This document shows positions 1 to 64,000 of a stretch of DNA of 64,000 bases, in pieces; positions within the stretch are counted from its first letter, which is position 1; the number at the start of each line of letters is the position of its first letter. This DNA is from an uncultured Gammaproteobacteria bacterium (GTDB lineage Bacteria; Patescibacteriota; Patescibacteriia; UBA9934). Location of the stretch: assembly GCA_964344415.1 (NCBI GenBank), contig CAYFMS010000001.1:186620-250619 (forward strand), read 5' to 3'. The notes under the pieces were generated by a model. The model saw only the letters and a list, made by a program, of their open reading frames with translations, did no database searches and had not been told where the DNA came from. The position numbers were made by a program, and so were the translations under genes.

Positions 1-1
1 T

Positions 2-241
2 AAGAATATTCTGACATCGGGAGGTACTGTTCATTTAAAAACTGACAGTGATTTTGCTTATGAATTCACGAAAGAAATTCTAGCTGATCGTGATGATATT
101 GAGATAATTGTTGATACGAGTAGTTTATATGATTCAAAATTAGTCGACATTCATCATGGTATAAAAACACATTTCGAGAAGCGCTTTCTGGCGCAGGGAA
201 AAAAAATTAAATACCTCGCATTCCGATTTCTGAATTCTTGA
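2..241 (+). CDS. trmB: tRNA (guanine46-N7)-methyltransferase TrmB, C-terminal fragment (5' end outside window)
   Basis: Open frame from the window edge to TGA at 239-241 translates ...GGTVHLKTDSDFAYEFTKEIL...HHGIKTHFEKRFLAQGKK..., resembling the TrmB C-terminus; not in the ORF track because it has no start codon. Confidence 0.55.
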   Translation, partial: KNILTSGGTVHLKTDSDFAYEFTKEILADRDDIEIIVDTSSLYDSKLVDIHHGIKTHFEKRFLAQGKKIKYLAFRFLNS

Positions 242-290
242 CGATTAGGGGTGAATAAGGTACACTCGTGGCACATTTTTGAACATATTT

Positions 291-365
291 GCCGAGGTAG
301 CTCAGTGGTAGAGCAGAGGTCTGAAGAACCTCGTGTCGTGAGTTCGATTCTCACCCTCGGCACCA
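291..365 (+). tRNA. tRNA-Phe (anticodon GAA), CCA encoded
   Basis: Cloverleaf read by eye: acceptor GCCGAGG/CCTCGGC, anticodon arm GAGGT-CTGAAGA-ACCTC, T-loop TTCGATT, 3' ACCA. Confidence 0.9.
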
Positions 366-502
366 GAATTTAATCAATTGGTTTACGCAGTTAGTCTGGA
401 TGTAATTTGCTTGAAGATTGACCAACGAAGTCGAGTGTACCTAGATGTACATGAGACGAGGCGGAAAAATCTGAATGCAAAGGGCGCCAGAATAACAAGT
501 AA

Positions 503-579
503 GGGTGTGTAGCTCAGGTGGTTAGAGCGCAGTCCTGATAAGACTGAGGTCCCAAGTTCGAGTCTTGGCACACCCACCA
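503..579 (+). tRNA. tRNA-Ile (anticodon GAU), CCA encoded
   Basis: GGGTGTGTAGCTCAGGTGGTTAGAGCGCAGTC-CTGATAA-GACTG...GGTTCGAGTCTTGGCACACCCACCA; clean cloverleaf. Confidence 0.9.
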
Positions 580-686
580 TCCCACTTCGCCTATTGGCTA
601 CGTTGGGGATTTCCACATTTCATTCAATGAAATGGGATGCCCCTAACGAAGTTCACTATGGTGAACGAAGTGGGGCCACAAAAAGG

Positions 687-715
687 CCATTGCGATCGCA
701 GTGGTTTTTTGTTTG
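687..715 (+). terminator. rho-independent terminator downstream of the tRNA pair
   Basis: CCATTGC-GATC-GCAGTGG stem followed by TTTTTTGTTTG. Confidence 0.5.
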
Positions 716-753
716 AAAGAAACCTTTTAAACCTTGCGTATTAAAGGTAGGAT

Positions 754-1335
754 TTGCGTATGGAATCTATACCGAATTACGGGGAGAAAACTGACGAGGA
801 ATTGGCGAAATTAGCGCAGGGGGATGTTTTGGCATTCCGCATGCTTATTGAGCGATATGAATCCAGACTGAAACGCTATATTTTGCGTATTTCTTCTTTT
901 TCGGCAGAGGAAGCGGAAGAGATTCTGCAGGAAGCCTTTATTAAAATATGGAAAAATATTCGAGGATTTGATTCTGGCCTTTCTTTTTCAAGTTGGGCAT
1001 ATCGTATTGTCCGCAATCACACGATTTCGGCGCATAGAAAACATGTGTCGCGGGGTCGTGATAAGACCTCGGTTATCGATGATGATTTGATGCGATCACT
1101 TCGAGCGGATCTTGATATTGAATCAGAGGTTGAAAGCAGCATGATGCAGGAAGACATAGCTCGGAAATTGAAACAGATTCAGAAGAAGTATCGAGATGTT
1201 CTCGTCTTGAAGTATTTAGAAGAAAAATCTTATGATGAGATAGGTGATATTTTGAAAAAACCTCCTGGTACGGTAGCGACACTTCTTCACCGGGCGAAAA
1301 AAGCATTCAAAAAAGTTCTTGAGCGAGAGATATGA
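754..1335 (+). CDS. ECF-type RNA polymerase sigma factor (sigma-70 regions 2 and 4)
   Basis: 193-aa ORF; the motifs LIERYESRLKRYI, FIKIWKNIRGF and the C-terminal ...KSYDEIGDILKKPPGTVATLLHRAKKAFKK are typical of sigma-24-type factors; stop overlaps the next gene (ATGA). Confidence 0.8.
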   Translation: MRMESIPNYGEKTDEELAKLAQGDVLAFRMLIERYESRLKRYILRISSFSAEEAEEILQEAFIKIWKNIRGFDSGLSFSSWAYRIVRNHTISAHRKHVSRGRDKTSVIDDDLMRSLRADLDIESEVESSMMQEDIARKLKQIQKKYRDVLVLKYLEEKSYDEIGDILKKPPGTVATLLHRAKKAFKKVLEREI

Positions 1336-2066
1336 GCGATTTATCAAAAAAAATCACGGAGAAAATAGAAAAGGAGCACATTGAACAAAGTCCTGGTTGG
1401 ATTTTTAATGTACAAAATATTCTCTTTTGGTCGCTTTATATTATCTCCATCATCATTGGCGGAAAAGCACTTGCTTTTACATTGCATGTTCTGCAAAGAT
1501 CAGAGGTATTTGCGGTTGCGCGTTCACAGGGTGCCGATTTGTCCATTTTAAGGCTTATCCCAACATTTTGGATTATATTATTTATACTCTTTCTCATTGT
1601 GGCACTTCTTGGTTTTCATAAAACACGAAAAGGGTATACATATGAAGCTTGGAAATTGGTCGCGGCTAATTTGCTTTTTACGGGGCTACTTGCACTCATT
1701 CTCTTTATGACAAGCGTACCAGCAAGGCTTGATCCAGTTTATGGGATATCGAATGCATATGATGATGTTTCGGAACGCCGCGCACTATTTTGGACGGATG
1801 TACGGCATGGTCGTTTGAGTGGTGAGATACGAGATGTGCTGCAGGATATTGTGGAAATTGAAGATGTGAAGGAAATGCGTTGGACAATCTTCTTTGATAA
1901 AGATGATCTTTGTGGTGATGTGCAAATGGTGCAAGGAGAATATATTCGTATCATTGGAAGCGCTGAAGAACGAGGAGTATTTAATGCACATGTCATTATG
2001 CCTTGGTCAGAGTCGGATGCACATGATTGTCATCGCGCAGCAAGAATTCGTCGAGCAGGTGAGTGA
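1332..2066 (+). CDS. membrane protein translationally coupled to the ECF sigma (putative anti-sigma factor)
   Basis: 244 aa with several hydrophobic helices after a short cytoplasmic N-terminus; the 4-bp overlap with the sigma gene is the classic sigma/anti-sigma arrangement. Function is inferred from context only. Confidence 0.5.
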   Translation: MSDLSKKITEKIEKEHIEQSPGWIFNVQNILFWSLYIISIIIGGKALAFTLHVLQRSEVFAVARSQGADLSILRLIPTFWIILFILFLIVALLGFHKTRKGYTYEAWKLVAANLLFTGLLALILFMTSVPARLDPVYGISNAYDDVSERRALFWTDVRHGRLSGEIRDVLQDIVEIEDVKEMRWTIFFDKDDLCGDVQMVQGEYIRIIGSAEERGVFNAHVIMPWSESDAHDCHRAARIRRAGE

Positions 2067-2137
2067 AAGAAATAAATGATCCATGCGTATTACTAAGTGT
2101 AGATCTTGCAAGACTGCTCATAAATATAAAAAGGACT

Positions 2138-2668
2138 ATGAAAACACTTAGTAAGACCATTATCCCCGTTGGTGCTTTGGCGCTTGTCGCCATAGGGGCT
2201 GGAGCGGCAGCCGCCACCCAGGTGAGCGCAGCTTCTGAAACAAATGAACGACCTCAATTAACCGAAGAAGAACGTGAAGAGCGACGTGAGCTTCATCAGC
2301 AAATGCGCGAAGAAATAGAGCGCAGTGTAGAGAATATTGATAGCGGTGTACGAATCACGCTCGTATCTGATAATAGCGATTTGCTCGATACGGCCGAAGA
2401 GCGGGCAACGGAGCGTCATGCAAGGCATATGGAGCGTGAAGATGCACCAGATGTCACGCAGTCAATTACGCGCGATGGAAGTACATTGACGATTGAATTA
2501 ACTTCTGATGACGCTGGGACGGTAGAGCGCATTCAGGATCGCGCGGAAAAAGGACCAAGACGGCATCATCGCGTAAAGCATCGCTTTGACGGTGAGCGCG
2601 GTGAGCGTCCGGATGCGAATGATGACCGTTTCCGCGCGCCGCGGAGAGGGGGTGATCGCATCGAATAG
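2138..2668 (+). CDS. secreted Glu/Arg-rich protein (signal peptide; possibly a Spy/CpxP-like periplasmic stress protein)
   Basis: Start chosen at MKTLSKTIIPVGALALVAIGAGAAAATQVSAA (signal peptide); the rest is highly charged (LTEEEREERRELHQQMREEIER...); last gene of the sigma module. Confidence 0.45.
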   Translation: MKTLSKTIIPVGALALVAIGAGAAAATQVSAASETNERPQLTEEEREERRELHQQMREEIERSVENIDSGVRITLVSDNSDLLDTAEERATERHARHMEREDAPDVTQSITRDGSTLTIELTSDDAGTVERIQDRAEKGPRRHHRVKHRFDGERGERPDANDDRFRAPRRGGDRIE

Positions 2669-2690
2669 TATACAAATATATCCTCCCCTC

Positions 2691-2716
2691 AAAAACCGAG
2701 TATAGACTCGGTTTTT
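2691..2716 (+). terminator. rho-independent terminator ending the sigma module
   Basis: AAAAACCGAGT-ATAG-ACTCGGTTTTT. Confidence 0.55.
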
Positions 2717-2739
2717 GCTTTGATATAAGCTTCATATGT

Positions 2740-3543
2740 ATGGACATGGACCGCATTCGAGTGGAGGAGGAATATGTAAAAAGTATTATTTGGGGTGAGC
2801 AGATTGACTACGTCGCTCAAAAATATCATCAGATGAAGGTCTTGGAATTCATGGACCCTTCGCAAAAAGCATTTTGGATGCAGCTAAAGGAGAGGTATCC
2901 CGAAAAAGAAATCATCTTGCATGGAATTTCGCGTAGTAAGCGTGCAGAGAAGGGTATATATCACCATCTCTTTACTGAAAAACAGGGGAGGGTAATGAAA
3001 AAGAAGCAACTCAAGAAGCAATTGCCATATACGATTGCTCGTTTCGTATTTCGCGGAGGAGGTGATGAATACGATATTGAGAATCGCTATGATAAATTCC
3101 CATTTTTATCTAAATTCATAAAATGGCAGTCGAAGAGAATTGATGCATTTACATTACAGGTGATATTTGAGCTTTCTGATGCTCTTTATCCCTTCTCAAA
3201 AATTGAGCCAGATATTCTGTCACAGCATGAGGATGCAAAAGCATTTATAGAATCGCGCAGAATTCCAGATTTGCGCACGGTATGGATGTCTATTTTTGGT
3301 GTTGCTTTGCAAATTGATCGGGAAGCACGCATGCGTGGGTACGGTGTAAGGCTGATTGGGGAGCCTGTAACATTTATGAATGAATCGTCTGGTGAGAAAG
3401 TGCGAAAAATGGCTTATAGTTTTCATTTTGAGAAGGGTGCGCATATGCCCGTCAGCGATGTAGTACAAGATTTGAAAAATATAAAGTGGATTCGATTTGC
3501 TAATGGGGCGCCGCAAGATGTAAGTCAGTTTTTTTCTATATAA
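2740..3543 (+). CDS. hypothetical protein (267 aa, no family recognised)
   Basis: Long ORF with diverse composition, followed by a hairpin plus T-run at about 3584-3610. Confidence 0.5.
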   Translation: MDMDRIRVEEEYVKSIIWGEQIDYVAQKYHQMKVLEFMDPSQKAFWMQLKERYPEKEIILHGISRSKRAEKGIYHHLFTEKQGRVMKKKQLKKQLPYTIARFVFRGGGDEYDIENRYDKFPFLSKFIKWQSKRIDAFTLQVIFELSDALYPFSKIEPDILSQHEDAKAFIESRRIPDLRTVWMSIFGVALQIDREARMRGYGVRLIGEPVTFMNESSGEKVRKMAYSFHFEKGAHMPVSDVVQDLKNIKWIRFANGAPQDVSQFFSI

Positions 3544-4187
3544 AAACCGCAGGTATAAGCCGCGGCTACAAGAATGATCTCTTCGGGCGCTTGATTTCGC
3601 CCGTTTTTTCATAAACCAAGATACCGTGTCATCCCGGATGGAGCGAAACGAAGATCCTTCAATAGGCCCAGGATTTCGAATGTGGTCGCGAAGTGATTTA
3701 GCTGTAATGCAAAGGAGATAGAGGAGATTTATGAGTTTGTAGGTTTTAGCTGGTAGCTTGTAGGTACGGGGATCAGAGAAGTTAGAAAAGTGAGTAAAGC
3801 TAGAAAAGCGAGTTTGTATAGCAATGGGGGGGGGTAGAACATAGCACGTAGAGAAATGTGAAATCCCAGCCTACGAGCTGGGATCTATCAGTAATCACTA
3901 TTCTGGACTCGATCTAAATCTTTCACCTGGCCCGTGGATCCCAAATCAAGTTTGGGATTACGATCGGAAGTGCGCTAGCAACCAAGCAACAGAAACAAAA
4001 AATCAGCCCAAAGGCTGTTTTTATTCAACAGTTCATTTCACAACTCTGTGATTACAACGTCTTATTTACTGTCCCACTCCGCTCAGCAAGCTGAGCTTCG
4101 TTTGGGACGACTCGAGTTAAGAACTTGAGCCTCGACATTCACCATAGTATCCAGCAGGGCTGGATAACAAGTGATCTTTCTTCCCTA

Positions 4188-5686
<1,499 letters not shown>

Positions 5687-6262
5687 GTATCGAGCTATGC
5701 TCGACCTCTGCTCAGATCTTCTGTTCTGTCATTTCCCGAAGGAAAAGACTTCGTTGAAGATTCTATTGTTGCCATAAAATAAATTTCATGGACTTCGTAA
5801 TAGACGTTGTAATCACACAATTGTGAAAAATCTACTAGATGGGTTGTCATATATCTAGTAGACCTGTTGACATCAATGGTTTTACTCATGATGTATTTTT
5901 GAATGTTCGGGGGTTGCATTCAATTGCGCGGGAATATTACAACACCATAAAAAACCTGTCAAGGATTTTTGTGGGGTGAAGTTATTAAGAGATATAAACA
6001 AAAAAAATAACTCGCCGAAGCAAGATATTTTTGTGCGGGTGCATTGCGCTCCTAGATTATCAACCTATCCTAAGAGTATGGAAAAATAAGCTATTTGTCA
6101 AGTGCTAAAGCCCGTGGACCCAGAGGGGGTTGAACCCTCAAATCCTTGGTTGATAATCCAGGAAATGCAACCCGCTGGGCCCACGGAATTTAATACTCGA
6201 CAAAATAAAAGACCCCTCTAAGGGATCTGTTACTCACATTGTATCTTTCTAATTGAGCCGTA

Positions 6263-6931
6263 TCAAGAAGACTGTTCACTTCTCCACTCTTCGATCTTTT
6301 TATGATTCCCGGATAGGAGCACTGACGGAACCTTGAGCTCTTTCTTTTTTAGCCCTTTTCGCATCTTATAAACTTCTGGCTTTGTGTATTGCGGGTATTC
6401 TAAATATCCTTCCGTCGAATGTGATTCTTCTTGAAGTGTTTCTTTGTTGCCCAGCACGCCTGGAATCATCCGTGCGATTGCGTCGGTCATGACAAGGGCG
6501 GGGAGCTCGCCACCAGTAAGAACATAGTTTCCAATAGAGAGTTCTTCATCTGCGATTTCATCTATTACTCTTTGGTCAATTCCTTCGTATCGGCCGCAAA
6601 TAAAAATGAGCTGGTCGTATTTCGCGAGGCGCTTTGCATCTTCTTGTGTGAATGTTTTTCCTTTTGCGGATGTAACGATGATGCGAGATTTCTTTAATCG
6701 CTTCTTTACTTTGCGTACTGCTTTGTCAATCGGATCAATCATCATAACCATTCCTGGGCCGCCTCCGTACGGAGTGTCGTCGACTTGTTGATGCTTGCCA
6801 GATGCGAAGTCTCGAATATTGTGAGACGCAATCTTAATATGTTTATTCTTCTGCGCCCGTCCTAAAATTGAACCGTCAGTATATGGTGAGGTCATTTCAG
6901 GGAAGAGGGTGAGGATGTCGAATCGTTTCAT
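6263..6931 (-). CDS. trmD: tRNA (guanine37-N1)-methyltransferase
   Basis: MKRFDILTLFPEM...YGGGPGMVM...ICGRYEGIDQRV...GNYVLTGGELPALV; canonical TrmD motifs. Confidence 0.9.
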   Translation of the reverse strand: MKRFDILTLFPEMTSPYTDGSILGRAQKNKHIKIASHNIRDFASGKHQQVDDTPYGGGPGMVMMIDPIDKAVRKVKKRLKKSRIIVTSAKGKTFTQEDAKRLAKYDQLIFICGRYEGIDQRVIDEIADEELSIGNYVLTGGELPALVMTDAIARMIPGVLGNKETLQEESHSTEGYLEYPQYTKPEVYKMRKGLKKKELKVPSVLLSGNHKKIEEWRSEQSS

Positions 6932-6991
6932 AGGGGTAGTGTAGCAAAATAAAAAGCCAAGAAATAGATTCTGGCTTTTTTACATTTCAGA

Positions 6992-7342
6992 TTAAATCGT
7001 TAGATCATCTACGACAGAAGTGTCGATGTCTTCATCTGCTACTTCTTCCGTAGCAGCAGCTTCTGGAGCTTCTTCGCGTCTTGGTGGACGCTGTGATCCT
7101 TCGGGCTCGTGAATCTTGAGATTCACTCGAGCATTTTCTTTTGCTCCAACAATTTTGAGGAGCGTGCGCACTGATCGCGCTGTCTGACCAGATCGGCCAA
7201 TGACATATCCCATATCTTCTGGGTTCACGTGGAGGGTAATAAGGACACCACGTTCATCTATTTCTCTTTCTGTTTTTACATCCTCGGGGTGATTTACAAT
7301 CGCCTTTATGACGTATTCAACAAATTCTTGATCTCGTTCCAT
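6992..7342 (-). CDS. KH-domain RNA-binding protein (YlqC/UPF0109-like)
   Basis: 116 aa; the GYVIGRSGQTARSVRTLLK KH motif; sits upstream of trmD as in rpsP-KH-rimM-trmD operons, but no rimM is present here. Confidence 0.8.
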   Translation of the reverse strand: MERDQEFVEYVIKAIVNHPEDVKTEREIDERGVLITLHVNPEDMGYVIGRSGQTARSVRTLLKIVGAKENARVNLKIHEPEGSQRPPRREEAPEAAATEEVADEDIDTSVVDDLTI

Positions 7343-7552
7343 ATATTATCTTTTCGGTCTTTTTCTCCCTGTACATTGTCGAAATGCTTCGCCGTCCTCA
7401 CCGTACATTCCAGTACGCTTCGTCCTTGCTCGCATTTTTCTTAGCACATAAAGAAAAATCCTCGAAAATCTACTCAGTGAGTTATTTTATTGTGATTCCA
7501 CAACAAGACGTTGCTTACAAAAATCATAGCATGCATCTATTGGTTGTCAAAG

Positions 7553-7582
7553 AAAAATCACCTTGCTTTGTGGGTGATTTTT
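7553..7582 (-). terminator. hairpin plus T-run downstream of the tRNA-like gene
   Basis: AAAAATCACC-TTGCTTTGTG-GGTGATTTTT. Confidence 0.45.
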
Positions 7583-7598
7583 CGGACCCGAGCCTTCT

Positions 7599-7673
7599 GG
7601 ACTCGACGAGACTCGAACTCGCATTTCCCGGGTGACAAGCCAGGGTGAGTTTCCAATTACTCCACGAGCCCAA
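7599..7673 (-). ncRNA. tRNA-like small RNA gene (cloverleaf with imperfect anticodon stem; possible degenerate tRNA-Thr UGU)
   Basis: Minus-sense GGGCTCG TG GAGT-AATTGGAA-ACTC A CCCTGG-CTTGTCA-CCCGGG AAAT GCGAG-TTCGAGT-CTCGT CGAGTCC A. Acceptor, D-arm and T-arm (T-loop TTCGAGT) pair well; the anticodon stem has a central T.C mismatch and position 37 is C. An outer 7-bp helix CCCGAGC/GCTCGGG encloses it. Hairpin terminators sit on both sides. Confidence 0.35.
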
Positions 7674-7695
7674 GTCCATCAGCTCGGGATAATAC

Positions 7696-7730
7696 AAAAA
7701 CTCCCTAGCCATGTTGACTGGGGAGTTTTG
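7696..7730 (-). terminator. rho-independent terminator after rpsP
   Basis: Minus-sense AAAACTCCCC-AGTCAACATGGCT-AGGGAGTTTTT. Confidence 0.5.
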
Positions 7731-7806
7731 TTGCCACCCGGTTTCGGCACATGAAGTGCTCACCCTGGATGAATCCAGTTTATCATTTGAAGCTTGCTCA
7801 GTCAAA

Positions 7807-8427
7807 CTACTCAGCAGACTCTTCTGTAGCATCGGTCGATGCATCTTCCGCTGGAGCTTCTGCTTCTTCAGGAGCTTCGTCTGACGCTTCGTCGGACACG
7901 TCATCTGTGGGCGCTCCCGCCTTCGCTTCGTCCGAAGCTTCGTCGGACACGTCTTCAGTAGCTTCAGCTGCTGTATCTTCCGCTGTCGCTTCGGATTCAG
8001 TAGATTCTTCAGCCTCCTTTGCAGCTGCCTCTTCTGCAGCCTTAGCTTCTGCCTCTGCTTTTGCAGCTTCTTCAGCAGCTTTCTTTGCCTCTTCCGCTTC
8101 TCGCTTCTTTTCTTCCTCTGCAGCCTTCTTCTCTTCAATTTTAGCTGAACGCTTCTTCGTAATCGTTACAGATGAAGCCTTATCTGCCTTGATGATGCCC
8201 TCATTCACGAGCATATTGTGTACGGATGCAGATGGTTTAGCACCTTGCGAAAGCCAGTATTCAGCGCGATCTTTTTTAATCACGATTTCGCTCGGATTCT
8301 TTCTTGGATTGTAATGTCCAAGAATTTCGATTGCCGGAGACCAAGGGTCTCGACCTTTTTCTTGCACGACAATTCGGTATTGTGGTGCTTTGTGTTTTCC
8401 GGTTCTAGAAAGTCGGATAGTAACCAT
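7807..8427 (-). CDS. rpsP: 30S ribosomal protein S16 with a long acidic, Ala/Glu/Lys-rich C-terminal extension (206 aa)
   Basis: N-terminus MVTIRLSRTGKHKAPQYRIVV...EILGHYNP is canonical S16; residues from about 95 onward are low complexity (AEEAAKAEAEAKAAEE...) with the duplicated peptide DDVSDEASDEA. Confidence 0.85.
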   Translation of the reverse strand: MVTIRLSRTGKHKAPQYRIVVQEKGRDPWSPAIEILGHYNPRKNPSEIVIKKDRAEYWLSQGAKPSASVHNMLVNEGIIKADKASSVTITKKRSAKIEEKKAAEEEKKREAEEAKKAAEEAAKAEAEAKAAEEAAAKEAEESTESEATAEDTAAEATEDVSDEASDEAKAGAPTDDVSDEASDEAPEEAEAPAEDASTDATEESAE

Positions 8428-8599
8428 AATGTAATGTTTAAGATGTTTAAGGTGTTAAATCACTCACTTCATTCGCTTGTTAATGTCAGAATTAACAATT
8501 TGAACAATACAACAAGGCCGAAGGCCGATTTAACATTTGATGCCGGTAGATTACATAGAGCATCAAAAATTGTCAACCCCTGTCGGGGCATAATTAGAA

Positions 8600-10915
8600 T
8601 TACCGCCTTGCTGACCCCGCTTCTTCGATGTCCGTAAGATTTACAGAAAGTAGATTAGAAACGCCATCATCGCCCATCGTGACGCCATAAAGCAAGTCAG
8701 CGCGCTCCATTGTTGCGCGGTTATGTGTAATAACAATGAATTGTGTCAGTTTTTGAAGCTCTTCCAATATATTTGCAAATCGAACGGTATTTGCTTCGTC
8801 AAGTGCCGCGTCGACCTCGTCTAAAATCACGAAAGGCGAAGGATTGGTAGCCATAATTGCCGAAAGAAGTGCAATAGAAGTAAGGGCGCGCTCTCCACCA
8901 GACAACAAATTCAGTGATTTTAATTTTTTTCCAGGAGGTGTTGCTTGAATTTCAATGCCGGCAATATGTTCTCGGCGCTTTTTGAAGCGTTTCAAAGCAG
9001 CGGCGGCAATGGAATCATTTTCTATTTCTTGAACTTCCTGGTCGGCGAGGCTTTCGAGGGCTCGATCAAGAGCTACTTTTTGCTCCTGATCTCCATCTGA
9101 TTTCTTCAGCTTAATCAATGAACAGCTCCCGCCGCCAAAAAGTACCTTGAAGTACTTTTGAAATTCTTCATTAATTTTTTTAAATGCTTTCTCACCATCC
9201 TTTTGAATACGTGTGTCGAGTTCATCGATGACTTTTTCTGTACTTGAGATGGCTTGCTGCAAATCTGTCATTTGAGTACTTAAAAATTCAAATCGTTCTT
9301 TTGTTTCATGGAAGTCACCAATCGTTTCTTCGTCTATACCCCCGATGAGTTCAAGCTTTCGATGCAATCGATGCATTGTTTCGCGCGTCTGTTCGGCATT
9401 TTTCAGCGGCTGCTCTGGCCTTTGCTTCTTTATTTCATCGAGAAGCTTCGGATTATCTTCGCGCACTTCACGTTCAATACCTTCAAGTTTAGTTTCGAGT
9501 CGAGCCGATTCAATTTTGTGTTGCGATTCGGTTTGCTCAAGCGCATGTAAATCATTCTGAATCTTACGCAGAGAACGTTGTAAATCAAAAAATGCTGATT
9601 TGTCTTGAGAATCTTTTTGCTTGGAAGCCTTGTCTATTTCTTTTTCGGCAGCGGAAATATTTTTTTGTATGCTAGCAACTTCTTTCTTTGCATCATCGAT
9701 TGATTTGATGGCTGCAGGGTCTGCTTTGAAATCTTCAGGATTTGGTTTGGTGAGTCGTGTTTTTAGCTTCTTTGATTTTGAAAATGTTTTTTCAATGTCA
9801 TCGGCAATTGCATGAACATCCTCCATCTGTTTTGCGCTGCGTAAACGTGCAACATGCGATTCGTGCTCACCATGCAGTGCTTCGAGCTCACCAATGATTT
9901 CAGTGAGGGGCAGGGGTGCCCAATTTGATTGTGCGCGAACGCGGTCTAATTCGAGTGTACGCTCTGCATCGAATTGCTTTTGCTTTGCTTTTGAAAGTTG
10001 CTGCTGCAAGTCGCGATAATACTTTTGGGCCTTGATAAGTTCTTCATTTTCGCCCGATTTATTTTCTTTATATTGTCGCTCGAGTTCTGACAGTTCTTCA
10101 TCACCTTTTTTTAGCTCTGTCTTCTTTTCTTGAATCTGCTTAGCTATGTCACTCCGCAGATTTTGAGATTTCTGCAAGCCTTCGCTCAGCTGCCACCACA
10201 TATTTCCAAAATAGAGGCTTTGAATTTCACGAAGCTCAGATTCAACTTTCTCACGCTCTTCAAGCCGCTTTACTTGGCGTTTTAGAATTCGAAGACGCGG
10301 TTCGATTTCCGCAACGAGCATTTCAATTTCAACAAGATGCTCCGTTGACCGCTTTAATCGATTCATGGCTTGATGACGTTTCAATTGCAGTCCGCGCACG
10401 CCGGTTGCATCGTCGAAGAAAATTTTCCGCTCCTCTGGGGATGCTGTCAAAACATGATCGATCATTCCTTGGCCGATAACCGTATAGCTGCGCTGCCCAA
10501 TTCCCGCCTCGGCAAGAAGGAGCTGAATGTCAGTGAGTCGAACTTTCTTCCCATTCAATTCATAATCAGATTCACCATCGCGATGCAATCTTCTTGTTAT
10601 GGCAACTTCTTTATAATCAACACCAAGCGCGCCATCTTCATTATTGATGCTTAACTTCACTTCAGCGAACCCGCTTCTGCCATGGCCTTTGGACCCTGAA
10701 AAGATAATGTCCTGCGTTTTTTTTCCGCGGAGCTGTTTCATGGATTGCTCACCAAGACACCAGCGGATAGCATCAGCTAGGTTTGATTTTCCAGAACCAT
10801 TTGGCCCAACGATAACGGACAATGTATTTTTTTCATTACTTCCTTTCGGAAAGGGAATGGTTGTTTTTTTAGCGAAGGTTTTAAACCCCTGAATTTCAAT
10901 CGACGACAAGTACAT
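8600..10915 (-). CDS. SMC-like chromosome-segregation ATPase (771 aa; no recognisable hinge domain)
   Basis: N-terminus IEIQGFKTFAKKTTIPFPKG...IVGPNGSGKSNLADAIRWCLGEQSMKQLRG matches the SMC head; C-terminus carries the LSGGERALTSIALL signature and Walker B VILDEVDAALD; the middle is continuous charged coiled-coil. Confidence 0.8.
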   Translation of the reverse strand: MYLSSIEIQGFKTFAKKTTIPFPKGSNEKNTLSVIVGPNGSGKSNLADAIRWCLGEQSMKQLRGKKTQDIIFSGSKGHGRSGFAEVKLSINNEDGALGVDYKEVAITRRLHRDGESDYELNGKKVRLTDIQLLLAEAGIGQRSYTVIGQGMIDHVLTASPEERKIFFDDATGVRGLQLKRHQAMNRLKRSTEHLVEIEMLVAEIEPRLRILKRQVKRLEEREKVESELREIQSLYFGNMWWQLSEGLQKSQNLRSDIAKQIQEKKTELKKGDEELSELERQYKENKSGENEELIKAQKYYRDLQQQLSKAKQKQFDAERTLELDRVRAQSNWAPLPLTEIIGELEALHGEHESHVARLRSAKQMEDVHAIADDIEKTFSKSKKLKTRLTKPNPEDFKADPAAIKSIDDAKKEVASIQKNISAAEKEIDKASKQKDSQDKSAFFDLQRSLRKIQNDLHALEQTESQHKIESARLETKLEGIEREVREDNPKLLDEIKKQRPEQPLKNAEQTRETMHRLHRKLELIGGIDEETIGDFHETKERFEFLSTQMTDLQQAISSTEKVIDELDTRIQKDGEKAFKKINEEFQKYFKVLFGGGSCSLIKLKKSDGDQEQKVALDRALESLADQEVQEIENDSIAAAALKRFKKRREHIAGIEIQATPPGKKLKSLNLLSGGERALTSIALLSAIMATNPSPFVILDEVDAALDEANTVRFANILEELQKLTQFIVITHNRATMERADLLYGVTMGDDGVSNLLSVNLTDIEEAGSARR

Positions 10916-11009
10916 AATACGAATATTATAACGTAGTTTACACGCGAGAGGTAAATCGTATAGGTATACGGTTGACAGAAAGCGATTCTCATTTTATCCT
11001 GTCTCACTT

Positions 11010-11981
11010 ATGAGTCAGATCATATACCGCCAGATAAAGCAGCATATTGATTCAGCGGAGTCAGTGATTATTATTACTGATCGAGGGATTGACGGGGACA
11101 CTATTGGGTCTTGTCTTGGGCTTTTTCATATTTTGAAAGATTTAGGAAAAGAAGTTGCCGTGTACTCACCAAAGGATTTGCTTGAATCGCTTGAATTTCT
11201 TCCCGGAAAAGAAGTGATAAGGCGAAATATCTCTTCGATCGCTGGCATCGATGCGGATCTTGTCTTTACGCTTGATTGTTCAGACCATATTTATGCGGAT
11301 AAAGTCCGTCGAAAGCTCAAGGCAAAAAATGTTCCCTTGATTGTGATCGATCATCATGAATCGAATCGAAGGTATGGAGACATTAATTTAATTGAAGATC
11401 ATGCAGCCTCGACGGGAGATGTGCTGTGGCGATTCATTAAATGGGCTGATTTTCCTGTATCGCGTCATGCAGCTCAATGTATTTTGACAGCCATTTGTAC
11501 CGACACGCGATTCTTTATCAATACAAATACGACAATAGAGGCATTTGATTCTGCGCGTGAATTAACACATCTTGGTGCGAAGCTGTCTGAGATTGTACGT
11601 CATACGATGATGAATAAAGATGTGAAGACACTCAAATTATGGGGGCTCGCTTTTGAAAGGCTTCATCAAAATGATGAACACGATATTCTTACGACGGTGA
11701 TCACGGATAGAGATCTTAAGCGAATTAATGCATCAGACCCAGATATTAAAGCCATGAAAGATTATTTGAATGTGGTTCTTGAGGGGCATGATGGCTTAAT
11801 GGTGCTCGAGCAGAAGGGGAATGATATAAAGGGCGGTTTACGTTCGCATAAGAGAAATATTTTATCGATTGCGAAAAAATATGGAGGGGGAGGACATGCT
11901 CAATCGGCAGGTTTTCTGATTCAGAATGCCTTTTTGGAAGAAAGAAATGGTTCTTGGCGTATAGTTGAGAGTAAGAATTAA
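11010..11981 (+). CDS. DHH/DHHA1 family phosphoesterase (NrnA-like oligoribonuclease / pAp phosphatase)
   Basis: The IVIDHHESN (DHH) and GGGHAQSAGF (DHHA1 GGGH) motifs. Confidence 0.75.
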   Translation: MSQIIYRQIKQHIDSAESVIIITDRGIDGDTIGSCLGLFHILKDLGKEVAVYSPKDLLESLEFLPGKEVIRRNISSIAGIDADLVFTLDCSDHIYADKVRRKLKAKNVPLIVIDHHESNRRYGDINLIEDHAASTGDVLWRFIKWADFPVSRHAAQCILTAICTDTRFFINTNTTIEAFDSARELTHLGAKLSEIVRHTMMNKDVKTLKLWGLAFERLHQNDEHDILTTVITDRDLKRINASDPDIKAMKDYLNVVLEGHDGLMVLEQKGNDIKGGLRSHKRNILSIAKKYGGGGHAQSAGFLIQNAFLEERNGSWRIVESKN

Positions 11982-12046
11982 TTGACGATTAGCACTCTCT
12001 GCGATAGACTGCTAATTAAGACAGAGGAATATTAATACGAATATTT

Positions 12047-12655
12047 ATGAACGATATTGTTCCAGAGATTACATCTCAAACACTTATTCCGACCGTGATT
12101 GAGAAAACACATCATGGGGAGCGGGCTTATGACATTTATTCTCGCCTATTAAAAGATAGAATTATTTTTCTCGGGCAGGCTATTGATGACACAATCGCAA
12201 ATGCCGTGATTGCGCAATTACTTTTCCTTGCGAGTCAAGACACGGAAAAAGACATAAAGCTCTACATTAATTCTCCGGGCGGATCTGTGACGGCTGGGCT
12301 CGCTATTTATGACACGATGCAATACATTAAGCCGGATGTTTCGACTATTTGTGTTGGTATGGCGGCATCAATGGGAGCGGTGCTGCTTGCTGCGGGTGCT
12401 GAAGGAAAGCGTTTTGCACTGCCAAATTCAGAAATCATGATTCATCAAGTACTTGGTGGAGCGCAAGGACAGGCGACGGACATTAAAATTCACGCCGACC
12501 GCATTATGAAGATTAAAGAGTCGCTCAATAAGATTCTTTCAAAGCATACGGGCCAACCTCTCAAGAAAGTAACGGATGATACGGAACGTGATTACTTCAT
12601 GGAAGCCAAAGATGCGCATAAATATGGCCTGATCGATAAGGTTATTCGCGCATAG
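12047..12655 (+). CDS. clpP: ATP-dependent Clp protease proteolytic subunit
   Basis: [19 protein letters not shown]...[42 protein letters not shown]...IMIHQ; canonical ClpP. Confidence 0.9.
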
Positions 12656-12829
12656 CACTTGACGGATTTGTTTTTTAGTGGTACTTTTAGCCCTTCCTTG
12701 CTCTGCAGGGATCTGCAGCCACGACAAGCATGGGGATATATCAGCTGTTCACTCCGGCTTCGGCTTGACTGGTACCGTAGATATATCTTCTTGGCTGCAG
12801 TTCCTTGTGGGGCATCCGCTTGTCTATTG

Positions 12830-12932
12830 GCGATCTTTGTTTTCAGTTCTCTGGTCCTCGACACCGTACCTTTCAGTACGGCTTACTCCGGTCCTCGAAC
12901 TTCAAACAAATATCATCCAATATCCTTCGCGG
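12830..12932 (+). repeat. dispersed intergenic repeat, core unit (copy Y)
   Basis: About 90% identical by eye to 62742-62843; contains the hairpin CACCGTACCTTTCAGTACGG. Confidence 0.6.
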
Positions 12933-13027
12933 AGTATCATCAAATTTGAAATTAGGAAAACTCAAACGATAGAGTGAGAGAATAGAAAGAATAGAGTCAC
13001 TCAGATCGAAAATGAGTTCAAAATGAA

Positions 13028-13057
13028 ACTCCACAGCCGTTAGGCCGTGGAGTTTCA
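13028..13057. terminator. hairpin terminator between convergent clpP and 13063-13902
   Basis: CTCCACAGCC-GTTA-GGCCGTGGAG followed by TTTCATATTTTC; an almost identical hairpin sits at 14138-14168. Confidence 0.5.
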
Positions 13058-13062
13058 TATTT

Positions 13063-13902
13063 TCATAATTGATCTGCAGGATTTTTTGCATCTTTGAATA
13101 CCTCCCTTGCTTTAGCCTCCCAAGTATTTGCCTCCTCTTCAAAGCCTAGTGCACGCATTTGCTTAATGGCACCCTCTACCCGGTTTTTAGTATCCAATAT
13201 AATATTCGTAGAGGAGTTATCCAATCTACCCGGTTCATCCATAAACATCATGCTCTCAAGATGAGCATCGAACATATTTTTAACATTATAATCACCCTCC
13301 TCAATCATCTTAATTACATCGGGAGATATAGCCCCTTCTGTTCTAGTAAATAAACCACGAAAAGGGTTGTCCTTGTTTTGATCCCATTTTGAAAATATTA
13401 GACCATTAATTTTCATGTCTCCTTTAATAGCTCCTGACTCTATAGCATTTTGAATAGAAAGAAATGCATTTTCACTTTTAGTATACCCAAGATGAGAAGC
13501 GAAATTTGCTTCACTTAACTCTATTTGATGATCACTAACTTTTTCTAGCAATTTACGTGCTACCTCCTTGCCGAGCAACGCTATCTTCAGAGCCATATCA
13601 AAACGCGGCGTTTTGAAGCCATCGACCACATTTGCATCAGGTAATTCGCTGGCAATATTTTCGATTTCTTCCACAGCTTTTTCTTGCTTCCTCTTAATAT
13701 TATCCGCATTCTTCCTCTCTTCATAACTGTCAGACAAAATACTCTTTGCCTCTTCAACAGAAAGGTTTTTTATACGCTCTAAACTCTTCTGATGCTCATC
13801 ATAGAGCTCCTTTTCTCTAACGCTAAATTTGTCAAATATACCAACACCCTCTTCTCCTTTTTCCTCTTTCATTTCTGGCCGATGTCTACTTTCAATTCGC
13901 AT
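13063..13902 (-). CDS. hypothetical protein (279 aa, charged, no family recognised)
   Basis: Long ORF bracketed by two near-identical CCACGGCC...GGCCGTGG hairpins. Confidence 0.5.
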   Translation of the reverse strand: MRIESRHRPEMKEEKGEEGVGIFDKFSVREKELYDEHQKSLERIKNLSVEEAKSILSDSYEERKNADNIKRKQEKAVEEIENIASELPDANVVDGFKTPRFDMALKIALLGKEVARKLLEKVSDHQIELSEANFASHLGYTKSENAFLSIQNAIESGAIKGDMKINGLIFSKWDQNKDNPFRGLFTRTEGAISPDVIKMIEEGDYNVKNMFDAHLESMMFMDEPGRLDNSSTNIILDTKNRVEGAIKQMRALGFEEEANTWEAKAREVFKDAKNPADQL

Positions 13903-14137
13903 AGTTATATATTATTTTTTTCAGTTTATCAGAGATTGACAGAACAGTTACTACATATCCACATTACATATATATGGCAAAACTGTGCTTAGGTCATTTT
14001 CTGTGACATATATCTGTGATTCGTTTGCTACCAAATCACGTACTACTACGCATCCGAAACCTATAAACAAATCATAGCTACTCCAACAATTTTACGCTCT
14101 TTAACAGAGTGATAGATAAATGCTAGATCTCCTTATG

Positions 14138-14168
14138 AAACTCCACGGCCTGACGGCCGTGGTTTTGT
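14138..14168 (-). terminator. hairpin terminator after the VanW-like gene
   Basis: CCACGGCC-TGAC-GGCCGTGG followed by TTTTG. Confidence 0.5.
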
Positions 14169-14200
14169 TGGGAAAAAGAACGCCCGCGGGCGTTCTTTTG

Positions 14201-16075
14201 CTATTCAATGACATCTTCTTCCTCCGGTGCATCTGGATCAATACCGACGAGGCAGATTCGGGGGAGGGATCGATAATATGATGTAAAATTCTGCTCATGC
14301 GTTTCACCATCGGCATACTCGACGATATAGTCAAAGCTTGTTGTTGCTCCTGAATATGGTGCTTGGCATTTTGTTTTCCCTGGAGGTAAATCTTCTGTGT
14401 CTTTATAAACAGTTTCTCCATAACCCTTCCAAGAAAGCACTTGCGGTGGTGTGTAATAACCATTGCGCCCATCACTTGTCCCCCAGAATGTATAGGTAAG
14501 TGTCCTCGTGTCGACATCAACATGCGTTGTCATCAAGACATGATTTTCGGTGTCATTACTGATGACGAGATCGACGACAGTATTATCATTCCCGGTGTCA
14601 TAAAGCGTCGCATCAGTTCCCGGATTTCCATTTTGCGGGTCATCATAATAACTTACAACAAGAGAATGATTGCGGCGCTCTTCAATGGTGAGGCCTGAAT
14701 TCATAGCTGCACGGAATGTTGTTGTCCCAAGTTGGCAAAGGCCGCCACCAATTTCGGGTTTAATTTCATCTCCCAAAATGGCATAGCCAAGCTTATACCC
14801 ATCTTCAAGGGTGAATGGACGTAAATGCTTAACAAGCCCCGTCGATTCTCCGGGAGGAATAAGTAATCCATCCAATTTTTCAGACCCATGAAGGATATTT
14901 TGAATACGATTCCAGTCTGACCCTGAAAAATCAGATGTACCAACACCGATGATCTCAACAATGCCCAGATCATTTACATCGGCCGTCAAAATATCTGGCT
15001 CTACTACATTCACGGATATGGCAATATCTGAATCCTCATTTCGTATCGCATCCGTTAATAACGTGACGGTAGCTTCAGCATCGAATTCAATACCTGACTG
15101 ACTTCCAACAAATTCTTGCACCTTTCCATCAATAATTTCAAAACGTGCATCAATAGGGTCGATATTTATTTCCTCGCTAATGCTGCTCAGAAAATCATCC
15201 ATTGCGACTTGATCAAGTACTAACCCGTCATGCCCGGGCATTATCCAAGCGGCCAAATCTTCTTCAGATATCTCCCATTCTTTTTCTGCTCCTACTTCTG
15301 ACGTATATGTTAGGACGAGGGGAGTATGATCCAAGGCATGCAAAGCATCGGGTTTTAATTCTGTTGCCTGAGCTGTTGTGACAAGATAATCATCGATGAT
15401 CAATTTGAGAATATATTGGTTGAGACTCAGATCTTGAATATCATTTCTTATTTGGGCGAATACTAAATCGGTGTCTATGGTTTTACCGGCAATTCCGGGT
15501 ATAACTTCAATCGTCCATTCACCATCATCATGTATGAAATGATAATTCGTTTCCTGCTTCTCCATTTGCATTTCAGCGAATTCGGCATCAAGTGCATTAA
15601 TGATTTGATCTTCAAGAATCTCAACGGGGATATGAATCGTCGTAGGAATAAAAATTGATTTCATTCCAGCAAGAATTTCTCCAATTTCTGTTCTCTGATG
15701 TCCGCTATTGAAGGCCTCCTGTGCCAATGCTTCCGTCTCGACATTAATCAACTGATAATTAAGGTCCGGATCGGTATCCCCAGTCACTTGCAAATCCACC
15801 GTATATGTTTGTCCATTTAATTCAACATGCATTCCTTGGTCCAGCATGCGTTCATAAGATGCTTGAATGCGATTCAGTGCTTGCTCTTGCGTAAGTCCAC
15901 TAACGGGGATATCGCCGATGTATGTATTGGGATAAATGCGATCTTCATATTGCAGAGCATAATAAAATGCGCCTGCAGAGGCGGCGGCACCGAGCCCAAC
16001 GAGGCCCGCAATAATAAAAAGGGTTCTTCTCGCGAAAGAAGAGATAGCGTCTTTATTCATATGACCGAGATTCAA
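14201..16075 (-). CDS. VanW family protein (N-terminal membrane anchor, large extracellular domain)
   Basis: C-terminal block GGGLCQLGTTTFRAAMNSGLTIEERRNHS is characteristic of the VanW domain; N-terminal TM helix. Confidence 0.75.
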   Translation of the reverse strand: MNLGHMNKDAISSFARRTLFIIAGLVGLGAAASAGAFYYALQYEDRIYPNTYIGDIPVSGLTQEQALNRIQASYERMLDQGMHVELNGQTYTVDLQVTGDTDPDLNYQLINVETEALAQEAFNSGHQRTEIGEILAGMKSIFIPTTIHIPVEILEDQIINALDAEFAEMQMEKQETNYHFIHDDGEWTIEVIPGIAGKTIDTDLVFAQIRNDIQDLSLNQYILKLIIDDYLVTTAQATELKPDALHALDHTPLVLTYTSEVGAEKEWEISEEDLAAWIMPGHDGLVLDQVAMDDFLSSISEEINIDPIDARFEIIDGKVQEFVGSQSGIEFDAEATVTLLTDAIRNEDSDIAISVNVVEPDILTADVNDLGIVEIIGVGTSDFSGSDWNRIQNILHGSEKLDGLLIPPGESTGLVKHLRPFTLEDGYKLGYAILGDEIKPEIGGGLCQLGTTTFRAAMNSGLTIEERRNHSLVVSYYDDPQNGNPGTDATLYDTGNDNTVVDLVISNDTENHVLMTTHVDVDTRTLTYTFWGTSDGRNGYYTPPQVLSWKGYGETVYKDTEDLPPGKTKCQAPYSGATTSFDYIVEYADGETHEQNFTSYYRSLPRICLVGIDPDAPEEEDVIE

Positions 16076-16430
16076 TGTTCACGCGCATTTCATCATGTAC
16101 TTTCGGTATCGTCAATGTAAGAACTCCATGTTCAAATTCTGCTTTTGCATCTGATGGTTGAACATGGGCGGGCAGAATAACAGAGCGCGAGAATGCGCCC
16201 CAAAAACATTCACTATAATGTATGGTTGCGCTTCGATGCTTTTTCTTTTCGGTTCTTGATCCACGAATAGTGACAAGATCTGTTGTGACATTGATATCGA
16301 TATCTTCTGGCTTTACTCCTGCAATGGCACTTCTAATAATAATTTCATTTGGTGTCTCAATAACATCGACGGCAAGTTGACCCTCGTCATGCACTAATGC
16401 CGCGCCAAATTGTTCATCATGATTGTTCAT
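16053..16430 (-). CDS. Hsp20/alpha-crystallin family small heat-shock protein
   Basis: 125 aa; LAVDVIETPNEIIIRSAIAGV...AEFEHGVLTLTIPK fits the ACD fold pattern; overlaps the VanW start by 23 bp. Confidence 0.8.
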   Translation of the reverse strand: MNNHDEQFGAALVHDEGQLAVDVIETPNEIIIRSAIAGVKPEDIDINVTTDLVTIRGSRTEKKKHRSATIHYSECFWGAFSRSVILPAHVQPSDAKAEFEHGVLTLTIPKVHDEMRVNIESRSYE

Positions 16431-17107
16431 GAATCGATTTTTAATTTTCGGACATATTCATAGAGTGGGCCAAGAGCAAATCCAAGTGCAAATGCCCAAA
16501 GGAGCAAATCTGTTGGAATTCCGAAAAGAGTTGAGCTTGATTCAATAAAAAGTAATTGGCTCTGCTCGGCGGAAATACTATATGCCACGAATCCAATGAC
16601 TGTCATGACAATGCCCATCAGGAGGCTGCTGAGTAAACTATCAAAAAGAAGATTTTTTCGATGGGCAATCATATACATCCCTAGCGCAATTGCTGAAATG
16701 ATGACCGCGTCTATATTACGCAGGCCAAAGGCGATAATCAGGAAAACGGAAAGCCATACAAAGCCGAGTGCGAAGAGAAAGAATCGCATGATCCAAAGCT
16801 CGGATGCATGATGATCTCTCGTTTTTACTTTTACATTGTGATATTCCTTTCCAAGAACGGCATGGAAAAGCACGCCAGAAAGCCCGGCGGTTGTATAAGC
16901 AAAAAGCAAATCGAGTATGCTTAACTTTTGGACGAGTACGCCACTTGCCGATGCATTGATCGATAAGCTGAGCGGTAAAAGAAAGAGGGCAAGTAAACTC
17001 AAGATGAGCATTTCTCGCCTCATCATTTTGAATTGCCAAAAGATAAATAGCCATATTGTGCCGAGCAGGGCGACGGCGATTGTATCTGGATGCATAACCT
17101 CCACCAT
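16427..17107 (-). CDS. polytopic membrane protein (about 7 TM), function unknown
   Basis: Hydrophobic 226-aa ORF, coupled (ATGA) to the hsp20 gene. Confidence 0.5.
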   Translation of the reverse strand: MVEVMHPDTIAVALLGTIWLFIFWQFKMMRREMLILSLLALFLLPLSLSINASASGVLVQKLSILDLLFAYTTAGLSGVLFHAVLGKEYHNVKVKTRDHHASELWIMRFFLFALGFVWLSVFLIIAFGLRNIDAVIISAIALGMYMIAHRKNLLFDSLLSSLLMGIVMTVIGFVAYSISAEQSQLLFIESSSTLFGIPTDLLLWAFALGFALGPLYEYVRKLKIDS

Positions 17108-17173
17108 ATGTAGATATTATAGCGCAGTTTTCTGAATGGATGAAAAATGATTTTCCTGATAAAATAGTTCATT

Positions 17174-17689
17174 ATGGAAGTCATTGGTATTATTCGTGAC
17201 ATCATTCTTGGCGTGAAGACGGTGCTTCGGACAAAGCTTGGACTTTTTTGGTTCATTGGCCTGTCTCTTTTTATTTTTTGGTTACTCATCATGATTCCGG
17301 TTTGGACCACGCCGGGGAATGATTTTCTTTTTCAACTTAAGATTCTGACGAATGCACCAGCGCTATTTATTGTTGTTATTGTGCTATCAATTGTGAATGC
17401 ACTGCTCATTGCCATGCAGATCTATATCAAAAAAGCTGTTACAGAAAAGAGGAAAGGGGATCATTCTGAAGCAACCACCGCTTCAAGTGCTCTACTAAGT
17501 ATTCTCGCATCGCTTCTTGCATGCTCGGCCTGTTATTCGGCAGTTCTTGCTGTATTTGGACTTGGAACGACGGCATTTTTGGTGAAATGGCGTTTACCGA
17601 TTGCATTTGTAGCACTTGTGATAGCGGGGTATGCGATTTATAAAGCATCGAAGCGTATAAACGGAAATTGTACGGTGTGTAAGATTTGA
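17174..17689 (+). CDS. membrane protein with a C-terminal Cys cluster (ACSAC...NCTVC), function unknown
   Basis: 171-aa ORF with 4-5 hydrophobic helices. Confidence 0.45.
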   Translation: MEVIGIIRDIILGVKTVLRTKLGLFWFIGLSLFIFWLLIMIPVWTTPGNDFLFQLKILTNAPALFIVVIVLSIVNALLIAMQIYIKKAVTEKRKGDHSEATTASSALLSILASLLACSACYSAVLAVFGLGTTAFLVKWRLPIAFVALVIAGYAIYKASKRINGNCTVCKI

Positions 17690-17762
17690 GCAGGCTTGGC
17701 CCGTTTTTTTGGTTGTGTATTCTGACAAATTAAGTCAATATAGAAGTAAGATATGCATTTGA

Positions 17763-18038
17763 TTGACTCATATGACATTTGTCGCAGTAATCATTCTTAT
17801 TGTTGTTATATTGCTGGCGATGTTTCTCATCGCAGATTTCTTCGGTTTGCAAAAGCGCGACTTAATGCGTGATGTTTCAAATGTTTTCTTTCCTTCCGAT
17901 ATTAGAAAGCAAAAACAAATTGATCGTTCACATCGTCCAACCCGGCCATTCAATCGCAAATATAAAAAAAGCCCTAATCCTACGCTTGAACCTGAAAAAT
18001 TTAGGAAAGATGTGGGATATAGACGTAAATCAAGCTAA
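17763..18038 (+). CDS. small membrane-anchored protein (hypothetical)
   Basis: 91 aa with an N-terminal TM helix and basic tail; support is weak. Confidence 0.3.
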   Translation: MTHMTFVAVIILIVVILLAMFLIADFFGLQKRDLMRDVSNVFFPSDIRKQKQIDRSHRPTRPFNRKYKKSPNPTLEPEKFRKDVGYRRKSS

Positions 18039-19480
18039 AAGTTTCCTTTTGGAAAGAAAACAGCATGAGGTGTCTTTAGCAGGATAATAATATCGAGTAC
18101 GGGAGACCAGTTTTGAATATAATGCATATCAAGTGCGACTTCATCTTCAAAACGTAGATTTGCTCGTCCGCTCACCTGCGCCATCCCGGTAATGCCGGGC
18201 TTAATAGTCAGAACGCGTCGTTGATGAGGTTCATACATATCAACCTCTTCAGGCAAATGAGGTCTAGGACCAACAAGGCTCATCTTTCCAATAAGCACGA
18301 GCCATAATTCGGGCAGCTCATCAATTGAAAATCTGCGAATAAATTTTCCGACCTTTGTAATGCGAGGGTCATTTTTGATTTTGACGAGTGCGCCCTCTCT
18401 TGTATCGAGTTCGGATAATTCTTCATAACGCTCAAAATGACGATCTGCCTCCATGGATCGGAATTTTATATAGTGAAATGGAATACCAAAGCGGCCGATT
18501 CTCATGGTCTTGCTCCCGTCTGGCAAGTGAGAGAAAAGAACACCGCCTTTTGATTCAAATGTGATGGCGATAGCGGCCATGATTTGAATTGGCAATGTCA
18601 AAATAATAAGTAGAGCAGAGCAAATAATATCAAAGATCCTTTTATAAATAGCCCCCCAGCCAACAAGGGGTGTTTTTGGAATTTCAACAACAGGATGCCC
18701 TGCAAATGTGTGAATAATTGGATGCATAGATCCTGCAGGGAAGAGGGATGCACAGTATTGGAAACTGATCTGTTCATTATCAGCAAATGATTTCATTTCA
18801 TCGATTTGATCTCTGGTCATTGTATTGTCAGCCAGAATAATAGTATCGACATTACCTTTCCGCCGTTTTTTGAAAATGGCCGTCTTTACATCATGAGAAA
18901 ATTTTCGGTAATGGGCAACAATGCTATATCCCATTTGTGGTCGCAATTTAAAATAAGATTGCAATTCATTCGCTTCAAATGATTCACCAATAATCACCGT
19001 TTTGCGAAGGCCGACGCCTTTCTTTCGTAATTTTCGCCGAATTATTCGAATAATAAACCTTCCAAGACTGATGAAGAATATTGATAATAGCCAAACAGCA
19101 AGGAAAATGAATCTTGATTCAAAGAGTTCGCGTGAAAAGAAGGCAATCATCAGAACGAGCCCCATTCCAGTACTTATTGCGAGTCCAATTCGGATGAATT
19201 CAATGGCTAAGCGTGATTGACGAATATTGTAGAGCCCTGAGAAGGCGAAAATAAAAAGAAATAAAATGGCGAAAATGGAGATAACGGATAGATAGTCAGA
19301 TAGTGGTAAATCGAAAGTGACATCTCGAATAGATCGAAGTGCCCTCGAGAAGCGCAAACTATACCCCACGATTGCAGCAAGAAGAAGCATGATGTAATCG
19401 AGGGGGATGAGGAGGGTTGTAAAAAAGAGGTCTATCCTTCGCATGCGTTTTACCTTAGCGAAAAAAATCATTTGTTTCAA
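18035..19480 (-). CDS. polyprenyl-phosphate sugar phosphotransferase (WbaP/bacterial sugar transferase family)
   Basis: C-terminal domain RIFDIICSALLIIL...KFRSM...DPRITKVGKFIRRFSIDELPELWLVLIGKMSLVGPRP is diagnostic; the ORF starts at TTG, and an ATG at 19469-19471 (MIFFAK...) is an alternative start. Confidence 0.8.
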   Translation of the reverse strand: MKQMIFFAKVKRMRRIDLFFTTLLIPLDYIMLLLAAIVGYSLRFSRALRSIRDVTFDLPLSDYLSVISIFAILFLFIFAFSGLYNIRQSRLAIEFIRIGLAISTGMGLVLMIAFFSRELFESRFIFLAVWLLSIFFISLGRFIIRIIRRKLRKKGVGLRKTVIIGESFEANELQSYFKLRPQMGYSIVAHYRKFSHDVKTAIFKKRRKGNVDTIILADNTMTRDQIDEMKSFADNEQISFQYCASLFPAGSMHPIIHTFAGHPVVEIPKTPLVGWGAIYKRIFDIICSALLIILTLPIQIMAAIAITFESKGGVLFSHLPDGSKTMRIGRFGIPFHYIKFRSMEADRHFERYEELSELDTREGALVKIKNDPRITKVGKFIRRFSIDELPELWLVLIGKMSLVGPRPHLPEEVDMYEPHQRRVLTIKPGITGMAQVSGRANLRFEDEVALDMHYIQNWSPVLDIIILLKTPHAVFFPKGNF

Positions 19481-19485
19481 TACAA

Positions 19486-19508
19486 AAAACCGCCGAAGCG
19501 GTTCTTTG
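19486..19508 (-). terminator. rho-independent terminator after the RNase P RNA
   Basis: Minus-sense AACCGC-TTCG-GCGGTTTTTTG. Confidence 0.5.
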
Positions 19509-19511
19509 ATT

Positions 19512-19975
19512 TCAGAAAACCGGTAAGCCGAATTCTGTCCTCGAATTCACCAGCAGGCCAGTGAATTGAGTGATGATCATCTATCTTGGGCGTATATTGC
19601 TATACGTCTCATGCGAGCTACCAAATTTGCTCTTGCACCGGAACGGGTTTACCGCAACCCCATGTCACCATGGAGCGAAATGCGTAGCCTTACGACATCG
19701 CATTACTTTTCACGTTTCACCCAGCTGGGCTGGGTTAGTATTGTCTCTGTGGCACTTTCCCTAAGCTTCGCTAGGCATTCCAGGAACAAGCGCTCTGCGC
19801 TCTTGAATCTTGCGATTCACCAGTTCCTTGAAAGCCAAGTTTATACCTCGGTCGCCGTTAGCGACGTTCCATTGCTTTTTACGTTGCCGTAAAAAGGGTG
19901 TTCGGACTTTCCTCACGCGCATCTGCGCGAGCGATCATCTAGTTTTCTAAATAATCCAGCAAGGCTGGACCAGGG
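19512..19975 (-). ncRNA. rnpB: RNase P RNA (bacterial type-A-like)
   Basis: Minus-sense carries GAGGAAAGTCCGAAC (P4 5' strand, plus 19904-19918 reverse-complemented), ACAGAATTCGGCTTA (P4 3' strand; plus 19525-19539), GGGTGAAACG and GGTAAACCCGTTCCGGTGCAAGAGCAAAT (cf. consensus GGUAAACCCCACCCGGAGCAAGGCCAAAU). End coordinates are approximate. Confidence 0.65.
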
Positions 19976-20067
19976 GACTATAGCAAAATATTCCGCTTTT
20001 GTCAATGCTCTCTATATAAAATAGTCCCCGCTACCGGTGTATTGGTAGCGGGGAGGATGTTCTCGCC

Positions 20068-20562
20068 CTACTTTTCCGCGATGGTGCGGACGTTCTCAGC
20101 CCCGCTTGCCGCGTAGGCGGCGCGGCGTTCGTTTCGACGGCTCAGTTCGTGGCTTCGAAGCCAGCCGTTCATCTCAGAGCTGTTGAAATCGGAGTTTTTC
20201 CAGACATGCTGGCCCATGTCCGCATCGTCGGTGATTTCGTTCCGCTCGAGAGGCTCGATCAAGCTCCCGACGTAGTCGACGAGCTGATGTGGGACCGGCT
20301 TGTCATGATCCTTGAACCGAGACTCGCTGATGTACAGGAGTCGGTACAGAATCACGGTGGCATACCTTACGTGGATGCCACCACTGTCTACGAGGAGCGT
20401 CAACCGATCGTGGTAGCTGATCAGGTTGGGGTGAATGTCGCGATCGATATTCGAAGACGGCGTCTGCTTGGCCGGGGCCGGCTTCGGCATCTCGTCGCTA
20501 TCGATGAATTGCGGAAGTTTGCTCCGTCGCTTGATGCGACGGGCGGGAGGAGTGATACTCAT
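20068..20562 (-). CDS. hypothetical protein in a short high-GC segment (164 aa)
   Basis: Good RBS (GGAGACAGGCC-ATG) and a hairpin+T terminator after the stop; G+C clearly above the neighbours. An antisense ORF at 20149-20595 was judged spurious. Confidence 0.45.
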   Translation of the reverse strand: MSITPPARRIKRRSKLPQFIDSDEMPKPAPAKQTPSSNIDRDIHPNLISYHDRLTLLVDSGGIHVRYATVILYRLLYISESRFKDHDKPVPHQLVDYVGSLIEPLERNEITDDADMGQHVWKNSDFNSSEMNGWLRSHELSRRNERRAAYAASGAENVRTIAEK

Positions 20563-20662
20563 GGCCTGTCTCCTTGGGGCTTCATGTCGTCATGACATGT
20601 AGAACCAAGGCGATTCTGCCATGAAAGGGCAAAAAAGTCAATGTAAAATCGTTACCAAAACA

Positions 20663-21643
20663 TCATCGCAGTCCCATGGACGCGTATATATCAATCATTT
20701 TTTCTTTTGCAATCATATGTGCGCGATCGGATCCGTTTTTAATAATAGAGTCTAATTCATCTTTATTTTGTAGAAAAGTATGTATTTTTGTGCGAATTGG
20801 GTGTAATGCCTGATCAATAGCCGTCGATAAATCATCTTTCAATTCCTTCATGCCAGCATCCCGATAGTGCATTGCAAGCTCTTCCTGCGTTTTTCCTGTC
20901 ACAAGATGAAAAATAGTTAATAAATTATATAGTCCGGCACGATTTGAATCTGCTGTAATTTCACGATTTGAATCAGTTACAGCGCTGCGAATTTTTTTAT
21001 GAATAATGTCCGTATCATCCATGATTGAAAGATAACTCTTTGCCGAAGCCGAGCTTTTACTCATTTTCTTTTCAGGTTCATTCAATGCGCGTATTCGTGC
21101 TCCGCTCTTCCGAATGGCTGGTTCTGGCATGGTTAATGTTTCTCCGAATCTATTATTAAATCGCTCAGCAAGATTGCGTGCGAGTTCAAGATGTTGTTTC
21201 TGATCATTTCCAACGGGGACAGTATCTGCGTCATAGAGCAAAATATCGGCAGCCATGAGTGAAGGGTAGGTGAATAACCCAACAGAAACACCGTCCTGAT
21301 TTTTTCCAGATTTGTCCTTGAACTGTGTCATGCGATTTGCTTCGCCCATCATGGTAATGGTTTGCATGATCCAGCCAAGCTCAGCATGTTCTGGCACGCG
21401 AGACTGTTGAAAGAGCACTGTTTTTTCTGGATCAATGCCTGCGGCAAGATAGGCAGCGACAGCAAAGCAGATATTTTCTTTTAATGCTTGTGGCTCTTGG
21501 GGGACGGTAATGGCATGTAAATCTGCAATCATCATGTAAAGTTCATGATCTTCTTGCATGTTTACGGCGGGGAGTAATGCCCCAAAATAATTTCCAATAT
21601 GCATCAAATTCGTCGGTTGAATCCCGGTAAGTGCTTTCTTCAT
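20663..21643 (-). CDS. trpS: tryptophanyl-tRNA synthetase
   Basis: TGIQPTNLMHIGNYFGA (HIGH-like) and KMSKSSASAKSY (KMSKS); start taken at MKKALTGIQP. Confidence 0.9.
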   Translation of the reverse strand: MKKALTGIQPTNLMHIGNYFGALLPAVNMQEDHELYMMIADLHAITVPQEPQALKENICFAVAAYLAAGIDPEKTVLFQQSRVPEHAELGWIMQTITMMGEANRMTQFKDKSGKNQDGVSVGLFTYPSLMAADILLYDADTVPVGNDQKQHLELARNLAERFNNRFGETLTMPEPAIRKSGARIRALNEPEKKMSKSSASAKSYLSIMDDTDIIHKKIRSAVTDSNREITADSNRAGLYNLLTIFHLVTGKTQEELAMHYRDAGMKELKDDLSTAIDQALHPIRTKIHTFLQNKDELDSIIKNGSDRAHMIAKEKMIDIYASMGLR

Positions 21644-21661
21644 ACGACTGCATTGTAACAA

Positions 21662-21690
21662 AAAACCGAGCTATACGCTCGGTTTTTTTC
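21662..21690. terminator. bidirectional hairpin terminator between rnj and trpS
   Basis: AAAAAACCGAGC-TATAC-GCTCGGTTTTTTT. Confidence 0.6.
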
Positions 21691-23594
21691 TATACTTCCA
21701 TAATGACTGGCATGACCATTGGTCTGCGCTCTGTTTTTTGGAAGAGATATTGTCCAACTTCATCGCGCACCAATTGTTTTACATGGTCGCGATCAGCAGG
21801 GGATTTTGGATCTGTTTTTTCGGCAATGACTTTTTGAATCATTTTCCGTGTTCCATTGATCAAATCCTTATTTTCTTTCATATGTACGAATCCACGACTG
21901 ACAAGATCGGGTAGTCCAACAACTTTTCCTGTTTCTTTTGCAATCTGGACGATGACAACGACGATTCCATCATCTGCAAGCGCGCGACGGTCTCGAAGTA
22001 CAACCTGCGATACATCACCAACGCCAAGTCCATCTACAAAGACATAGTCAGTCGGAACTTTTGTTTTGGTCAAGGTCGCGTCTGTTCCACCTTTCTTGTC
22101 TTTGCGGAGTTCCAGAATCTGTCCATTATCAGCTACGAAAACGTCCTCTTCTTTCCAACCCATACTGTAAGCAACATCAGCATTCTCTCGAAGGAGGAAA
22201 TGATTTCCTTCAATTGGCATATAGTATTTTGGTTTGAAGAGCGCAAGCATCAACTTGATGTCTTCCTTCTTTGCATGTCCACCGGCGTGAACATCCATCA
22301 TATCTTTATGAATAACTTTCGCTCGTTTTCGGTAGAAAACATCTTTCAATTTTTGAACAGATGCTTCATTTCCTGGAACGACAGATGAAGAGAAAATGAT
22401 GGTGTCACCTCGCTTCACTTTGATGAATCGATGTTCATCATGCGCAATACGTGACAGCGCGGCACGTTTTTCACCTTGAGCCCCAGTACAGACGACGGTA
22501 ATTTTCTCATCTGGGAATTTATTTGCACGCTCCATTGGAATGAGCGTTTTATCGCTAATTGAAATGAATCCAAGATGACGAGCGATCTCGACATTTGTTT
22601 TCATTGAATAACCATCAATCACAACTTTACGACCGAGCTTCTCAGAAATTTCAAGAAGCTGCTTCACACGAGACAGCAGGGAAGCGAATGTTCCAACGAT
22701 AACACGGCCTGGTGCTTTATCGATAATGCGCTCGAGTTCATCACCGATCACTTTCTCAGATGTCTGATGTCCTGGAATGCTCGCATTCGTTGAATCTCCC
22801 ATAAGAAGTGCAACGCCTTGTTCACCAAGTCGAGACATTTTATGGAAATCTGCCGTTGTTGTTCCTGCGGGGTGGAAATCATATTTCCAGTCACCCGTAT
22901 GGCAGATAATTCCGGCTGGTGTTTCTACAACAATACCAGCAGAATCTGGAATATTGTGATTAATGTGGAAGAAGTGAACTTTAAATACGCCAAGCTGTAA
23001 TTCGTCTTGAATTTTGATCGTTTTTACATTCACTTTTGCTGACTTGAAATCATCCTGTCGTTTTTTGATAATCCCCGCAGCGATTGGAAGAGCATACACA
23101 ACTGGATTACCAATATAGGGAACCGTATGTGGAATGGCACCAATATGGTCATAGTGACCATGCGTGATCACGACACCGCGGACATTTTTCTCCTTACCGC
23201 GCAGGTACTGCATGTTCGGAATAATATAATCTACCCCTGGCATGTCTTCTTCTGGGAATTGCAGACCAAGGTCGATGAGAATAATGTCATCTTTATATTC
23301 AATAAGTGTACAGTTTCGTCCAACTTCCTCGAGTCCTCCAAGAACGATAACGCGAACTTCTTCACCGGTTGGTGATTTGAAGGTCTTTGTTGATCGAATC
23401 TTCGGACGAGTATTTGGTCTCGAAATATGCCCTTTTTTATAGTAGCCAGATTGACTTCTCTTGCTGCCTCCTCGGCTACGTGGCCCTTTTGATTTGGCTG
23501 GCCGACCCTTTGTATTTCGTCCAGTCGATGGACGATTATTTGTTTTTGTATTCCTCGGCGCGGTTTTGCGCGAGGGCTTTGCTTTTTCTGTCAT
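21691..23594 (-). CDS. rnj: ribonuclease J (metallo-beta-lactamase/beta-CASP) with an N-terminal Arg/Lys-rich extension
   Basis: The VITHGHYDHIGAIP motif and beta-CASP region; first ~70 aa are basic low-complexity. Confidence 0.9.
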
Positions 23595-23764
23595 AGATTA
23601 GTTATGTAGTTAGTAGTAAATAGTAAGTAGTCGATATTGACGATTGACAGCAGATCTCAATTTATGAACCATAAACTTAGATCTGCTGTCATCCCGGACG
23701 AAGCGAAGCGCAGATCCGGGATCCAGCGTGATATACGCAGCAAAATTCGGTCTACGAAGATAAA

Positions 23765-25597
23765 TTACTCGGATTTTTCAATCACTTTTCGTGTCTTGAT
23801 GAACCAGTGTTCAATGCTTCCAAAACGATCAGAAGGACTTACAATGCGTTCTAAATTCGTTCCTTGAATTTTCTTTGCATGTGGATACGGATAAAGTGGC
23901 TGATAAAGGAAAATTGCCGGAATATCTTCTAAGATAATATCTTGTAATTCTCGATATGCTTCTGCACGTTCTTCAATATCTGTCGTCGTGCGACCATCTT
24001 CAATCAAGCCATCCGCATCTCTATTCGCATATTTTGCCAGATTCAACCCTTGCCCTGCGATTTGCGAGGAATGCCAGAATACATACGGATCTGGATCAAT
24101 TCCATACAATTCCCCCGATAGAAGCATTTCATAATTCTTATTCGGAATAATCTCATTTTGGAATTCCGTATTCGAAATCACCTGAATAGCTACGTCAACG
24201 CCAATTTCAGCCCATGCCGCTTTCAATAGCTCCGCCACAGCAACAAGTTCCGATGCATCAAGTGTTGTGAGCGTGAGTGTAAGCGTTTTGTCACCATCTT
24301 TTCTAACAGTTTCACCTTCTGCAAGATTCCAACCATCTTCCTCAAGAATAGATCGAGCTTTTTCAAGATTGAATTCATGCGTAAGAGGCTCTTCATATTC
24401 ACCAATCATCCCAGGAAGAATGAAAGAATGCACACTACGTGCTAATCCATTAAATGCTTCATTGACCAAGGCATCTTTATCTACGGCATGATTAAGTGCC
24501 TGCCTCACTTCGAGTGATGACAAAATGCTATTTGCATCATCATTCAGGAACACGGCCGTGTATTGCTGCAGAGCTGGTGTTGAAACCTCGACAGCATTTA
24601 CGCGATTAAAATGTTCTACTTCCGAAGCAGGAAGATAGGCGAGCCCTTCGACATTCTGATTCCGCAGCGCTTCAACAGCCGTTGTAATTTCTGGGTAGAA
24701 CTTCAAGGTGAGATTTTTGATGTAGACGTCATCGCCGTGATATCTATCATGACGAATAAGTGAATAGCTTCGAATATTTCCAAGACCGTCCCGAGAAATC
24801 TTATCAACACGATAAGGACCGCTTCCGATTGGCTTTCGATTGAATTCAGCATTTGGCGCATTGATTGGTGTCACATCTTGCCAAATATGAGATGGAAGAA
24901 TTCCGACCGTCAAAAGTGACAAGAATGGTGTAAATGGCTCATCAAGTATGAATTTTACCGTACGCTCATCAACTTGCTCAACGCCGATTCCTGAGAAGCT
25001 TATTTCAAGAGGGCTGCGATATTCCGGATTCTGTATTGCACTTACTGTGAAGATGATATCGTCAATTCGAACAGGATTTCCATCATGGAAACGTGCATTT
25101 TCTTTCAGTACAAATGTGTATTCAAGCTGATCTTCGGAGATTGAAAATGATTCCGCTAGGTCTGTGATAAGGCCTTCTTTGCTGTCAAAACGCATGAGTC
25201 CGCTAAAAATAAGCGTCGCGAGGTCGGTATCAACATCACTTGTGCTCGCATAGAGTGGATTAATCAGTTGCGGTGTTCCGATAAGTCCCTCTGTATACTC
25301 TCCACCGATTGCTGGAACGGAAATACGAGTGCTATTGATGAGTCTTATTCCAAGTGCGGCTCCTGCGAATACAAAAAGCAGCAGTGCAGAGAGTGCAATT
25401 CGTTTTTCCGTCTTGCTTAGAAGACGGGGAAGTTCGCGAAATTGGGACCAGGTTGGAATTTTTCGGTCACCACGAGCTTTAACGACCTGATGCATGGCAA
25501 GATCGCCGGCAGCACGTTTCGCTTGTGCATTCTTGCGCTGAAATTTTTTCAGTAAGCGCGCAAAAAATGATTGTTTATGTTGGCCAGATTCTGGCAT
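23765..25597 (-). CDS. ABC transporter substrate-binding protein, family 5 (peptide/nickel type), membrane-anchored
   Basis: 610 aa; N-terminal TM helix then an SBP_bac_5-like sequence; no permease or ATPase genes adjacent. Confidence 0.75.
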   Translation of the reverse strand: MPESGQHKQSFFARLLKKFQRKNAQAKRAAGDLAMHQVVKARGDRKIPTWSQFRELPRLLSKTEKRIALSALLLFVFAGAALGIRLINSTRISVPAIGGEYTEGLIGTPQLINPLYASTSDVDTDLATLIFSGLMRFDSKEGLITDLAESFSISEDQLEYTFVLKENARFHDGNPVRIDDIIFTVSAIQNPEYRSPLEISFSGIGVEQVDERTVKFILDEPFTPFLSLLTVGILPSHIWQDVTPINAPNAEFNRKPIGSGPYRVDKISRDGLGNIRSYSLIRHDRYHGDDVYIKNLTLKFYPEITTAVEALRNQNVEGLAYLPASEVEHFNRVNAVEVSTPALQQYTAVFLNDDANSILSSLEVRQALNHAVDKDALVNEAFNGLARSVHSFILPGMIGEYEEPLTHEFNLEKARSILEEDGWNLAEGETVRKDGDKTLTLTLTTLDASELVAVAELLKAAWAEIGVDVAIQVISNTEFQNEIIPNKNYEMLLSGELYGIDPDPYVFWHSSQIAGQGLNLAKYANRDADGLIEDGRTTTDIEERAEAYRELQDIILEDIPAIFLYQPLYPYPHAKKIQGTNLERIVSPSDRFGSIEHWFIKTRKVIEKSE

Positions 25598-25623
25598 GTT
25601 TCAAAGGTAAAACGAGGTTTACT

Positions 25624-25836
25624 TTAGAAGAGAATATTTGCAAGTGAAATCCCGAAAAAGAGAATGGCAATGACAATTGTTGCCGTTTGAAGCTTCTTTT
25701 CAATGCCGCGTTTCGTTCGAAAAACGGACCCATCTCCTCCGAATCCTGCACCAAGACCCGTTCCTTGTGCTTGAATCAGTACTGCTGCGATGAGTAGTAC
25801 GGAAAGGGCAATAATGATGACTGTAAATACTGTTTC
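25624..25836 (-). CDS. secG: preprotein translocase subunit SecG
   Basis: METVFTVIIIALSVLLIAAVLIQAQGTGLGAGFGGDGSVFRTKRG... is the typical SecG pattern; start taken at MET. Confidence 0.7.
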   Translation of the reverse strand, partial: ETVFTVIIIALSVLLIAAVLIQAQGTGLGAGFGGDGSVFRTKRGIEKKLQTATIVIAILFFGISLANILF

Positions 25837-25897
25837 CATATCGATCCGCAGCCTATCATGCGTGGCTTCTGCCGTCAATGGTACAATAAAGCTGATT

Positions 25898-27346
25898 ATG
25901 AAATTCTACGCTAAGCTTCTTGTCTTCAGTATATCACTTTTTTTGGTTTTAAGTCCTGTGCTTGTTTTTGGGCAATCTGTTGATAGTTGTGATTGTTTTT
26001 GCGCGAGTTCTGGCGGTGCGCTTGAAATCCCAAATATACGTGGAATAAATGCATGTCAGGATGAATGTTCGCGCAAAGGTACGGATATTTTGGGTTGCTA
26101 TACCGATGAACAGAGCAATTTGAGGCCAGAAAATTCTTCACTTTGCTGGACGCCAAGTGAATGCCGGACAGAATTTGATTCTAGAGTTCAGGAAGGAAAT
26201 CTGTCTGCCCTGTGGGATCAGGCACGTTATTGGGAGCAGTCGTCATCTTGTCTGCAAGGCGAGGGAGCATGTTATCCACCAACGCCACGGTTTAATTTGA
26301 ATGTGCCACTTTCGGGCCTCCGCTCCGTTGATGGAATTGTTGGTTATGTAAACGTTGCCTACTCTGTTTTACTCGTCGCGGCATCGGTTTTGTCCGTACT
26401 CGTCATCATGTTTGCTGGACTTAAATGGATGACGGCCCGCGGTAATCCATCGCAAGTTGATTCGGCAAAGCAAATGATTGGCCGCGCACTTGTCACGGTT
26501 GTAGTACTTCTTTCTATTACGGCCCTTGCGGAATTCATTGACCCGCGCCTGACGCGTTTTGATATTTTAAAGACGGGATTAGTGAATCAGGTTCAATTCA
26601 TTCCAGAGGGTGCAAGCTGCGAGCAGCTCATGGCTGATCACGGTGCCACGGTTACGGCAAAGACAAATGATACAACATGTGGAAATGAAGGGATTATTGA
26701 GGATCTTGGGACACTTGCGGATGGATTAACGGTTGGCATTACCGTTGGGGACACATGTACATATCAACGCTGTGCAAATGGATCTGCAGAATCATGTTTG
26801 CAGGTGCAAGGTGAGTGGGAATGTCTGCGATGCGGGAATATTGTCGAAGGAATGTTGGGAGAGGATGCTGGCCGGACGGGTCTACATCCATCTGAAACGG
26901 TTTGTTCAAATATGACATTGCTCCCAGCGGTTGAAGATCAGCTTGCGGGGAAGGATATTGTGCATATGTGTCAATTTTATGATTCTGCTTGGAGCACTAC
27001 TTCGGGCGCTCTAGAGCAGGATGCATGTGTTGAGCTTGTTTATCAAAGTGATGCAGGGATCAAATGTGAAAATCTTCGCGACTCGGGCCTTGGATGCCAA
27101 GCCTATGAAAATGTGACCGTGCAATATAGGCAAACACTCGGAGGGCAACTCGGAAGTTTTATCACAGGGAATGGCGTGAAGGCATTCGAAGGTGAAAATG
27201 GTGATTTCCCTCTTCTTAAAAATATTTGTGACAATGATATTTGCGGGTTGAGTACGTCTGGATGCTCATTTGATATGCGTTTTGAGCAGGTATTAGGTTT
27301 CGATGCGGAAGGGCTAGGAACAATGCCAACCTGCCGCGAAAATTGA
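25898..27346 (+). CDS. secreted cysteine-rich protein with an internal pilin-like hydrophobic hairpin
   Basis: Signal peptide MKFYAKLLVFSISLFLVLSPVLVFGQ; more than 30 Cys in two extracytoplasmic blocks separated by LLVAASVLSVLVIMFAGLKWMTARGNP...IGRALVTVVVLLSITALAEF (two TM segments resembling VirB2/TrbC-type pilins). Confidence 0.6.
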   Translation: MKFYAKLLVFSISLFLVLSPVLVFGQSVDSCDCFCASSGGALEIPNIRGINACQDECSRKGTDILGCYTDEQSNLRPENSSLCWTPSECRTEFDSRVQEGNLSALWDQARYWEQSSSCLQGEGACYPPTPRFNLNVPLSGLRSVDGIVGYVNVAYSVLLVAASVLSVLVIMFAGLKWMTARGNPSQVDSAKQMIGRALVTVVVLLSITALAEFIDPRLTRFDILKTGLVNQVQFIPEGASCEQLMADHGATVTAKTNDTTCGNEGIIEDLGTLADGLTVGITVGDTCTYQRCANGSAESCLQVQGEWECLRCGNIVEGMLGEDAGRTGLHPSETVCSNMTLLPAVEDQLAGKDIVHMCQFYDSAWSTTSGALEQDACVELVYQSDAGIKCENLRDSGLGCQAYENVTVQYRQTLGGQLGSFITGNGVKAFEGENGDFPLLKNICDNDICGLSTSGCSFDMRFEQVLGFDAEGLGTMPTCREN

Positions 27347-27402
27347 TAGCTTGATCCATCTTCATTTCCATGCTATCGTCGGCCGTACTTAATGGCCTTC
27401 AC

Positions 27403-30246
27403 ATGAATAAAGATAGCATCCGAGTTCGCGGCGCGCGCGTTCACAATTTGAAAAATATTGACGTAGAAATACCGAAAAATAAACTCGTGGTTTTCACTGG
27501 TTTGTCGGGTAGTGGAAAATCATCTATCGCTTTTGACACGGTATATGCGGAAGGTCAGCGCCGTTATATGGAGTCGCTTTCGAGCTATGCTCGGCAATTC
27601 CTTGAAATGCAAGATAAGCCGGATGTCGATTCAATTGATGGTCTTTCTCCAACCATTGCTATTGATCAAAAATCTTCATCACATAATCCACGATCGACTG
27701 TTGGAACGGTCACAGACATTTATGATTATCTACGCGTACTTTTCGCGCGTATTGGGCGCCCGCATAGCTCTGAAACAGGAGAGGTGATAGAGCAGAATGG
27801 CATTGATGATCTCGCAGAGAAAATTCTTGAAGCCATGAAAGCGGGAGAGGTGCTTCTTTTTATTCCAATGGTTGAGAATCAGAAGGGGCAGCATCAGCAT
27901 GTGCTTGTGGCGGCAAAAAATGCTGGTTTCAAAGAGGTCCGATTTGATGGATTGATGATGGAAATCGGCGAAGCGATTGCCATGAAGAAGCAAAAAACAA
28001 AAGAGCATACGATTGAAATACTGGCTGAACGTTTTGATGAGGGGGCGGATGTTCCTATTGAGCGCATGCGCGCTATTTTAGAATCGGCTCTTGATTTGGG
28101 GAATGACAGGCTCATTATGTATCGCGATGATACTGGCGATGAAGTCGACTTGGTGAAAGGTTATGACTTACCGGGTGGAATGAGTATTCCAAAGCCTGAA
28201 CCTCGGCTGTTTTCATTTAATTCTCCGCTCGGTGCATGTCCTGAATGTACGGGGCTTGGCATGCGATTGGTGCTTGAAGAGGATTTGGTCATTCCAAATA
28301 AGCGGTTAACAATCGCGGAAGGTGCGATTAAGCCTTGGACGCGCATTGCTGGGAATCAAACCAGCTATTTTGCTCTACTTGAAAAGGTTGGAAAGAAGCA
28401 TAAATTCAATTTGAATACACCCATTGAGAAATTTACAAAGTCGAAGCTCGAATTGCTACTTCGTGGCACGGGCGATGAATTGTATAAGTTGAAGGGTGAA
28501 GACATTGTCTTTCCTGGAGTTTTGGGAATGCTGGAGCAGAAATACAGAGAAACGAATAGTGATTATGTTCGTAAGGAGCTTGAGGGATATATGCGAAGCA
28601 TGACTTGTCCTTCATGCGAAGGCATGAGACTGCGAAAAGAAGTACTGCTTTTTACGATTGGAGGTTTTAATATAGCTGACGTCGTTCGTCGGCCTCTTGC
28701 TGATGTCCCTGAATTTTTTGAAGAATTGAAAAAGGTGCGAAATGGTAATGGGCTTGGGCTTTCCAAGGCTGAATTAATGGTGATTGACCGTATTTCAAAA
28801 GAAATTCGTGAGCGTGTTGAGCATTTGAATAAGGTCGGCCTTGGGTATTTGACGCTTGATCGTAGTGCGATGTCGCTTTCTGGTGGTGAATCGCAGCGCA
28901 TGCGGCTTGCGACGCAGCTTGGTAGCGCACTTTCTGGCGTTATCTATGTTCTTGATGAGCCGTCGATTGGGCTTCATCCGCGTGATAATCAAAAGTTGAT
29001 CGACACCGTGATGCATCTTCGCGACATGGGGAATTCGGTGATCGTTGTGGAGCATGATGATGAAATGATTAAGCAGGCGGACTATGTTTTTGATGTCGGT
29101 CCTGGTGCTGGTGAATATGGCGGGCAAATTGTTTCCGAAGGGACGCCAAATGACTTGATGAAGGATTCAGATTCATTGACGGGGCAATATTTGGCGGGGA
29201 AGAAGGGGATAAATATCCCAAAGAAAGGTAAGAATGGAAATGGGAAGAAGCTTACTATTGCTGGCGCGACGCAGCATAATTTACAAAATGTCACCGTTGA
29301 TATTCCACTCGGAAAACTTGTTTGTGTCACTGGTGTGTCGGGGAGTGGAAAGTCGACGCTTATTTTAGATATTTTGGGTCGATATCTTTCAAAGCATTTT
29401 TATCGAGCGAAAGCGTATCCCGGAGCGCATAAATCAATTAAGGGGGTGAAGAATATTGATAAAGTTGTTGCCGTTGATCAGTCGCCGATTGGGCGAACGC
29501 CGCGAAGTAACCCTGCAACATATACAGGCGTATTTACGGCAATTCGTGATTTATTTGCTGATGTTCAGGAAGCAAAACTGCGTGGGTTTGAGCCTGGGAA
29601 ATTTAGTTTCAATGTAAAGGGCGGCGGTCGATGTGAGACATGTGCTGGTGAGGGGCAAATTCGTATTGAAATGCAATTCATGCCAGATGTGTATTCTGAT
29701 TGTCCAGATTGTCATGGAACGCGTTATACGCAAGAAGTGCTCGATATTCATTATCGTCAAAAAAATATATCTGATGTTTTGAATATGACGGTTGATGAAG
29801 CGCGTCGATTCTTTGCTGACAGGTCAAATATTTATGACAAATTAAATGTTTTGCATGAAGTTGGACTCGGATATGTGCGGCTTGGCCAAAGCGCGACCAC
29901 GCTTTCGGGTGGGGAAGCGCAGCGAGTAAAGCTCGCGACGGAACTTTCTCGTCGAGCAACTGGAAAAACGCTTTATATTTTAGATGAACCAACAACAGGA
30001 TTACATTTTGAAGATATTGGACGTCTTCTTGGTGTGCTTCATGCGCTCGTTGAGAAGGGAAATACAGTTCTCGTTATCGAGCATAATACTGACATTATGC
30101 GAGCCGCTGATTGGATTATTGATATGGGGCCAGATGGAGGGCAAAAAGGTGGATTAGTTGTCGGCGAGGGGTCACCGAAGGATATTTCCAAGCTTAAAAC
30201 ATTCACAGGAAAGGCCTTGAAAGAAGCAATGAAAGCGCGGAAATAA
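27403..30246 (+). CDS. uvrA: excinuclease ABC subunit A
   Basis: Two ABC ATPase modules ([18 protein letters not shown]), zinc-finger Cys clusters, LSGGE signatures. Confidence 0.95.
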
Positions 30247-30308
30247 ATTGACTTTTAGTCACCCGACTGATAACATATCGCTTCGTTCTTTAGCGAAGGA
30301 GGTGATGC

Positions 30309-31046
30309 ATGAAGACTGAACTTGAATGGCTTGAGCGTCAACAAATGGCATCTGGTCAATTCCCGACTACGGCCTTGTATGAACCTACGGGGCTTGTGAG
30401 GGATGTGTCCACGATCTGTCCGACCTATTTGATCGTGCTGATGCTTACATTGCTGCGAGACCGTCGGGGTTACTCTGACCCTGTTCTGGATCGCATCGTG
30501 GAGCGCGGCCTCGATTTTCTCGAGGGACGGATGTACACCGATCCAGTGGAGGGTTTTCGTGCCTGGCATTTCAATGCCTTCTATCCGCCGGATTGGGAGG
30601 AAACGTGCTGGTGCTCATACCTTCTCGTGAAATCAGGGCGCATGAATCGTTCAGATTTCGATCCGCTTCGTCGACTTCTCGACGAAAATGCAACGGATAT
30701 GGGGATTGGTGTTTGGTTGAAGGATCCATACACTCCTGGAAACGGTGTGGCGAATGTCTTCGACCCTATCGTGTCGATGTCGATTCAGTATTGGCTTGAT
30801 CGGCTCTACGGTGATCAGATCGAGTCCGTCGATAAGTTTGTAGACTCGGCAATCAAGAATGAGATGGCGTCACTCTATTATGACCGTCATTTTCACGAGT
30901 TCTTCTACTGGATGACGGGACTGCGAAGTGATGTGCCATCTTTGGAGCATGATGACCATATTGTGTTCCACAATGCTCGTAGAAAGCGCTTGAATTACGC
31001 ATCGAAGGAGGTTTGGCGAGTGGCAGAACTACTCGCTTCAACCTGA
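30309..31046 (+). CDS. hypothetical protein with a prenyltransferase/squalene-oxidase-like repeat (alpha/alpha-toroid-like), high-GC gene
   Basis: LEWLERQQMASGQFP resembles a PFTB/QxxxGxW-type repeat; G+C visibly higher than flanks; strong terminator GGGGCC-GATAAAA-GGCCCCTTTTTT at 31047-31073. Confidence 0.45.
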   Translation: MKTELEWLERQQMASGQFPTTALYEPTGLVRDVSTICPTYLIVLMLTLLRDRRGYSDPVLDRIVERGLDFLEGRMYTDPVEGFRAWHFNAFYPPDWEETCWCSYLLVKSGRMNRSDFDPLRRLLDENATDMGIGVWLKDPYTPGNGVANVFDPIVSMSIQYWLDRLYGDQIESVDKFVDSAIKNEMASLYYDRHFHEFFYWMTGLRSDVPSLEHDDHIVFHNARRKRLNYASKEVWRVAELLAST

Positions 31047-31092
31047 GGGGCCGATAAAAGGCCCCTTTTTTAATTAAAAAACGCAGAGTGCA

Positions 31093-31419
31093 TTACTCTG
31101 CGTTACGGTAATACCATGCCTGGAAAATCATGATGCAGGTCGTGAAGAGGCCGATGAGGTCCGTTAGCAAAATGTACCAAGCCTCGCTTGCAATTGAGCA
31201 GGGGACTCGCGAGACATAGACCCCAAGCCAGAGCAGTACGAATGTGATCGGCATTCCGGCCATACCTTCTCGGTAATTCTTCATGATTTGAAGAGGGAAG
31301 CCGATAGCGGAAACGAGCACCGAAAAGACGAGAGTGATCCATTCGAGCGATTCCGTGTAAGGCTGCAAGACGGGGACGAGGTCCAGAAAGAATTGCTGAA
31401 CCAAGTGAATATTTTCCAA
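31093..31419 (-). CDS. small 3-TM membrane protein, PQ-loop/SemiSWEET-like
   Basis: 108 aa; GFPLQIMKNYREGMAGMPITFVLLWL resembles the PQ-loop motif; assignment is tentative. Confidence 0.45.
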   Translation of the reverse strand: MENIHLVQQFFLDLVPVLQPYTESLEWITLVFSVLVSAIGFPLQIMKNYREGMAGMPITFVLLWLGVYVSRVPCSIASEAWYILLTDLIGLFTTCIMIFQAWYYRNAE

Positions 31420-31497
31420 GTTTCCTCCAATTTGGTGGGTGGAATGTATATAATTGGTAGCTTGCAGTCAAATAAAAAAGGGCCTTACGGCCTATTT

Positions 31498-32037
31498 TTA
31501 TTTAATCTCTCTAAGCTTTCGTTTGAAGTCTCCACGGAGATAGCTAAGCTTTGCTCGGCGAACGCGGTATTTCTTCACAACCTCGACTTTATCGATATTT
31601 GGTGAACTGAGTGGGAAGATTTTTTCTACCATCCAACCCTTTGAGTTCTTTCGAACAGTCATGGTTCGCGAAGCCTTACTTCCTCGAGTTCCAATAACCA
31701 ATCCTTCGAATATCTGAACACGCTCTTTTTCCTGACCTTTGCTATTCACGTCTTTAATTTTTTCGTGAACACGTACGAGCATTCCCGTTTCGATATCGTC
31801 ATTTGGAAGCTGTTCAACCTCTACATCCTTGTCAATTTCTTCAGGGATGATTGATTCTTTTGCTGCCTCTTCACGTTCCTGCGCTTCTTCCTCGGTTGTT
31901 TTTACATCCGTATCAGCCGCGGGAGCTTCTGAAGTGGTTTCCTCTGTGGCTTTTGTTTCCTCGGTTGTTGCTTCTACAGTCTCTGGATTGTCTTGCTTGT
32001 CTTCCGGAGCCTGATTTTTCTTTTCTTCTTCTGACAT
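31498..32037 (-). CDS. rplS: 50S ribosomal protein L19 with an N-terminal acidic extension (about 80 aa)
   Basis: C-terminal half GMLVRVHEKIKD...RVQIFEGLVIGTRG...RTMTVRK...KIFPLSSPNIDKVEVVKKYRVRRAKLSYLR is canonical L19; the N-terminus is an E/T/A-rich acidic tail. Confidence 0.85.
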   Translation of the reverse strand: MSEEEKKNQAPEDKQDNPETVEATTEETKATEETTSEAPAADTDVKTTEEEAQEREEAAKESIIPEEIDKDVEVEQLPNDDIETGMLVRVHEKIKDVNSKGQEKERVQIFEGLVIGTRGSKASRTMTVRKNSKGWMVEKIFPLSSPNIDKVEVVKKYRVRRAKLSYLRGDFKRKLREIK

Positions 32038-32141
32038 AATTGTCGTTTACATCGCCGTGCCAGAGGAATATATGAATATATTCATTCGCAGGTTGATTAA
32101 TGCCGAGATGGTAGCGAAAATGGCGGCGGTTGTCAAGGGAC

Positions 32142-32729
32142 TTATATGACTTGAGCAATTGAGATCACGGCCTGTTCATATACTTCATCGATGTCTAGAT
32201 CTGATGTGTCGATATGGACATCGAAATTGTTTTGGTCATATGCATCAATTCCATAATAGTCATGATAACGCTTTTGTTCCGATGCTTTACGCTGTTTATT
32301 TGCATCCATCAGTTGTTCTTTTGATTCATACTGATCGCGCATGTCATTGTTGTCTGACCAAATGCGATTGGCAGCCACTTCATCATTTGCCGCAAGAAAT
32401 ACTCTCACCGTTGGTTCATGAACAAAATGCCACGCTGTTCGACCTTCGAAAATCCCGCGCAGTATCTCTTTTGACTTTTCATGTTGCAGGGCATCCATAT
32501 CTCTATCAACTTGATCGTCCTGTTCGAGTAAAGTGTTGAATTCATCAAGTGTCATATTGCGTTTTGCAGCCTCTTCACGCATAAGTCCGCCTATATAAAT
32601 ACGTGGTAAATCCAGATCCTCTGCTAAATGCTTTGCAAAAGTTGATTTGCCGGCTCCAATATCGCCACTCACCGTTATGCGGAGCGGAGAGGTGTTTTTG
32701 ATCTTCGAAAGAGCTTCATCGAATGTCAT
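32142..32729 (-). CDS. P-loop nucleotide kinase, cytidylate-kinase-like family
   Basis: Walker A ITVSGDIGAGKST; the size and layout fit CMP/AMP-kinase-like folds. Confidence 0.55.
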   Translation of the reverse strand: MTFDEALSKIKNTSPLRITVSGDIGAGKSTFAKHLAEDLDLPRIYIGGLMREEAAKRNMTLDEFNTLLEQDDQVDRDMDALQHEKSKEILRGIFEGRTAWHFVHEPTVRVFLAANDEVAANRIWSDNNDMRDQYESKEQLMDANKQRKASEQKRYHDYYGIDAYDQNNFDVHIDTSDLDIDEVYEQAVISIAQVI

Positions 32730-33640
32730 AATTTTGGAATTTCATTCAAAACGTCCTCGAGTACTTTCGGTAGAGGCGCGGAGAATGTCATTTCTTCATC
32801 GCCGAGTAGGGCAATAGTTAATTCGCGCGCATGCAAAAATAAGCGTCCAATATCGCGAGGCGTTTTTCCTTTAATCCTATAGAGTGTATCTCCAACGACG
32901 GGATGGCCTATTGAAAACATATGAACGCGGATCTGATGCGTGCGCCCTGTTTCAATGCGCACATCAAGTAGCGCATGATGAGGGTATTGTTTCACGATGT
33001 CATAATGCGTAATGGCCGTTTTTCCGCCCTGCGATTCTGGTTTTGCAGCCATGCGCCCCGTTGATTTAGATCGCTCAATTGAAAAATCGATGGTATCCGT
33101 CTGTTTTTCCATTTTTCCCTCAACGAGGACAGAATATTTTTTCGTTGTTTTCCTGTCCTTGAATTGCTGTTTTAGGAATTCGAAACTCTCCTGATTTTTT
33201 GCCGTAATCAAAACTCCAGATGCAAATTTGTCGAGTCGATGAACAATACCGGGTCGCTGCGGATCATCTCCAACTGACGCTATTTCTGGTGCATATGCGA
33301 CAAGTCCATCGACAAGTGTTGGGTCGGTATTGCCGGGCGCGTCATGGACGAGGAGTCCAGCCGGCTTATTCACCACGATCACATCGTCATTTTCAAACAG
33401 AATATTGAGTTCTGGAGGAGTCGTATCTCTTTTCCGCTCCTCAAAAAGCGTGTCATCAATTTCTATTGAATTAAGATGATTCACCTGTGTTTTGACGAGG
33501 GCTTTTTCTCCATTGACGGTGATGAGATCTGATTTTATCGCCTTTTGAATTTTTGTTCTGCTGAGTCCTGTTAACTCTGCGGCGACAGAATCGAGTCGCT
33601 GCAAGTCTTCATTCTTTGGTTGATAGGTTTTCATGACCAA
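32726..33640 (-). CDS. RluA/RluD-family pseudouridine synthase with an S4 domain
   Basis: HRLDKFASGVLI catalytic motif; N-terminal S4-like region. Confidence 0.85.
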   Translation of the reverse strand: MVMKTYQPKNEDLQRLDSVAAELTGLSRTKIQKAIKSDLITVNGEKALVKTQVNHLNSIEIDDTLFEERKRDTTPPELNILFENDDVIVVNKPAGLLVHDAPGNTDPTLVDGLVAYAPEIASVGDDPQRPGIVHRLDKFASGVLITAKNQESFEFLKQQFKDRKTTKKYSVLVEGKMEKQTDTIDFSIERSKSTGRMAAKPESQGGKTAITHYDIVKQYPHHALLDVRIETGRTHQIRVHMFSIGHPVVGDTLYRIKGKTPRDIGRLFLHARELTIALLGDEEMTFSAPLPKVLEDVLNEIPKL

Positions 33641-33670
33641 AGTTTGCCATAAAATGAAGCTGGGGGGAAG

Positions 33671-34417
33671 TTATATGAGCGATAGAATGATGATAAAAAA
33701 TGTTGCCACAAGCCCTAGAACCCAATTTCGCTTTTCTGTTTTCATTTTGTTGGTATAAAACATTTCCATAATAAACGGTATCTGAAGTGGAAGGTAAATG
33801 AGTAAAAACATGACGGCGATGGCGATCATTTGAACGAATAAATTCAGTCCTGAATAACGCGATAGGTCGATATTATGCATCATCATGTCCCAAACAAGTA
33901 TATATGTAAGGCTTATGCCGATGCTGAATATAACTTGCATTGATGCAGTCATCGCCTTTTTGTTTTTTTGTTCGGGCGTCAGAATAAAAGCAAGTAATAG
34001 GATTTCTTTCAGAATGAAAAGTGGGAAGAGTCCCCAAATGACGGTTATTTGTTCTATGTCTGAAAGGGTTTTGATGGCAAATAATGCAAGAATGGCGGCG
34101 ATGAGTATTCTGAGTATTGAAAGGATGGGCAAAATCCCTTTTGATCCAGGGTTTTTGGCGCCAAGTGATCGCACTTTTGCAACCGTTCCAATGGCATCTG
34201 TACTTACTGCTATGATGATGACGAGAAAGAGAATAAAACTCTCGAGGGCTGAGTGATGCATGTCTCCGGCTACATTCAGAATCCATGGCCGAGCAAAAAG
34301 AAAGAGAATCGCAAATATTATTGGCGTTATCCATGTTTCGATATATTGTATTGATTTCCTCTGCATATTTCGATGATATATTGAATTTTCTGCCTTGTGA
34401 TTGTAGTATACTGCCAT
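33671..34417 (-). CDS. polytopic membrane protein, function unknown
   Basis: 248-aa hydrophobic ORF. Confidence 0.5.
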   Translation of the reverse strand: MAVYYNHKAENSIYHRNMQRKSIQYIETWITPIIFAILFLFARPWILNVAGDMHHSALESFILFLVIIIAVSTDAIGTVAKVRSLGAKNPGSKGILPILSILRILIAAILALFAIKTLSDIEQITVIWGLFPLFILKEILLLAFILTPEQKNKKAMTASMQVIFSIGISLTYILVWDMMMHNIDLSRYSGLNLFVQMIAIAVMFLLIYLPLQIPFIMEMFYTNKMKTEKRNWVLGLVATFFIIILSLI

Positions 34418-34433
34418 CGTGGGCTTTTTTCAT

Positions 34434-34510
34434 GCACATATAGCTCAGTTGGTTAGAGCGCCACATTGACATTGTGGAGGTCCCCGGTTCGAATCCAGGT
34501 ATGTGCACCA
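34434..34510 (+). tRNA. tRNA-Val (anticodon GAC), CCA encoded
   Basis: GCACATA TA GCTC-AGTTGGTTA-GAGC G CCACA-TTGACAT-TGTGG AGGTC CCCGG-TTCGAAT-CCAGG TATGTGC A CCA. Confidence 0.9.
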
Positions 34511-34529
34511 GAAAAGAACATGATAGATA

Positions 34530-34715
34530 TTGTTCATGATTTATCTTTCTATATTCATTCTATTATCCTCGGCCTTTTTCTTCATTAAGGGAATGCGTGA
34601 AGGGTCGAAGAGCGATCGAGACATTGCGATTATTCTTTTGATTGTTGGACTTTTTACCGGTTTTTGGGGGATGTTTGCCTTTTCAATTATAACGGAAGCT
34701 GGATATGTTGCCTGA
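34530..34715 (+). CDS. small membrane protein (61 aa, hypothetical)
   Basis: Two hydrophobic segments; weak. Confidence 0.25.
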   Translation: MFMIYLSIFILLSSAFFFIKGMREGSKSDRDIAIILLIVGLFTGFWGMFAFSIITEAGYVA

Positions 34716-35124
34716 GATATTTTTCGTAAGTTTTATTGTCTTTCTTTTTTATTGGATTATCGGCGGAGCTCTCCTTGCGACTGTTTCCTTTATTCGTAAT
34801 GCAAAAATACGGAAGGCGAGATTTGGATGTCTGTACACAATCGCTGCAGCGCTCAGCGCATTTGGTGCTGTTTATAGTGCATCAATTCTTGGAGAGCATG
34901 AGATTGGTACTTGTCTTGCTGGGTCAACGGATTTCTTTCAAGGGCTTGCATCACTACTAGCCTGCGGAATGCTGCCGATTATTGTGATGGTTCTTTCTTG
35001 GTTTGCAGGTCTTGGTTTGATTGGACTATTCCTGATTTATATTTCGAGGTCCCATAATCAGTCTTGGATGGATCGCAAGTATGAAGAAGATGCTGACCTT
35101 GAAATTACCTTTGAAAAGCGCTAA
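34705..35124 (+). CDS. membrane protein (139 aa, hypothetical)
   Basis: Four hydrophobic segments; overlaps the previous small ORF. Confidence 0.35.
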   Translation: MLPEIFFVSFIVFLFYWIIGGALLATVSFIRNAKIRKARFGCLYTIAAALSAFGAVYSASILGEHEIGTCLAGSTDFFQGLASLLACGMLPIIVMVLSWFAGLGLIGLFLIYISRSHNQSWMDRKYEEDADLEITFEKR

Positions 35125-35167
35125 GATGTGCGAACATTTCACTTTTGAGATGTTAGGAAAATATTTA

Positions 35168-35244
35168 GGGCCTGTAGCTCAGCTGGTTAGAGCGCAGAGC
35201 TTATACCTCTGTGGTCGATGGTTCGAGTCCATCCAGGCCCACCA
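35168..35244 (+). tRNA. tRNA-Ile (anticodon UAU, AUA-decoding), CCA encoded
   Basis: GGGCCTG TA GCTC-AGCTGGTTA-GAGC G CAGAG-CTTATAC-CTCTG TGGTC GATGG-TTCGAGT-CCATC CAGGCCC A CCA; perfect cloverleaf with anticodon loop CTTATAC. Confidence 0.85.
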
Positions 35245-35484
35245 CCGAGCTCAGCTCGGTTTCGCCAATGTAAAGTAAAAGCTTAGCTTTTACTTCAGCG
35301 AAACAGTGATATGCTGAGCGAAGGTGATCCAGCTTAGCTGGACATCTCGAGATGAGTTCGGTGGTGCAAAAAAGATTCTGTTGGGATCTTTTTTGATACA
35401 CTAGGCATTTGCGATCTCGGAGTACGGTTTTTTATAAAGTGAACATGCATATTATTTCGAGCATCTTGCTATACTTTCACCAAT

Positions 35485-35784
35485 ATGAACATGCCCGATG
35501 TAAAAACAACTGGACAATTGTGGATTTGGGATGCACAAAAAGGGGCTTGGCATTTTTTAACGCTTGAGAAAACATTGTCGTCAAAAATAAAAGCAGAGCA
35601 GAATTTAAAGCGCGCTGGATTTGGGTCAATAAAAGTTCGTGTCTTTCTCGGCAATTTATCTTGGACAACATCCATTTTTCCAGATAAAAAACGAGGCTAT
35701 GTTTTGCCGGTCAAGGCGAGTATTCGAAAGAAAAAGAATTTGAATGCAGGTGACAAAATCACGGTCGGCATTCAATTCATTTAA
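35485..35784 (+). CDS. DUF1905-like small protein
   Basis: 99 aa; WIWDAQKGAWHFLTL...GYVLPVKASIRKK is a DUF1905-like pattern. Confidence 0.45.
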   Translation: MNMPDVKTTGQLWIWDAQKGAWHFLTLEKTLSSKIKAEQNLKRAGFGSIKVRVFLGNLSWTTSIFPDKKRGYVLPVKASIRKKKNLNAGDKITVGIQFI

Positions 35785-37259
35785 TTTGATGTGATCATCG
35801 ACCGCAATTTTTCAATCGCTTCATTGCGATTTTTTATTTTTCCGGTCAATTGTTCATCGCGTATTGCATCTAGATATGAACGGAAATGAGGTCCGGGTTC
35901 CAAATGTAATTCTTTCAAATCCCTTCCTGAAATGAGATTCGGTAATTTTTCTCCATCACCGGCATGTCGGTAAACATCAAGGAATCGCCCACGTATCCGC
36001 TTCGCTGTTTGTACGCGCTCTCTTGCCACGGAATGTTTGCCGGTCGCAATATAAAATGCTTGCATGAGAAGTAATAAATCCTGTCCACGATCATTGACAA
36101 AAAGACGTTCAAACTCGCTTGGGCGCAGACTTGCCGGATCAACTTGCTCAAACATATGTAAATGTTCTGAGAACCAAAGCACTTGCTTGCAATCAACAAA
36201 GCTTGAATGATCTTTTGAAAATTGATGGAAATGCAAATCGACGCAGATTTTTTGTGCATGCAATCTTTTGTCTTCACCGAGAAAACTCATGAGTCCTGCG
36301 ACAAGGACAGATGGGGAAACCTTGCGTTTTCTGTGGCCATCAAGAAGTGTCGGTTTGGTGAGCAAATGAAGAATATGCTGCGTTTTGTGCAGTGCTGGTT
36401 CATTGTCATGACTTGGTGTCATTTCAAGGTCAACAAGTTGAGGCATGAATAGATGAAGCGCATGTGACTCTGACCACAATTTCAATGTATGAACAGGGTG
36501 GGCAGTGAATCCAAGGAGGAATTCCCGTCCAATCGCTTCGCGAGGCACAGAATATTTGAAAAGTCCTTCATCATCTGTGGTTGTCGAGTTTAAGAGTTCG
36601 ATATTTGCCGCAATGGCCTTCCATGTAAATTCCTCGATTCCGAATCCAAGCTGGCTTGCGAAGCGGAGTCCACGGAGCATGCGTGTTGCATCCTCATAAA
36701 AACGTTGTTCGGGCACAAGAACGGCTTGAATTAGTCCTGCCTGCAAGTCTTTTATTCCAAAAAATGGATCGATAATACGATTATTTTTGATGTCGAATGC
36801 GATAGCATTGATGGTAAAGTCGCGGCGTGCTAAGTCGTCTTGAATGGAGAGGGTATGGTCGAATTTTACATTCATGTCCGTGCGAGCGCTTTTGTGTTCG
36901 GGACCAATATGCTCTGTTCGGGGTAGGGCGATGTCAATTGGCTGCATGCCCCCGCATCCATGTGGAATAAATTTAAATGTTCCAAATCGCCCAACAAATT
37001 CTGCAGCGCCATGACGATTCAGCCAATGTTCAAGATTTGTTGGTTCAATCCCGCGGATGACGATATCGATGTCTTTCGGTTGCTTGCCAAGCAATGCATC
37101 TCGAAGTGTTCCCCCAACGAGATATATTTCCGCTTGAGGAAATTGATCAAAGAGGAGTCCTGACCATGTGAGGCGTTTTTCGCCAACAACAAATTCACCG
37201 GCTCTATGCTCCGGCGATGCACTGCTGTTCATGTATTTCAAGATAAGCCCTCCGTGCAT
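35781..37259 (-). CDS. cca: CCA-adding tRNA nucleotidyltransferase / poly(A) polymerase family (head + HD-like domains)
   Basis: LVGGTLRDALLGKQPKDIDIV nucleotidyltransferase motif. Confidence 0.8.
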   Translation of the reverse strand: MHGGLILKYMNSSASPEHRAGEFVVGEKRLTWSGLLFDQFPQAEIYLVGGTLRDALLGKQPKDIDIVIRGIEPTNLEHWLNRHGAAEFVGRFGTFKFIPHGCGGMQPIDIALPRTEHIGPEHKSARTDMNVKFDHTLSIQDDLARRDFTINAIAFDIKNNRIIDPFFGIKDLQAGLIQAVLVPEQRFYEDATRMLRGLRFASQLGFGIEEFTWKAIAANIELLNSTTTDDEGLFKYSVPREAIGREFLLGFTAHPVHTLKLWSESHALHLFMPQLVDLEMTPSHDNEPALHKTQHILHLLTKPTLLDGHRKRKVSPSVLVAGLMSFLGEDKRLHAQKICVDLHFHQFSKDHSSFVDCKQVLWFSEHLHMFEQVDPASLRPSEFERLFVNDRGQDLLLLMQAFYIATGKHSVARERVQTAKRIRGRFLDVYRHAGDGEKLPNLISGRDLKELHLEPGPHFRSYLDAIRDEQLTGKIKNRNEAIEKLRSMITSN

Positions 37260-37390
37260 GTGTGTATTATAACGTAATGCCTAGTAAGTAGAAAATAGTT
37301 TGTAGTAAGTAGGTTCCTGTTGCGGATGTACGGATTTGGGTGCGAAGGAGATAGAAAGGAAATAGAAAAAGCCACCCTGGCGAGGGAGGC

Positions 37391-38542
37391 TTATTTTTTT
37401 ATCTTTAATTTTTGCTCGAGCTTTTCTTTCAAATGACTGATGACACGTCTTTCAACCTCGACAATGTCATCTTCTTTGACATGTAAAATGCTTTGCTCGC
37501 GTGTACCGACGCCCGAAAAGGCGGCTCCGAGTTCAATGGCGTCATAAGGGCGTTCGGCGTGGAGCAGAACGTCAACTCTATCGTCGACTTCATAAAAAAT
37601 GGCAACAATTTTTGATTGTGGTGATGTCGAAATGAGTTCATCAACAATGCTCTCAAGTGCCTCAATATTTGCACCCGCAGCAGAAAAATCTTTTTTCGTT
37701 AGCATGGTCCATACAAGACCGAGCCCATTGTCAGATTTCAAACGCGCAAGGGCTCGCCCCCATAATCTGAGTGTTTCAACAGACTTTGTTTTATATAAAT
37801 TCTGAACGATTAAATCCCTGTCTGCGCCAGATTCAATAAGACTGCTTGCCACCTGCAATGTCCGCGGTGAAACCTGCATCGCCTTAAAACTATTTGTTTT
37901 GAAAACCATTCCTGTCAAAAGAAGGGTAGACATATCATCATCGAGAAGACTTTTATCGATGCTGCAGAAAATGTCATGACAAACCTCGGTTGTTGAAACT
38001 GCATTAATATCAACAAGGTTGATTTGTCCATGATGCTCATTGTCACTACGATGATCGATATTAATAATCGGCGTTGTAAAGAAAAAGTCAGGATATTGCT
38101 TATATAGTTCGCCAACTTGTTCCAGATCGCGTACACCGATTGTAATCACGAGGTCATATTTGTATGCACTTGTACTTACTTTTACGTCGTCCTCATGCCA
38201 CATTCCCGTTTTTGGAATAAGATTGATTGTGAGCTCCCCATCTTTGTCGTCATAAGATAATTCATCGATTTTCGCGTCAGACGTTTTAAGTGTAATGCTC
38301 ATTTTTCTTATTGCACCAAAGTCACCATGAACGGGGAATGTCTTCTTGAGAAATGCAAGGTGATTTGGCATGCGTCCGCCTGTTGTTCCAATCTCCGGCT
38401 GCTTGCCCATCTTTTCAAGAACGGCAGCAATAGCAAAAGCACTCGCAAAATCATCAATATCGGCCATTTCGGTTAATACGATGACGGGACGAGTGCTACG
38501 TTCGAGCGCTCCAATGAATTGTTCAGCAATCGGTAAAGACAT
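37391..38542 (-). CDS. DHH/DHHA1 family phosphoesterase (second NrnA-like paralogue)
   Basis: DHHA1-like C-terminal region; the DHH motif is degenerate (IDHRSD). Confidence 0.65.
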   Translation of the reverse strand: MSLPIAEQFIGALERSTRPVIVLTEMADIDDFASAFAIAAVLEKMGKQPEIGTTGGRMPNHLAFLKKTFPVHGDFGAIRKMSITLKTSDAKIDELSYDDKDGELTINLIPKTGMWHEDDVKVSTSAYKYDLVITIGVRDLEQVGELYKQYPDFFFTTPIINIDHRSDNEHHGQINLVDINAVSTTEVCHDIFCSIDKSLLDDDMSTLLLTGMVFKTNSFKAMQVSPRTLQVASSLIESGADRDLIVQNLYKTKSVETLRLWGRALARLKSDNGLGLVWTMLTKKDFSAAGANIEALESIVDELISTSPQSKIVAIFYEVDDRVDVLLHAERPYDAIELGAAFSGVGTREQSILHVKEDDIVEVERRVISHLKEKLEQKLKIKK

Positions 38543-38627
38543 TTGAATCGTAAATAGTTGAGTAGCTTACTGATAGCTTGCTCGAATGTCAATAGGGGAT
38601 TGATTCAAAAGCAGAACTTAGCTAACA

Positions 38628-41279
38628 TTGCCCTATATGAGTGACGCCCAAATGCCAAAGGCATATGATCCAAGTGAAGTAGAGGATGAAATATATGCAA
38701 AATGGATAGAAAGTGGTTTTTTCAATCCAGACAATCAAACGAATATTCGTGAAGGTGCAGAACCATTCAGTATGGTTTTACCTCCACCAAATGTGACGGG
38801 GACGCTTCATATGGGGCATGCGGTTATGCTCGCGATTCAAGATGCAATGACAAGGCATGCAAGAATGCAGGGTCGCAAGTCATTGTGGTTACCCGGAACG
38901 GATCATGCAGCGATTGCAACACAATCAAAAGTTGAAAAGATCTTGCAAGCAGAGGAAGGGAAGACGCGTCATGATTTAGGGCGAGATGCATTTTTGAAGC
39001 GTGTTGAGGAATTTGCACAGCAAAGTCATGACACGATTGTCGGACAGATGAAGAAAATGGGTGCGAGTGTAGATTGGTCGCGTGAAGCATATACACTTGA
39101 TGAGGATCGAAATACGGCAGTGAACGAAGCATTTAAGCGCATGTATGAAGATGGGCTTATTTATCGAGGAAATCGTATTGTGAATTGGGATCCTGTCGGA
39201 CAGACAACGGTGAGTGATGATGAAGTTGTTCATAAGGAAGTAACGGCGAAGCTGTATACATTCAAATATAGTGAAGATTGCCCAATATCAATTGCGACAA
39301 CGCGTCCCGAAACGAAAGTTGGAGACACGGCTATCGCTGTACATCCAGAAGGGAAGTGGAAAGAATATATTGGCCAAACTTTTTCCGTTTCATTTGCTGG
39401 GGTTCAATTGGATTTGCAAGTTATTGCAGACGAAAATGTGGATGATGATTTTGGAACGGGCGCGCTTGGTGTGACGCCGGCACATTCACAAATCGACTAT
39501 GAAATGGCACAGAAAAATAGCATTAATACCATTCAGGTTATTGATGAAGATGCGAAGATGACGGCAGAGGCTGGAGATCTGGTAGCGGGCAAAACGACAA
39601 TGGAAGCTCGAGAAACGGTTATTGCATGGCTCAAGGAAGAGGGGCTTCTTGAATCTGAAGAAGAGATTACGCAGAATCTTTCAACAGCGGAACGTACCGG
39701 CGGCGTGATAGAACCACTACCAAAGGAACAGTGGTTTATTGATGTAAATAAAGAATTTGCATTCACGAATTCTGATAGGGCGCCTATTGAGGGCATTAAG
39801 ACAGGCGATAAAGTGACGCTTAAAAAGCTCATGCAGCATGTTGTTGAAACGGGGCAAATTCAAATTTTGCCAGATCGGTTTAAGAAAACATATTTTCACT
39901 GGATTGATAATTTGCGCGATTGGAATATTTCGCGCCAGATTTGGTTTGGGCATCGCGTGCCGGTTTGGTATAGCGGTGATGAAATTTCGGTAGGTTCAGC
40001 TCCGGATGCGTCGTGGATACAGGATGAAGATACGCTCGATACATGGTTTAGTTCTGGACTTTGGACATTCTCAACGCTCGGCTGGGCAAAGAATGACGCC
40101 ACTGACTTCGATGAATTCCACCCGACATCTGTTTTGGAAACGGGCTATGATATTCTCTTTTTCTGGGTGGCACGCATGATTCTTATGTCGACGTATTTGG
40201 TGGGGGAGATTCCATTCAAAACGGTATATCTGCATGGCTTGATTCGTGATGAACAAGGCCGCAAGATGAGTAAATCGCTTGGAAATATCATCAACCCGGT
40301 TGAAATGATTGAAAAATACGGGGCGGATGCGACGCGGCTATCGCTCATGATTGGTGCAACACCCGGAAATGACATGAAGCTGTCCGAGGAGAAGATTGCC
40401 GGATTCCGAAACTTCACAAATAAGCTTTGGAATATTTCTCGTTATGTTATTCAGACGGTTCAAGATGTTCAAATTGTTCAAAATGTACAACCGGAAACGC
40501 TTGCGGATCGCTGGATTCTTGGACGACTATCCGAAGTAACAAAAGAGGTAAGTGATCATATTGAACAATTTGAGTATTCACTTGCGGGTGAGAAGCTTCG
40601 TGATTTCACATGGAATGATTTTGCGGATTGGTATATCGAAATTGCGAAAATGCAGGACAATGAAAATACGCATGAAATACTTCTTTATGTTTTGGAACGC
40701 GTATTGAAATTATGGCATCCATTTATGCCATTCGTGACAGAATCGATTTATAAGCATTTCGAAAATGGCATGATTATGATTGCAGATTGGCCTGAAGCCG
40801 AGCATGATTTGGCTGATATCGACAAAAATCAATTCGAATTATTGCAATCAATCATTTCAGGCATTCGCAATATCCGCGCGCGTTACAATATCGTTCCATC
40901 ACAAATGCTTAAAGCGCATCTAATGCATTGTCATGAAATTGAATCTTCATCCGATGTGATCACAAAACTTGCTCGACTTGACTCTTTGGAATTCACAGAG
41001 CAATTACCTGATTCTCATGGTATGGTTCATATAGTGCTTGGAAAGCAACAGGTTGGCGTGGAGCTGGAGGGCGTAGTTGACTTTGATGAAGAGAAAAAGC
41101 GGTTGAAATCGAAAATCGAAGAACTTGAAGCATATAAATCAGGACTAGAAGGGCGCTTGAATAATAAAGAGTATATACAGAATGCCCCTGAGCAGATTGT
41201 AGCGGAGACGAAAAATCGTCTCGAAGAGACAAATGATACATTGGAACGTTTAGAAAAAGAATTACAAACACTTGAATAA
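38628..41279 (+). CDS. valS: valyl-tRNA synthetase
   Basis: PPPNVTGTLHMGHA (HIGH) and KMSKSLGN (KMSKS); C-terminal coiled coil. Confidence 0.95.
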   Translation: MPYMSDAQMPKAYDPSEVEDEIYAKWIESGFFNPDNQTNIREGAEPFSMVLPPPNVTGTLHMGHAVMLAIQDAMTRHARMQGRKSLWLPGTDHAAIATQSKVEKILQAEEGKTRHDLGRDAFLKRVEEFAQQSHDTIVGQMKKMGASVDWSREAYTLDEDRNTAVNEAFKRMYEDGLIYRGNRIVNWDPVGQTTVSDDEVVHKEVTAKLYTFKYSEDCPISIATTRPETKVGDTAIAVHPEGKWKEYIGQTFSVSFAGVQLDLQVIADENVDDDFGTGALGVTPAHSQIDYEMAQKNSINTIQVIDEDAKMTAEAGDLVAGKTTMEARETVIAWLKEEGLLESEEEITQNLSTAERTGGVIEPLPKEQWFIDVNKEFAFTNSDRAPIEGIKTGDKVTLKKLMQHVVETGQIQILPDRFKKTYFHWIDNLRDWNISRQIWFGHRVPVWYSGDEISVGSAPDASWIQDEDTLDTWFSSGLWTFSTLGWAKNDATDFDEFHPTSVLETGYDILFFWVARMILMSTYLVGEIPFKTVYLHGLIRDEQGRKMSKSLGNIINPVEMIEKYGADATRLSLMIGATPGNDMKLSEEKIAGFRNFTNKLWNISRYVIQTVQDVQIVQNVQPETLADRWILGRLSEVTKEVSDHIEQFEYSLAGEKLRDFTWNDFADWYIEIAKMQDNENTHEILLYVLERVLKLWHPFMPFVTESIYKHFENGMIMIADWPEAEHDLADIDKNQFELLQSIISGIRNIRARYNIVPSQMLKAHLMHCHEIESSSDVITKLARLDSLEFTEQLPDSHGMVHIVLGKQQVGVELEGVVDFDEEKKRLKSKIEELEAYKSGLEGRLNNKEYIQNAPEQIVAETKNRLEETNDTLERLEKELQTLE

Positions 41280-42480
41280 TATGGTTCATACGAACCCTGA
41301 AAAAATTGAACAAGTCCTTTCGCGTGGTGTGTCCGCTGTTTACCCGTCGCATGAGGCGCTCGAGAAAAAGCTTCAAAGCGGAGACAGAATGCGAATTTAT
41401 GTAGGCGTAGACCCAACAGCGCCTCATCTTCACATCGGACACGCACTCCAGTTGAAGAAATTACAGCAATTTCTCGACCTCGGACATGAAGTAATTCTTC
41501 TTATTGGTTCATTCACCGCGATGATTGGTGACCCAACCGATAAAATGGCTGCTCGTAAGCAATTAACGAAGAAAGAAGTGCTTCAAAATGCGAAAACATA
41601 TAAGCAGCAAGCTTCGAAAGTACTCAAAATTGGCGGATTGAATGGGGCGAAGGTAAAATTTAATGATGCTTGGCTTGCGAAAATGTCTTTTGCAGATATT
41701 GTAGATCTCGCGAGTCATTATACGGTTCAGCAAATGTCCGAACGGGATATGTTTGCTCGCCGCATTGAAGAGGGAAAGCCTGTATATTTACATGAATTTA
41801 TGTACCCACTTATGCAGGGTTATGATTCCGTCGCGATGGATGTGGATCTTGAAATCGGAGGCACGGATCAGACATTTAATATGCTCGCGGGACGTACGCT
41901 CATGAAGGCAATGGGTAAAAAGGAGAAATTTGTTCTTACGCTTGATTTGCTTACAAATGATGAGGGGAAGAAAATGAGTAAATCAGAAGGGGGATTTATT
42001 GCGCTCAGCGATACTCCGGAAGATATGTATGGAAAAGTCATGGCTATGGATGACGGCATGATCATTCCTTACTTTACGCTTGTCACAGACCTGTCACTTG
42101 AGGAAATTGATGGGAAAAAGCAGCAAATGGAAAAGGGGGCAAATCCTCGAGACATAAAAGCCGAACTTGCTCGCATGGTCGTTACAATGTATCACGATGA
42201 TGCCGCAGCGAAAAAAGCAGAAGAGTATTTCAATACGGTTTTCAGAAGCGGTGATTTACCAAAAGAAATGGATGAATTTATTGTTACAGATTCCACGAAT
42301 ATCGTTGATGTGCTCGTGGCATCAGGGCTTACTTCTTCAAAATCAGATGCTCGGCGCATGATTGAACAGTCGGCTATTCGTTTGAATGGCGACACGGTAC
42401 CGAGTCAAGATGTAATGATTGATCCAGGTAGTGACATGGTATTGCAGCGAGGGAAGAGACATTTTGTGCGTCTAAAATAA
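41272..42480 (+). CDS. tyrS: tyrosyl-tRNA synthetase
   Basis: YVGVDPTAPHLHIGHAL, KMSKSEGG, C-terminal S4 domain; 8-bp overlap with valS. Confidence 0.9.
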   Translation: MNNMVHTNPEKIEQVLSRGVSAVYPSHEALEKKLQSGDRMRIYVGVDPTAPHLHIGHALQLKKLQQFLDLGHEVILLIGSFTAMIGDPTDKMAARKQLTKKEVLQNAKTYKQQASKVLKIGGLNGAKVKFNDAWLAKMSFADIVDLASHYTVQQMSERDMFARRIEEGKPVYLHEFMYPLMQGYDSVAMDVDLEIGGTDQTFNMLAGRTLMKAMGKKEKFVLTLDLLTNDEGKKMSKSEGGFIALSDTPEDMYGKVMAMDDGMIIPYFTLVTDLSLEEIDGKKQQMEKGANPRDIKAELARMVVTMYHDDAAAKKAEEYFNTVFRSGDLPKEMDEFIVTDSTNIVDVLVASGLTSSKSDARRMIEQSAIRLNGDTVPSQDVMIDPGSDMVLQRGKRHFVRLK

Positions 42481-42481
42481 T

Positions 42482-44188
42482 ATGTACAGCAAACAACGAG
42501 CGAAGCATGAGGTGCTCGCCGCACTCAAAAAAGCGATCGGCAAGGGTTTTGTGATCCACATCGAAGACCTTGAAACCCCGCCAAATACAGACATGGGGGA
42601 TATTGCATATCCTTGTTTTGAGCTTGCGAAGGCGCAGGGAAGAAATCCGGTTGAGATCGCAACAGAAATTGCTGCCAAAATTGGCGCATCTGATTTTATC
42701 GATTCTGCTTCACAGGCCGGACCTTATGTGAATTTCTATTTCAAGCATGACAGCTTCGCCGATTCAGTTCTTGGTGAAATTTCGGAAAAGAAATCTTCAT
42801 ACGGTCAATCTGAATTCGGAAAAGGGAGAAGTGTGCTCCTTGAATATGCTCAGCCTAATACGCATAAAGAATTTCATGTTGGCCATGTTCGAAATGCGGT
42901 ACTTGGTCAGTCAATTGTGAATCTTCTGCGCGCTGCAGGGTACAAGGTTATCGGTGCTTCATATATTGGAGATATTGGCGCGCATGTTGCGAAGTCACTT
43001 TGGGGTTATTCTCGATTTCAGGGGGAGAAAGCGGTGGCAAAAGAGGATCGTGTGCGAAAGCTTGGTGAAATCTATTCTCGGGCGACGCATCATCTTGAGA
43101 AGCATCCTGATGATAAGGAATTTGTTGATCGAATTCAGGGGCTGCTTGAATCGGATGATCCTGAATGGAAGAAATTATGGAAGGAGACGCGTGCTTGGAG
43201 TTTGGATGAATTCAAGGCAATTTTTGACGAGCTGAATGTGAAGCCCGATGTCTGGTATTACGAAAGTGATGTTGAACAGCCAGGGAAGGAAATGGTTCAT
43301 CGATTATTGACGGAAGGGGCTGCAAAGAAAAGTGAAGGGGCGACGATTATCGACCTTGAAGAAGAGGGGCTGGGTGCATTCCTTGTTATGAAATCGGATG
43401 GTTCGAGTTTATATGCGACAAAAGATTTGGCGCTTGCTCTGAAGAAAGAAAAGGATTATGAGCCAGATCGGCAGGTTTTTGTTGTTGATACGAGGCAGTC
43501 ATTTTATTTCAAACAGCTTTTTGCGGCACTACGGAAAATTGGATTTACGAAAACGCTTTTGCATGTTGATTATGACATGGTGACGCTTCCGGATGGTGCC
43601 ATGTCGTCGCGAAAGGGGAATATTGTCACCTATCGAGATCTGAAAAAACAGCTTGTCGACGCGCTCATTGATGAAACGAAAGAGCGTCACGAAGATTGGG
43701 ATGAAAAGCAAATTATGGAGGTGGCGAGCGGTATAGCTCATGCTGGACTTCTCTTTTTCATGCTTCGCCAAGATCCGAAAAGTGTCATTACATTCGATAT
43801 TGAGAAGGCTTTGTCATTTGAGGGATTCACGGGTCCGTATTTGCTGTATGCGGCAGCGCGAATTGAAAGCGTAAAGAAGAAAACAAAACTCAAGCCCGCT
43901 ATTCATGCTGGTTCAATTGATCATTCTATTGAGCAGCGCTTGATTCGAATTTTGGCAGATTATCCTGAAGTTGTTGAGGAAGCAGCGCGTGAATTTAAAC
44001 CTTCAGTTATTGCGCAATATGCATTTGATTTAGCGAAACAATTTGCTGAGTATTATCATGAACTTCATATTATTGATGAGGATGAGAAGGAATTGACCGA
44101 GGCGCGTCTTGCCCTTGCTGAATCTGTGAGGCAGGTGCTTGAGAATGCCTTAGGTATTCTTGGAATACCAACATTGAAAGAGATGTAG
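42482..44188 (+). CDS. argS: arginyl-tRNA synthetase
   Basis: EYAQPNTHKEFHVGHVRNAVLG class-I motif and the anticodon-binding C-terminus. Confidence 0.9.
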   Translation: MYSKQRAKHEVLAALKKAIGKGFVIHIEDLETPPNTDMGDIAYPCFELAKAQGRNPVEIATEIAAKIGASDFIDSASQAGPYVNFYFKHDSFADSVLGEISEKKSSYGQSEFGKGRSVLLEYAQPNTHKEFHVGHVRNAVLGQSIVNLLRAAGYKVIGASYIGDIGAHVAKSLWGYSRFQGEKAVAKEDRVRKLGEIYSRATHHLEKHPDDKEFVDRIQGLLESDDPEWKKLWKETRAWSLDEFKAIFDELNVKPDVWYYESDVEQPGKEMVHRLLTEGAAKKSEGATIIDLEEEGLGAFLVMKSDGSSLYATKDLALALKKEKDYEPDRQVFVVDTRQSFYFKQLFAALRKIGFTKTLLHVDYDMVTLPDGAMSSRKGNIVTYRDLKKQLVDALIDETKERHEDWDEKQIMEVASGIAHAGLLFFMLRQDPKSVITFDIEKALSFEGFTGPYLLYAAARIESVKKKTKLKPAIHAGSIDHSIEQRLIRILADYPEVVEEAAREFKPSVIAQYAFDLAKQFAEYYHELHIIDEDEKELTEARLALAESVRQVLENALGILGIPTLKEM

Positions 44189-44189
44189 G

Positions 44190-44400
44190 GGGTGTCGCTT
44201 GTGAATGAGCGCTCTTCCGGCTCAGATCTGCGCTACTCGACGCCGCACCTTTCAGTGCGTCTTACTGCGTGTGCTCGATCTTCACCGAAATAGCCTCTCA
44301 TTCACTGCGCGACCACGATCGAAATCCTGAGCCTGTCGAAGGATCTTTCTGTACCTACAAGCTAAACCCTACACCCTACAACCTATCTGCGCTATACTAT
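44190..44400 (+). repeat. dispersed intergenic repeat, diverged copy (Z)
   Basis: Shares TGTCGCTTGTGA, CGCACCTTTCAGTGCGTCTTACTGCG (hairpin module) and CGCGACCACGATCGAAATCCTGAGCCTGTCGAAGGATC (tail module) with the 62.6-62.9 kb copy. Confidence 0.5.
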
Positions 44401-44404
44401 TTCC

Positions 44405-45448
44405 ATGACAAAAGCGAAGCAGCGAATACAATTATCAAAATGGTTTTTTCTTGGCGTTTCTGTTGCCGTCCTCATCGTATTTTGGCAAATGATTCAGCCA
44501 TATATTCTTACGCTTATCACGGCAGCTATTTTTACTATTCTCTTTGCCCCGATCGACAATAGGCTTCGCAAACTATTCAAAAACAAAAAAGTGTCAGCTT
44601 TTTTGGTCACGGTCATTGTTTTTGCATTGATTTTTGTTCCAGTGACGCTTTTTGGTGTTCTTATTGTTCAGGAAGCAGCTGATTTAGCGCAGGTAACAAT
44701 AGAGGGAGACTATCAATTTAATCCAGCTGAAATCATTGATCTTGATATTGTACAAACATTGCCGCAATTTGCTCAGGACTATATTGCAACGGTTGACGTG
44801 ACGGAAATGACGGCCAATGCTGTTTCATGGCTACAGTCGAATATCGGTCGTTTAATTGCAAATGGCGCCAGCTTTGCATTCCAAGTCTTCCTCTTCTTCG
44901 TATTTTTATACTACTTCACAAGCTCTCGCGATCGAATCTATAAAGAGATTCTTGATTTAAGTCCATTCACCGATAAACTCGATAAGGACATTGTAAAACG
45001 CATCAATCAAACAGTACGAGGTGTTGTATTCGGAGCCATTATCATTGCTTCGATTCAGGCTATTCTTGCAAGCATGGGTATGCTTATTTTCGGTGTGCCG
45101 AAAGCATTCCTTTGGGGGTCATTCGTTCTCATTGCAGCGCAAGTTCCAATGGTCGGCGTTGGTCTTGTAATGGTGCCGGCTATTGCATATCTCGCCATAA
45201 CGGGGCATGTTGCTGCCGCGATTGGACTTGCAATATGGTCCGTGACGGCTGTTGGCCTTGTCGATAATTTACTTTCTCCGGTTCTTGTTGGAAAGCGCAC
45301 AAAAATGCCAGAACTGCTCGTTCTTCTTTCCATTCTTGGTGGATTGCAATTATTTGGCCCAATTGGATTCATTGTCGGGCCGGTTATTTTGGCCGGCGTA
45401 CTCGTGCTTCGCGATCTATACAAAGCGGGCATACTAGAAAAAGTTTAA
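44405..45448 (+). CDS. AI-2E family transporter (PerM/YhhT-like)
   Basis: 347 aa, 8 TM, typical AI-2E architecture. Confidence 0.8.
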   Translation: MTKAKQRIQLSKWFFLGVSVAVLIVFWQMIQPYILTLITAAIFTILFAPIDNRLRKLFKNKKVSAFLVTVIVFALIFVPVTLFGVLIVQEAADLAQVTIEGDYQFNPAEIIDLDIVQTLPQFAQDYIATVDVTEMTANAVSWLQSNIGRLIANGASFAFQVFLFFVFLYYFTSSRDRIYKEILDLSPFTDKLDKDIVKRINQTVRGVVFGAIIIASIQAILASMGMLIFGVPKAFLWGSFVLIAAQVPMVGVGLVMVPAIAYLAITGHVAAAIGLAIWSVTAVGLVDNLLSPVLVGKRTKMPELLVLLSILGGLQLFGPIGFIVGPVILAGVLVLRDLYKAGILEKV

Positions 45449-45449
45449 T

Positions 45450-46124
45450 ATGGTGCACATTGAAGATTCCTGGAAAGAGCAATTATCGGAGGAATTCTCA
45501 AAGTCATATTTTGCTGAGCTTACAGACTTTGTTCGCGGTGAATATCAGCAGAAACAGATCTTTCCACCGCCGAAACTTATTTTCAATGCTTTTGATTCCG
45601 TTGCATTTCAAGATGTAAAAGTCGTTATCTTGGGTCAAGATCCGTATCACGGTCCCGGACAAGCGCATGGGCTCTGTTTTTCCGTTCCTGATGGCATTCA
45701 AATGCCGCCATCGCTTCAAAATATATTCAAGGAAATACAAAATGACTTAGGTTTTGAAATACCGAAGTCCGGAAATTTACAGAATTGGGCTGATCAAGGA
45801 GTGCTTCTCTTGAATGCGACATTGACGGTTCAGGCACATAAAGCCGGATCGCATCAGAAAAAGGGATGGGAATTATTTACAAATGCCGCAATTAAAAAAT
45901 TAGCTGACGAAAGGGAGGGGATTGTTTTTATTCTTTGGGGTCGATATGCACGCGATAAAAAAGATCTTATTGATGCATCAAAGCATTTGATTTTAGAATC
46001 TGCGCATCCATCGCCATTATCGGCACATAAAGGATTCTTCGGATGTAAACATTTCAGTCAAACAAATGATTATTTGCTTTCAAAAATGAAATTACCAATT
46101 GTATGGGTAAAGGAGGAGGTGTGA
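45450..46124 (+). CDS. ung: uracil-DNA glycosylase (family 1)
   Basis: KVVILGQDPYHGPGQAHGLCFSV and HPSPLSA motifs. Confidence 0.9.
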   Translation: MVHIEDSWKEQLSEEFSKSYFAELTDFVRGEYQQKQIFPPPKLIFNAFDSVAFQDVKVVILGQDPYHGPGQAHGLCFSVPDGIQMPPSLQNIFKEIQNDLGFEIPKSGNLQNWADQGVLLLNATLTVQAHKAGSHQKKGWELFTNAAIKKLADEREGIVFILWGRYARDKKDLIDASKHLILESAHPSPLSAHKGFFGCKHFSQTNDYLLSKMKLPIVWVKEEV

Positions 46125-47449
46125 ACATTGCCGTTATCGGAGCGGGTATCGCGGGACTTACTTGCGCGTATGAGCTTCAAAAAATGGGTCATCATGTAGA
46201 GGTTTTTGAAAAAGAGTCATATGTCGGCGGCCGCATGTCGACAAGAACGAAACGGGGATTCCCTATGGATATCGGCGCGAATCATTTGGCGAATGTCTAT
46301 ACGCATATGCGGGGCTATGCAGAAGAATTTGGTATTCCATGGAAGCCGGTTGAGTTTTTGAACTACAATATTATTCACCGTGATCACGAGGATGATATCG
46401 ATATGAGTCATGCGGCACCTCTGCTAAAAGACCTATCTCTTCGAACAAAGCGGAAATTGGCATGGCGTTCTCTTTTAGATACGAGAAAACGAACGGATTT
46501 TTTCAATCTTTCAACGGCGGCTAAATTCGATACAGGGAATGCAAAAGAGTATGCGCTCAAAAAACTGACAAAAGAGGCTCATGATTATCTTGTTGATCCA
46601 TTTGTAAGCGTTTATCAATTTCACCGAGCAGATGAAATCAGCTTGGGAATTGTATATGCCATGATGCGCTCTCATTACAAAAATAAAAAAGAATGGGATT
46701 TGCATCATTTGGATGGGGGAATGATTGCCTTGCCGCAGGCGCTTGCAGATAGATTAACGGTGCATACATCTACACCTGTTGATTGGGTCAAGCGAGGCAA
46801 GAATAGTGCGAAGATTTCAGTGAATGGGGAAGAGTATGCGTTTGACGTCGTTATTATTGCAACAACTGCTGATATTGCGCATAGCATATACAAAAATCCG
46901 ACCAAGACAGAAGCAGAATTATTGAAAAAGACAGAGTATGCCGCGACCGTCGGGGTTGGTTTTGAAATTCCGGTTGATTTACTCGGCGATACGACAATTG
47001 TTTGGGTTCCATTTGTCGAAGGTGGGCGCATTTCTGGCTATACGAATGAAGCGATGAAGGGGAATCGCATGATAAAAAATAGAAAAACATTGCTTCTCAC
47101 TTGGTTCCATGAGGAGTTTGCAAAAACGATTATCGATAAAACAGATAAAGAGATTTTTGATATAGCGAAAACCGAGCTCATGAAAGTTTGTCCATATCTA
47201 TCATCAAAAAAACAGCTTAAGAATCATGATTTGCAGCGCTGGCCGGCGGCCATGCCGAAATTTAAACAGGGCCATTTAAAGCTCGCAAAAAAATACCAAG
47301 ATCAAATAGGGAAGACCTCGGTATTTCTTTGTGGAGACTATTTGAATGCACCATGGACGGAAGGCGCGCTTCGAAATGGTCAGGCAGTCGCTGCCTTGAT
47401 TGATCGCTCAACTAAATCCTCATCGCTTGCCGCTTCTTTTCCGGTATAA
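46103..47449 (+). CDS. FAD-dependent oxidoreductase, amine-oxidase/protoporphyrinogen-oxidase-like
   Basis: N-terminal NIAVIGAGIAGLTCAYEL dinucleotide fold. Confidence 0.7.
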   Translation: MGKGGGVNIAVIGAGIAGLTCAYELQKMGHHVEVFEKESYVGGRMSTRTKRGFPMDIGANHLANVYTHMRGYAEEFGIPWKPVEFLNYNIIHRDHEDDIDMSHAAPLLKDLSLRTKRKLAWRSLLDTRKRTDFFNLSTAAKFDTGNAKEYALKKLTKEAHDYLVDPFVSVYQFHRADEISLGIVYAMMRSHYKNKKEWDLHHLDGGMIALPQALADRLTVHTSTPVDWVKRGKNSAKISVNGEEYAFDVVIIATTADIAHSIYKNPTKTEAELLKKTEYAATVGVGFEIPVDLLGDTTIVWVPFVEGGRISGYTNEAMKGNRMIKNRKTLLLTWFHEEFAKTIIDKTDKEIFDIAKTELMKVCPYLSSKKQLKNHDLQRWPAAMPKFKQGHLKLAKKYQDQIGKTSVFLCGDYLNAPWTEGALRNGQAVAALIDRSTKSSSLAASFPV

Positions 47450-49044
47450 AACTCATCACCGGTTAAATCCATATATAATTGCATTCCTGTTGCGAGTGTT
47501 CCATGCATGCCGGCAGCTCCACTTGTTGCATTGCACCAGTGAAGATTCGCAAATCCCGTTTCGCGCTTGAGCTTTCCAAGCGACAAATGCGCTGGTGTTA
47601 AATTCGCGCCATATGCATTCCCTTGCGGTGCCATGGCATAGTCTTCAAATGTCGTTGGTGACCCGATTGTTTTCACGACAATGTGCTTGCGAATATCTGG
47701 AATATAATATTTTGCAACCAAATCAATTAATTTTTCCGCGTACTGCATTTTGAGTTTTGCATATTCTGCATAGCTGCGGTCCTGCGCATCCTTGAAGAGA
47801 TCATAATTAACAAAGCTCGCGACCTCCATAATTTCATAATTGTCCCCAGGTGTTGTTCCAGGGGCATTTGAATGTAGCGTTGGCGTCGACATGAAGAACC
47901 AAATATCACTGAAGCGATCGTCGAGATCCTTTTTATGCCAATTTTCATTCATGTCCCAGCTCTGTAAATGCCAAATATTGAACTTTCCAAAACCGAGCTT
48001 TTTCAAATCAATATCTTTCAATCCAAGATAAATCATAATCCCAGAAGGGGAGTATTCATATGATAATTTCTTCTGCATTTCGGGTGAGAACTTCTCCCAT
48101 CCGATCAGATTCTTCGCCGCTTTTTGAGGATCGGCATTACAAATATACTCATTCGCATTAAAGCTCTTTCCATCTTTTGTTGTGACCTCTGTTACGCGGC
48201 CAAATTCCGTTTTGATTTTCTCAACAGGGGTTTCATAATAAATATGACAACCGTCTTTGCTGACAATAAAATCCGCAAGCGACTGAATATAATGCTTATA
48301 ATGTTTTGTTGGATAGTAAGCGCCAGTGTTGTACCCGGACATGAGCCCAACGAATGCAAAAATCGATAATTCATCGGGCGGGGCACCAAAATCACCTGCA
48401 TTTCCACCGAAAACGGCCTGTACTTCTTTTGAAAGTTTGCATTCCTCAAAAACGTTCTGCAATGTTGCTTTGCGATACTTCAAGAGAGTCAAAAATTGAG
48501 GCCATTTGATTAATTTCTCCCACCATTTAATCGGACGAATTGGCAATTTCTTCATTTCGCTCCGAATCTTTTTCATCAATTGAACAAAATTGTTGATCGA
48601 TTCTTTTTGGTCGGGGTAATGACTTGCAATACTTTCAGCGAGGCGATCGAATCCATAAGGAAATTTCACGCGTTTACCATCTGGAAGCACAATATGGTCA
48701 TATCCATCGGGATCATAAAGCTCGAAAGAAATATCTTGTTCAATGCCGAGTTTATTCAGGAAAACATTGAATTTCTCACCAGGGCCGCAACCCCAAATAT
48801 AATGAACTTGCGCGCAGAAATGGAATTCTCCTTGGCGGAATGTGTGGGCGTAACCTCCGGGTGTATCGTGCGCTTCTAGCATGCAAACCTTTTTACCAGC
48901 ATTTGCGAGAAGAGCGGCGCAGGATAGGGCGCTATGCCCCGTCCCGATAAAAACGTAATCATATTCATGCCCCTCTTCGTATCGCTTATTTTGCGCTTGC
49001 TTTTGTTCATCCGTAAGCGCACCTGTCGATGATTTTATTGCCAT
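47380..49044 (-). CDS. FAD-dependent oxidoreductase, phytoene-desaturase (CrtI)-like family
   Basis: YDYVFIGTGHSALSCAALLANAGKKVCMLEAHDTPGG; converges on the previous gene with a 70-bp overlap. Confidence 0.7.
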   Translation of the reverse strand: MAIKSSTGALTDEQKQAQNKRYEEGHEYDYVFIGTGHSALSCAALLANAGKKVCMLEAHDTPGGYAHTFRQGEFHFCAQVHYIWGCGPGEKFNVFLNKLGIEQDISFELYDPDGYDHIVLPDGKRVKFPYGFDRLAESIASHYPDQKESINNFVQLMKKIRSEMKKLPIRPIKWWEKLIKWPQFLTLLKYRKATLQNVFEECKLSKEVQAVFGGNAGDFGAPPDELSIFAFVGLMSGYNTGAYYPTKHYKHYIQSLADFIVSKDGCHIYYETPVEKIKTEFGRVTEVTTKDGKSFNANEYICNADPQKAAKNLIGWEKFSPEMQKKLSYEYSPSGIMIYLGLKDIDLKKLGFGKFNIWHLQSWDMNENWHKKDLDDRFSDIWFFMSTPTLHSNAPGTTPGDNYEIMEVASFVNYDLFKDAQDRSYAEYAKLKMQYAEKLIDLVAKYYIPDIRKHIVVKTIGSPTTFEDYAMAPQGNAYGANLTPAHLSLGKLKRETGFANLHWCNATSGAAGMHGTLATGMQLYMDLTGDEFYTGKEAASDEDLVERSIKAATA

Positions 49045-49112
49045 ATAATGAGAAGTTTAGCATAAAAAAACCACCGTCGCCTACAGATGTAGATTACGAT
49101 GATTGAAGTGTG

Positions 49113-49355
49113 TCACATCATTTTGAATACAAGTTCGATGAATACTCTCTTGAGTTCTTCGTCACTCTTGTATCCATAGATCCGATTTAGCCGATCGTGT
49201 TCACCTTCGATCGTTGCTCTGAAATCAATCAGAACTTGATCGGAGCTGACTTGATTGGCTTCTTGGTCGGTCTTGGAAAGCTCTCGAAGCCTTGCCACGC
49301 AATACTCGGTGGCAAAGCGGACGAGAACATGGGTCTCTTCCTGCGTCCAGCTCAC
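49113..49355 (-). CDS. hypothetical protein (80 aa), first gene of the high-GC segment
   Basis: ORF in GC-rich DNA; weak. Confidence 0.35.
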   Translation of the reverse strand: MSWTQEETHVLVRFATEYCVARLRELSKTDQEANQVSSDQVLIDFRATIEGEHDRLNRIYGYKSDEELKRVFIELVFKMM

Positions 49356-49364
49356 GCCGCCTCC

Positions 49365-49904
49365 TTACTTGGCTGCATTTGGATATTGTTCGAGATGGCT
49401 GTCCTCGTCGAGCAATTTGTATGCATACGCGATTGCCGCATCTGCGATTTGCTCGCGAGTTGTTTGACCGCCCAAGAGGTCATTGAACTCTTTGGGCATA
49501 GGCCCCATGTCTTTTGTTTTTTGGTACAAATTACGCGCAGCAATCGTGATGGAGTCCACGAGTGCATTGTGGGCCGCGCGTCTTGCTCGGTCCACGCGCT
49601 CCATTTCTCGGCGATCTGATTCGCCGACATGTACGCCTTTCATGTAATTTGACTGTTCATTGAATCTCATGCGAGATCCAAGATACGCCATCGCTTTTTC
49701 GTGGACCTGATCGACCAGCCGTTTGTACTTGTCGTACTCGGATTTGTCGATTTCTTCCAGTCTTTCCTCGAGATGATCGAGGAAACGGGACATTTTCGTG
49801 TCGTACATTCGCCCTTCTCCTCGTTCATTTTCTTCACGTCTCTCTTCTGATCCAGAGTAGAAATGTCCGTGAAGATGTTCTGGTACTTTGTGTCGTCCTT
49901 CCAT
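49365..49904 (-). CDS. hypothetical protein (179 aa, charged, helical)
   Basis: ORF 10 bp upstream of the 80-aa ORF on the same strand. Confidence 0.45.
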   Translation of the reverse strand: MEGRHKVPEHLHGHFYSGSEERREENERGEGRMYDTKMSRFLDHLEERLEEIDKSEYDKYKRLVDQVHEKAMAYLGSRMRFNEQSNYMKGVHVGESDRREMERVDRARRAAHNALVDSITIAARNLYQKTKDMGPMPKEFNDLLGGQTTREQIADAAIAYAYKLLDEDSHLEQYPNAAK

Positions 49905-50019
49905 AGAAGGTGGATTAAATTAGCAGTTTTTTAAGTTATTGTCAATGGTAGCATGCATGAAAGAATCAAAAAAACCGTCCCTCAAGCACCACCGGAGTGG
50001 GTCGGGGACGATCAGTAGC

Positions 50020-51084
50020 TTACTTCGTCATCTGCCAGCGCAGCATGTTGCCTGCGCGGAACGGTACAACACTTCCAATCTGTTCAGGCACCACCCAGGA
50101 TTTGCGTGTGAGGGTGATGGTTTCCTTGTTCAGTGGAAGATTGTAGAATTCGGCTCCGAAGCGCGAGCAGAAATCGTCGAGACGATTGATCGAATCTGCG
50201 TCTTCGAAGATTTCGGCGAGTACCTGTGGGAGTACGGGTGCAGAATAGACTCCGCATGCTCCCTTGGCGCATTCTTTCCTGTCGCGTACATGTGGCGCTG
50301 TGTCAGATCCAAGGAAGAACTTCGAGCTACCAGAGGTGGCAGCGTCAATAAGTGCATCCCGGTCTGTGAAATCCTTCGGCATTGGCATGCAACCGTTGTG
50401 AGGTCGAATGCCATAGCCGATCACATCATTCAGCGTGAGCTGAAGGTGATGCGCCGTGATCGTCGCTGCTACATTCTCACCAAGCTGCAAAACCGTGTCG
50501 GCTGCTGCTTTGGTGGAGATGTGCTCGAGCACAATCTTGAGATCCGGGAAGGATTCGGCCAATCGAAGGAGAGTAGGGAGGAAGACTTCCTCGCGACGTG
50601 TCACGAGTACACGATCGTGATCGATCTCGCCATGGATCAGCAGAAGCATTCCGATGTCCCGCATAGCCCGAAAGGTCTCGGTGATTTCGGGGGCGAAAAA
50701 GTCTCGCAGGCCTTCATCAGAGTTGGTTGTCACGCCTGCAGGGTAGATTTTCCCAGCAACTGCGCCAGCTTGATGGGCTGAGACGACCATTTCCGGTGTT
50801 GTATTGTCCCGGATGTCGATCGTCATCAGAGGCTTGAAGTTCGGTCGTTCCGTCATTCCATCGAGCACATGCTCGATTTCACCCCGATACCACTCCACAT
50901 CTTTTGCTTCCAAGATTGCGCGTGGTCGAGTGTTTGGCATTGCCAGACCTCGGCCAGCGTAATGCGCCGTCCATGGAAGCACTTCCTTCAGCATATCGCC
51001 GGTACGGAAGTGGCAATGAAGATCGTCGAGTTTCCGCAAGACGATCTTCGTCAAAGCATTGCTTGATTCTTGTGATGTCATCAC
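50020..51084 (-). CDS. pyrC: dihydroorotase, class II (E. coli PyrC type)
   Basis: Matches E. coli PyrC across its length (e.g. LDDLHCHFRTGDMLK..., LHLLIHGE..., FLGSDTAPHVRDRKE...) as recalled from memory. Confidence 0.85.
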   Translation of the reverse strand: MMTSQESSNALTKIVLRKLDDLHCHFRTGDMLKEVLPWTAHYAGRGLAMPNTRPRAILEAKDVEWYRGEIEHVLDGMTERPNFKPLMTIDIRDNTTPEMVVSAHQAGAVAGKIYPAGVTTNSDEGLRDFFAPEITETFRAMRDIGMLLLIHGEIDHDRVLVTRREEVFLPTLLRLAESFPDLKIVLEHISTKAAADTVLQLGENVAATITAHHLQLTLNDVIGYGIRPHNGCMPMPKDFTDRDALIDAATSGSSKFFLGSDTAPHVRDRKECAKGACGVYSAPVLPQVLAEIFEDADSINRLDDFCSRFGAEFYNLPLNKETITLTRKSWVVPEQIGSVVPFRAGNMLRWQMTK

Positions 51085-52034
51085 TTCTCCCAGTTGAGAC
51101 GTTGTGCCTCGTTGATGATTGAACGCAAGCGCCAGGGGCGCAGCGTGGATACAGATCCGATGAACACCGAAGAAGCTCCTGCCCGATGATAGTGAGTCAC
51201 GTCATCTGCAGCAAGAATTCCGCCGCCGCCATTGATCGGTTTTTGAAATCCGGCTTCTCTCAATCGAGTGATCCAGTTGCAGACAATCGGACGCAAAATA
51301 GCGCCAGAGATGCCGCCACCACCATACTTGGCGAGTGGTGATGTGTCGGTACCCCATACCTGCTCCCAATCGATCATAGGATCGCCGAACTTGATGGTGT
51401 TCGAAACACAGATAGCATCGCAGGCCGCGTGCTGATCAAGTTCCAATACTGCCTCCACTGGTGCATTGGCAGCGAATTTTGGCATCACTGGCACATTGAG
51501 TGCTTGTGCGATGTCAAGAACTTGTTCGGATTCACCAATGAGTTCACGTGGATCATGGCCTGTATTTGGGCAGGAGAGATTGATCTGCAGCCCAAACGGT
51601 GCACGAAAATTAGGCTTGCACTGTCCAATGAGATCGATCATGGCCCGCAGTTCATCGAGTCGTTCATTCGAAGACTCTGCCACGGACATAATCGAAAGCA
51701 GGAAGGGTTCAGTGCGATTCTGCCAGATCCCAGCGTCCAGAAGAGTCTGAAGTCCTGGTCCGCTCAAGCCGACTGCATTGAGCATCATGCCACGCCATGG
51801 GGCGATCGAAACACAGTCCGGGAAGCGATGCTTGGGCGTGTGATGATCGGTCAGCACCATATTCCCGTCACGCGGGTGCAGTGTTGTTGTTTTCGACACG
51901 AATGCCGAACCGTTGAAGTCAAATCCGCCAAATAGACGTTTGAAGTACCAATGTTGCCAGTAGCCTTCACCGCCGAATCCACGAACGCCTGCTGCATCCA
52001 GCACAGAGCCAAATTCAATACCTCGCAATTTCAT
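51081..52034 (-). CDS. pyrD: dihydroorotate dehydrogenase-like (class 1 DHOD/DHPD TIM-barrel family)
   Basis: GMMLNAVGLSGPG, INLSCPNT, GGGISGAILRP and INGGGGI motifs; coupled to pyrC (ATGA). Confidence 0.7.
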   Translation of the reverse strand: MKLRGIEFGSVLDAAGVRGFGGEGYWQHWYFKRLFGGFDFNGSAFVSKTTTLHPRDGNMVLTDHHTPKHRFPDCVSIAPWRGMMLNAVGLSGPGLQTLLDAGIWQNRTEPFLLSIMSVAESSNERLDELRAMIDLIGQCKPNFRAPFGLQINLSCPNTGHDPRELIGESEQVLDIAQALNVPVMPKFAANAPVEAVLELDQHAACDAICVSNTIKFGDPMIDWEQVWGTDTSPLAKYGGGGISGAILRPIVCNWITRLREAGFQKPINGGGGILAADDVTHYHRAGASSVFIGSVSTLRPWRLRSIINEAQRLNWEK

Positions 52035-52465
52035 GCGTTACTCCTTTGAATGGTTTGTTGAGTTGTTTAAGAACACGGGAACCAATGACACGCTATCAGA
52101 AGACTCATGTGCGCACAAGTGATATACGTGAACCCATGCATGTTGCCATCCTAGATTTAAATAGAACAAAAAAACCGCAGATTTCTCTACGGTCGCGATT
52201 TGGTCACCTGATTCGTGAAGGCATTTTCGTCAATGCCTAATCTTCGGTAGCGGTTGTATTGACACTTTCAAAAAAATAAGTTACTCTTTGCCCACAAATA
52301 AGCCTTCTCTTTACACATTTTGTGTGCGAGAGAAATGGTGTTAAGTCTTCCGAGTACATGGAAAGATTTGAGCAGTGACGAAGCGTACTGAAATGTACGG
52401 TGAGGAGCGGCGCAGAATCTTGACGCAGTAATCGATAGACTTGGGCACTATTTCTGTAAGAAAAA

Positions 52466-52540
52466 GGCCCCATCGTCTAGTGGTTAGGACGCCAGGTTTT
52501 CATCCTGGAAATCGGGGTTCGATTCCCCGTGGGGTCACCA
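52466..52540 (+). tRNA. tRNA-Glu (anticodon UUC), CCA encoded
   Basis: GGCCCCATCGTCTAGTGGTTAGGACGCCAGG-TTTTCAT-CCTGGAAATCGGGGTTCGATTCCCCGTGGGGTCACCA. Confidence 0.9.
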
Positions 52541-52698
52541 ATTTGAAAGTCACCGAAAGGTGGCTTTTAAATTGGTACCTAAGAACAGTCCTGAGGACTG
52601 TTCGAGGGAATCGAACGGCCGGAGCGATGTGCGGCCAGCAGGACGCACCGCGAGGCCCGGTTCCGAATGCGACATTCTGCAGAATGTGGACATGAGGA

Positions 52699-52719
52699 CG
52701 ATTCCCCGTGGGGTCACCA
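52699..52719 (+). repeat. direct duplicate of the tRNA-Glu 3' end (att-like remnant)
   Basis: CGATTCCCCGTGGGGTCACCA is identical to 52520-52540, 160 bp downstream. Confidence 0.6.
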
Positions 52720-52838
52720 CGAAAAAAGTTCAGCTTCTGCTGGGCTTTTTTCGTTATGATCTCCATGGAGGGATTGAAGTCCGTTTACAAAATAAAACGC
52801 CCCTCTGAAAAGAGGGGCTCGTGGCGCTGGCTTGTCGT

Positions 52839-53489
52839 CTACGTGACGACATCCGAGAGTTGGATATAGCAGCGTCTTGGGTTCCAGTTGTTTTCATTTC
52901 CATCCCACGGTGATGCGATGGATAGGCGAATGGTGCAGTTTTCGTATACGAATCTTCCTCGATGCCGAGCGCGGAGCTCAGTTCCGACAATGCTTACACC
53001 GCTCAGCACATGACCCGTTTGGTCAATGATGCTCGCACGTCTACTGTGGCCATCAATGATCACTTTACTGTGACGCACATATCCAACGGATCGTGGTAGC
53101 GGTTGCTCGGGAATGTAGCGATCAGTGAACACCATGTCGGGGTACAAATCGAGGATCGAATCATACGAAAAGGCTTCAACGACCTCTTCGCGCATCTTTT
53201 GCACTAATCTCCGCCCCGGTAGTTTTAGGGACTGGGGATTGATGCGTAGGTCTTCCGGATGTGTCGGCCTTGGGCATCCATCGATCAGTTCGCGAATATC
53301 CACGCGAGCGCCGAAATTCCATTTGGCACGAATCTCTTTTTCAGTGAGCGATGTTTCATCATATTGCATGGAGTACCCATGTTGATTCATCAGCCGATAC
53401 TGACGCCAAACACCGCGCACTTGTCTTGCGACGCAGGTACAGAATCGGCCGCCACTCATTTCCGTTCTTGAAAGCACATATGCGCGCAT
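52839..53489 (-). CDS. hypothetical protein (216 aa), coupled downstream partner of the DUF488 gene
   Basis: ORF whose ATG overlaps the DUF488 stop; His/Arg-rich block VIIDGHSRRASIIDQTGHVLSGVSIVGTELRARHRGRF; high GC. Confidence 0.5.
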   Translation of the reverse strand: MRAYVLSRTEMSGGRFCTCVARQVRGVWRQYRLMNQHGYSMQYDETSLTEKEIRAKWNFGARVDIRELIDGCPRPTHPEDLRINPQSLKLPGRRLVQKMREEVVEAFSYDSILDLYPDMVFTDRYIPEQPLPRSVGYVRHSKVIIDGHSRRASIIDQTGHVLSGVSIVGTELRARHRGRFVYENCTIRLSIASPWDGNENNWNPRRCYIQLSDVVT

Positions 53490-54181
53490 CAGGACCTCCA
53501 GCCGCGAGGGGGAGATGCTTTGATATTGGCTCCTGGGATTGGTTCTACCAGGTACCTTCTCGGAGATTTGCGCGACGGTTTCGACCCACCGACTTCCTCG
53601 GGCGAGAGATGAGCTTCATCGACTCCGTGAACCCACTTGCTGATCAATCCGGTCGCCACATGTCTATGGCAATCCAAATGATGCTGGCAAGCGCACATAA
53701 TGGCGATGCCCGTATGAGGACCGTCAATCAGTGTTCGAAGAGGATTCCCTTCGCGCAGAACACGATTCTCTTTTGCAATCATTGCCATGTACTGCTTCAG
53801 GAATGCTGTCCAGGCATGCGCTCGGTCTTCTTGCGTGCTCGGCGTTTTTGGGCTCAGCACTTTGTGCAGATCTGTGCGCATCGACTGTGTCGGTGCGAGT
53901 TCCAGCATGTGCACATAGGGCACATCATGCAATTCGCACATGTACTCGAGGTCTTCTGCGAATGCGAAACGTGCTCTTCCATAGGATCGGCTTCTGCGCG
54001 TGTCAACGAGCAGCGGGTTGCCATGCTTTTTCAGCAGGGCGAAGAAGTTCCGTGCACTCATGCCGCAGCTGATCGAAAAGATGTTTTTCAGATGAGGTAC
54101 GCGTATTTGCGAAACCTCTTCCGTTGTTTTTGTGAAAAGATCGGGTTGGTCACTCATGTATCCTCCAATGATTGGTGACAA
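53489..54181 (-). CDS. DUF488-family protein
   Basis: IFSISCGMSARNFFALLKKHGNPLLVDTRRSRSYGRARFAFAEDLEYMCELHDVPYVHMLELAP and the C-terminal CACQHHLDCHRHVATGLI (CHR motif) fit the PF04343 pattern as recalled. Confidence 0.6.
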   Translation of the reverse strand: MSPIIGGYMSDQPDLFTKTTEEVSQIRVPHLKNIFSISCGMSARNFFALLKKHGNPLLVDTRRSRSYGRARFAFAEDLEYMCELHDVPYVHMLELAPTQSMRTDLHKVLSPKTPSTQEDRAHAWTAFLKQYMAMIAKENRVLREGNPLRTLIDGPHTGIAIMCACQHHLDCHRHVATGLISKWVHGVDEAHLSPEEVGGSKPSRKSPRRYLVEPIPGANIKASPPRGWRS

Positions 54182-54285
54182 TGCAAACTAACGTTTTGTG
54201 ATGTGATTGTCAATAGCCCAGCATTGACAAAAGAGCATATTTTTGATCTAATGACATGCACACATTGTGATAAAAGGAGGCTACA

Positions 54286-55071
54286 TTGTGTCGAATTATT
54301 CTTAAAAAAAGTGATTTGATTTTCGGAGAAACCGAAATTGAATCCGCATTTACATTTGCTGAAGAGAATGCGAATGACCTAGCGAATCTGATCAGCGTGT
54401 ATGACTACCATGCCTTGGCCGATCTGCATGTGCCGAATATCATTCGAAAAGCGCATGCACAGTTTCAATATGAGATTCATAGATCGCTCGCTATCGCGGT
54501 CACCCTGCTTCTTGCTTCGGGACTGAGTATGGATAAACGAGCGAAGGATGCATGGACTCCATTCCACTGCATGATTCTTGCACAGCAGAAGATGGTGGAA
54601 GCGATACTTAATCTCAGTGAGCATGATTTGAAATGCTTCTTACGTGTATTTCCAAAGTCCGACCTTACTAAGACGGCTTGGAAAAAGCTGATTGGTGGGT
54701 GCATTACGGTTACAAAGATCGTTCATGCACTGATCGAAAAGCATGAGATGCAAGTGGAATTCCCAACGCCTCAAGAGGATGGGAAGTATCAGATTGACCT
54801 TTTTGTCAGGCTGGACAAAAAGAGATTGATCGCGATGCAAATCAAATCTACATCGCAAAATTACATTGACGTTTTGCGGTATGGTGATCGATACTCCGAT
54901 TCAGCTCTTCGAGAATTCTTGAAACGAGCTGAGATCTTCCAAGAGGTCAACAGGCATGTGGTTATCTATCCAGTTTTTTTTACGGCTGCGAGAAATAACC
55001 GACAGTGGGAATTGCATGACCCGGTCATTGTTAACATGCTTGGGCGAATGTTTGGGCAGATCAAGAACTAG
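54286..55071 (+). CDS. hypothetical protein (261 aa), possible PD-(D/E)xK-like nuclease fold
   Basis: The D...QxK arrangement (QIDLFVRLDKKRLIAMQIKS) is suggestive only; high GC. Confidence 0.45.
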   Translation: MCRIILKKSDLIFGETEIESAFTFAEENANDLANLISVYDYHALADLHVPNIIRKAHAQFQYEIHRSLAIAVTLLLASGLSMDKRAKDAWTPFHCMILAQQKMVEAILNLSEHDLKCFLRVFPKSDLTKTAWKKLIGGCITVTKIVHALIEKHEMQVEFPTPQEDGKYQIDLFVRLDKKRLIAMQIKSTSQNYIDVLRYGDRYSDSALREFLKRAEIFQEVNRHVVIYPVFFTAARNNRQWELHDPVIVNMLGRMFGQIKN

Positions 55072-55172
55072 TAACGCTTGTGTAAACGGGCGTTTTTTTA
55101 TTTAGGGTAATTGGTAACTTTGCGACCAATGCGGCATATCCGATATTAGTTGGATTGACAAAAAGGTGATTT

Positions 55173-55643
55173 TTGTGTATGATTCGGCGCAATCGTCAAC
55201 GGCGTTTGGCGATATTTGGAGGGGAATTGAACAAAAAATTGGTTCACATTGGCTGGGCATTCAGCGCCTTTGCCGTCATTGGCACCATCCTGCTTACCGC
55301 GGGCTGTGATCCGGTCGAATATGGCCCGACATCGCTCGAGATGCAGGAACTGTCATTCACTGTCTCGCATGACGTGTCGCTGACAGTGGAATTCGACGGC
55401 GGTACGAGCGTACACAAGTTCATCGCAGGTTCTGCTGGATTTCACGCGCTCCACCGAGGTGCATTCGATGTCGTGATTTGCGGCGAACCGTCCGACATCG
55501 ACCATGTCTGCGAACTGAGCGGACTGGAAGTGAACGAAGCGTCCTTGCCGCGAGACATCGCGAATGTCGACGGCATGGCATGCATTTCGATCGCGTCGGG
55601 AACGGCGGTCGAATCACAAGTGAATTTGGCGCGGTGCAACTGA
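55173..55643 (+). CDS. putative lipoprotein
   Basis: Signal peptide ending in the lipobox LLTAGC; high GC; strong terminator follows. Confidence 0.5.
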   Translation: MCMIRRNRQRRLAIFGGELNKKLVHIGWAFSAFAVIGTILLTAGCDPVEYGPTSLEMQELSFTVSHDVSLTVEFDGGTSVHKFIAGSAGFHALHRGAFDVVICGEPSDIDHVCELSGLEVNEASLPRDIANVDGMACISIASGTAVESQVNLARCN

Positions 55644-55657
55644 GCGCTCGCCAAAAC

Positions 55658-55692
55658 AAAAGCCGGCTCCATACGGGAGCCGGCTATTTTAT
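55658..55692. terminator. strong hairpin terminator at the right edge of the high-GC segment
   Basis: AGCCGGCTCC-ATAC-GGGAGCCGGCTATTTTAT. Confidence 0.6.
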
Positions 55693-55697
55693 ATCTT

Positions 55698-56453
55698 TTA
55701 TTTTTTTAGATTATCAGCAATGGTGTCGAATGCTCGCAGTACCTCAATCGGTGTTGCAAAAATGACGGTATTTGACTGGTCAGATGATAAATCATTCAGT
55801 GTAGAAAGCGTTCTTAAATGAAGAGCTCCAGGGGTCTCAGCAAGCATTCCTGCGGCTTGTCTCAAATTCTCAGCAGCTTGAATTTCCCCCTGAGATTTAA
55901 TGACAACTGATCGACGTTCACGTTCCGCCTCGGCCTGCTTCGCAATCGTCCGTTTCATATTGTCTGGCAGAATAATATCTTTCAATTCAACATTCTCTAC
56001 AGAAATTCCCCAAGGGTCGGTTAGCTGATCAACAATATCTTTAATCTTCTTTGAAGCTACATCTCGCTTTGCATTCAATTCATCAAGTTCCATTTCTCCA
56101 ACAACATTACGCATGGTTGTTTGCGCAAGCTGGCTCACGGCATGATAATAATTTGCGACATTGATGGTTGCTTTCGCCGCATCTTTCACTCTGTAATAAA
56201 TCACAGCATTAATTTTGGCCGGGATATTGTCTGCTGTAATTGCTTCTTGATCGGGAACATCGACAGCAAGAACGCGAATATCAACTTTTCGCATACTTTG
56301 AATAATCGGAAAAACCAATCTCCATCCCGGTTCAAGGGTTGATGTATATTTTCCTAAGGTGAATTTAACACCGCGCTGATACTCATTGATTTGTCTAATG
56401 CTGATCAATACGATGAAAATCGCTAAAATGACAAGTGTTGTAATAAATGGCAT
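55698..56453 (-). CDS. SPFH/band-7 (stomatin/prohibitin-like) membrane protein
   Basis: N-terminal TM helix then a typical SPFH core (...RVLAVDVPDQEAITADNIPAKINAVIYYRV...) and coiled-coil tail. Confidence 0.85.
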   Translation of the reverse strand: MPFITTLVILAIFIVLISIRQINEYQRGVKFTLGKYTSTLEPGWRLVFPIIQSMRKVDIRVLAVDVPDQEAITADNIPAKINAVIYYRVKDAAKATINVANYYHAVSQLAQTTMRNVVGEMELDELNAKRDVASKKIKDIVDQLTDPWGISVENVELKDIILPDNMKRTIAKQAEAERERRSVVIKSQGEIQAAENLRQAAGMLAETPGALHLRTLSTLNDLSSDQSNTVIFATPIEVLRAFDTIADNLKK

Positions 56454-56566
56454 ATATGTAATTATAATTCGAGCTTATCAGGCGGCTATTCCCATGTCTA
56501 GTTTTAGAAAACTTGTATTAAAAAGCCAAGCTGGTAAAATCCAAAAATTAATCATGATATTTATCT

Positions 56567-56884
56567 ATGGAACTTACTTCACAAAATTTTGATGAAACAG
56601 TACTTCAGGCGCAAGGAGTGGTATTGGTAGACTTCTGGGCGCCATGGTGCGGGCCATGCAAATTAATGGGGCCGATTATTGATGAGCTTGCCAGTGAAAT
56701 GGAGAATGTAACGATTGGAAAAGTGAATGTTGATGTCGAAGGTAATCGACCGCTTGTTCAGCAATATAATATTTTGTCTATCCCGACATTCCTTATTTTC
56801 AAAGGAGGGCAGGTTGTTGAGCAATTTTCTGGTGCAATGAGTAAAGAGGCGGTTGCTGAGAAGATCAATTCGCACCTCTCATAA
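56567..56884 (+). CDS. trxA: thioredoxin
   Basis: VLVDFWAPWCGPCK active site. Confidence 0.9.
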   Translation: MELTSQNFDETVLQAQGVVLVDFWAPWCGPCKLMGPIIDELASEMENVTIGKVNVDVEGNRPLVQQYNILSIPTFLIFKGGQVVEQFSGAMSKEAVAEKINSHLS

Positions 56885-56919
56885 TCCTGCCTCGTAATCC
56901 TGAGCCTGTCGAAGGATCT

Positions 56920-57204
56920 ATGAAGAGACCCTCTGTTTATATCATGACAAATTGGAGACATACGGTTCTTTACATAGGCATGACAACTAATCTGAGTAAG
57001 CGTATATCGGATCATAAAAACGGATCAGTACCAGGGTTTACGAAGAAATATAACTGTACTAAGTGTGTATATATTGAATTTGCTGAGACGATTGAAGAAG
57101 CTGCTGCGAGGGAATATCAACTTAAAGGATGGAGGCGATCCAAGAAGAATGATTTGATATCTCAATTGAATCCAGAATGGAGGGATTTGTCTGATCAATT
57201 GTAA
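56920..57204 (+). CDS. GIY-YIG nuclease family protein (small, stand-alone)
   Basis: VYIMTNWRHTVLYIGMTTNLSKRISDHK (GIY...YIG), R and E residues downstream; the start codon abuts a repeat-family tail that supplies AAGGA as RBS. Confidence 0.75.
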   Translation: MKRPSVYIMTNWRHTVLYIGMTTNLSKRISDHKNGSVPGFTKKYNCTKCVYIEFAETIEEAAAREYQLKGWRRSKKNDLISQLNPEWRDLSDQL

Positions 57205-57276
57205 TACAAAAGATCCCTCGACAAGCTCGGGATTTCGATCATAGAATAAAAGACTTTGCATTATAGAAATACATTT

Positions 57277-58203
57277 ATGAATGAAGTAAAAGACACGGTC
57301 ATCATTGGTTCCGGTCCGGCTGGTTATACAGCTGCGATTTATGCTGCGCGAGCAGATATGAAGCCTCTTCTTTTTGCTGGGAATGAACCCGGAGGGCAAT
57401 TAATGCTGACATCAGATGTAGAAAATTGGCCGGGTGAGCCGGATGGCGTTATGGGTCCAGAACTCATGCAAAAACTTGAAAAGCAGGCAAAGCGTTTTGG
57501 TACGGAAATTGTATCCGAAACTGTGGAGAGCGTGGATTTTTCTTCATCCCCATTTACGCTGACAACAAAGAATCAGACGGTTCAAGCAAAGACGGTTATT
57601 ATTGCGACAGGGGCTGTTGCATTATGGCTTGGAATTCCGGGAGAAAAGGAATTTCAGGGGAAGGGCGTTTCTGCTTGTGCGACTTGTGATGGATTTTTCT
57701 TCAGAGATAAGAAAGTGGTCGTTGTAGGTGGTGGTGATTCTGCACTTGAAGAAGCGACATTCATCACTAAATTTGCGAGCGAGGTGATTATGCTGGTTCG
57801 GCGCGACGAATTCCGGGGCTCGAAGGCGATGCAGCATAAGGCGACGGAAAATCCAAAGATCAAAATCATGTGGAATACCGAGGCGAAAGAACTCATCGGT
57901 TCACAGGTGCTGGAAAAGGTGAGAGTTGTAAATAATAAAACAGGTGAGGAGTCTGAAATTGAAACGGATGGTTTCTTTGTGGCGATTGGTCATAAGCCAG
58001 CGACCGATATTTTTAAAGGACAACTCGACATGGATGATAAAGGGTATTTGAAACATGCTCCGGATTCGACAAAAACAAATGTTGAAGGTGTTTTTGCGGC
58101 TGGAGATGTGATTGATCCATATTATCGTCAAGCGATTACATCGGCGGGCATGGGTTGTATGGCGGCGCTTGATGCGGAACGTTTTTTGGCTGCTCAGGAA
58201 TAG
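57277..58203 (+). CDS. trxB: thioredoxin-disulfide reductase
   Basis: VIIGSGPAGYTAAIYAARA FAD fold, CATCDG redox site, GGGDSA NADPH fold. Confidence 0.9.
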   Translation: MNEVKDTVIIGSGPAGYTAAIYAARADMKPLLFAGNEPGGQLMLTSDVENWPGEPDGVMGPELMQKLEKQAKRFGTEIVSETVESVDFSSSPFTLTTKNQTVQAKTVIIATGAVALWLGIPGEKEFQGKGVSACATCDGFFFRDKKVVVVGGGDSALEEATFITKFASEVIMLVRRDEFRGSKAMQHKATENPKIKIMWNTEAKELIGSQVLEKVRVVNNKTGEESEIETDGFFVAIGHKPATDIFKGQLDMDDKGYLKHAPDSTKTNVEGVFAAGDVIDPYYRQAITSAGMGCMAALDAERFLAAQE

Positions 58204-58205
58204 TA

Positions 58206-59419
58206 TGGGTCATTTTGATCGCGCGCTTGGTCAGATTCGTCGAGCGACACAATATATTTCGATTGATGATGCGACGCTACAAATACTTTTGCATCCCATG
58301 AGGGAAATTTCTATCAATATCCCTCTGAAGCGCGATGACGGTTCATTTGAAATGCTGTCAGGTTATCGAGTGCAGCATAATGATTGGCGAGGCCCGTTCA
58401 AGGGTGGAATCCGTTTTCATGAGCATGTTGATCTTGATGAGGTTCGTGCTCTTGCGACGTGGATGACATTTAAAACGGCTGTTGTTGGCATTCCAATGGG
58501 TGGCGGAAAAGGGGGGATTACCATTTCTCCGAAGCAATATTCTGAGGATGAAATCGAGAGGCTGACTCGTTCTTGGGCGCAAGAAATGAAAAATAATATT
58601 GGTCCGCATATTGATGTGCCGGCACCAGATGTCAATACATCTTCACGAGAAATGGATTGGATTGCGGATGAGTTCGGCAACAAGGCGGTTGTGACAGGGA
58701 AGTCTTTATCTGCTGGTGGAAGTGAAGGACGTGAAACGGCAACAGCGGCTGGTGCATTTTATGTGCTCGAGGAGATGCTCAAGAGTCAGATTATTGATGG
58801 AGTTTCTGAAACATTGACCATAGCCATTCAAGGATTTGGTAATGCTGGGCGTATTTTTGCTCGAATTGCTTCGAATGCAGGGCATGTCATTGTCGCCGTC
58901 TCTGATTCGCGCGGCGCAATCTTTAATGAGAATGGTTTAGATGTCGCCGCGCTTGAATTGCATAAAGATCAAACGGGTAGTGTTCTTGGATTTAAGGATA
59001 CAAAGGAAATGACGCAGCAAGAACTTCTTGGTTTGCAGGTCGATGTTTTGGCTCCGGCAGCACTTGGTGGAGCTATCGACGAACAGGCATCTGAAAAAAT
59101 ACAGGCGAAGCTCATTTTAGAAATCGCTAATGGTCCATTGACGGAAGGAGCGAATGAAGTTTGTGAGCGCCGCGGTATTGCTGTTATCCCAGATATTCTG
59201 ACAAATGCTGGCGGTGTAACGGTTAGTTATTTTGAATGGGATCAGAATTTGAAAAATGAGCATTGGTCCGCCGAAGAAGTGGATGAAAAATTGCGCCGTA
59301 TCATGGAGAAATCGACGCGGGATGTTTTGGATCAATCAAAAAAGCATGAAGTGTCATTTCGAGATGCAGCCTTTATTTTGGCGCTCGAGCGCTTGTCTGC
59401 TGCTCGACCTGCGTTATAA
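58206..59419 (+). CDS. gdh: glutamate dehydrogenase (Glu/Leu/Phe/Val dehydrogenase family)
   Basis: GGIRFHEHV, GIPMGGGKGG and C-terminal NAD domain; start taken at MGHFDRALGQ. Confidence 0.9.
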
Positions 59420-59428
59420 TGAAAATAT

Positions 59429-59764
59429 ATGATGGATGTCACGCCCGAAAGGCTCAAAAAAGAGATGGATGATGGAACGCCTATCATCCTTGTTGATTTA
59501 CAGGCATCTGAAAAATATCAGCATAGCCATATTCCTGGAGCGATAAATATTGAAATGGAGAAATTTGAAGCGGAATATCCAGCTATTCTGAAGGACAAGA
59601 ATGAAGCGATTGTTCTGTACGGAGAATACGACGAATTAGGAAAGGGCTCGACCGCGGGGAAGATTTTGGAAGATGCCGGGTACATGCGCGTGGGTCATAT
59701 TGCTGGTGGTGTCATGGCATGGAAAGAATCGGGTTATAAAGTTGAGGGTGGAATGGAGTCGTAG
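59429..59764 (+). CDS. rhodanese-like single-domain protein
   Basis: 111 aa; rhodanese-fold layout (ILVDLQASEKYQHSHIPGAINIE... VLYGEYDELGKGSTAGKIL). Confidence 0.7.
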   Translation: MMDVTPERLKKEMDDGTPIILVDLQASEKYQHSHIPGAINIEMEKFEAEYPAILKDKNEAIVLYGEYDELGKGSTAGKILEDAGYMRVGHIAGGVMAWKESGYKVEGGMES

Positions 59765-60191
59765 GTGGATAGCGCAGTGAGTAGCTAGTAGAAAGTAGTA
59801 AGTAGATCAGAAATCCCAGCCTGCGAGCTGCCTGCCGGCAGGCAGGGGATCTCTTGCTTGTCATGTTCGGTTATTTTTTGACAGAAAGGCGCAATGGGTT
59901 TAATTTGCTGGTACGTCTAGTGGCATTGGGTTCTTAAGGGGGAAGAATGTGGAATCTTTTCGTACAGGATGCATTCGCGCAGCAAGTGAGGGCAGGGATT
60001 CCAGAAATCCACATCGATGAAGAGTGCATCCCTTGGGTTTTGGTGGCGCTACTTGTGCTCATTGCGCTTGGGCCGCGCAAGCGCGAAGGACAAACAAAGC
60101 CGAAATCGTGATGAGGGTGCGCATTCATACGCTTAGCAAACAGCTGCTGAGCGTTGTTTTTTTTCTACCCTCTGTTAATATGGACATCGAT

Positions 60192-62579
60192 ATGTATGAC
60201 CATAAAAATGTAGACAAGAAATGGCAAAAAATATGGGATGACCGTCAGGTTTTTAGGGCTCTCGATCCGGCGGAAACGGACAAAGATCCGTATTATTGTT
60301 TGATTGAATTTCCTTTCCCGTCCGGGGCGGGGCTGCATGTAGGGCATCCACGGAGTTATACGGCGCTCGATGTTATTGCACGAAAACGTCGCATGCAGGG
60401 GTACAATGTCCTTTACCCGATTGGATTTGATTCATTTGGCTTGCCGACGGAGAATTATGCAATTAAAACGGGCCGAAAACCTCAGGATGTAACGGATGAA
60501 AATATTGCGACATTTCGTAGGCAGTTAAAGTCTCTTGGTTTTAGTTTTGATTGGTCACGCGAGGTTACGACATCTGACCCGGATTATTATAAATGGACGC
60601 AGTGGATGTTCCTTGAATTTTTTAAGGCTGGGCTTGCCTATAAGAAAAAGATGCCAATTAATTGGTGCAAGAGCTGCAAAATTGGCCTTGCGAATGAAGA
60701 GGTGGTTCAAGGGGCTTGTGAGCGTTGTGGCGGCGAGGTTGAGAAGCGCGATATTGAGCAATGGATGATTCGCATTACAGATTATGCAGATCGCCTTATT
60801 GATGATCTTGATACGGTTGATTACCTCGAAAAAATCAAAAAGTCTCAAATTGACTGGATTGGCCGTTCCACCGGTGCCGAGATTGATTTCACTGTTGATG
60901 ATTCGGATGAGAAGTTGAAGGTCTTCACAACACGTCCTGACACGATTTTCGGGGCGACATATATGGTGCTTGCGCCTGAACATCCGCTTGTTGATTCTCT
61001 GACAACAGATGAACAGCGTGATGCGGTGACTGCCTATGTTTCAGAGGCTGCAAAAAAAGATGATATTGACCGCAGTAATGACGAAAAAGAAAAAACGGGA
61101 GTTTTCACTGGCAGCTACGCAATCAATCCATTGAATGATGAAAAGATTCCTATTTGGGTAGCGGACTATGTCTTGATGGGTTATGGAACGGGTGCGATTA
61201 TGGCTGTTCCGGCGCATGATGAGCGCGATTTTGCTTTTGCAACGAAGCATGACATTCCAATTATCGAAGTTGTGGGCGGTGAGGGAGATCTTCCGCGCAT
61301 TGAGAATGGATCTTCTGTGAATTCCGGCGAATTCGATGGACTTGATTCAGACGAGGCAAAGGAAAAAATCACGGCGAAGCTTGAAAAGATTGGGGCGGGG
61401 AAGGCAACGACGAATTATCGACTACGTGATTGGGTATTTAGTCGGCAGCGATATTGGGGCGAGCCAATTCCTCTTGTTCACTGTGAAAACTGCTCACCAG
61501 AAACAAATGGTTGGGTAGCTCTTCCCGACGATCAGCTTCCGCTTGTACTTCCTGATATAGAACATTATCAGCCGACGGATGACGGTGCTTCTCCACTTGC
61601 TGCCGCCGAGGATTGGGTGAATACCGAATGTCCTACCTGCGGAGGTCCCGCAAAGCGCGAGACAGATACGATGCCGAACTGGGCTGGATCAAGCTGGTAT
61701 TTCTTGCGCTATATTGATGCTCAGAATAAAAAAGCTTTTGCATCTGAAGAGGCATTGAAATATTGGACGCCGGTACATTGGTATAACGGAGGTATGGAGC
61801 ATGCGACGCTGCACCTTCTTTATGCTCGTTTTTGGCATAAATTCCTCTTCGATCGAGGGCATGTTCATACAAGTGAACCATTTGCGAAGCGCACAAGTCA
61901 TGGGCTGATTATGGCCGAAGATGGGACGAAAATGAGTAAATCAAAGGGGAATGTGGTAAACCCGGATGATATCGTTCAGGAATTTGGAGCAGATACACTT
62001 CGTGTTTATGAACTATTTATGGGTCCTTTTAGTGAAGCGGTTCCTTGGTCAATGAATGGTGTGATTGGTGTAAAGCGTTTCCTTGATAAGGTTGCGAGGC
62101 TTCCTGAACACATTTCTGATTCAGAATCAGAAGATGTGACGCGTGAGCTTCATAAGATGATCAAAAAAGTGACTCAGGACATTGAAGATATGCGTTTTAA
62201 TACAGCGATTGCTCAAATGATGAGCTTTGTGAATGTAGCTATGTCGAGTGAAGGTCTGACACGCGAGAGCTTTGATCTCTTCCTAAAGACATTGAATCCA
62301 TTTGCGCCACATCTTACAAATGAATTAGCAGAGGGTGATCAATTGCTCGATATTCAATCTTGGCCGGAATTCGATGAATCGATTGCAAAGGACGACATTT
62401 TGGAGATTGCTGTACAGGTGAATGGGAAATTGCGCGGAACAATTCAGGTGAGTGCTGATGCTGATAAAGATGAAGTTGAGCGATTGGCGAAGGAAGCGGA
62501 AAATGTCCAGAATTTTCTTACTTCCGAGCCTAAAAAGGTCGTATTCGTCCCCGGAAGATTGATCAACTTTGTCATCTAG
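60192..62579 (+). CDS. leuS: leucyl-tRNA synthetase
   Basis: FPFPSGAGLHVGHPRSY (HIGH), KMSKSKGN (KMSKS), CP1 editing domain; start taken at MYDHKNVDKKWQKIWDD. Confidence 0.95.
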   Translation: MYDHKNVDKKWQKIWDDRQVFRALDPAETDKDPYYCLIEFPFPSGAGLHVGHPRSYTALDVIARKRRMQGYNVLYPIGFDSFGLPTENYAIKTGRKPQDVTDENIATFRRQLKSLGFSFDWSREVTTSDPDYYKWTQWMFLEFFKAGLAYKKKMPINWCKSCKIGLANEEVVQGACERCGGEVEKRDIEQWMIRITDYADRLIDDLDTVDYLEKIKKSQIDWIGRSTGAEIDFTVDDSDEKLKVFTTRPDTIFGATYMVLAPEHPLVDSLTTDEQRDAVTAYVSEAAKKDDIDRSNDEKEKTGVFTGSYAINPLNDEKIPIWVADYVLMGYGTGAIMAVPAHDERDFAFATKHDIPIIEVVGGEGDLPRIENGSSVNSGEFDGLDSDEAKEKITAKLEKIGAGKATTNYRLRDWVFSRQRYWGEPIPLVHCENCSPETNGWVALPDDQLPLVLPDIEHYQPTDDGASPLAAAEDWVNTECPTCGGPAKRETDTMPNWAGSSWYFLRYIDAQNKKAFASEEALKYWTPVHWYNGGMEHATLHLLYARFWHKFLFDRGHVHTSEPFAKRTSHGLIMAEDGTKMSKSKGNVVNPDDIVQEFGADTLRVYELFMGPFSEAVPWSMNGVIGVKRFLDKVARLPEHISDSESEDVTRELHKMIKKVTQDIEDMRFNTAIAQMMSFVNVAMSSEGLTRESFDLFLKTLNPFAPHLTNELAEGDQLLDIQSWPEFDESIAKDDILEIAVQVNGKLRGTIQVSADADKDEVERLAKEAENVQNFLTSEPKKVVFVPGRLINFVI

Positions 62580-62741
62580 GTCGCTTGTCTGCTGGCGCAC
62601 TTTGAACTCCAATCATCGAATCTATCCCCTGCCTGCCGGCAGGCAGGTCATCGTACGTTTCAGTACGCCTGCGGTAGATTCTCGATTGTCGTCCAAATTG
62701 CATCCAGCATCCTTCGCGACTACTATGTCGCTTGTGAGTTA

Positions 62742-62843
62742 GCGATCTTTGTCCTCGGTTCTCTGGTCCTCGACACCGTACCATTCAGTACGGCTTACTC
62801 CGGTCCTCGTACCTCGAACAAATCTCATCCAACTCACTTCGCG
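62742..62843 (+). repeat. dispersed intergenic repeat, core unit (copy X)
   Basis: About 90% identical by eye to 12830-12932; hairpin CACCGTACCATTCAGTACGG. Confidence 0.6.
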
Positions 62844-62942
62844 ACCACGTCCTGTAATCCTAGACTTTGAGCGGGGATCCACACGATTAGCAAGATTAAT
62901 CCGTACACCCTAACTTTACTTACTTTTCTAACTTTTAAACCC

Positions 62943-64000
62943 ATGAACATCGCCGTTTTTGGAACTGGATATGTTGGACTAGCTCAAGGAGCTTGTCTCG
63001 CATCCCTCGGTCATAGTGTGACCTGTGTTGATATTGATAGGGAAAAGGTTGTCGCGCTCAATGAAGGGCGCATACCGATTTATGAGGCAGGACTTGCGGA
63101 GCTTGTTCGTGAAGCGCGCAATAAAGATCTGATTCGATTTACTACAGATGCGGTGACTGCATTAGACTGTCTTCCAGAGGTGATATTTGTGTGTGTGCAG
63201 ACTCCTCGTACGGAGGATGGTCACTGTGATATTTCATTTGTTGAAACAGTTGTAAAAACGATTGCTGATTATGCAAAACAAAAAACTCTCGTTGTTATCA
63301 AAAGTACTGTTCCTCCTGGTATAAAGACCATACTGGAAGCGAGAATTTCTTCTGATAAGATCGAGTACGCCTCCAATCCTGAATTCCTTCGTGCAGGGAA
63401 GGCGGTAAAAGACTTTTTGAATCCGGATCGTATTGTGATTGGTGTAGAGAGTCCGTGGGCGGAAGAGCGACTGCGTATTTTGCATCGAGGAATCGACGCG
63501 CCTGTCATGGCCATGTCAATCGCTTCAGCTCAGCTATCAAAATACGCTGCAAATACTATGTTGGCAGCACGTCTTTCATTCATGAATGAAATTGCAAATA
63601 TTGCTGATGTGGTAGGTGCCGATATTCAGGACGTAGAAAAGGTTGTTGGTTCTGACGATCGCATTGGGTCAAAATTCTTACGTTCTGGGGCTGGATTTGG
63701 CGGCTCATGCTTTCCAAAAGATGTTTTAGCATTGCATTATGCTGGAGTGGAGAATGGATATGATTCTCTTTTAATTTCACCTGTAATAGAAGTGAATGAT
63801 GGGCAGCCTGTTCGATTTGTTGACAAAATCGTTGCAAAATTAGGTGATTTAAATGGAAAAGAATTGGCAGTATGGGGACTGGCATTCAATGCCCATACGG
63901 ATGATATTCGTGAATCGCCAGCTGTAAAAATTGTCCATCAGCTCATCGATGCAGGTGCTCAAATTCATGTATATGACCCGAAAGCAATGATGAATGCAAA
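62943..64000 (+). CDS. ugd: UDP-glucose 6-dehydrogenase family protein (3' end outside window)
   Basis: MNIAVFGTGYVGLAQGACLASLGHSVTCVDID... and GFGGSCFPKD catalytic Cys motif; the frame stays open to the window end. Confidence 0.85.
   Translation, partial: MNIAVFGTGYVGLAQGACLASLGHSVTCVDIDREKVVALNEGRIPIYEAGLAELVREARNKDLIRFTTDAVTALDCLPEVIFVCVQTPRTEDGHCDISFVETVVKTIADYAKQKTLVVIKSTVPPGIKTILEARISSDKIEYASNPEFLRAGKAVKDFLNPDRIVIGVESPWAEERLRILHRGIDAPVMAMSIASAQLSKYAANTMLAARLSFMNEIANIADVVGADIQDVEKVVGSDDRIGSKFLRSGAGFGGSCFPKDVLALHYAGVENGYDSLLISPVIEVNDGQPVRFVDKIVAKLGDLNGKELAVWGLAFNAHTDDIRESPAVKIVHQLIDAGAQIHVYDPKAMMNA

What the first reader, a model, noticed from the sequence alone, without database searches (positions are those of the whole stretch)
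7590..7740. tRNA-like gene with its own terminators embedded between rpsP and the KH/trmD genes
On the minus strand, between two hairpin+T terminators, lies a 75-nt cloverleaf: acceptor GGGCTCG/CGAGTCC, D-arm GAGT/ACTC, T-arm GCGAG-TTCGAGT-CTCGT. Its anticodon stem has a T.C mismatch and position 37 is C (loop CTTGTCA, nominal UGU). An outer helix CCCGAGC/GCTCGGG wraps the whole cloverleaf. A tRNA or tRNA-like element inside this conserved ribosomal operon is unexpected; it could be a degenerate tRNA-Thr, a regulatory tRNA mimic, or a relic integration site.
Basis: seen in the sequence. Interest (0 to 1): 0.55.

Follow-up and report, generated by a model that had tools for sequence, protein, structure and literature searches.

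The report
Alanine-type tRNA mimic with self-masking leader
The odd "tRNA-Thr" between rpsP and the KH/trmD genes is one copy of an undescribed multi-copy family of tRNA look-alikes in Uhrbacteria-type ultra-small bacteria. The family always carries the alanine-loading mark, and a stretch of each copy's own leader can pair with its anticodon arm, so it is probably not an ordinary decoding tRNA.

Summary
On the minus strand, 7671..7598 folds as a cloverleaf (ARAGORN tRNA-Thr UGU; Rfam tRNA 44.4 bits against 66-73 for its neighbours). It has C37, no encoded CCA, an outer leader-trailer helix and flanking hairpins.

It is not a decayed tRNA-Thr. The genome has a normal tRNA-Thr(UGU). This element's acceptor end (G1-C72, G2-C71, G3.U70, A73) is that of tRNA-Ala.

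It belongs to a family found in 28 of 41 related genomes, at 1 to about 10 copies each. Public hits are mostly titled Candidatus Uhrbacteria or Patescibacteria. In 77 copies, G3.U70, G2-C71 and A73 are invariant, 60 encode CCA, and all four stems covary.

In 73 of 77 copies a leader segment 60-85 nt upstream pairs over 9 or more bp with the anticodon loop plus the 3' strand of its stem (8% in cross-locus controls). Ordinary tRNAs lack this pairing.

Copies are scattered among housekeeping genes. None lies at rpsP-KH in relatives.

Best reading: an alanine-accepting tRNA mimic whose anticodon arm is masked by its own leader. Its role is unknown. It is not in Rfam, and six literature searches found nothing like it.

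The parts
7777..7805 (-). P1, promoter-like site of the unit (TTGACT-17-TAAACT), directly after the rpsP stop codon
   Evidence: 9 of 12 matches, TG before the -10. Most relatives show a TTGACA-type site 25-35 nt upstream of segment A by eye, but a crude scan scored 9 or more of 12 in only 12 of 38 units.
7747..7759 (-). P0, small 5' hairpin (GCAC-UUCAU-GUGC) preceded by GGUGAG
   Evidence: Folds. Relatives have a hairpin with a GUGAGG-type motif at the same place (judged by eye).
7731..7741 (-). Segment A (CCGGGUGGCAA), the leader stretch complementary to the anticodon loop plus the 3' strand of the anticodon stem
   Evidence: 11 bp with one G.U (duplex -21.3 kcal/mol against -6.8 for the local hairpin). 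Family-wide covariation is shown.
7696..7726 (-). H1, hairpin ACUCCCCAG...CUAGGGAGU followed by UUUUU. It looks like a terminator, and its stem sequence is conserved in the family.
   Evidence: Folds. The ACUCCC/GGGAGU + UUUUGU consensus appears. The terminator scan did not flag it.
7689..7717 (-). P2, second promoter-like site (TCAACA-17-TATTAT), with its -35 in the H1 loop and its -10 after the U run
   Evidence: 9 of 12. It is strong (9-11 of 12) in the 4 members from other orders that were scored correctly, but weak or absent in most members of this order.
7682..7688 (-). 5' strand of the outer (leader-trailer) helix, CCCGAGC
   Evidence: It covaries across loci. Watson-Crick runs of 7 or more occur in 16 of 33 own pairs against 5.8% of cross-locus pairs.
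7672..7677 (-). Leader GGACUU directly 5' of G1, able to pair with the 3' acceptor strand GAGUCC
   Evidence: The minimum-energy folds use it. The same feature, covarying with the acceptor sequence, is seen in the members from other orders (judged by eye).
7598..7671 (-). tRNA-like core: 7-bp acceptor stem with G3.U70, A73, a D arm with G18 G19, a 4-nt variable region, a T arm with UUCGAGU, and no encoded CCA
   Evidence: It scores 81.7 bits against the family model R1.
7628..7638 (-). A' (UUGUCACCCGG): U33, the nominal anticodon UGU (7637-7635), C37, A38 and the 3' strand of the anticodon stem. This is the partner of segment A.
7587..7593 (-). 3' strand of the outer helix, GCUCGGG, followed by UCCGAA
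7549..7583 (-). T2, the closing hairpin GAAAAAUCACC...GGUGAUUUUUC plus UUUG (terminator-like)
   Evidence: Fold. A hairpin plus U run sits at this place in relatives.

Best explanation
The element is a working-looking gene of a lineage-specific family of tRNA-shaped RNAs. The family keeps the alanine acceptor identity but has no alanine anticodon.

**The unit.** Each member is a self-contained unit of about 260 nt, in this order:
- a promoter;
- a short 5' hairpin;
- an 11-13 nt segment A;
- a conserved hairpin H1 with a U run;
- a leader-trailer helix enclosing the cloverleaf (usually with CCA);
- a terminator.

**Shown.**
- The cloverleaf and the alanine marks are under selection.
- Segment A co-evolves with the anticodon loop plus the 3' strand of the anticodon stem.
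- The local anticodon stem co-evolves too, so the RNA has two mutually exclusive pairings for the same strand.
- The A duplex is far the stronger (median -19 against -4 kcal/mol).

**Inferred.**
- While the leader is attached, or present as a separate short RNA ending at H1, the anticodon loop is held in a duplex and cannot read a codon.
- RNase P and 3' trimming release the tRNA-shaped body. In this copy the CCA-adding enzyme must supply the CCA.
- AlaRS can then load alanine on it through G3.U70.

**My commitment.** It is an alanine-accepting tRNA mimic that is kept out of ordinary decoding. It serves either as a donor or as a sensor of alanylation, not as a threonine decoder. The only known non-ribosomal user of aminoacyl-tRNA that I found in these genomes is a Fem-type peptidoglycan transferase.

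I put about 0.85 on 'real gene of this family, not a tRNA-Thr', about 0.5 on alanylation, and about 0.2 on Fem being the consumer.
For: **Not Thr, but Ala type.**
- The genome's tRNA-Thr(UGU, CGU, GGU) all have G1-C72, C2-G71, C3-G70, U73 and encoded CCA.
- This element shares G1-C72, G2-C71, G3.U70, C4-G69 and A73 with the genome's tRNA-Ala(UGC).
- In two relatives, ordinary tRNA-Ala was the best-scoring hit to the family model, at 56-57 bits.

**Family distribution.**
- 28 of 41 related genomes have at least one hit of 65 bits or more, with up to about 10 copies.
- A second copy lies in this genome at C1:165278-165351.
- 4 of about 147 genomes of other orders in the class have verified members.
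- 43 pattern hits in the species collection are mostly titled Uhrbacteria or Patescibacteria.

**Selection on the RNA.**
- In 77 copies, G3.U70 is present in 77, G2-C71 in 77, A73 in 77 and G1-C72 in 76. Pair 4:69 varies (CG 58, GC 13, AU 4, UA 2). CCA is encoded in 60.
- The acceptor stem is 99.5% paired, the T stem 99.4% and the D stem 92.4%, with compensatory changes. 0 of 500 shuffles reached the observed values.

**Leader pairing.**
- Runs of 9 bp or more (G.U allowed) occur in 73 of 77 copies against 8.1% of cross-locus pairs.
- Watson-Crick-only runs of 10 or more occur in 56 of 77 against 0.4%.
- 9 of the 13 pairs show changes on both sides. Loop position 36, for example, pairs as UA 16, AU 9, CG 2, GC 1.
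- In a set chosen only by a core pattern, 27 of 43 have Watson-Crick runs of 9 or more against 6.7%.
- All 37 tRNAs that ARAGORN calls in this genome give Watson-Crick runs of 3-7; this element is one of the three at 7 and reaches 11 bp once its G.U pair is allowed.
- The duplex is more stable than the local hairpin in 31 of 31 copies.

**Supporting enzymes.** AlaRS and a CCA-adding-enzyme family protein are encoded in this genome. FemAB-family genes are found in 41 of 41 related genomes.

**Papers (abstracts read).**
- AlaRS relies on G3:U70 (PMC8583063, PMC6451123).
- FemX of Weissella takes Ala from Ala-tRNA-Ala with G2-C71 as its main determinant (PMC2655667).
- Staphylococcus keeps non-proteogenic tRNA-Gly for Fem enzymes (PMC7826273).
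Against: - No RNA data exist for this organism in the runs offered. Transcription, ends, processing and charging are therefore all inferred.
- This copy lacks CCA, as do 17 of the 77.
- If the family only supplied alanine to a Fem enzyme, the strong conservation of the loop (U33-U34-G35 ... A38) and of the antisense leader would be unexplained.
- Fem is present in all 41 genomes, including the 13 without the family, so there is no phyletic link.
- No family member is regularly next to a fem gene or any other gene.
- It is unclear whether H1 terminates transcription (two RNAs) or is read through (one precursor). The internal promoter P2 is clear only in this copy and in members from other orders.
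- Alignment A4 was anchored on segment A, so its pair counts lean towards that helix. The cross-locus controls do not have this bias.
- The related genomes are not independent samples.
Confidence: 0.45

Rival explanations
1. Conditional mistranslator, or an RNA-only toxin-antitoxin-like pair. The mature RNA is loaded with alanine and does read non-alanine codons (UCA, ACA, UUA, CCA and others). The co-evolving leader, or a short upstream RNA ending at H1, is its antidote and works by covering the anticodon.
For: - All features needed on the ribosome are kept: U8, A14, G18 G19, invariant U33, a 7-nt loop in most copies, a T loop UUCGA, and CCA in 60 of 77.
- The antisense stretch covers exactly the anticodon loop.
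- The distribution is patchy and multi-copy, from 0 to about 10 per genome. Within the genus the counts are 0, 0, 1, 2, 2, 3.
- There is a decayed copy at 6182-6115.
- This copy was gained at a site that is empty in relatives.
Against: - Position 37 is C or U in most copies, and the 31:39 pair is broken in about half. Both are bad for decoding; that judgement is recalled general knowledge.
- The variable loop positions are 36 and 37, while 34 and 35 (U, G) are conserved. That is not how anticodons vary.
- Copies are old and diverged (68-92% identity to the nearest neighbour). Some copy pairs in different genomes are 91-92% identical, which suggests orthologues kept across genomes.
- Nothing shows toxicity.
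Confidence: 0.15
2. Regulatory RNA pair or self-attenuator. The leader (P0, A, H1) is a small RNA or a terminator-controlled leader, and the tRNA-shaped product binds segment A in trans. This would either set its own level by feedback at H1, or sponge the small RNA according to its alanylation state.
For: - H1 has a GC stem plus a U run directly after segment A.
- There are two promoter-like sites: P1 before A, and P2 with its -35 inside the H1 loop. P2 is strong in the four correctly scored members from other orders.
- Each A matches its own locus better than other loci.
Against: - No other good target of the loop or of A exists in this genome. The 11-mer hits with one mismatch are few, and I judge that number no more than chance for a genome of this size.
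- No alternative antiterminator pairing was found (by eye only).
- P2 is weak or missing in most members of this order.
- Feedback alone gives no purpose for the product.
Confidence: 0.15
3. Selfish repeat. The unit is a mobile or duplicative DNA element derived from tRNA-Ala, with no use to the cell. The A/A' inverted repeat would be a DNA-level feature.
For: - Multi-copy, patchy and intergenic, with no fixed neighbours.
- Lineage-specific presence at rpsP-KH.
- A decayed copy exists.
- Uhrbacteria do carry hairpin repeat families (earlier findings e1-1582090 and e1-801112; element B here).
Against: - The invariant G3.U70 is a wobble pair that only makes sense in RNA.
- All four cloverleaf stems covary.
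- Copies are not near-identical. Only 14 of 59 have their closest relative in the same genome.
- No transposase, integrase or reverse transcriptase recurs beside them.
- There were no pattern hits in viral contigs.
Confidence: 0.1
4. A genuine extra, or slowly decaying, tRNA-Thr(UGU) isoacceptor.
For: ARAGORN names it tRNA-Thr(tgt), and Rfam's tRNA model is passed.
Against: - A canonical tRNA-Thr(UGU) exists, and this element shares none of the acceptor or discriminator features of the three tRNA-Thr genes.
- It has C37 and no CCA, whereas the 34 ordinary tRNAs on contigs C1-C3 all encode CCA.
- Its relatives carry other nominal anticodons, mostly UGA.
Confidence: 0.03
5. A cis-acting processing or regulatory signal of the rpsP-KH-trmD operon, or a relic phage attachment site.
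For: Its position between two genes of a conserved cluster. The outer helix resembles leader-trailer helices that aid RNase P processing of tRNA-like elements (MALAT1 mascRNA, PMC8457004; only the start of the abstract was seen).
Against: - ARAGORN called no tRNA in any of the 28 loci fetched around relatives' rpsP/KH matches. In the 8 where both genes were placed, the spacers are 83-344 nt.
- The unit has its own promoter and terminator, and the KH gene has its own promoter after it.
- The cloverleaf is complete and not cut, and no integrase gene was seen among the ORFs listed around the site.
Confidence: 0.02

Closest known systems
Canonical bacterial tRNA-Ala (Rfam RF00005; AlaRS identity G3:U70)
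   Same: Cloverleaf with a 7/5 acceptor/T geometry. G1-C72, G2-C71, G3.U70 and A73, identical in the first four pairs to this genome's tRNA-Ala(UGC). CCA is encoded in most family members. Ordinary tRNA-Ala was the top ordinary tRNA hit to the family model in two relatives.
   Different: No alanine anticodon: the loop consensus is N-U-U-G-N-N-A, mostly UUGACA, and UUGUCA here. A pyrimidine sits at position 37, the variable region is 4 nt, and the 31:39 pair is often broken. There is a long structured leader with an antisense segment, and a leader-trailer helix. The family is multi-copy and dispensable.
tRNA-like domain of tmRNA
   Same: An alanine-accepting tRNA mimic (G3.U70, A73, CCA) that does not decode with an anticodon. 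A helix made with a distant strand stands where the anticodon stem would be.
   Different: There is no messenger part, no pseudoknots and no tag frame. A short anticodon hairpin is still possible. The genome has an ordinary tmRNA with smpB next to it. The family is multi-copy.
Non-proteogenic tRNAs that feed Fem transferases (Staphylococcus tRNA-Gly, PMC7826273; FemX with Ala-tRNA-Ala, PMC2655667)
   Same: Extra tRNA paralogues that would be loaded by the normal synthetase but kept away from translation. G2-C71, the FemX determinant, is invariant here. A FemAB-family gene is present in all 41 related genomes.
   Different: The staphylococcal ones, as I recall, keep the cognate anticodon, and per the abstract they are set apart by their D and T arms. 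Here the anticodon loop is changed and masked by a leader. No link between family and fem genes, in place or in phyletic pattern, was found.
tRNAs whose identity and anticodon disagree (allo-tRNAs; tRNA-Pro variants of Streptomyces; Ala-mischarged tRNA-Thr in animals, PMC7302879)
   Same: Identity elements for one amino acid combined with an anticodon for another. Here that is Ala marks with nominal Thr, Ser, Leu or Pro anticodons.
   Different: Those are taken to decode. Here the loop has C37/U37 and a cognate antisense segment.
T-box leader with its tRNA
   Same: A leader that base-pairs with a tRNA anticodon and is followed by a terminator hairpin.
   Different: The pairing is 10-13 bp and includes the stem strand, not 3-4 nt. 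The partner is encoded in the same unit. No T-box family hit came up at E up to 10 in 7350-7850, and there is no Stem I or T-box bulge.
tRNA-like modules cut out by RNase P (mascRNA of MALAT1, PMC8457004; bacterial Y RNA YrlA, PMC4201824)
   Same: A tRNA-shaped domain inside a longer transcript. Leader-trailer pairing flanks the tRNA-like body, as in the MALAT1 case.
   Different: Different organisms and architectures. In YrlA the ends are on the anticodon side. Neither has alanine identity or an anti-anticodon leader.

Membership tests
tRNA (Rfam RF00005) | Cloverleaf scoring above the curated gathering score | tested here: met
   44.4 bits against 29. This is lower than the 65.8-73.1 bits of the five ordinary tRNAs in the window. 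ARAGORN also calls it.
tRNA (Rfam RF00005) | Conserved core nucleotides (U8, A14, G18 G19, U33, T-loop UUCRA) | tested here: met
   Read from the sequence and alignments. The list of core positions is recalled knowledge.
Decoding elongator tRNA | Purine at position 37 and a closed 5-bp anticodon stem with a 7-nt loop | tested here: not met
   C37 here. Here the stem is either 6 bp with a U.C mismatch or 5 bp with an 8-nt loop. In the family, 37 is mostly C or U, and 31:39 is paired in 14 of 31. The purine-37 rule is recalled knowledge.
tRNA-Thr of this genome | Acceptor and discriminator set shared by the genome's three tRNA-Thr genes (G1-C72, C2-G71, C3-G70, U73, encoded CCA) | tested here: not met
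   The element has G2-C71, G3.U70, A73 and no CCA. Only the nominal anticodon UGU fits.
AlaRS substrates (tRNA-Ala identity) | G3.U70 wobble pair in the acceptor stem | tested here: met
   Present here and in 77 of 77 family copies, while the neighbouring pair 4:69 varies. The defining role of G3:U70 is taken from the abstracts of PMC8583063 and PMC6451123.
AlaRS substrates (tRNA-Ala identity) | Actual alanylation of a free CCA end | not testable with these tools
   No CCA is encoded in this copy. A CCA-adding-enzyme family gene and AlaRS are present.
tmRNA | Messenger-like domain with a tag frame and pseudoknots between the two halves of the tRNA-like domain | tested here: not met
   The core is a contiguous 74-nt cloverleaf. 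The real tmRNA is at C1:337155-337534 (86.2 bits) beside smpB.
T-box riboswitch | Stem I with a specifier loop, and a T-box sequence pairing with NCCA | tested here: not met
   No T-box family match at E up to 10 in 7350-7850. The leader before H1 is only about 50 nt.
Non-proteogenic tRNA for Fem transferases | A Fem-family transferase in the genome | tested here: met
   PF02388 is over its cut-off in 41 of 41 related genomes, including this one at C1:45282-45890.
Non-proteogenic tRNA for Fem transferases | Poor binding to EF-Tu and the ribosome, and preferred use by the transferase | not testable with these tools
   This needs biochemistry. The phyletic test is uninformative because Fem is universal in the group.
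MITE/REPIN-type mobile repeat | Many near-identical copies within a genome, with terminal repeats recognised by a transposase | tested here: not met
   Nearest-neighbour identity is 68-92% apart from one identical same-genus pair. Only 14 of 59 copies have their closest relative in the same genome. No transposase recurs among 100 flanking ORFs.
RqcH-type alanine tailing (tRNA-Ala user) | An NFACT_N (RqcH) protein in the genome | tested here: not met
   0 of 41 genomes are over the cut-off.

The most novel reading that the evidence does not exclude
The unit is an RNA-only addiction or abortive-infection module. In this reading a stable, alanine-loaded tRNA with a non-alanine anticodon would corrupt the proteome, putting Ala at Ser, Thr, Leu or Pro codons. 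It is held harmless by a co-evolving and presumably short-lived antisense leader RNA that covers its anticodon. When transcription stops, the mask decays and the mistranslator is set free.
Probability: 0.12. Interest if true: 0.9.

Novelty: new variant of a known kind. Interest (0 to 1): 0.68.

Why it matters
Genome annotation names these genes tRNA-Ser, tRNA-Thr, tRNA-Leu or tRNA-Asp. That inflates and distorts the tRNA sets of ultra-small bacteria, where every tRNA counts in arguments about decoding capacity.

If the reading is right, a group with genomes of about 1 Mb keeps up to ten copies of an alanine-accepting RNA. Its anticodon is guarded by its own leader. I found this design neither in Rfam nor in six literature searches.

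It offers a natural case of three things:
- how a cell can keep a charged tRNA out of translation;
- a two-state RNA switch built on a tRNA fold;
- possibly a dedicated amino-acid donor, or a regulated mistranslator.

All three can be tested with in vitro transcripts, RNase P, AlaRS and EF-Tu.

Tried and rejected
- **tmRNA substitute.** Rejected. An ordinary tmRNA and smpB are present.
- **RqcH alanine tailing.** Rejected. NFACT_N is over its cut-off in 0 of 41 genomes.
- **Aminoacyl-phosphatidylglycerol synthase.** Rejected. PF09924 occurs in 1 of 41 genomes, and that genome lacks the family.
- **Conserved neighbour gene.** None among 100 flanking ORFs of 27 loci. AlaRS is adjacent once, and a fem gene lies about 700 nt from one copy in G006. 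I take both as chance.
- **Trans targets in this genome.** The loop and segment A of both copies give only a few one-mismatch 11-mer hits, which I judge to be about the chance number.
- **Internal promoter P2 as a family feature.** It holds only for this copy and the members from other orders. In that script the row for L082 was read in the wrong orientation and should be ignored.
- **Longest-run test of the outer helix with G.U allowed.** Not discriminating: own median 8 against cross-locus median 7. I replaced it with a Watson-Crick-only test.
- **RNA evidence.** No RNA holder is listed for this stretch, and read laying was not used.
- **Phage origin.** The core pattern has 0 matches in viral contigs. 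The pattern is narrow and would miss this copy itself.
- **Reading the leader as a small ORF or tag frame.** By eye, no frame is shared between copies. This was not quantified.
- **Earlier findings of the scan.** None by sequence, and none on this family by words.
- **Literature.** Searches found no description of such a family. These were search listings and abstracts only, and subscription journals are not covered.
Full report
**1. The observation.**

- a 74-nt cloverleaf from G1 at 7671 to the discriminator A at 7598;
- acceptor stem GGGCUCG/CGAGUCC;
- D arm GAGU/ACUC with loop AAUUGGAA;
- T arm GCGAG-UUCGAGU-CUCGU;
- an anticodon region CCCUGG-CUUGUCA-CCCGGG, with a U.C mismatch if read as a 6-bp stem;
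- C at position 37;
- an outer helix CCCGAGC (7688-7682) with GCUCGGG (7593-7587);
- a hairpin plus U run on each side (7726-7696 and 7583-7549).

No CCA follows the discriminator.

ARAGORN calls it tRNA-Thr(tgt). Rfam's tRNA model gives 44.4 bits against a gathering score of 29, while the five ordinary tRNAs of the window give 65.8-73.1. No other Rfam family comes near at E up to 10. The region folds far better than shuffles, with z -4.2 and -5.0.

The simple terminator scan did not flag either hairpin on this strand. The flanking genes are S16, a KhpA-type KH protein and TrmD. The spacer between the rpsP stop and the KH start is 464 nt.

**2. It is not a threonine tRNA.**

The window lies in an 803-kb, 10-contig genome. 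ARAGORN finds 37 tRNAs there. A canonical tRNA-Thr(UGU) is at C2:129409-129485, with CGU and GGU isoacceptors nearby.

All three tRNA-Thr genes begin GCC, end GGC, have U73 and encode CCA. So do the 34 ordinary tRNAs on contigs C1-C3, as far as CCA is concerned.

The element instead has G1-C72, G2-C71, G3.U70, C4-G69 and A73. These are the same first four pairs and discriminator as the genome's tRNA-Ala(UGC) at C1:67984-68060. According to the abstracts of PMC8583063 and PMC6451123, the G3:U70 wobble pair is the mark by which alanyl-tRNA synthetase picks its substrate.

**3. It belongs to a family.**

A DNA search of the rpsP-KH region against 40 relatives matched the tRNA-like part only on other contigs, not at rpsP-KH. 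ARAGORN names those matches tRNA-Ser(tga), Thr(agt), Leu(taa) or Asp(gtc). All start GGGC and end GUCCA.

I built a covariance model from 11 of them (A2, R1) and searched 41 genomes.
- Family members score about 60-93 bits; this copy scores 81.7.
- In two relatives whose best hit was inspected, that hit was ordinary tRNA-Ala at 56-57 bits.
- 28 of the 41 genomes have at least one hit of 65 bits or more.
- Copy numbers read from the listing are about 9 in G036, 10 in G006, 8-9 in G021 and 5 in G031. Within the genus they are 3, 0, 1, 2, 0, and 2 in this genome.
- 13 genomes have none above the tRNA-Ala level.

The second copy in this genome is at C1:165278-165351 on the minus strand. It has CCA, and ARAGORN missed it. 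A third, decayed copy lies in the window at 6182-6115, directly after trmD.

In a sample of 151 genomes of the class, 12 had hits at E up to 1e-15. Nine of those genomes are outside the order. I fetched their ten hits: five are true members, from four genomes, and five are ordinary tRNA-Ala or tRNA-Met.

An exact core pattern found 43 places among one genome for each of 185,579 species. The record titles were:

| Record title | Places |
|---|---|
| Candidatus Uhrbacteria | 18 |
| Patescibacteria group | 6 |
| Parcubacteria group | 1 |
| Magasanikbacteria | 1 |
| 'bacterium' | 3 |
| 'uncultured Gammaproteobacteria' (automated bins) | 12 |
| Omnitrophota | 1 |
| Runella | 1 |

The 12 'Gammaproteobacteria' bins have the full family architecture, so I distrust the label. 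The Runella place has no tRNA shape and is a chance match. The same pattern has no match in viral contigs.

**4. Anatomy and selection.**

Over 77 copies (33, 44; ordinary tRNAs and the decayed window copy left out), one search gives these counts:

| Feature | Copies out of 77 |
|---|---|
| G3.U70 | 77 |
| G2-C71 | 77 |
| A73 | 77 |
| G1-C72 | 76 |
| Encoded CCA | 60 |
| Pair 4:69 as C-G | 58 |
| Pair 4:69 as G-C | 13 |
| Pair 4:69 as A-U | 4 |
| Pair 4:69 as U-A | 2 |

On a 31-sequence alignment, the stems behave as follows:

| Stem | Cells paired | Pairs with changes on both sides |
|---|---|---|
| Acceptor | 99.5% | 4 of 7 |
| T | 99.4% | 4 of 5 |
| D | 92.4% | 3 of 4 |
| Local anticodon stem | 83% | 5 of 5 |

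The low figure for the anticodon stem comes mainly from its loop-closing pair, which is paired in only 14 of 31. None of 500 shuffles reached the observed values, and slid registers fall to 32-56% paired.

The loop consensus is N-U-U-G-N-N-A, most often UUGACA and here UUGUCA. U33, U34, G35 and A38 are conserved, and 36 and 37 are variable. That is not how anticodons vary.

**5. The leader.**

Each unit has the following parts, in order:
- a sigma-70-type promoter;
- a small hairpin;
- segment A;
- an A-rich spacer;
- hairpin H1, whose stem sequence ACUCCC/GGGAGU is itself conserved within the order, followed by UUUUGU;
- the 5' strand of the outer helix;
- about 10 nt of leader;
- the cloverleaf;
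- the 3' strand of the outer helix;
- a YCCAA motif;
- a terminator hairpin.

Segment A is complementary to the stretch from U33 through the 3' strand of the anticodon stem.

| Test of the A:A' pairing | Own locus | Control |
|---|---|---|
| Run of 9 bp or more, G.U allowed | 73 of 77 | 8.1% of cross-locus pairs |
| Run of 10 bp or more, G.U allowed | 71 of 77 | 3.3% |
| Run of 10 bp or more, Watson-Crick only | 56 of 77 | 0.4% |
| Run of 9 bp or more, Watson-Crick only, set chosen by core pattern alone | 27 of 43 | 6.7% |
| Longest Watson-Crick run, all 37 ARAGORN-called tRNAs of this genome | not applicable | 3 to 7 |

Nine of the 13 A:A' pairs show changes on both sides, including loop positions 35 and 36. 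That alignment was anchored on A and leans towards the helix.

This copy's own Watson-Crick run is 7; it reaches 11 bp once its G.U pair is counted.

The A:A' duplex has a median of -19.0 kcal/mol and the local hairpin -4.2. The duplex is the more stable in 31 of 31 copies. Here the values are -21.3 against -6.8.

The same 3' strand therefore has two conserved, mutually exclusive partners.

The outer helix is also supported. Watson-Crick runs of 7 or more occur in 16 of 33 own pairs against 5.8% of cross-locus pairs.

A second promoter-like site, with its -35 in the H1 loop, is present here (TCAACA-17-TATTAT) and is strong in the members from other orders. It is weak or absent in most members of this order. 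Whether H1 ends a separate short RNA or is read through is therefore open.

**6. Context and history.**

Pfam on 100 ORFs flanking 27 units shows no recurring neighbour. The flanking genes include ribosomal proteins, enolase, IF3, a Mur ligase, NusB and AlaRS (once).

ARAGORN called no tRNA in any of the 28 loci fetched around the rpsP/KH matches of relatives. In the 8 of those where both genes were placed, the spacer is 83-344 nt and has no tRNA call. This copy is thus a gain of this lineage.

Copies are old. Nearest-neighbour identities are 68-92%, apart from one identical pair shared by two genomes of the same genus. The closest relative lies in the same genome for only 14 of 59 copies. The nearest relative of this copy is in G018, at 83%.

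**7. How it most likely works.**

Three things are shown:
- selection on a tRNA fold;
- selection on the alanine marks;
- selection on two competing pairings of the anticodon-arm strand.

The rest is inferred. The leader, in cis or as a short RNA, holds the anticodon loop in a duplex. RNase P and 3' trimming release a tRNA-shaped RNA; in this copy a CCA-adding-enzyme family gene is present to complete the end. AlaRS is present to load alanine.

I favour an alanine-accepting mimic that is kept out of ordinary decoding. Three of the known non-ribosomal users of aminoacyl-tRNA were searched for. Only a Fem-family transferase is present, in 41 of 41 genomes. RqcH is not found in any of the 41. MprF-type synthase occurs in 1 of 41.

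G2-C71, the FemX determinant (PMC2655667 abstract), is invariant. But Fem is also present where the family is absent, so this link is weak.

The rival readings are a conditional mistranslator with an antisense antidote, a self-regulating RNA pair, and a selfish repeat. They are weighed in their own sections.

**8. Novelty.**

Rfam 15 has no family for it beyond the generic tRNA model. Six full-text searches and the scan's own records returned nothing describing tRNA-Ala-type genes with an anti-anticodon leader. These searches do not cover subscription journals.

I class it as a new variant of a known kind: tRNA paralogues and mimics.

No RNA data could be had, so every statement about transcripts is an inference.

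Noticed in passing
window 6115-6182 (-): A decayed third copy of the same family sits directly after trmD. It scores 38.1 bits to the family model. The acceptor stem GGGCCCA/UGGGUCC with G3.U70 and A73 is kept, along with the T arm and a loop AUUAUCA. It has no D arm and no CCA, and only a 7-nt remnant of the leader pairing, which overlaps the trmD stop. The H1-like hairpin before it doubles as the trmD terminator.
   Followed up: partly
G000:C1:165278-165351 (-), outside the window (L047:5004-5077): A second intact family copy in the same genome. It has encoded CCA, a loop AUUAUCA, a 10-bp perfect leader pairing and an 11-bp outer helix. ARAGORN did not call it.
   Followed up: yes
window about 7350-7468 (-); also about 52361-52424 (+): A long imperfect hairpin (z -4.7) between the unit and the KH gene. 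It recurs in this genome upstream of tRNA-Pro, tRNA-Glu, tRNA-Gly and tRNA-Leu, and it recurs in relatives. It looks like the palindromic repeat families that earlier findings describe at Uhrbacteria tRNA-gene borders.
   Followed up: partly
window 7807-8427 (-): Ribosomal protein S16 is 206 aa long. The Pfam domain covers only residues 8-66, and the rest is a long Ala/Glu/Lys-rich, then acidic, tail. The tail varies in length among relatives (165-229 aa).
   Followed up: no
window 35168-35244 (+): A tRNA-Ile with anticodon UAU (73.1 bits). A direct AUA reader like this is uncommon in bacteria, which usually read AUA with a lysidine-modified CAU tRNA.
   Followed up: no
window 19508-19950 (-): The RNase P RNA match spans 443 nt for a 367-position model, so it carries about 75 nt of insertions.
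   Followed up: no
genome contigs C5 and C6: C5 (2 kb, 39% GC) holds two tRNAs without encoded CCA, unlike the tRNAs on C1-C3. C6 (1.85 kb) is 66% GC. Both look foreign to the bin.
   Followed up: no
L117 and L130 (pattern hits): Two units have the family's leader pairing and the first two thirds of the cloverleaf. From the start of the T loop on they continue with unrelated sequence, which may be an insertion or an intron.
   Followed up: no
L078, L081-L084 (members from other orders of the class): In these the last 6-11 nt of the leader before G1 are complementary to the 3' acceptor strand plus the discriminator and CCA, and they covary with it. H1 has a different stem sequence, and a near-consensus promoter (TTGAAA-17-TATAAT) sits between H1 and G1. 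This copy has a weaker form of the leader feature (GGACUU, 7677-7672).
   Followed up: partly
G000:C2:174481-175827: The AlaRS reading frame is only 593 aa, and it matches positions 1-452 of the 552-position catalytic model. It may therefore lack the usual C-terminal parts.
   Followed up: no

Follow-up and report, generated by a model that had tools for sequence, protein, structure and literature searches.

The last nucleotides of a tRNA-Glu gene recur a short way downstream of it, within a GC-rich gene block, in the 64-kb stretch of DNA from an uncultured bacterium that we analysed here (the window). This raises the question whether the duplication is the scar of a genomic island, as an earlier note on this DNA had suggested, or whether it belongs to something else. 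The duplication itself is real. We found CGATTCCCCGTGGGGTCACCA in two exact copies, at 52520-52540 (the tRNA-Glu end) and at 52699-52719, where no match would be expected by chance. The second copy starts 179 nt downstream of the first, and 158 bp of non-coding DNA lie between them. A third copy was not found in 49-57 kb, even allowing six mismatches in 18.

The surrounding block at 49.1-55.7 kb had been described as GC-richer than a window of about 40% G+C. The window has 44.3% G+C, not 40%, but the block does stand out, with a sliding G+C of 0.47-0.54 over 49.0-54.0 and 54.5-56.0 kb versus 0.40-0.46 in most of the window. The GC3 of all eight ORFs between 49113 and 55643 is 0.48-0.63 (z = +3.0 to +7.3), using the 43 other genes of the window as a reference (mean 0.379, sd 0.034, maximum 0.455). 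The edges are sharp, since the neighbouring genes at 47380-49044 and 55698-56453 have GC3 z values of +1.0 and -1.2, and the hairpin reported as a terminator at the end of the block is present at 55661-55685. The codon bias B of the eight ORFs is 0.35-0.58 versus about 0.17-0.46 in the other genes, with overlapping ranges. The block is compositionally foreign-looking. Two further GC-rich patches of the window are likewise real atypical ORFs (20068-20562, GC3 0.745; 30309-31046, GC3 0.55).

The genes assigned to the block by the earlier note held up to a varying degree. The pyrC gene is genuine and overlaps by 4 nt with its partner, which had been called pyrD and is divergent and only pyrD-like. 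One member of a supposed DUF488 pair has this domain, while the other is a weak match to the DuOB-like family, which is rare (47 cluster representatives among 1.84 billion). For the ORF described as PD-(D/E)xK-like we obtained only a weak DUF4365 match (E = 0.006), whereas the proposed lipoprotein does contain a lipobox-like motif. As had been stated, the block's ORFs carry no integrase or recombinase domain detectable in Pfam, NCBIfam and PADLOC scans. The proteins tested from the locus are singletons at 90% identity. In the nearest relatives (ArgS 58-68% identical) synteny is gone beyond ArgS, and at locus L025 a tRNA-Glu identical to that of the window has different neighbour genes. The pyrD-pyrC operon is common across Patescibacteria, and in L015 and L016 it is likewise GC-rich compared with its lower-GC neighbours; the pair acts as a compositionally distinct module in several genomes of this phylum. 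Because both genes are native to the phylum, their donor would be another Patescibacterium and no distant lineage. The GC-rich genes on either side of the tRNA are accessory genes, which were probably acquired by horizontal transfer and are gathered in a variable region around tRNA-Glu.

If the repeat were the attL/attR scar of a large, decayed integrase-borne island, the 6.6-kb segment might be the remnant of one or several such islands. The atypical composition of the eight ORFs, with a codon use unlike that of the host, would fit this explanation. Moreover, the repeat spans the T-loop to the CCA end, which is reportedly the typical identity block of tRNA-integrating elements. However, the block has no tRNA-end repeats at its borders and no integrase domain in its ORFs. 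Four of its eight ORFs (49113-52034) lie 5' of tRNA-Glu and the others downstream of the second copy, and the 158 bp between the copies hold no coding remnant. The pyrD-pyrC half cannot be explained by an element integrating at the tRNA 3' end because it lies 5' of the tRNA. We therefore rejected the repeat as a border of the 6.6-kb block: its copies bracket 158 bp, with the GC-rich genes outside both. From the original proposal, the insertion signature, the tRNA-Glu hot spot and the foreign-looking block are retained, but not the idea that the repeat delimits the block.

What the repeat closes is a non-coding, strongly folded cassette of about 180 bp behind tRNA-Glu (Table 1). It consists of T1, which is terminator-like and part of the inserted cassette, and of a 147-nt element, E, which includes the copy of the tRNA end. 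In the minimum-energy (MFE) structures, GGGU(C)ACCA in R2, the second copy of the tRNA end, is the partner of part a of the 5' arm. Part b pairs with CGAUUCCC, the T-loop and T-stem part of this copy. R2 is probably the displaced original tRNA end. From its sequence, T2 is probably the native terminator of tRNA-Glu, being identical in 27 of 34 positions (counted by hand) to the terminator directly 3' of tRNA-Glu in L054. Since T2 matches a terminator in this position, we read the 21-nt repeat as an insertion signature. The 3' end of tRNA-Glu is a genuine hot spot of insertion, as L051 exemplifies (see below). Behind T2, a 10-mer match and its position tentatively suggest that 52756-52790 resembles the 5' arm of the elements of the L019 type.

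Table 1. Features of the tRNA-Glu locus (positions in the 64-kb window).
Feature	Position	Strand	Basis or description
Left GC-rich block	49113-52034	-	80-aa ORF, 179-aa ORF, pyrC, pyrD-like gene
179-aa ORF	in left GC-rich block	-	weak DUF3232 match
pyrC	50020-51084	-	TIGR00856, 327 bits, exceeds family cut-off
pyrD-like gene	51081-52034	-	divergent
tRNA-Glu(UUC), CCA encoded	52466-52540	+	ARAGORN; Rfam tRNA 65.8 bits
R1, last 21 nt of tRNA-Glu	52520-52540	+	pattern search
T1, perfect 14-bp hairpin with GAAA loop, directly 3' of tRNA	52541-52572	+	fold
5' arm part a, UGGUACCU	52573-52580	+	MFE structures
P1a, optional 9-bp hairpin between the two 5' arm parts	52583-52603	+	fold, stem table
5' arm part b, GGGAAUCG	52606-52613	+	inverted 11-mer found
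Hairpin A, three stacked stems	52617-52657	+	internal loops GGA/GA and GA/GA
Hairpin B	52662-52698	+	apical stem ACAUUC/GAAUGU in the window
R2, exact second copy of tRNA-Glu positions 56-76	52699-52719	+	3' arm of closing helix
T2, intrinsic terminator between A and T runs	52720-52755	+	fold; inverted repeat I4
Possible start of second, truncated element, TTATGATCTC..GGAGGGA	52756-52790	+	alignment
Right GC-rich block	52839-55643	mixed	DuOB-like, DUF488, 261-aa ORF, 156-aa putative lipoprotein
DuOB-like protein	52839-53489	-	weak match
DUF488 protein	53489-54181	-	domain search
261-aa ORF	54286-55071	+	right GC-rich block
156-aa putative lipoprotein	55173-55643	+	lipobox-like LTAGC read in translation

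The cassette did not fall into a known family. Rfam 15 gave no match to 52541-52719 at the gathering threshold; at E values up to 10 there were weak microRNA-type matches on the outer edges only, far below gathering scores (RF03729 at 52537-52576; RF03356, SNORA47 and SorY at about 52692-52793). None of the 13 other element-bearing loci had an Rfam match on the element. A tRNA or tRNA pseudogene was rejected, since ARAGORN and the Rfam tRNA model find no cloverleaf other than 52466-52540 and the folds have neither a T-loop nor an anticodon arm. A MITE would be expected in many dispersed copies with short target-site duplications, while the window has a single copy of the cassette and none behind its five other tRNAs.

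The cassette belongs to a seemingly undescribed family, whose members follow tRNA genes for Glu, Val and Leu in uncultured, Patescibacteria-like bacteria with small genomes. Of 81 metagenomic tRNA-Glu loci whose downstream sequence was long enough, 10 have a second copy of the tRNA end (up to three mismatches in 18 nt), which starts 124-189 nt past the tRNA 3' end and is followed by a terminator in each case. The window and L061 align across T1, E and R2, and their T1 hairpins are homologous with compensated changes. A covariance model built from three sequences (window, L061 and L116) matches L027 (55.7 bits), L118 (48.6), L108 (41.5), L051 (34.3) and L013 (28.9). The conserved motif of hairpin A, GGAGCGA..GCCAGCAGG..CCGCGAGG, is also present in L061, L116, L108, L051 and L013. 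We rejected the idea that the DNA between the repeat copies is random debris, as it belongs to a recurrent, conserved and structured family.

Both arms of the closing helix are matched to the adjoining tRNA and change with its identity. L013 is the closest relative that we found (ArgS 68% identical), and an element sharing the hairpin A and B motifs stands there behind tRNA-Val(UAC); it ends in positions 56-76 of this tRNA, to which its 5' arm is complementary. The layout is the same in L009, behind a tRNA-Leu gene without CCA, and the copy there has no CCA either. The 5' arm of L051, GACCCCA..CGGGG, differs in a single base from the 5' acceptor and T-stem strands of the tRNA itself. The unit of T1, E and R2 has no tRNA upstream in L061 and L027, and elements of the L019 type accompany one tRNA-Glu lineage. 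Among the neighbours of the element loci, no recombinase linked to any short cassette was found.

These loci bear further on the idea of an island scar. At the same site, between the end of tRNA-Glu and a degenerate copy of it, L051 carries a genuine 6.5-kb element that encodes a large serine recombinase and an RCR Rep; beyond this element lies an E cassette. In the same scan, classical att fragments of another tRNA-Glu were common; several share downstream flanks with intact loci, and one phage contig ends in such a fragment. However, the recombinase element of L051 itself ends without any E-like sequence. By independent decay, neither homologous, structure-keeping inserts of 100-170 nt at ten or more loci nor arms matched to Val and Leu tRNAs would arise. 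Together with the position of the GC-rich genes and the missing third copy, this makes a decayed island a quite improbable origin of the repeat.

In a hand-aligned stem table, the stems a1, a3, b0, b1 and P1a stay paired with differing sequences. At the position of P1a, L061, L094, L051, L013 (Val) and L009 (Leu) have unrelated yet perfectly paired sequence, and the apical stem of hairpin B is swapped for CCGCUC/GAGCGG (L061), GGCCGA/UCGGCC (L116) or CGCGUU/AACGCG (L118). When the window, L061 and L116 are aligned, 82.5% of cells pair, versus 31-46% with the partners slid. The helix of 5' arm part b keeps 100% of its pairs in this alignment, and six pairs, five in hairpin B, are changed on both sides, which was reached by one of 500 shuffles. 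The arms pair over 12-17 bp in 11 of 16 Glu-type minimum-energy folds; in L118, L072 and L104 they pair over 7-8 bp in the T-loop/T-stem part only, in L027 and L054 over merely 5-6 pairs and in L108 not at all. The closing helix is missing from the minimum-energy folds of L054 and L108 and was not recovered by MAFFT/RNAalifold on mixed subfamilies. As all Glu-type members were found by an exact 21-mer probe, the invariance of their 3' arm is partly ascertainment. In both the window and L061, pairing extends to the terminal ACCA; for a faithful RNase P/CCA substrate such pairing would be unnecessary.

The fold of the tRNA strand is the more stable one in all 16 Glu-type copies, by up to 18 kcal/mol, because of G.U pairs. 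With a fold selected on the tRNA strand, the cassette would therefore act as RNA or as single-stranded DNA of that strand. Such G.U pairs would be unselected if the fold were a by-product and E a MITE or invertible segment that acts as double-stranded DNA alone, its ends being equal to the tRNA end by chance. The 5' arm and R2 as inverted repeats, the TGGT...ACCA ends in the window and L061 and the patchy, in part truncated copies would suit this explanation. Yet hairpins A and B covary locally and independently of the terminal repeats, dispersed copies are absent from the window, and the direct repeat of 18-21 nt at its flanks belongs to a gene, unlike a short target duplication. Hence, we regard it as very improbable.

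Several comparisons point to gain and loss of the cassette. Like T2 of the window, which resembles the tRNA-proximal terminator of L054, T2 of L059 resembles T1 of L106. L059 contains two tandem units, of which the distal one is degraded, and the tandem unit has an unrelated T1. Between L059 and L112, an identity of 99.9% extends as far as CCCCGTGG within R2, beyond which the two are unrelated, and L019 and L075 differ by a 788-nt indel starting inside E. The terminator after the tRNA-Ile(UAU) of the window is the one found after the second copy in L013, which therefore represent one empty and one filled site. Despite an identical tRNA, the cassette is absent from L025 (compared with the window) and L067 (compared with L059). 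The filled and empty sites, the tandem copies and the strain-level breakpoints inside the repeat thus show gain and loss. In addition, the region around tRNA-Glu emerges as a hot spot of recombination in several uncultured lineages.

E might also be a resident, non-mobile small-RNA gene, which arose from a local tRNA duplication and evolves in place. As a tRNA top-half mimic, it would serve as a decoy or regulator of factors recognizing the acceptor end of tRNA-Glu. It would be co-transcribed or processed with tRNA-Glu (for instance by RNase P, RNase Z or the CCA-adding enzyme), and its patchiness would reflect recombination loss between the 21-nt copies. The strand-specific fold, the compensated stems and the terminators at both sides are compatible with this model, as is the spacer of 54% G+C versus 44% for the window, which is GC-rich as are the other structural RNAs of this genome. 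The tRNA-derived outline, the 5' arm of L051 and the association of L019-type elements with one tRNA-Glu lineage, fitting vertical descent, also agree with it. A resident gene is, however, difficult to reconcile with the same core carrying Glu and Val arms in related genomes, with units that have no upstream tRNA, or with the unrelated T1 of the tandem unit in L059. Moreover, the homologies among the terminators imply that insertions fell between a tRNA and its terminator, distal copies decay, and the cassette is missing beside identical tRNAs. We consider this model rather unlikely.

Overall, we favour, with a probability of roughly 60%, the following reading: a small cassette, derived from a tRNA, inserts at the 3' end of the tRNA, in a hot spot where foreign genes have gathered as well. 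Two separate things would then overlap at the locus, the cassette of about 180 bp and the GC-rich genes on either side, and the cassette would sit between tRNA-Glu and probably the tRNA's own terminator T2. In outline E is derived from a tRNA: its 5' arm pairs with the copied 3' strand (T-loop/T-stem and acceptor), a plain hairpin takes the place of the D and anticodon arms, and instead of a T-loop there is a Y-shaped insert, about 90 nt long and with GA-rich internal loops. Cassettes would be gained and lost when the repeated tRNA end recombines, and new units would enter beside the tRNA, displacing older ones downstream. The data show the recurrence, the architecture, the compensated stems, the strand bias, the change of arms between tRNAs, the filled and empty sites and the tandem copies. 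We infer that the cassette is a non-autonomous insertion element or a mobile RNA gene. It may be moved by a trans-supplied recombinase acting on the folded tRNA-end mimic or by homologous recombination once it has been excised as a circle; with 150-180 bp, such a DNA circle would be physically awkward for classical integrases. Our guess is that the RNA is a tRNA top-half mimic handled by tRNA-processing enzymes. It is possible, though doubtful, that the cassettes form a new class of miniature non-coding mobile elements or mobile RNA genes, in which the folded tRNA top-half mimic serves as a retargetable attachment site or decoy and the specificity for Glu, Val or Leu comes from both helix arms matching the last 18-21 nt of the target, with no encoded protein.

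A duplicated tRNA end is usually taken as an island footprint. Here it belongs to a structured cassette of 180 bp, and island callers using tRNA-end duplications would therefore set wrong borders in such genomes. Should the family be confirmed, Patescibacteria, whose tiny genomes have little spare non-coding DNA, gain a structured element, RNA or DNA, that had been unannotated, and the family provides a natural case of one helix re-matched to different tRNA genes.

The cassette shares features with several known systems. As in the attL/attR duplications of tRNA-integrating islands and prophages and in their integrase-less remnants (cis-mobilizable elements of the CIME type), the tRNA 3' end is directly repeated from within the T-loop, the insert lies between the intact tRNA and the displaced end with the native terminator, and tandem accretion occurs at the same tRNA (L051, L059). 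Unlike in these systems, the insert is non-coding, 100-180 bp long and conserved in its fold, it lacks a linked integrase and has a far arm complementary to the repeat, and versions are matched to different tRNAs. With MITEs, Correia, BOX and REP elements it shares the short, non-coding, inverted-repeat-bounded sequence, the strong fold and the patchy occurrence among strains, but it is single-copy and tRNA-end-specific, its internal hairpins covary, and it is flanked by 18-21 nt of gene sequence in place of a short target duplication.

The tRNA-like domain of tmRNA, the Y RNA YrlA and mascRNA resemble E in the acceptor/T-stem-like helix, the ACCA tail and the adjoining tRNA gene. By analogy with such tRNA-like non-coding RNAs, the E RNA could plausibly be handled by tRNA-processing enzymes. 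E differs from them in having no T-loop, D or anticodon arm and no family score in ARAGORN or Rfam, and its 3' strand repeats the sequence of the tRNA gene next to it letter for letter.

The integron attC site and the attP hairpin of CTX phage, the latter used by XerCD, differ from the cassette in that their recombinases have no counterpart here: no IntI, Xer-type or other recombinase was found near the short cassettes, and a serine recombinase with an RCR Rep was found only at L051. Moreover, the stem mimics the end of a tRNA gene instead of an R-box or dif site, and the whole element would be only about 180 nt long. Nevertheless, the cassette has the imperfect inverted arms (about 90 nt apart), the strand-specific hairpin and the stem recreating the target that characterize a folded single-strand att site, and, as in these systems, structure is conserved and sequence little conserved. 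CTX-type integration leaves a hairpin (inverted arm, loop, direct arm) at one end beside a regenerated target site. The layout of the cassette would correspond to this post-integration layout.

We found that the last 21 nt of tRNA-Glu(UUC) recur exactly a short distance downstream, where no copy is expected by chance. The earlier note on this DNA had seen this duplication and read it as the signature of tRNA-targeting integrative elements, the GC-rich segment of 6.6 kb around the tRNA being an old, partly decayed island or the outcome of successive insertions. However, the two copies are spaced by 179 nt and flank just 158 bp of DNA (54% GC), all of it non-coding, whereas the atypical genes lie outside, half of them upstream of tRNA-Glu and half past the second copy. 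Searching for a degenerate third copy (up to 6 mismatches in 18) gave matches at chance rate over the whole window, and between 49 and 57 kb nothing besides the two known copies and a reverse-strand match overlapping the second one. Hence, the repeat cannot border the segment. Most likely, a small, tRNA-derived structured cassette was inserted at the 3' end of tRNA-Glu, and unrelated foreign genes accumulated around it. The features first described are real and the kind of process was rightly guessed, but the repeat had been given to the wrong object.

The cassette starts with a perfect hairpin immediately 3' of tRNA-Glu (T1), followed by an element of 147 nt (E), whose 5' end is paired to the second tRNA-end copy, and by a second terminator immediately 3' of that copy (T2). 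Within, E has three hairpins: P1a, which is optional, and the composite A and B, whose internal loops are GA-rich. Folded alone, the element reaches z = -4.5, and no Rfam family matched it, even at E = 10. The window and L061, another contig locus, are homologous throughout the cassette. Hairpin B of this pair reads ACAUUC/GAAUGU versus CCGCUC/GAGCGG, and P1a differs wholly in sequence while its pairing is perfect in both. Two-sided changes in the stems a1 and a3 of hairpin A were found in L116, L027, L118 and L108 using a hand-aligned stem table. Since MAFFT and RNAalifold, run on mixed subfamilies, left the 5' arms unaligned, a three-sequence alignment, this table and a covariance model were used in their place. 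When the window, L061 and L116 are aligned by software, 82.5% of the cells pair, compared with 31-46% when the partners are slid by 1-3 columns, and six pairs change on both sides, a number reached by 1 of 500 shuffles. The covariance model built from these three sequences scored the untrained members L027, L118 and L108 with 55.7, 48.6 and 41.5 bits, respectively.

The tRNA strand folds more stably than its complement in 16 of 16 Glu-type instances, by up to 16-18 kcal/mol, because the pairing of the 5' arms with the invariant 3' arm includes G.U pairs. The bias suggests an RNA, or a single-stranded DNA, of the tRNA strand. In outline, E is tRNA-derived: it has acceptor and T stems, the T-loop is replaced by a large insert, and a plain hairpin stands for the D and anticodon arms. 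At L051, the 5' arm (GACCCCA, hairpin, CGGGG) equals the tRNA's own 5' acceptor and T-stem strands except for one base.

Scanning metagenome contigs with the 21-mer yielded 120 loci, most of them plain tRNA-Glu genes. Of the 81 tRNA-Glu loci whose downstream sequence reaches 230 nt or more, ten have a second copy of the last 18 nt (up to 3 mismatches) that starts 124-189 nt past the tRNA 3' end, some of the ten being near-identical pairs. Each shows the tRNA, a terminator, a folded stretch of 100-170 nt whose start pairs with the copy, and another terminator; in L061/L125 and L027 the unit is present without an upstream tRNA. At some of the 120 loci, only the 3' part of another tRNA-Glu(CUC) is present, beginning near the anticodon loop, a classical att fragment. 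Several of these fragments share their downstream flanks with loci of intact tRNA (L128, L022, L097 and L110), with which they form classical attR/attB pairs. A P22-like phage contig, encoding portal and terminase proteins, ends in one such fragment. In L116, a LOOT RNA (Rfam RF03000, 52.8 bits) was found about 55 nt 3' of the E cassette behind tRNA-Glu(CUC).

The covariance model also matches an element with the same hairpin-A and -B motifs behind tRNA-Val(UAC) in L013, which is the nearest relative of the window organism found. It ends in positions 56-76 of tRNA-Val, and its 5' arm (GCGUUGA, hairpin, GGGAC) is complementary to the Val sequence. Across every tRNA of every fetched locus, the tRNA end was duplicated for 13 of 88 Glu genes, a count that takes in the window and its own contig, and for 3 of 122 others, one in L009 (Leu) and two in L013 (Val and Ile). 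The element behind tRNA-Leu is built in the same way, and its arms fit that tRNA. CCA is absent from both this tRNA gene and the copy, indicating that the gene, rather than mature tRNA, was copied, so that a reverse-transcribed mature tRNA is an unlikely source.

The T2 of the window matches the terminator directly 3' of tRNA-Glu in L054 at 27 of 34 positions (manual count), and the T2 of L059 matches the T1 of L106, indicating that the cassettes sit between the tRNA and its native terminator. The terminator that comes after tRNA-Ile(UAU) in the window stands behind the second copy in L013, so that related genomes show an empty and a filled site. The L013 site holds an AT-rich insert of 153 nt, then an exact 18-nt copy of the tRNA end. 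This insert has its own long inverted repeat, GGAAAATATGAT...ATCATATTTTCT, and is of a different kind from E, using the same type of site. L059 carries two units in tandem, the distal one with a degraded copy and a poor fold, and is 99.9% identical to L112 as far as CCCCGTGG in the second copy, after which the two are unrelated. L019 and L075 differ by a 788-nt indel beginning inside E, with 98.7% identity upstream and 83% downstream. At L051, a 6.5-kb element is integrated in tRNA-Glu(CUC). Its large serine recombinase overlaps the tRNA 3' end, and behind it come an RCR Rep (REP_ORF2-G2P/RepSA-like), a trypsin-like protease, a DUF559 protein and a HATPase protein. About 6.5 kb downstream there is a degenerate tRNA-end copy, the element boundary, then T1, the E element and another copy. 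This order indicates that a true integrative element inserted at the tRNA, displacing an older cassette in the downstream direction. None of the short cassettes has a recombinase beside it; downstream of them are variable accessory genes, including PIN toxins, a lipase and a CAAX protease.

A phage origin was rejected: in viral contigs, the only matches of the 21-mer and 18-mer were tRNA arrays of phages and a single phage contig, at the end of which lies a fragment of a different tRNA-Glu, and the DuOB-like and 261-aa proteins of the segment lack close viral relatives. The cassette had no match in cultured phages and plasmids, a degenerate hairpin-A pattern gave only chance matches in viral contigs, and the covariance model found no member in the 100 loci searched of the 120 viral loci met by this pattern. 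Size, missing motifs and the Rfam/ARAGORN results exclude tmRNA, SRP RNA, 6S, 5S, Y RNA and small ribozymes as well as a T-loop group I intron. Known tRNA introns of Patescibacteria are located at position 35/36, not in the T-loop (PMC13011429).

The G+C content of the window is 44.3%, not about 40% as first estimated. The segment itself is GC-richer, as claimed: GC3 of the 43 genes outside has a mean of 0.379 (sd 0.034, maximum 0.455), whereas all eight ORFs inside reach 0.48-0.63, 3.0-7.3 sd higher, with codon bias raised too. Both abutting genes, encoding an amine oxidase (z = +1.0) and an SPFH protein (z = -1.2), are ordinary. A hairpin closes the segment, and domain searches of its ORFs gave no recombinase, in line with the statement that no integrase survives. 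The gene assignments held in part. PyrC scores above its NCBIfam cut-off and the pyrD-like protein is divergent, while the supposed DUF488 pair consists of one DUF488 ORF, also matching the candidate-defence model PDC-M45C, and a weakly DuOB-like partner. The DuOB-like family is rare (47 cluster representatives), and the literature on DuOB and DUF488 offered nothing useful.

PyrD-like and PyrC proteins have hundreds of Patescibacteria homologues each (57-64% and 66-75% identity, respectively), and their genes make up this two-gene operon elsewhere in the phylum, too. The L015 and L016 pairs are likewise GC-rich (GC3 0.52-0.56) beside neighbours of lower GC, and may travel as a module; pyrD-like genes standing alone have a composition like their host. 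This suggests a module that is exchanged among members of the phylum. In L016, a large serine recombinase is the nearest gene upstream, about 800 bp off. Judging from composition and the variability of the tRNA-Glu site in other lineages, the segment genes were probably acquired by horizontal transfer.

Just ahead of two minus-strand genes, the 179-aa ORF and the DUF488 gene, lie the two units of a 30-nt direct repeat (73% identical). On that strand, each unit has TTGACA and a -10-like box; from these motifs, they are probably related promoters. Three other loci have an SPFH homologue, 48-71% identical to that of the window, at 3-5 kb from tRNA-Glu and in differing orientations; the linkage is loose and old. 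Two isolated atypical genes lie elsewhere, both without a Pfam match. A 164-aa ORF deviates more than any other gene of the window (GC3 0.745, z = +10.7); it is adjoined by the RNase P RNA gene, which is the GC-rich stretch beside it. The second is a 245-aa ORF (GC3 0.55, z = +4.9).

The window is part of a 768-kb metagenome contig (ERZ930061). Judging by ArgS matches, the organism is a Patescibacterium near Candidatus Uhrbacteria: the best named matches are Uhrbacteria, and the nearest of all is 68% identical. Of eight window proteins recovered by exact look-up, seven have no other member in their cluster at 90% identity, indicating that no close relative has been sampled. Contigs were scanned with the 554-aa amine oxidase that flanks the segment; neither of the two matches is syntenic, and in the neighbourhoods of ArgS homologues synteny with the window is gone beyond ArgS. 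The window shares with its Uhrbacteria-like relatives L013 and L014 a tRNA-Ile whose anticodon is UAU. It is an uncommon bacterial route to AUA codons, which most bacteria read with a lysidine-modified CAU tRNA. The window has a 16S rRNA gene with protein-coding ORFs of the other strand on its downstream side and no 23S gene; the rRNA genes appear unlinked. The predicted tRNA-Thr(UGU) differs from the other five tRNAs in the window by a low Rfam score (44 bits) and by the lack of an encoded CCA.

Coordinates of features in the window and in other contig loci (L-numbers) compared with it
Locus	Position	Strand	Feature
Window	4189-5685	-	16S rRNA gene
Window	7597-7672	-	tRNA-Thr(UGU), predicted
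Window	19508-19950	-	RNase P RNA gene
Window	20068-20562	-	164-aa ORF
Window	30309-31046	+	245-aa ORF
Window	35168-35244		tRNA-Ile(UAU)
Window	47380-49044		Amine oxidase gene
Window	49113-55643		Eight atypical ORFs
Window	49917-49946; 54185-54214		30-nt direct repeat, probable promoters
Window	52466-52540		tRNA-Glu(UUC)
Window	52699-52719		Second copy of tRNA end
Window	55661-55685		Hairpin closing the segment
Window	55698-56453		SPFH protein gene
L011	10019-10052		3' part only of tRNA-Glu(CUC)
L121, L079, L114, L026, L030, L037, L023, L073 and others			3' part only of tRNA-Glu(CUC)
L013	3190-3266		tRNA-Ile(UAU)
L013	3267-3437		Insert and copy of tRNA-Ile end
L014	42-118		tRNA-Ile(UAU)
L015	9050-11035		pyrD-pyrC
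L016	7049-9035		pyrD-pyrC
L016	4890-6254	-	Large serine recombinase
L051	498-7320		Integrated element
L072	7031-7756		SPFH homologue
L117	7748-8167		SPFH homologue
L086	7020-7724		SPFH homologue
L116	918-1023		LOOT RNA

Overall, the cassette would enter at the 3' end of tRNA-Glu, between the tRNA and its native terminator, and foreign genes unrelated to it would gather around the same site. We infer both its way of moving and the role that its RNA may have. The cassette resembles attC/CTX-type folded sites, tRNA-like RNAs and also att-flanked remnants, and each of these likenesses is a lead rather than a sign of membership.

Follow-up and report, generated by a model that had tools for sequence, protein, structure and literature searches.

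The locus described here lies in a 64,000-nucleotide stretch of bacterial DNA, referred to as the window, and it raises the question of whether two overlapping genes and a divergent neighbour belong together. A sequence-only reading had joined the three open reading frames, at 52839-53489(-), 53489-54181(-) and 54286-55071(+), into one horizontally acquired module with a defence or DNA-modification role. We found that the first two, a DUF488 gene and a DuOB gene, make up a translationally coupled operon and that the third, ORF C, is outside this module, as is a nearby tRNA repeat. The features that bear on the question are as follows.

52466..52540, plus strand: tRNA-Glu(UUC), convergent with the DUF488-DuOB operon
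52699..52719, plus strand: att-like 21-nt repeat, an exact copy of the tRNA-Glu 3' end (52520-52540)
52799..52818, minus strand: intrinsic terminator-like hairpin with a T-run, 21 nt past the DuOB stop
52839..53489, minus strand: DuOB-family gene, 216 aa, predicted tandem OB fold
53487..53499, minus strand: coupling junction, with GGAGG at 53499-53495, TGA at 53491-53489 and ATG at 53489-53487
53489..54157, minus strand: DUF488-N3a-type gene, 222 aa from the ATG at 54157
54161..54166, minus strand: GGAGGA ribosome-binding site, 4 nt 5' of the ATG at 54157, read from the sequence
54286..55071, plus strand: ORF C, 261 aa, lineage-specific, outside the conserved module
55073..55094, plus strand: terminator-like hairpin directly 3' of ORF C

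The coupling between the first two genes was described correctly in the sequence-only reading. The stop codon of the DUF488 gene and the start codon of the 216-aa gene share nucleotides (TGATG, at 53489), and overlaps of 1-4 nt were seen in seven related loci. Each start is preceded by a Shine-Dalgarno site and a single terminator follows the second gene; with this hairpin the two-gene operon ends. The DUF488 gene likely starts at the ATG at 54157, which is also the start in the public gene call (222 aa). The alternative TTG at 54181, which would give 230 aa, is less probable. Both proteins of the pair carry a net charge of +7.

The product of the upstream gene is a DUF488 protein. It passed the gathering cut-off of Pfam DUF488 (PF04343) with 45.9 bits against 22.2 (E = 1.1e-11) and came just under that of DUF488-N3a (PF22751), with 26.7 bits against 27. 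PF22751 also appears in the precomputed annotation of an identical protein, where it is flagged as weak; the orthologue in locus L004 matches PF22751 without this flag. Eight residues (F38, D52, R54, P89, C155, C163, H164 and R165) do not vary among 18 relatives, which bears out the conserved CHR motif noted earlier, and the window protein retains both the D-x-R and the C...C-H-R motifs. The second of these reads C-A-C-x-H-H-x-D-C-H-R; in the subclade of the window protein, the usual Glu two residues past the first Cys is replaced by Cys. The window protein exceeds DUF488-N3a by about 75 residues: it is extended at the N terminus, contains an internal insert and ends in a tail that carries an SPRR motif. 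The catalytic chemistry assumed for DUF488 proteins reportedly goes back to Burroughs and Aravind in 2023. We predict that the DUF488 protein is the catalytic subunit of the pair.

The 216-aa protein had been thought to lack a recognisable family, but this view did not hold. The window protein itself matches Pfam DuOB (PF22557) below the 27-bit cut-off (20.6 bits, E = 5e-4), over profile positions 64-210. Four of its seven closest homologues match DuOB, the best at 2.8e-10, and a profile built from its homologues recovers canonical DuOB proteins, P0091 and P0093 among them. An AlphaFold2 model (pLDDT 88.3, pTM 0.84) is mostly beta-strand, and its best Foldseek matches are tandem-OB proteins, namely HIN-200 (probability ~1.0) followed by Teb1 and RPA70. 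These results suggest that the protein belongs to Pfam DuOB and would adopt a tandem OB fold. In HIN-200 proteins (AIM2, IFI16, p202) and in RPA70 DBD-A/B, two consecutive OB folds likewise form one nucleic-acid-binding unit, and DuOB is predicted to be the nucleic-acid-binding partner of the pair. This is a structural resemblance and not family membership, as identities are 8-13% and TM-scores are low (0.35-0.41). HIN-200 and RPA70 also differ in having neither the conserved polar residues of DuOB nor an enzyme partner. A sequence search with the DUF488 and DuOB proteins for relatives of solved structure detected none. The earlier description of the protein as rich in His and Arg was right for Arg (12.5%) and wrong for His (2.8%).

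DuOB residues C17, R32, H77, E79, D80, S134, G136, R188 and C207 are each kept in 74-80 of 81 members. Going by the order of the strands, the first five seem to be placed on the face with which the first OB fold would bind its ligand. This conserved set suggests that the ‘binding’ subunit may have a function beyond binding. Since these residues could form a catalytic or metal site, we may have given the two subunits the wrong roles. In some relatives, DuOB is fused to HRDC, which, like the positive charge of both window proteins, points to nucleic acids.

A survey of gene neighbourhoods had been suggested as a check on the partnership of the two genes, and it showed the partnership to be conserved. 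Of the 14 further non-redundant loci examined, 12 were found from the DuOB side and two from the DUF488 side; in all of them the DUF488 gene immediately precedes DuOB, and DuOB adjoins a DUF488-N3a gene in every locus examined. The family is rare, with 107 cluster representatives (50% identity clusters) in a library of 1.84 billion. For pattern-based locus scans, a 57-sequence DuOB alignment was too diverse; a 7-sequence alignment was used, and these scans found seven loci in genomes and two in metagenomes. One 415-aa protein, P0049, looked like a DUF488-DuOB fusion, but this was a gene-calling artefact that arose from translating an in-frame TGA as Trp; in locus L015 the two parts are separate, adjacent genes.

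The DuOB profile of the window protein also retrieved three-gene relatives, which match the PADLOC models M45B and M45C strongly and M45A weakly; for canonical relatives, the values are 6e-46 for M45B and 1e-56 for M45C. PDC-M45 (A, B, C) is one of 145 PADLOC candidates that came from ‘guilt by embedding’ (Payne et al., bioRxiv 10.1101/2024.01.29.577857). The window DUF488 protein is closest to PDC-M45C (2.4e-13) and matches M45B at only 4e-5. Unlike PDC-M45, the window has no M45B-type gene, that is, no second DUF488, and the window DuOB protein gave no match to M45A at E<=0.1, nor to any other PADLOC model. Only M45C of the three required components was found. The window locus further differs from PDC-M45 in being neither embedded in nor beside a known defence system.

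Canonical relatives also occur in Enterobacteriaceae, Acinetobacter and Moraxella, on small plasmids where DuOB and DUF488-N3a form triads with an mSLOG-DUF4326 protein. Like the window locus, these triads combine DuOB with a single DUF488-N3a protein and lack a second DUF488 paralogue. Unlike it, they have mSLOG-DUF4326 as a third gene, a reversed gene order and a short DUF488 of 146 aa. The window DuOB protein had no match in plasmids.

Our literature searches on DuOB, PDC-M45 and DUF488 function found no report, among the papers searched, of what DUF488 or DuOB does. The families themselves are already catalogued, as DUF488-N3a and DuOB in Pfam and in the PADLOC list of defence candidates. 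The window pair resembles the Pfam DUF488-N3a/DuOB pair in its adjacency and in keeping the conserved residues of both proteins. It differs in scoring at or just under the cut-offs, in the gene order of DUF488 then DuOB, and in that this variant is limited to Patescibacteria-like genomes. The locus is a variant of a catalogued gene pair and not a new kind of system. We consider it somewhat more likely than not that the pair is a two-gene DUF488-N3a-type/DuOB operon that represents a reduced, divergent relative of the three-gene PDC-M45 system. This minimal form, with its clear operon, could provide a compact construct for biochemistry.

We propose that the pair is most likely a two-subunit enzyme that acts on nucleic-acid ends or phosphates. 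Going by the gene arrangement alone, the DUF488 and DuOB proteins may form a complex. Within it, DuOB would hold a DNA or RNA substrate, and DUF488 would act on a terminal phosphate or sugar-phosphate by cysteine-dependent phosphoryl chemistry, which would amount to end or lesion processing. This activity may serve genome maintenance, or it may be a retained part in conflict with mobile elements.

We found the pair in a syntenic chromosomal position among related small-genome (Patescibacteria-like) bacteria. Relatives share the flanking genes for Band_7, Ung and AI-2E, which are 73%, 62-79% and 43-52% identical to those of the window. The pair has a GC content of 0.52 against 0.44 for the window, and such an excess was found in all eight two-gene relative loci measured, where it follows host GC. 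No integrase was called within 10 kb on either side. These observations speak against the earlier idea of a horizontally acquired cassette, and in the lineage of the window the pair has the look of a chromosomal function of long standing. The family is therefore also a stable chromosomal resident of Patescibacteria-like genomes, beside Ung or Vsr, and this setting bears on whether DUF488-N3a/DuOB proteins act in repair or defence.

One alternative, which we hold to be possible but doubtful, is that reduced genomes use the pair as a housekeeping accessory in DNA repair, to clean blocked DNA ends such as the 3'-phosphates that base excision or nicking leaves behind. The stable position of the pair across relatives is consistent with this, as is the placement of Ung, which in L004, L010 and L007 follows the pair directly or at a short distance and in the window is on the same flank. 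In Uhrbacteria, the operon order is a Vsr+GIY-YIG fusion, DUF488, DuOB and CYTH. In L025 the pair is flanked by Metallophos, a methyltransferase and an RNase-H-like exonuclease, and on IncC/IncP plasmids a solitary DUF488-N3a gene adjoins UvrA or UvrB paralogues and genes for formaldehyde detoxification. However, genes of a compact genome can be neighbours by chance, and the contexts vary by lineage; in L024, for instance, the neighbours are carotenoid genes. The family is also too rare for a general repair function, and its canonical relatives are housed in defence islands.

It is unlikely, in our judgement, that the pair is instead a dedicated anti-phage or anti-plasmid defence, a minimal PDC-M45 that senses or damages the nucleic acid of invaders by changing its ends. 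Canonical relatives do match PDC-M45, and the candidate set to which it belongs was drawn from genes that lie within BREX, DISARM and type I R-M loci. Canonical DuOB/DUF488 cassettes are also found on plasmids, inside a type III CRISPR locus and beside CBASS and TcmP. For the family overall, these contexts make a link to nucleic acids and conflict reasonable, and to this extent the earlier proposal of a defence or DNA-modification role is supported, whereas its extension to a three-gene cassette does not. The rarity of the family would also fit defence, as would the divergence of the pair, which is 36-40% identical between syntenic genomes in which Band_7 and Ung are 62-73% identical. Yet AI-2E shows roughly the same divergence, which makes the argument from fast evolution weak. 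In addition, PDC-M45 is a candidate system only, and the window pair lacks its M45B-type gene and an M45A match. Around the pair, in the window as in syntenic relatives, lie housekeeping genes (Band_7, TsaD/E, Smr, Ung, AI-2E) and no defence genes.

Searches of phage records and viral contigs found no relative, which also speaks against defence; canonical DuOB had no match in phage records. Two scan matches in viral contigs were rejected, as both were a 112-aa HTH protein with a chance ‘PRRTHPEDLR’.

A further variant, which we rate as quite improbable, gives DuOB a second catalytic or metal centre and takes the Patescibacteria pair to be a domesticated enzyme for the repair of DNA ends or lesions, derived from a plasmid-borne conflict system. 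If this were true, the two-gene form would provide end-cleaning functions that are otherwise missing from reduced Patescibacteria genomes.

The original proposal, in which the DUF488 protein, its partner and a 261-aa PD-(D/E)xK protein form one horizontally acquired defence cassette by an att site, could appeal to the adjacent, divergent position of ORF C with its D...QxK motif and weak DUF4365 match, to the tRNA repeat and to the GC offset, but it is largely refuted and in our view extremely improbable, because ORF C and the repeat do not go with the pair, no integrase was called nearby, the GC offset recurs in relatives and the flanking synteny is kept.

The att-like repeat itself is real: 21 nt match exactly, and no such match is expected by chance. 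It has just two copies, 158 nt apart, with no gene between them; thus, it brackets none of the three genes. The combination of flanking repeats and integrase that defines a tRNA-integrated genomic island was not found at this locus.

ORF C, a putative nuclease-like gene, is an unrelated local insertion, and it separates from the pair in several ways. It lies inside a clean indel of ~957 bp (54193-55149) relative to the close relative L007, and it is missing from every other locus examined. Among 5.8 billion proteins, its only match was ORF C itself. Because a terminator-like hairpin stands right behind it, ORF C is a separate transcription unit.

An ankyrin signal of ORF C to PDB sequences (9.7e-7, with no single stretch passing) was set aside, as it has no backing from Pfam. 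In its N-terminal half, ORF C is unrelated to DUF4365/Mrr-type nucleases and has at most this faint ankyrin-like signal. The match to the restriction-endonuclease-like DUF4365 falls in the C-terminal half, at residues 145-195, and is weak (17.1-18.9 bits against a cut-off of 24.3, E = 0.0016-0.0058). Unlike DUF4365/Mrr-type proteins, ORF C stays under the HMM cut-off and has no confident model, as its single-sequence AlphaFold2 prediction was unusable (pLDDT 35.5). The D...QxK arrangement that had been pointed out in ORF C is present, as D171...Q185-I-K187. DUF4365/Mrr-type PD-(D/E)xK nucleases have this D...Q-x-K in common with ORF C, together with a predicted helix-strand-strand-strand-helix-strand order.

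The DUF488 gene and its 216-aa partner are a divergent two-gene variant of a candidate system, DUF488-N3a/DuOB, that was already known from computation; the three-gene island cassette proposed by the sequence-only reading is not supported. An ORF scan (first three lines) and a hairpin search (last line) gave the following features.

52839-53489, minus strand, 216-aa ORF (DuOB)
53489-54181, minus strand, DUF488 ORF, longest form
54286-55071, plus strand, ORF C, 261 aa
52818-52799, minus strand, terminator-like hairpin after the 216-aa ORF

At a TGATG junction, the DUF488 stop TGA (53491-53489) shares a nucleotide with the ATG that opens the 216-aa ORF (53489-53487), GGAGG lies nearby at 53499-53495, and a single hairpin follows the 216-aa ORF. 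Thus, the two genes form a translationally coupled operon, as that reading had claimed. The most likely DUF488 start is the ATG at 54157, with GGAGGA ahead of it; the resulting 222-aa product agrees with the public gene call. A 275-aa ORF antisense to DUF488 (53351-54178, plus strand) was rejected as a shadow ORF, as its BLAST matches in relatives arise only from its mirroring of the conserved DUF488 gene.

The middle gene clearly encodes a DUF488 protein (45.9 bits against Pfam PF04343, cut-off 22.2). It scored 26.7 bits against DUF488-N3a, the 'active DUF488-N3 subclade' (cut-off 27), and PF22751 is listed in the precomputed annotation of an identical protein. Residues F38, D52, R54, P89, C155, C163, H164 and R165 are invariant over 18 DUF488 relatives, which bears out the proposed C-terminal CHR motif (C163, H164, R165). 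Relative to the canonical 146-aa form, the window subclade is extended at the N terminus, contains an internal insert and ends in a tail that carries an SPRR motif, and its motif C-A-C-x-H-H-x-D-C-H-R places a Cys at the canonical form's Glu position.

The partner had been described as His/Arg-rich and without a recognisable family. Arg is indeed abundant (12.5%; net charge of the protein +7), whereas His is not (2.8%), and the protein does have a family: its own match to the Pfam 'Dual OB-containing domain' (DuOB) is sub-threshold (20.6 bits, E 5e-4), but four of the seven relatives found in a word-indexed search of 5.8 billion proteins match DuOB (best 2.8e-10). An AlphaFold2 model built from the seven-relative alignment (pLDDT 88.3, pTM 0.84) is predominantly beta-strand. 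Its top Foldseek matches in the PDB were the HIN-200 domains of AIM2, IFI16 and p202 (probability ~1.0), followed by Teb1 and RPA70, with TM-scores of just 0.35-0.41; these are all tandem-OB nucleic-acid binders. Against viral models, LEF-3 and SSB matched weakly. The family is rare, as a profile run against 1.84 billion cluster representatives returned just 107 members at E<=1e-3, some of which carry C-terminal HRDC or glyoxalase domains. In an alignment of 81 members that takes in canonical ones, C17, R32, H77, E79, D80, S134, G136, R188 and C207 are kept in 74-80. This pattern is more reminiscent of an active site, or of a pocket for a metal or ligand, than of a generic binding surface.

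The partnership is conserved. In each of the 14 additional non-redundant loci examined, DUF488 immediately precedes DuOB, and in seven of them the two genes overlap by 1-4 nt. Both partners were verified by Pfam or our own HMMs; 12 loci were found via DuOB (the locus of protein P0003, L001, L004, L007, L010, L011, L012/L023, L014, L015, L016, L017 and L019) and two via DUF488 (L024 and L025). Protein P0049 (415 aa, L015 1416-2663) resembled a DUF488-DuOB fusion, but its public translation takes an in-frame TGA for a Trp codon. With the standard bacterial code the stretch resolves into two adjacent in-frame genes, which are evidence of adjacency alone; such artefacts call for caution when fusions among metagenome gene calls are used for Rosetta-stone inference. 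The Candidatus Uhrbacteria locus L001 (4597-7365) has four genes in a row on one strand, encoding a Vsr+GIY-YIG fusion endonuclease (221 aa), DUF488, DuOB and a CYTH-domain protein (199 aa). L011 has the same four-gene row, and L012 and L023 have, of these extra genes, only Vsr+GIY-YIG, upstream of the pair; L012 also carries an inserted small rhodanese gene ahead of DUF488.

The Pfam names DuOB and DUF488-N3a reportedly originate with Burroughs and Aravind in 2023. Two more distant relatives, L016 and L017, are three-gene cassettes (DUF488, DUF488-N3a and DuOB) whose proteins match PADLOC PDC-M45B (6e-46, 1.8e-52) and PDC-M45C (1e-56, 1e-54); PDC-M45A is weakly matched (0.0029) by one of the two DuOBs, that of L017. 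PDC-M45C is also the best PADLOC match of the window DUF488 (2.4e-13). The PDC set comprises 145 untested candidates, drawn from genes that lie inside BREX, DISARM and type I R-M loci.

Among annotated plasmids, 19 records carry canonical DuOB and 135 carry DUF488-N3a; a search of phage records gave no DuOB. A canonical plasmid DuOB matches Pfam at 1.7e-57 and is named 'hypothetical protein' in RefSeq. The canonical cassette lies within a type III CRISPR-Cas locus on Allochromatium tepidum pAt1 and adjoins CBASS and TcmP on an Agrobacterium plasmid. On Acinetobacter and Citrobacter plasmids of 10-23 kb (L027 4361-6049, L030 4992-6655), DuOB and DUF488-N3a are joined by mSLOG-DUF4326, with partition and CcdAB genes alongside. 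Other small plasmids, from Salmonella, Klebsiella and Moraxella, gave similar DuOB matches. On IncC and IncP plasmids (L026 3158-6432, L029 6001-8784), a solitary 143-aa DUF488-N3a lies by UvrA or UvrB paralogues and near frmR, fghA and formaldehyde dehydrogenase, which are formaldehyde-detoxification genes. The remaining plasmid DUF488-N3a matches are mostly from Enterobacteriaceae.

ORF C is not part of the conserved DUF488-DuOB module, although the three genes had been read as one. A search of 5.8 billion proteins returned ORF C alone, and it has its own terminator-like hairpin (55073-55094). It lies inside a clean indel: L007 7101-7230 corresponds to window 55279-55150 and L007 7257-7401 to window 54192-54053, so that ~957 bp in the window replace 26 bp in L007. 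The D...QxK motif is present (D171...Q185-I-K187). The nuclease fold proposed from it is possible but unproven, because the match of the C-terminal half to DUF4365 is sub-threshold (E 0.0016-0.0058) and the single-sequence structure model is unusable (pLDDT 35.5).

The neighbouring 156-aa ORF (55173-55643, plus strand; GC 0.55) has no family match. A near-consensus promoter, TTGACA-17-TATGAT, lies at 55155-55183. The ORF is conserved in L007 (64% identity), where it is divergent from DUF488 and directly adjoins it.

The setting does not resemble a horizontally acquired island. Relatives share the flanking genes: Band_7 is 73% identical in L004 and L010, the 156-aa ORF 64% in L007, Ung 62-79% and AI-2E 43-52%. 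The gene calls within 10 kb include no integrase. Content that varies from genome to genome, here including the pyrC and amine-oxidase block described below, lies in the DuOB-Ung interval; the pair is constant. The GC of the pair (0.52 versus 0.44) is not a sign of recent transfer: an excess of 0.7 to 13 points recurs in all eight two-gene relative loci measured and tracks host GC. The att-like repeat is real: the last 21 nt of tRNA-Glu(UUC) (52520-52540) are copied exactly at 52699-52719, 179 nt downstream. However, the two copies, the only ones, are 158 nt apart and enclose no gene, ORF or Rfam match. The repeat may mark where an element once integrated and was later lost. A hairpin follows the second copy at 52714-52759.

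Between tRNA-Glu and Ung, ~46100-52040 has a GC of ~0.53 (window mean 0.44) and encodes pyrC dihydroorotase (TIGR00856, 1e-97), a DHODH-like protein and two amine-oxidase-like proteins. This block is absent from that interval in L004, L007 and L010, and may be acquired metabolic cargo.

The window belongs to a 768-kb metagenomic contig. Relatives' records are titled Candidatus Uhrbacteria, Patescibacteria or, implausibly, 'Gammaproteobacteria'. The complete window 16S rRNA gene (4189-5685, minus strand) shares just 69-71% identity with E. coli 16S, so the 'uncultured Gammaproteobacteria' titles of the closest relatives are very probably mistaken, and a Patescibacteria-like origin is the better fit. 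No 23S gene was found in the 64 kb. A tRNA-Ile with anticodon TAT, uncommon in bacteria, lies at 35168-35244 (plus strand).

We propose, as the best-supported reading, that the pair is a two-subunit enzyme. The DUF488 and DuOB proteins would form a complex in which DuOB holds DNA or RNA and DUF488 acts on a terminal phosphate or sugar-phosphate via its conserved Cys, His and Arg. The plasmid and defence-island contexts of the family favour a role in mobile-element conflict. The stable chromosomal position in the window lineage favours genome maintenance, as do the recurrent DNA-repair neighbours: Ung (window, L004, L007, L010), Vsr+GIY-YIG and CYTH (Uhrbacteria), Metallophos, methyltransferase and exonuclease proteins (L025), and the plasmid UvrA or UvrB paralogues. 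At 52-53% identity, the window DUF488 is closer to the Uhrbacteria copies than to those of the syntenic loci L004 and L010 (36-40%). For DuOB the trend is reversed.

Follow-up and report, generated by a model that had tools for sequence, protein, structure and literature searches.

Hairpins of the IS200/IS605 elements are short and subterminal, and insertion of these elements takes place after a fixed tetra- or pentanucleotide. REPs measure 20-40 bp and carry a GTAG or CGTC head, and fold-back MITEs include families of Yersinia and Neisseria (PMC3733652). The repeat described here was found in a 64-kb stretch of DNA, which was analysed as a whole (the window). It is an imperfect palindrome of ~125 nt (115-145 nt) that folds end to end as one long irregular hairpin, hereafter called a rod. 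In length and in having a foot without the GTAG or CGTC head it differs from the REPs. The initial annotation had proposed that the repeat was MITE/REP-like or possibly a family of small structured RNAs. Its non-coding, dispersed and fold-back nature was borne out and was complemented by covariation and strand bias, but the rods fit neither the definition of a classical MITE nor that of a REP, and correspond to no Rfam family.

The DNA examined in the host genome amounts to 76 kb of a 768-kb contig (ENA assembly ERZ930061). LeuS and KhpA of the host are 60-78% identical to proteins named Candidatus Uhrbacteria or Patescibacteria. On the basis of these homologue names the host is taken as an Uhrbacteria-like CPR bacterium (Patescibacteria).

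Copies in the window and their fold

Self-comparison of the window gave 12817-12931 and 62729-62843 as the best rod pair (86% identity over 115 nt), with 44193-44269 as a third, more diverged copy. A degenerate 26-mer of the hairpin region, TCNNCRCCGYACNWTYCAGTRCGNYT, matched the window five times, against 0.00 expected from 100 shuffles. Together these two results establish that the repeat family is real and far beyond chance. Two covariance models were made, R1 from the three best window copies and R2 from 24 matches. By covariance model the window contains seven rods, all intergenic:

62579-62723, minus strand: rod of subtype A; covariance model E 2e-15; fold -73.5 kcal/mol, z -9.0
62726-62848, minus strand: rod of subtype A, in tandem with 62579-62723; covariance model E 4e-29
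12814-12936, minus strand: rod of subtype A between clpP and a convergent gene; covariance model E 2e-32; fold z -8.1
44193-44316, minus strand: rod of subtype A, 4 nt past the argS stop codon; covariance model E 2e-26; fold z -6.7
7352-7469, minus strand: rod of subtype B in the predicted khpA-trmD 5' UTR; covariance model E 3e-16; fold z -5.4
52329-52455, plus strand: rod of subtype B; covariance model E 3e-13; fold z -5.7
379-504, plus strand: rod with the variant tip UGUAC-CUAGAU-GUACA; covariance model E 5e-21

An eighth rod lies ~0.7 kb upstream of the window, at 7921-8046 on the minus strand of the neighbouring sequence L037. The flagged region 62580-62940 holds the two tandem rods 62579-62723 and 62726-62848. 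The first of these starts at the final base of the leuS stop codon, which the 3' foot of its folding strand abuts, and has a 26-nt palindrome (62624-62649) inserted adjoining its tip; this palindrome recurs at 59825-59850. The second folds with -54.1 kcal/mol (z -7.1) on the minus strand versus -34.0 kcal/mol on the plus strand. For the rod at 379-504 the z-score was -3.6, as compared with -2.2 for the opposite strand. The argS gene beside 44193-44316 was identified by Pfam.

In the initial annotation at least seven copies of a core unit had been counted and every copy had been called intergenic. The latter is true for all seven copies supported by the model. The membership had to be corrected: 379-504 had been overlooked, the flagged region proved to hold two units, and two of the sites originally listed had to be dropped. 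The copies placed at 44190-44400, 7391-7432 and 52376-52410 were recovered as the rods 44193-44316, 7352-7469 and 52329-52455, respectively. The segments 12830-12932 and 62742-62843 do belong to the best pair, but the ~90% identity given for them was somewhat too high. The two sites that were dropped, 56885-56920 and most of 3628-4188, have no CCGTAC hairpin and consist of separate tail modules (see below). Within 3628-4188 the sole match is 3651-3701, a segment of 51 nt that is 84% complementary to 44297-44347 and includes ~20 nt of rod foot. That the rods are coding or parts of a duplicated gene was rejected, since all are intergenic and fold as rods and since the overlapping ORFs vary between copies.

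Each copy forms one end-to-end hairpin, in which the helices are free to vary while pairing. The purine-rich, better-folding strand, which is the reverse complement of the strand quoted at first, is referred to as R-sense. This strand was the more stable one in 17 of 18 cases, by a margin of 4-20 kcal/mol. All 14 copies that were folded gave a single rod, with z-scores from -5.2 to -9.0, and none of 200 shuffles was as stable. The R-sense tip reads GGAGUAAG-CCGUAC-UGAAAG-GUACGG-UGUCGAGG in subtype A and GAAG-CGUAC-U-GNRA-N-GUACG-GUGAGGA in subtype B. Both subtypes share a stem of 5-6 bp capped by a GNRA-like tetraloop, and GA-rich internal loops on either side. Lower in the rod the loops YGAG.../...AGA and UAGGA.../...GACAAAG and the 3' foot ...ACAAG are conserved. 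The helices between the conserved loops have no common sequence among the copies while their complementarity is kept; the lower-stem variants GTGAGTT, GTGAATGAG, TATTGG, TGCTGG and AATTAA, for example, each stand opposite their own complement. By inspection, the tip sequences are off the consensus arrangements of the K-turn, sarcin-ricin and T-loop motifs, which were rejected. A partial likeness to domain 5 of group II introns (AGCCGUA...GUACGGU) was also discarded, as the rods have no distal stem and the likeness does not extend to subtype B.

Covariation across the copies had been named at the outset as a check, and it proved to be strong. When raw segments were subjected to MAFFT and RNAalifold, just the 5-bp tip stem was recovered. 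Sequence alone does not allow the helices to be aligned, and a model-guided alignment was required. In this alignment 88.4% of the cells were standard pairs versus 58.5% for shuffles and 32-41% after sliding of the partners, double changes occurred at 34 of 39 pairs, and every measure was above 500 of 500 shuffles and all slid controls; as the alignment was fitted to the structure by the model, these figures lean towards the structure. The effect is large and agrees with the independent single-sequence folds. Diverged copies retain 92-100% of their pairs. At the paired positions 71 G.U were found versus 16 A.C. An A.C on one strand is a G.U on the other, and this excess shows that it is the purine-rich strand that is under selection to fold. 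With DNA energy parameters the same strand folds better, and both strands are able to form the rod. The bias consequently does not separate RNA from single-stranded DNA.

Distribution and turnover

The tip of the rod, and with it the purine-rich internal loops, is conserved in distant genomes. A genome scan yielded three exact tip matches, all in the MAG CAYWYQ01 and with flanks unrelated to the window. A metagenome scan yielded 29 loci, about a dozen of which are distinct true members that fold as rods and match the models; the remaining loci are probably chance matches in coding DNA. The contigs that carry rods have a GC content of 39-67%. On one of them CheR is encoded together with a protein that has an HD-GYP-type HD domain (Pfam HD_5), which makes it unlikely that this carrier is a CPR bacterium. 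No match to Rfam 15 (4,227 families) was found at the gathering score for the window and 19 loci, nor at E <=10 for three rod regions. Plasmids showed no similarity to the rods, and 5,426 complete E. coli genomes gave no blastn match to them at E <=1. A viral scan gave one partial match that comprises the tip alone (29 of 123 model positions, E 0.034). In the literature searched, no published description of the rods or of the tail sequence was found.

No match to the models was present in ~70 kb of four related CPR genomes, as compared with eight copies in 76 kb here. This holds for the LeuS relatives (L040 and L041), including the syntenic trxA...leuS-udg-comEC region, and for the KhpA relatives (L045 and L046), including the rpsP-khpA spacer. 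From their absence in this DNA, syntenic sites included, the rods are read as lineage-amplified.

Signs of amplification and turnover were observed in several forms besides this absence. Rods occur in both orientations relative to the neighbouring genes, and tandems are present at 62579-62848 and in the metagenome locus L003 (1225-1509), the second unit of which (1385-1509) is a decayed copy that has lost its folding. A truncated rod foot is found at 3682-3701, and foreign insertions lie within the rod at 62624-62649 and within that of locus L020. Furthermore, in an organism other than the host, the rods of L008 and L018 are 98% identical over 151 nt (blastn) with unrelated flanks. Weaker similarity, interrupted by indels, extends for another ~70 nt in the direction of a tnpB gene, until the end of the L018 contig. 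This gene is located 270 nt from the L008 rod, and no tnpB homologue was present in any other sequence examined. That the rod is the left end of the L008 tnpB element is not established, as the 98% match covers just the rod and short flanks and the weaker similarity runs out with the L018 contig. The copies in the host look old, being at most 86% identical with nearly all pairs kept. This fits selection on the structure in place and turnover of active copies alike; a pattern in which the copies that can fold stay active is among the arguments made for REPINs (PMC3116915).

Other findings speak against a classical transposon. Comparison of the flanks of 23 copies revealed neither duplicated bases nor bases in common, so that neither a target-site duplication nor a flank motif of the kind of a fixed tetra- or pentanucleotide target was found among them. 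The rods are, in view of the missing duplication, not classical MITEs. The rod ends do pair (e.g. GTCGC...GCGAC), but as the foot of the whole-length hairpin, and the sequence of this foot varies between copies. Within the 76 kb examined of the 768-kb contig there was no gene for a transposase, and no RAYT gene was seen among the neighbours scanned with Pfam or in the gene tables of L004 and L037.

Gene-boundary context and possible roles

The 3' foot of the rod (R-sense) ends at a gene boundary strikingly often. The distances are as follows:

379-504: tRNA-Ile 5' end, filling the Phe-Ile spacer, 0-2 nt
52329-52455: tRNA-Glu 5' end, 10 nt
L037 7921-8046: tRNA-Pro 5' end, 7 nt
L009 family: tRNA-His 5' end, in an Arg-His spacer, 9 nt
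L022: tRNA-Asp 5' end, 6 nt
7352-7469: khpA ATG, about 9 nt
62579-62723: leuS stop codon, convergent, 0 nt
44193-44316: argS stop codon, convergent, 4 nt
L001: tRNA 3' end, convergent, 2 nt
L003: 3' end of a tRNA-like sequence (not called as tRNA), convergent, 2-3 nt

Five independent copies thus have the orientation of a tRNA and lie 0-10 nt 5' of it, those of Ile, Glu and Pro in the host and those of His (L009) and Asp (L022) elsewhere. In the window, the rod at 52329-52455 precedes tRNA-Glu (52466-52540) and that at 379-504 occupies the spacer between tRNA-Phe (291-365) and tRNA-Ile (503-579). The foot of the rod at 7352-7469 stops ahead of the ATG of khpA at 7342. Promoter-like sequences were recognized upstream of these units: TTGACA-16-TATGAT at 7550-7523 on the minus strand (an 11/12 match) for 7352-7469, TTGACG-17-TACACT (238-266) ahead of the tRNA-Phe/379-504 unit, and TTGCCA-17-TACACT ahead of the tRNA-Pro unit of L037. 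A perfect TTGACA was read in the sequence at 52259-52264, upstream of the rod at 52329-52455. The position in tRNA operons and these promoter-like sites lead to the prediction that R-sense transcripts are made of four of the eight host copies, as part of a tRNA leader or spacer, or of the khpA 5' UTR. For the subtype A rods no promoter was seen for the R-sense strand. They directly follow leuS, argS and clpP on the opposite strand, and here transcription is predicted for the pyrimidine-rich strand, which folds less well. The rod is not a terminator, as it has no U-tract and as canonical terminators adjoin copies. Nor does it contain a promoter: the conserved GACAAAG resembles a -35 box, yet no -10 box is present at a workable spacing.

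We consider, with a probability of about one half, that the rods are a lineage-amplified, non-autonomous fold-back element, the purine-rich strand of which is selected to fold and which is often read through as a leader hairpin of tRNAs or mRNAs. Such an element would spread in single-stranded form, be it ssDNA or RNA, and would be obliged to adopt the rod, the conserved tip and loops serving as a handle for a moving or binding protein. It would land, or survive, at gene boundaries. Sense rods upstream of a tRNA or an ORF would be transcribed as a leader or spacer hairpin, and RNase P, cleaving at the tRNA 5' end, would presumably remove the rod. Several observations weigh against this reading: no transposase, target-site duplication or common flank motif was seen, in subtype A it is the weaker strand for which transcription is predicted, and the fixed spacing of 0-10 nt to tRNA 5' ends and the conserved GA-rich loops give the impression of a functional RNA rather than of junk. 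It may even be, although we regard this as rather less probable than the fold-back element, that the rods represent something broader: an undescribed structured RNA that crosses phyla, a "tRNA-leader rod" whose GNRA-capped, GA-rich tip recruits a conserved factor and which controls, in CPR and in further uncultured bacteria, how tRNAs and translation genes are matured or expressed, or else a new single-strand mobile element that homes to the tRNA 5' flank.

The main rival to the fold-back element, and clearly less probable than it, is that the copies constitute a regulon of cis-acting RNA elements held by selection, in which a leader or spacer hairpin, bound at its tip by a conserved protein or nuclease, sets processing, stability or expression. 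The five tRNA-oriented copies agree with this, as do the rod that lies between the 11/12 promoter match and the khpA ATG, the neighbours, which are mostly translation-related (tRNAs, leuS, argS, trmB, khpA-trmD and 16S), the preservation of pairs in diverged copies, and the conserved GA-rich internal loops with the GNRA-like tetraloop. However, relatives with 67-78% identical proteins have no rods upstream of khpA or downstream of leuS, and the transcription of flanking genes runs antisense to half of the copies. The tandem, truncated and decayed copies, and the two nearly identical loci with unrelated flanks in another organism, also speak against a set of elements maintained in place.

It is improbable that the rods are multicopy, trans-acting sRNAs of ~125 nt some of them with promoters of their own and others released from tRNA precursors by RNase P or RNase Z, in the manner of tRNA-linked snoRNAs or viral tRNA-miRNA units. 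Processing of the tRNAs would release the rod that fills the spacer at 379-504, and the family does have conserved structure and strand bias, but no terminator follows the rods, no promoter was seen for the folding strand of subtype A, nothing points to a target and the distribution among relatives is patchy. It is highly improbable that the rods act as double-stranded DNA, either as a cruciform or protein-binding palindrome (for supercoiling, the nucleoid or a replication site) or as an intergenic transcription barrier, because in spite of the rod being formable by both strands, also with DNA parameters, and of its position at gene boundaries, the G.U excess and the asymmetric tip denote selection of one strand, which a double-stranded site would not need, and the canonical terminators are separate sequences adjoining copies.

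Tail modules and comparison with known systems

A number of modules, some of them next to rods, had initially been joined with the rods into one family of a core plus modules. That scheme merges at least two unrelated families. The modules in the window are:

62849-62885, plus strand: degenerate tail1-like module GTAATCCTAGACTTTGAGCGGGGATCC after the rod; the alignment with 44193-44328 reaches 62861; match to 3670-3704
62910-62934, no strand assigned: short AG/CT-rich module, an inverted copy of 3779-3803 (25 nt, 92% complementary)
44317-44384, plus strand: tail1 (44317-44348) and CTAC-rich tail3 (44351-44384), separate repeat families
3624-3701, minus strand: tail2 (GTCATCCCGG...GATCC), tail1 and ~20 nt of rod foot in the 16S trailer; no rod tip
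23687-23717, minus strand: second tail2 copy, from self-comparison
56892-57240, plus strand: GIY-YIG ORF (56920-57204) within an inverted tail1 pair; Pfam GIY-YIG E 2e-17

Tail1 has the sequence GAAATCCTGAGCCTGTCGAAGGATCT. Its inverted pair (56892-56919 and 57209-57240, 91% complementary) exactly brackets the 94-aa GIY-YIG ORF, and the whole is inserted between trxA and trxB; other copies of tail1 are present at 44317-44348 and 3651-3680. A GIY-YIG homologue from Patescibacteria (L042) is likewise bracketed, by GTCATCC...GGATCCCATT and its complement. For a further homologue (L043) the flanking repeats are two direct copies of a hairpin of ~155 nt, GTCATTCTGAG...CCTCGACAAGCTCGGAATGAC, the right arm of which is nearly identical to the right repeat in the window. 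In L040 the 1-kb gap between leuS and udg is full of GTCATTC...GAAGAATCT modules. The name "GTCATYC...GRATGAC" hairpin is our own, no publication on these hairpins having been found.

The proposed association with the GIY-YIG gene is accordingly correct for the tail module, which flanks the ORF and recurs at GIY-YIG genes elsewhere, and is not supported for the rods. Rod-bearing loci from other organisms have neither a GIY-YIG gene nor tails, and at the GIY-YIG loci L042 and L043 tail-type hairpins are present and rods are not; it follows that the link to GIY-YIG is one of the tails. That the rods are mobilized by the small GIY-YIG nuclease in a REP-RAYT-like way, with the tails as its recognition hairpins, is highly improbable for the same reasons and since five of the eight rods in the host genome are without a tail, even though the ORF is nested in the tail1 pair and tail1 follows three rods (at 44317, 62849 and 3651). 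Splitting the rods from the GIY-YIG-linked tails thus resolves what appeared to be a single composite repeat.

CPR genomes are tiny and streamlined, about 0.8-1 Mb. There is about one rod per 10 kb and, if this density holds, the number per genome would be of the order of 80, which is a considerable investment or burden. The helices evolve freely and the tip of ~35 nt is fixed across very different genomes, which points to a conserved partner. The placement 0-10 nt 5' of mature tRNAs makes an influence of the leader hairpin on RNase P processing directly testable, and likewise the targeting of tRNA 5' flanks by a bacterial element.

When placed next to the described systems, the rods resemble the ERIC type in being ~125-bp imperfect palindromes that are strictly intergenic, that lie in either orientation inside transcription units and whose predicted RNA has a long hairpin. 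ERIC is defined by an imperfect palindrome of ~127 bp in transcribed intergenic DNA, and the rods agree with this in their fold and in their positions within predicted tRNA and mRNA transcription units. Unlike ERIC, to which they have no sequence homology, the rods show no target-site duplication, and they differ further in the conservation of the tip over 39-67% GC, the strong single-strand bias and the recurrence directly 5' of tRNAs. With REPs, BIMEs and REPINs they have in common that they are palindromes dispersed outside genes, that their stems evolve by compensatory change and that they show no target-site duplication, and the strand-specific recognition of those elements is a further parallel. 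Like the palindrome-associated elements (PATEs) derived from IS200/IS605 they have no target-site duplication, apparently no terminal inverted repeats of the usual sort, and a hairpin on one strand, and the L008 rod is near a tnpB gene; in contrast to these PATEs their flanks have no motif in common, and a gene for TnpA was not seen. As in the structured RNAs of Rfam 15, secondary structure and loops are conserved and pairs are kept by compensatory change, as judged from an alignment fitted by the model, but no family is matched. The hairpins associated with GIY-YIG correspond to tail1 and tail2 of the window and are unrelated to the rods in sequence and distribution. In architecture the rods are therefore closest to the ERIC type, and in evolutionary behaviour to REP/REPIN or IS200/IS605-type hairpins. 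They lack a defining feature of each, be it homology, the size and head motif, the target motif or the target-site duplication, and are a new family among the dispersed hairpin repeats, which are a known kind of element.

Genes for 16S rRNA and tRNAs and their surroundings

The 16S rRNA gene of the window lies at the following position.

4189-5685, minus strand: 16S rRNA gene, with its downstream region at 2740-4188

Because the region 2740-4188 holds no 23S rRNA gene, and because the 16S trailer of about 650 nt, filled with repeats, is followed by a convergent ORF, the rRNA genes of this genome appear to be unlinked. Upstream of the 16S rRNA gene (6080-6220, minus strand) a strong hairpin resembling the rods, the fold-back repeats of about 125 nt, was observed (-59 kcal/mol, z -6.2). 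Its sequence is unrelated to the rod family. Short direct repeats rich in GCTTC/GCAGC (families D1, D5 and D6) are present at 7800-8110, inside a minus-strand ORF that adjoins tRNA-Thr. These may represent a repetitive tail of the S16 gene (rpsP), which in relatives is located before khpA.

At three sites, longer palindromes composed of inverted partial copies of the 3' end of the adjacent tRNA, as exemplified by CCCCGTGGGGTCACCA, the source of which is tRNA-Glu, enclose terminator hairpins. These sites are listed here together with a tRNA-Ile gene, the anticodon of which is uncommon among bacteria.

52680-52815: terminator hairpin inside a tRNA-3'-end palindrome
35215-35360: the same
L037 (same genome, upstream of the window) 3195-3340: the same
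35168-35244: tRNA-Ile, anticodon UAU (tat)

Hairpin modules of the GIY-YIG genes

Hairpin modules of the GTCATYC...GRATGAC type, in inverted or direct orientation, bracket small GIY-YIG genes of about 93 aa. In a related genome, the intergenic gaps at the locus of the LeuS relative (L040) are crowded with such modules.

56892-57240: GIY-YIG/hairpin-module site of the window
L042 (GIY-YIG homologue) 2920-3345: the same
L043 (GIY-YIG homologue) 2815-3480: the same
L040 12680-13290: intergenic hairpin modules of this type

The right-hand module of the window contains a promoter-like sequence, TCGACA-18-TAGAAT (57218-57247), that is directed into trxB.

Duplications, insertions and likenesses of the rods

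Directly upstream of the tRNA-Pro leader rod a 62-nt tandem duplication was found (L037 8030-8150, minus strand), which takes in the 5' foot of the rod. The palindrome CTGCCTGCCGGCAGGCAG occurs both in the spacer upstream of leuS (59825-59850) and at 62624-62649, where rod copy 62579-62723 contains it as an insertion beside its tip. In one strain (L020 322-476) about 90 nt have been inserted into one arm of a rod; this rod is intact in two other contigs (compared with L011 580-734). At L003 3778-3970 a near-duplicate of the L001 rod is preceded by a sequence, not called as a tRNA, ending in GTGGCTCCA, the acceptor 3' end that it has in common with the tRNA-Thr of L001. Here tRNA end and rod seem to have been duplicated as one piece.

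In a non-CPR organism (L008) a rod (11154-11255) is situated 270 nt upstream of tnpB (11526-12620), which encodes an OrfB_IS605 protein with a Cas12f-like TNB domain. A rod at another locus (L018) is 98% identical to that of L008, the close match being limited to 151 nt, beyond which weaker similarity continues for about 70 nt up to the end of the L018 contig.

On the purine-rich, better-folding strand of the rods, 12 bases of GAGGACCGGAGT (12880-12900 and 62792-62812) equal the descending strand of the sarcin-ricin stem-loop of E. coli 23S rRNA. This likeness is probably a coincidence, since chance alone would, roughly estimated, give about 0.07 rRNA matches of this length (12-mers), and the bases occupy a different structural setting in the rod than in the sarcin-ricin stem-loop.
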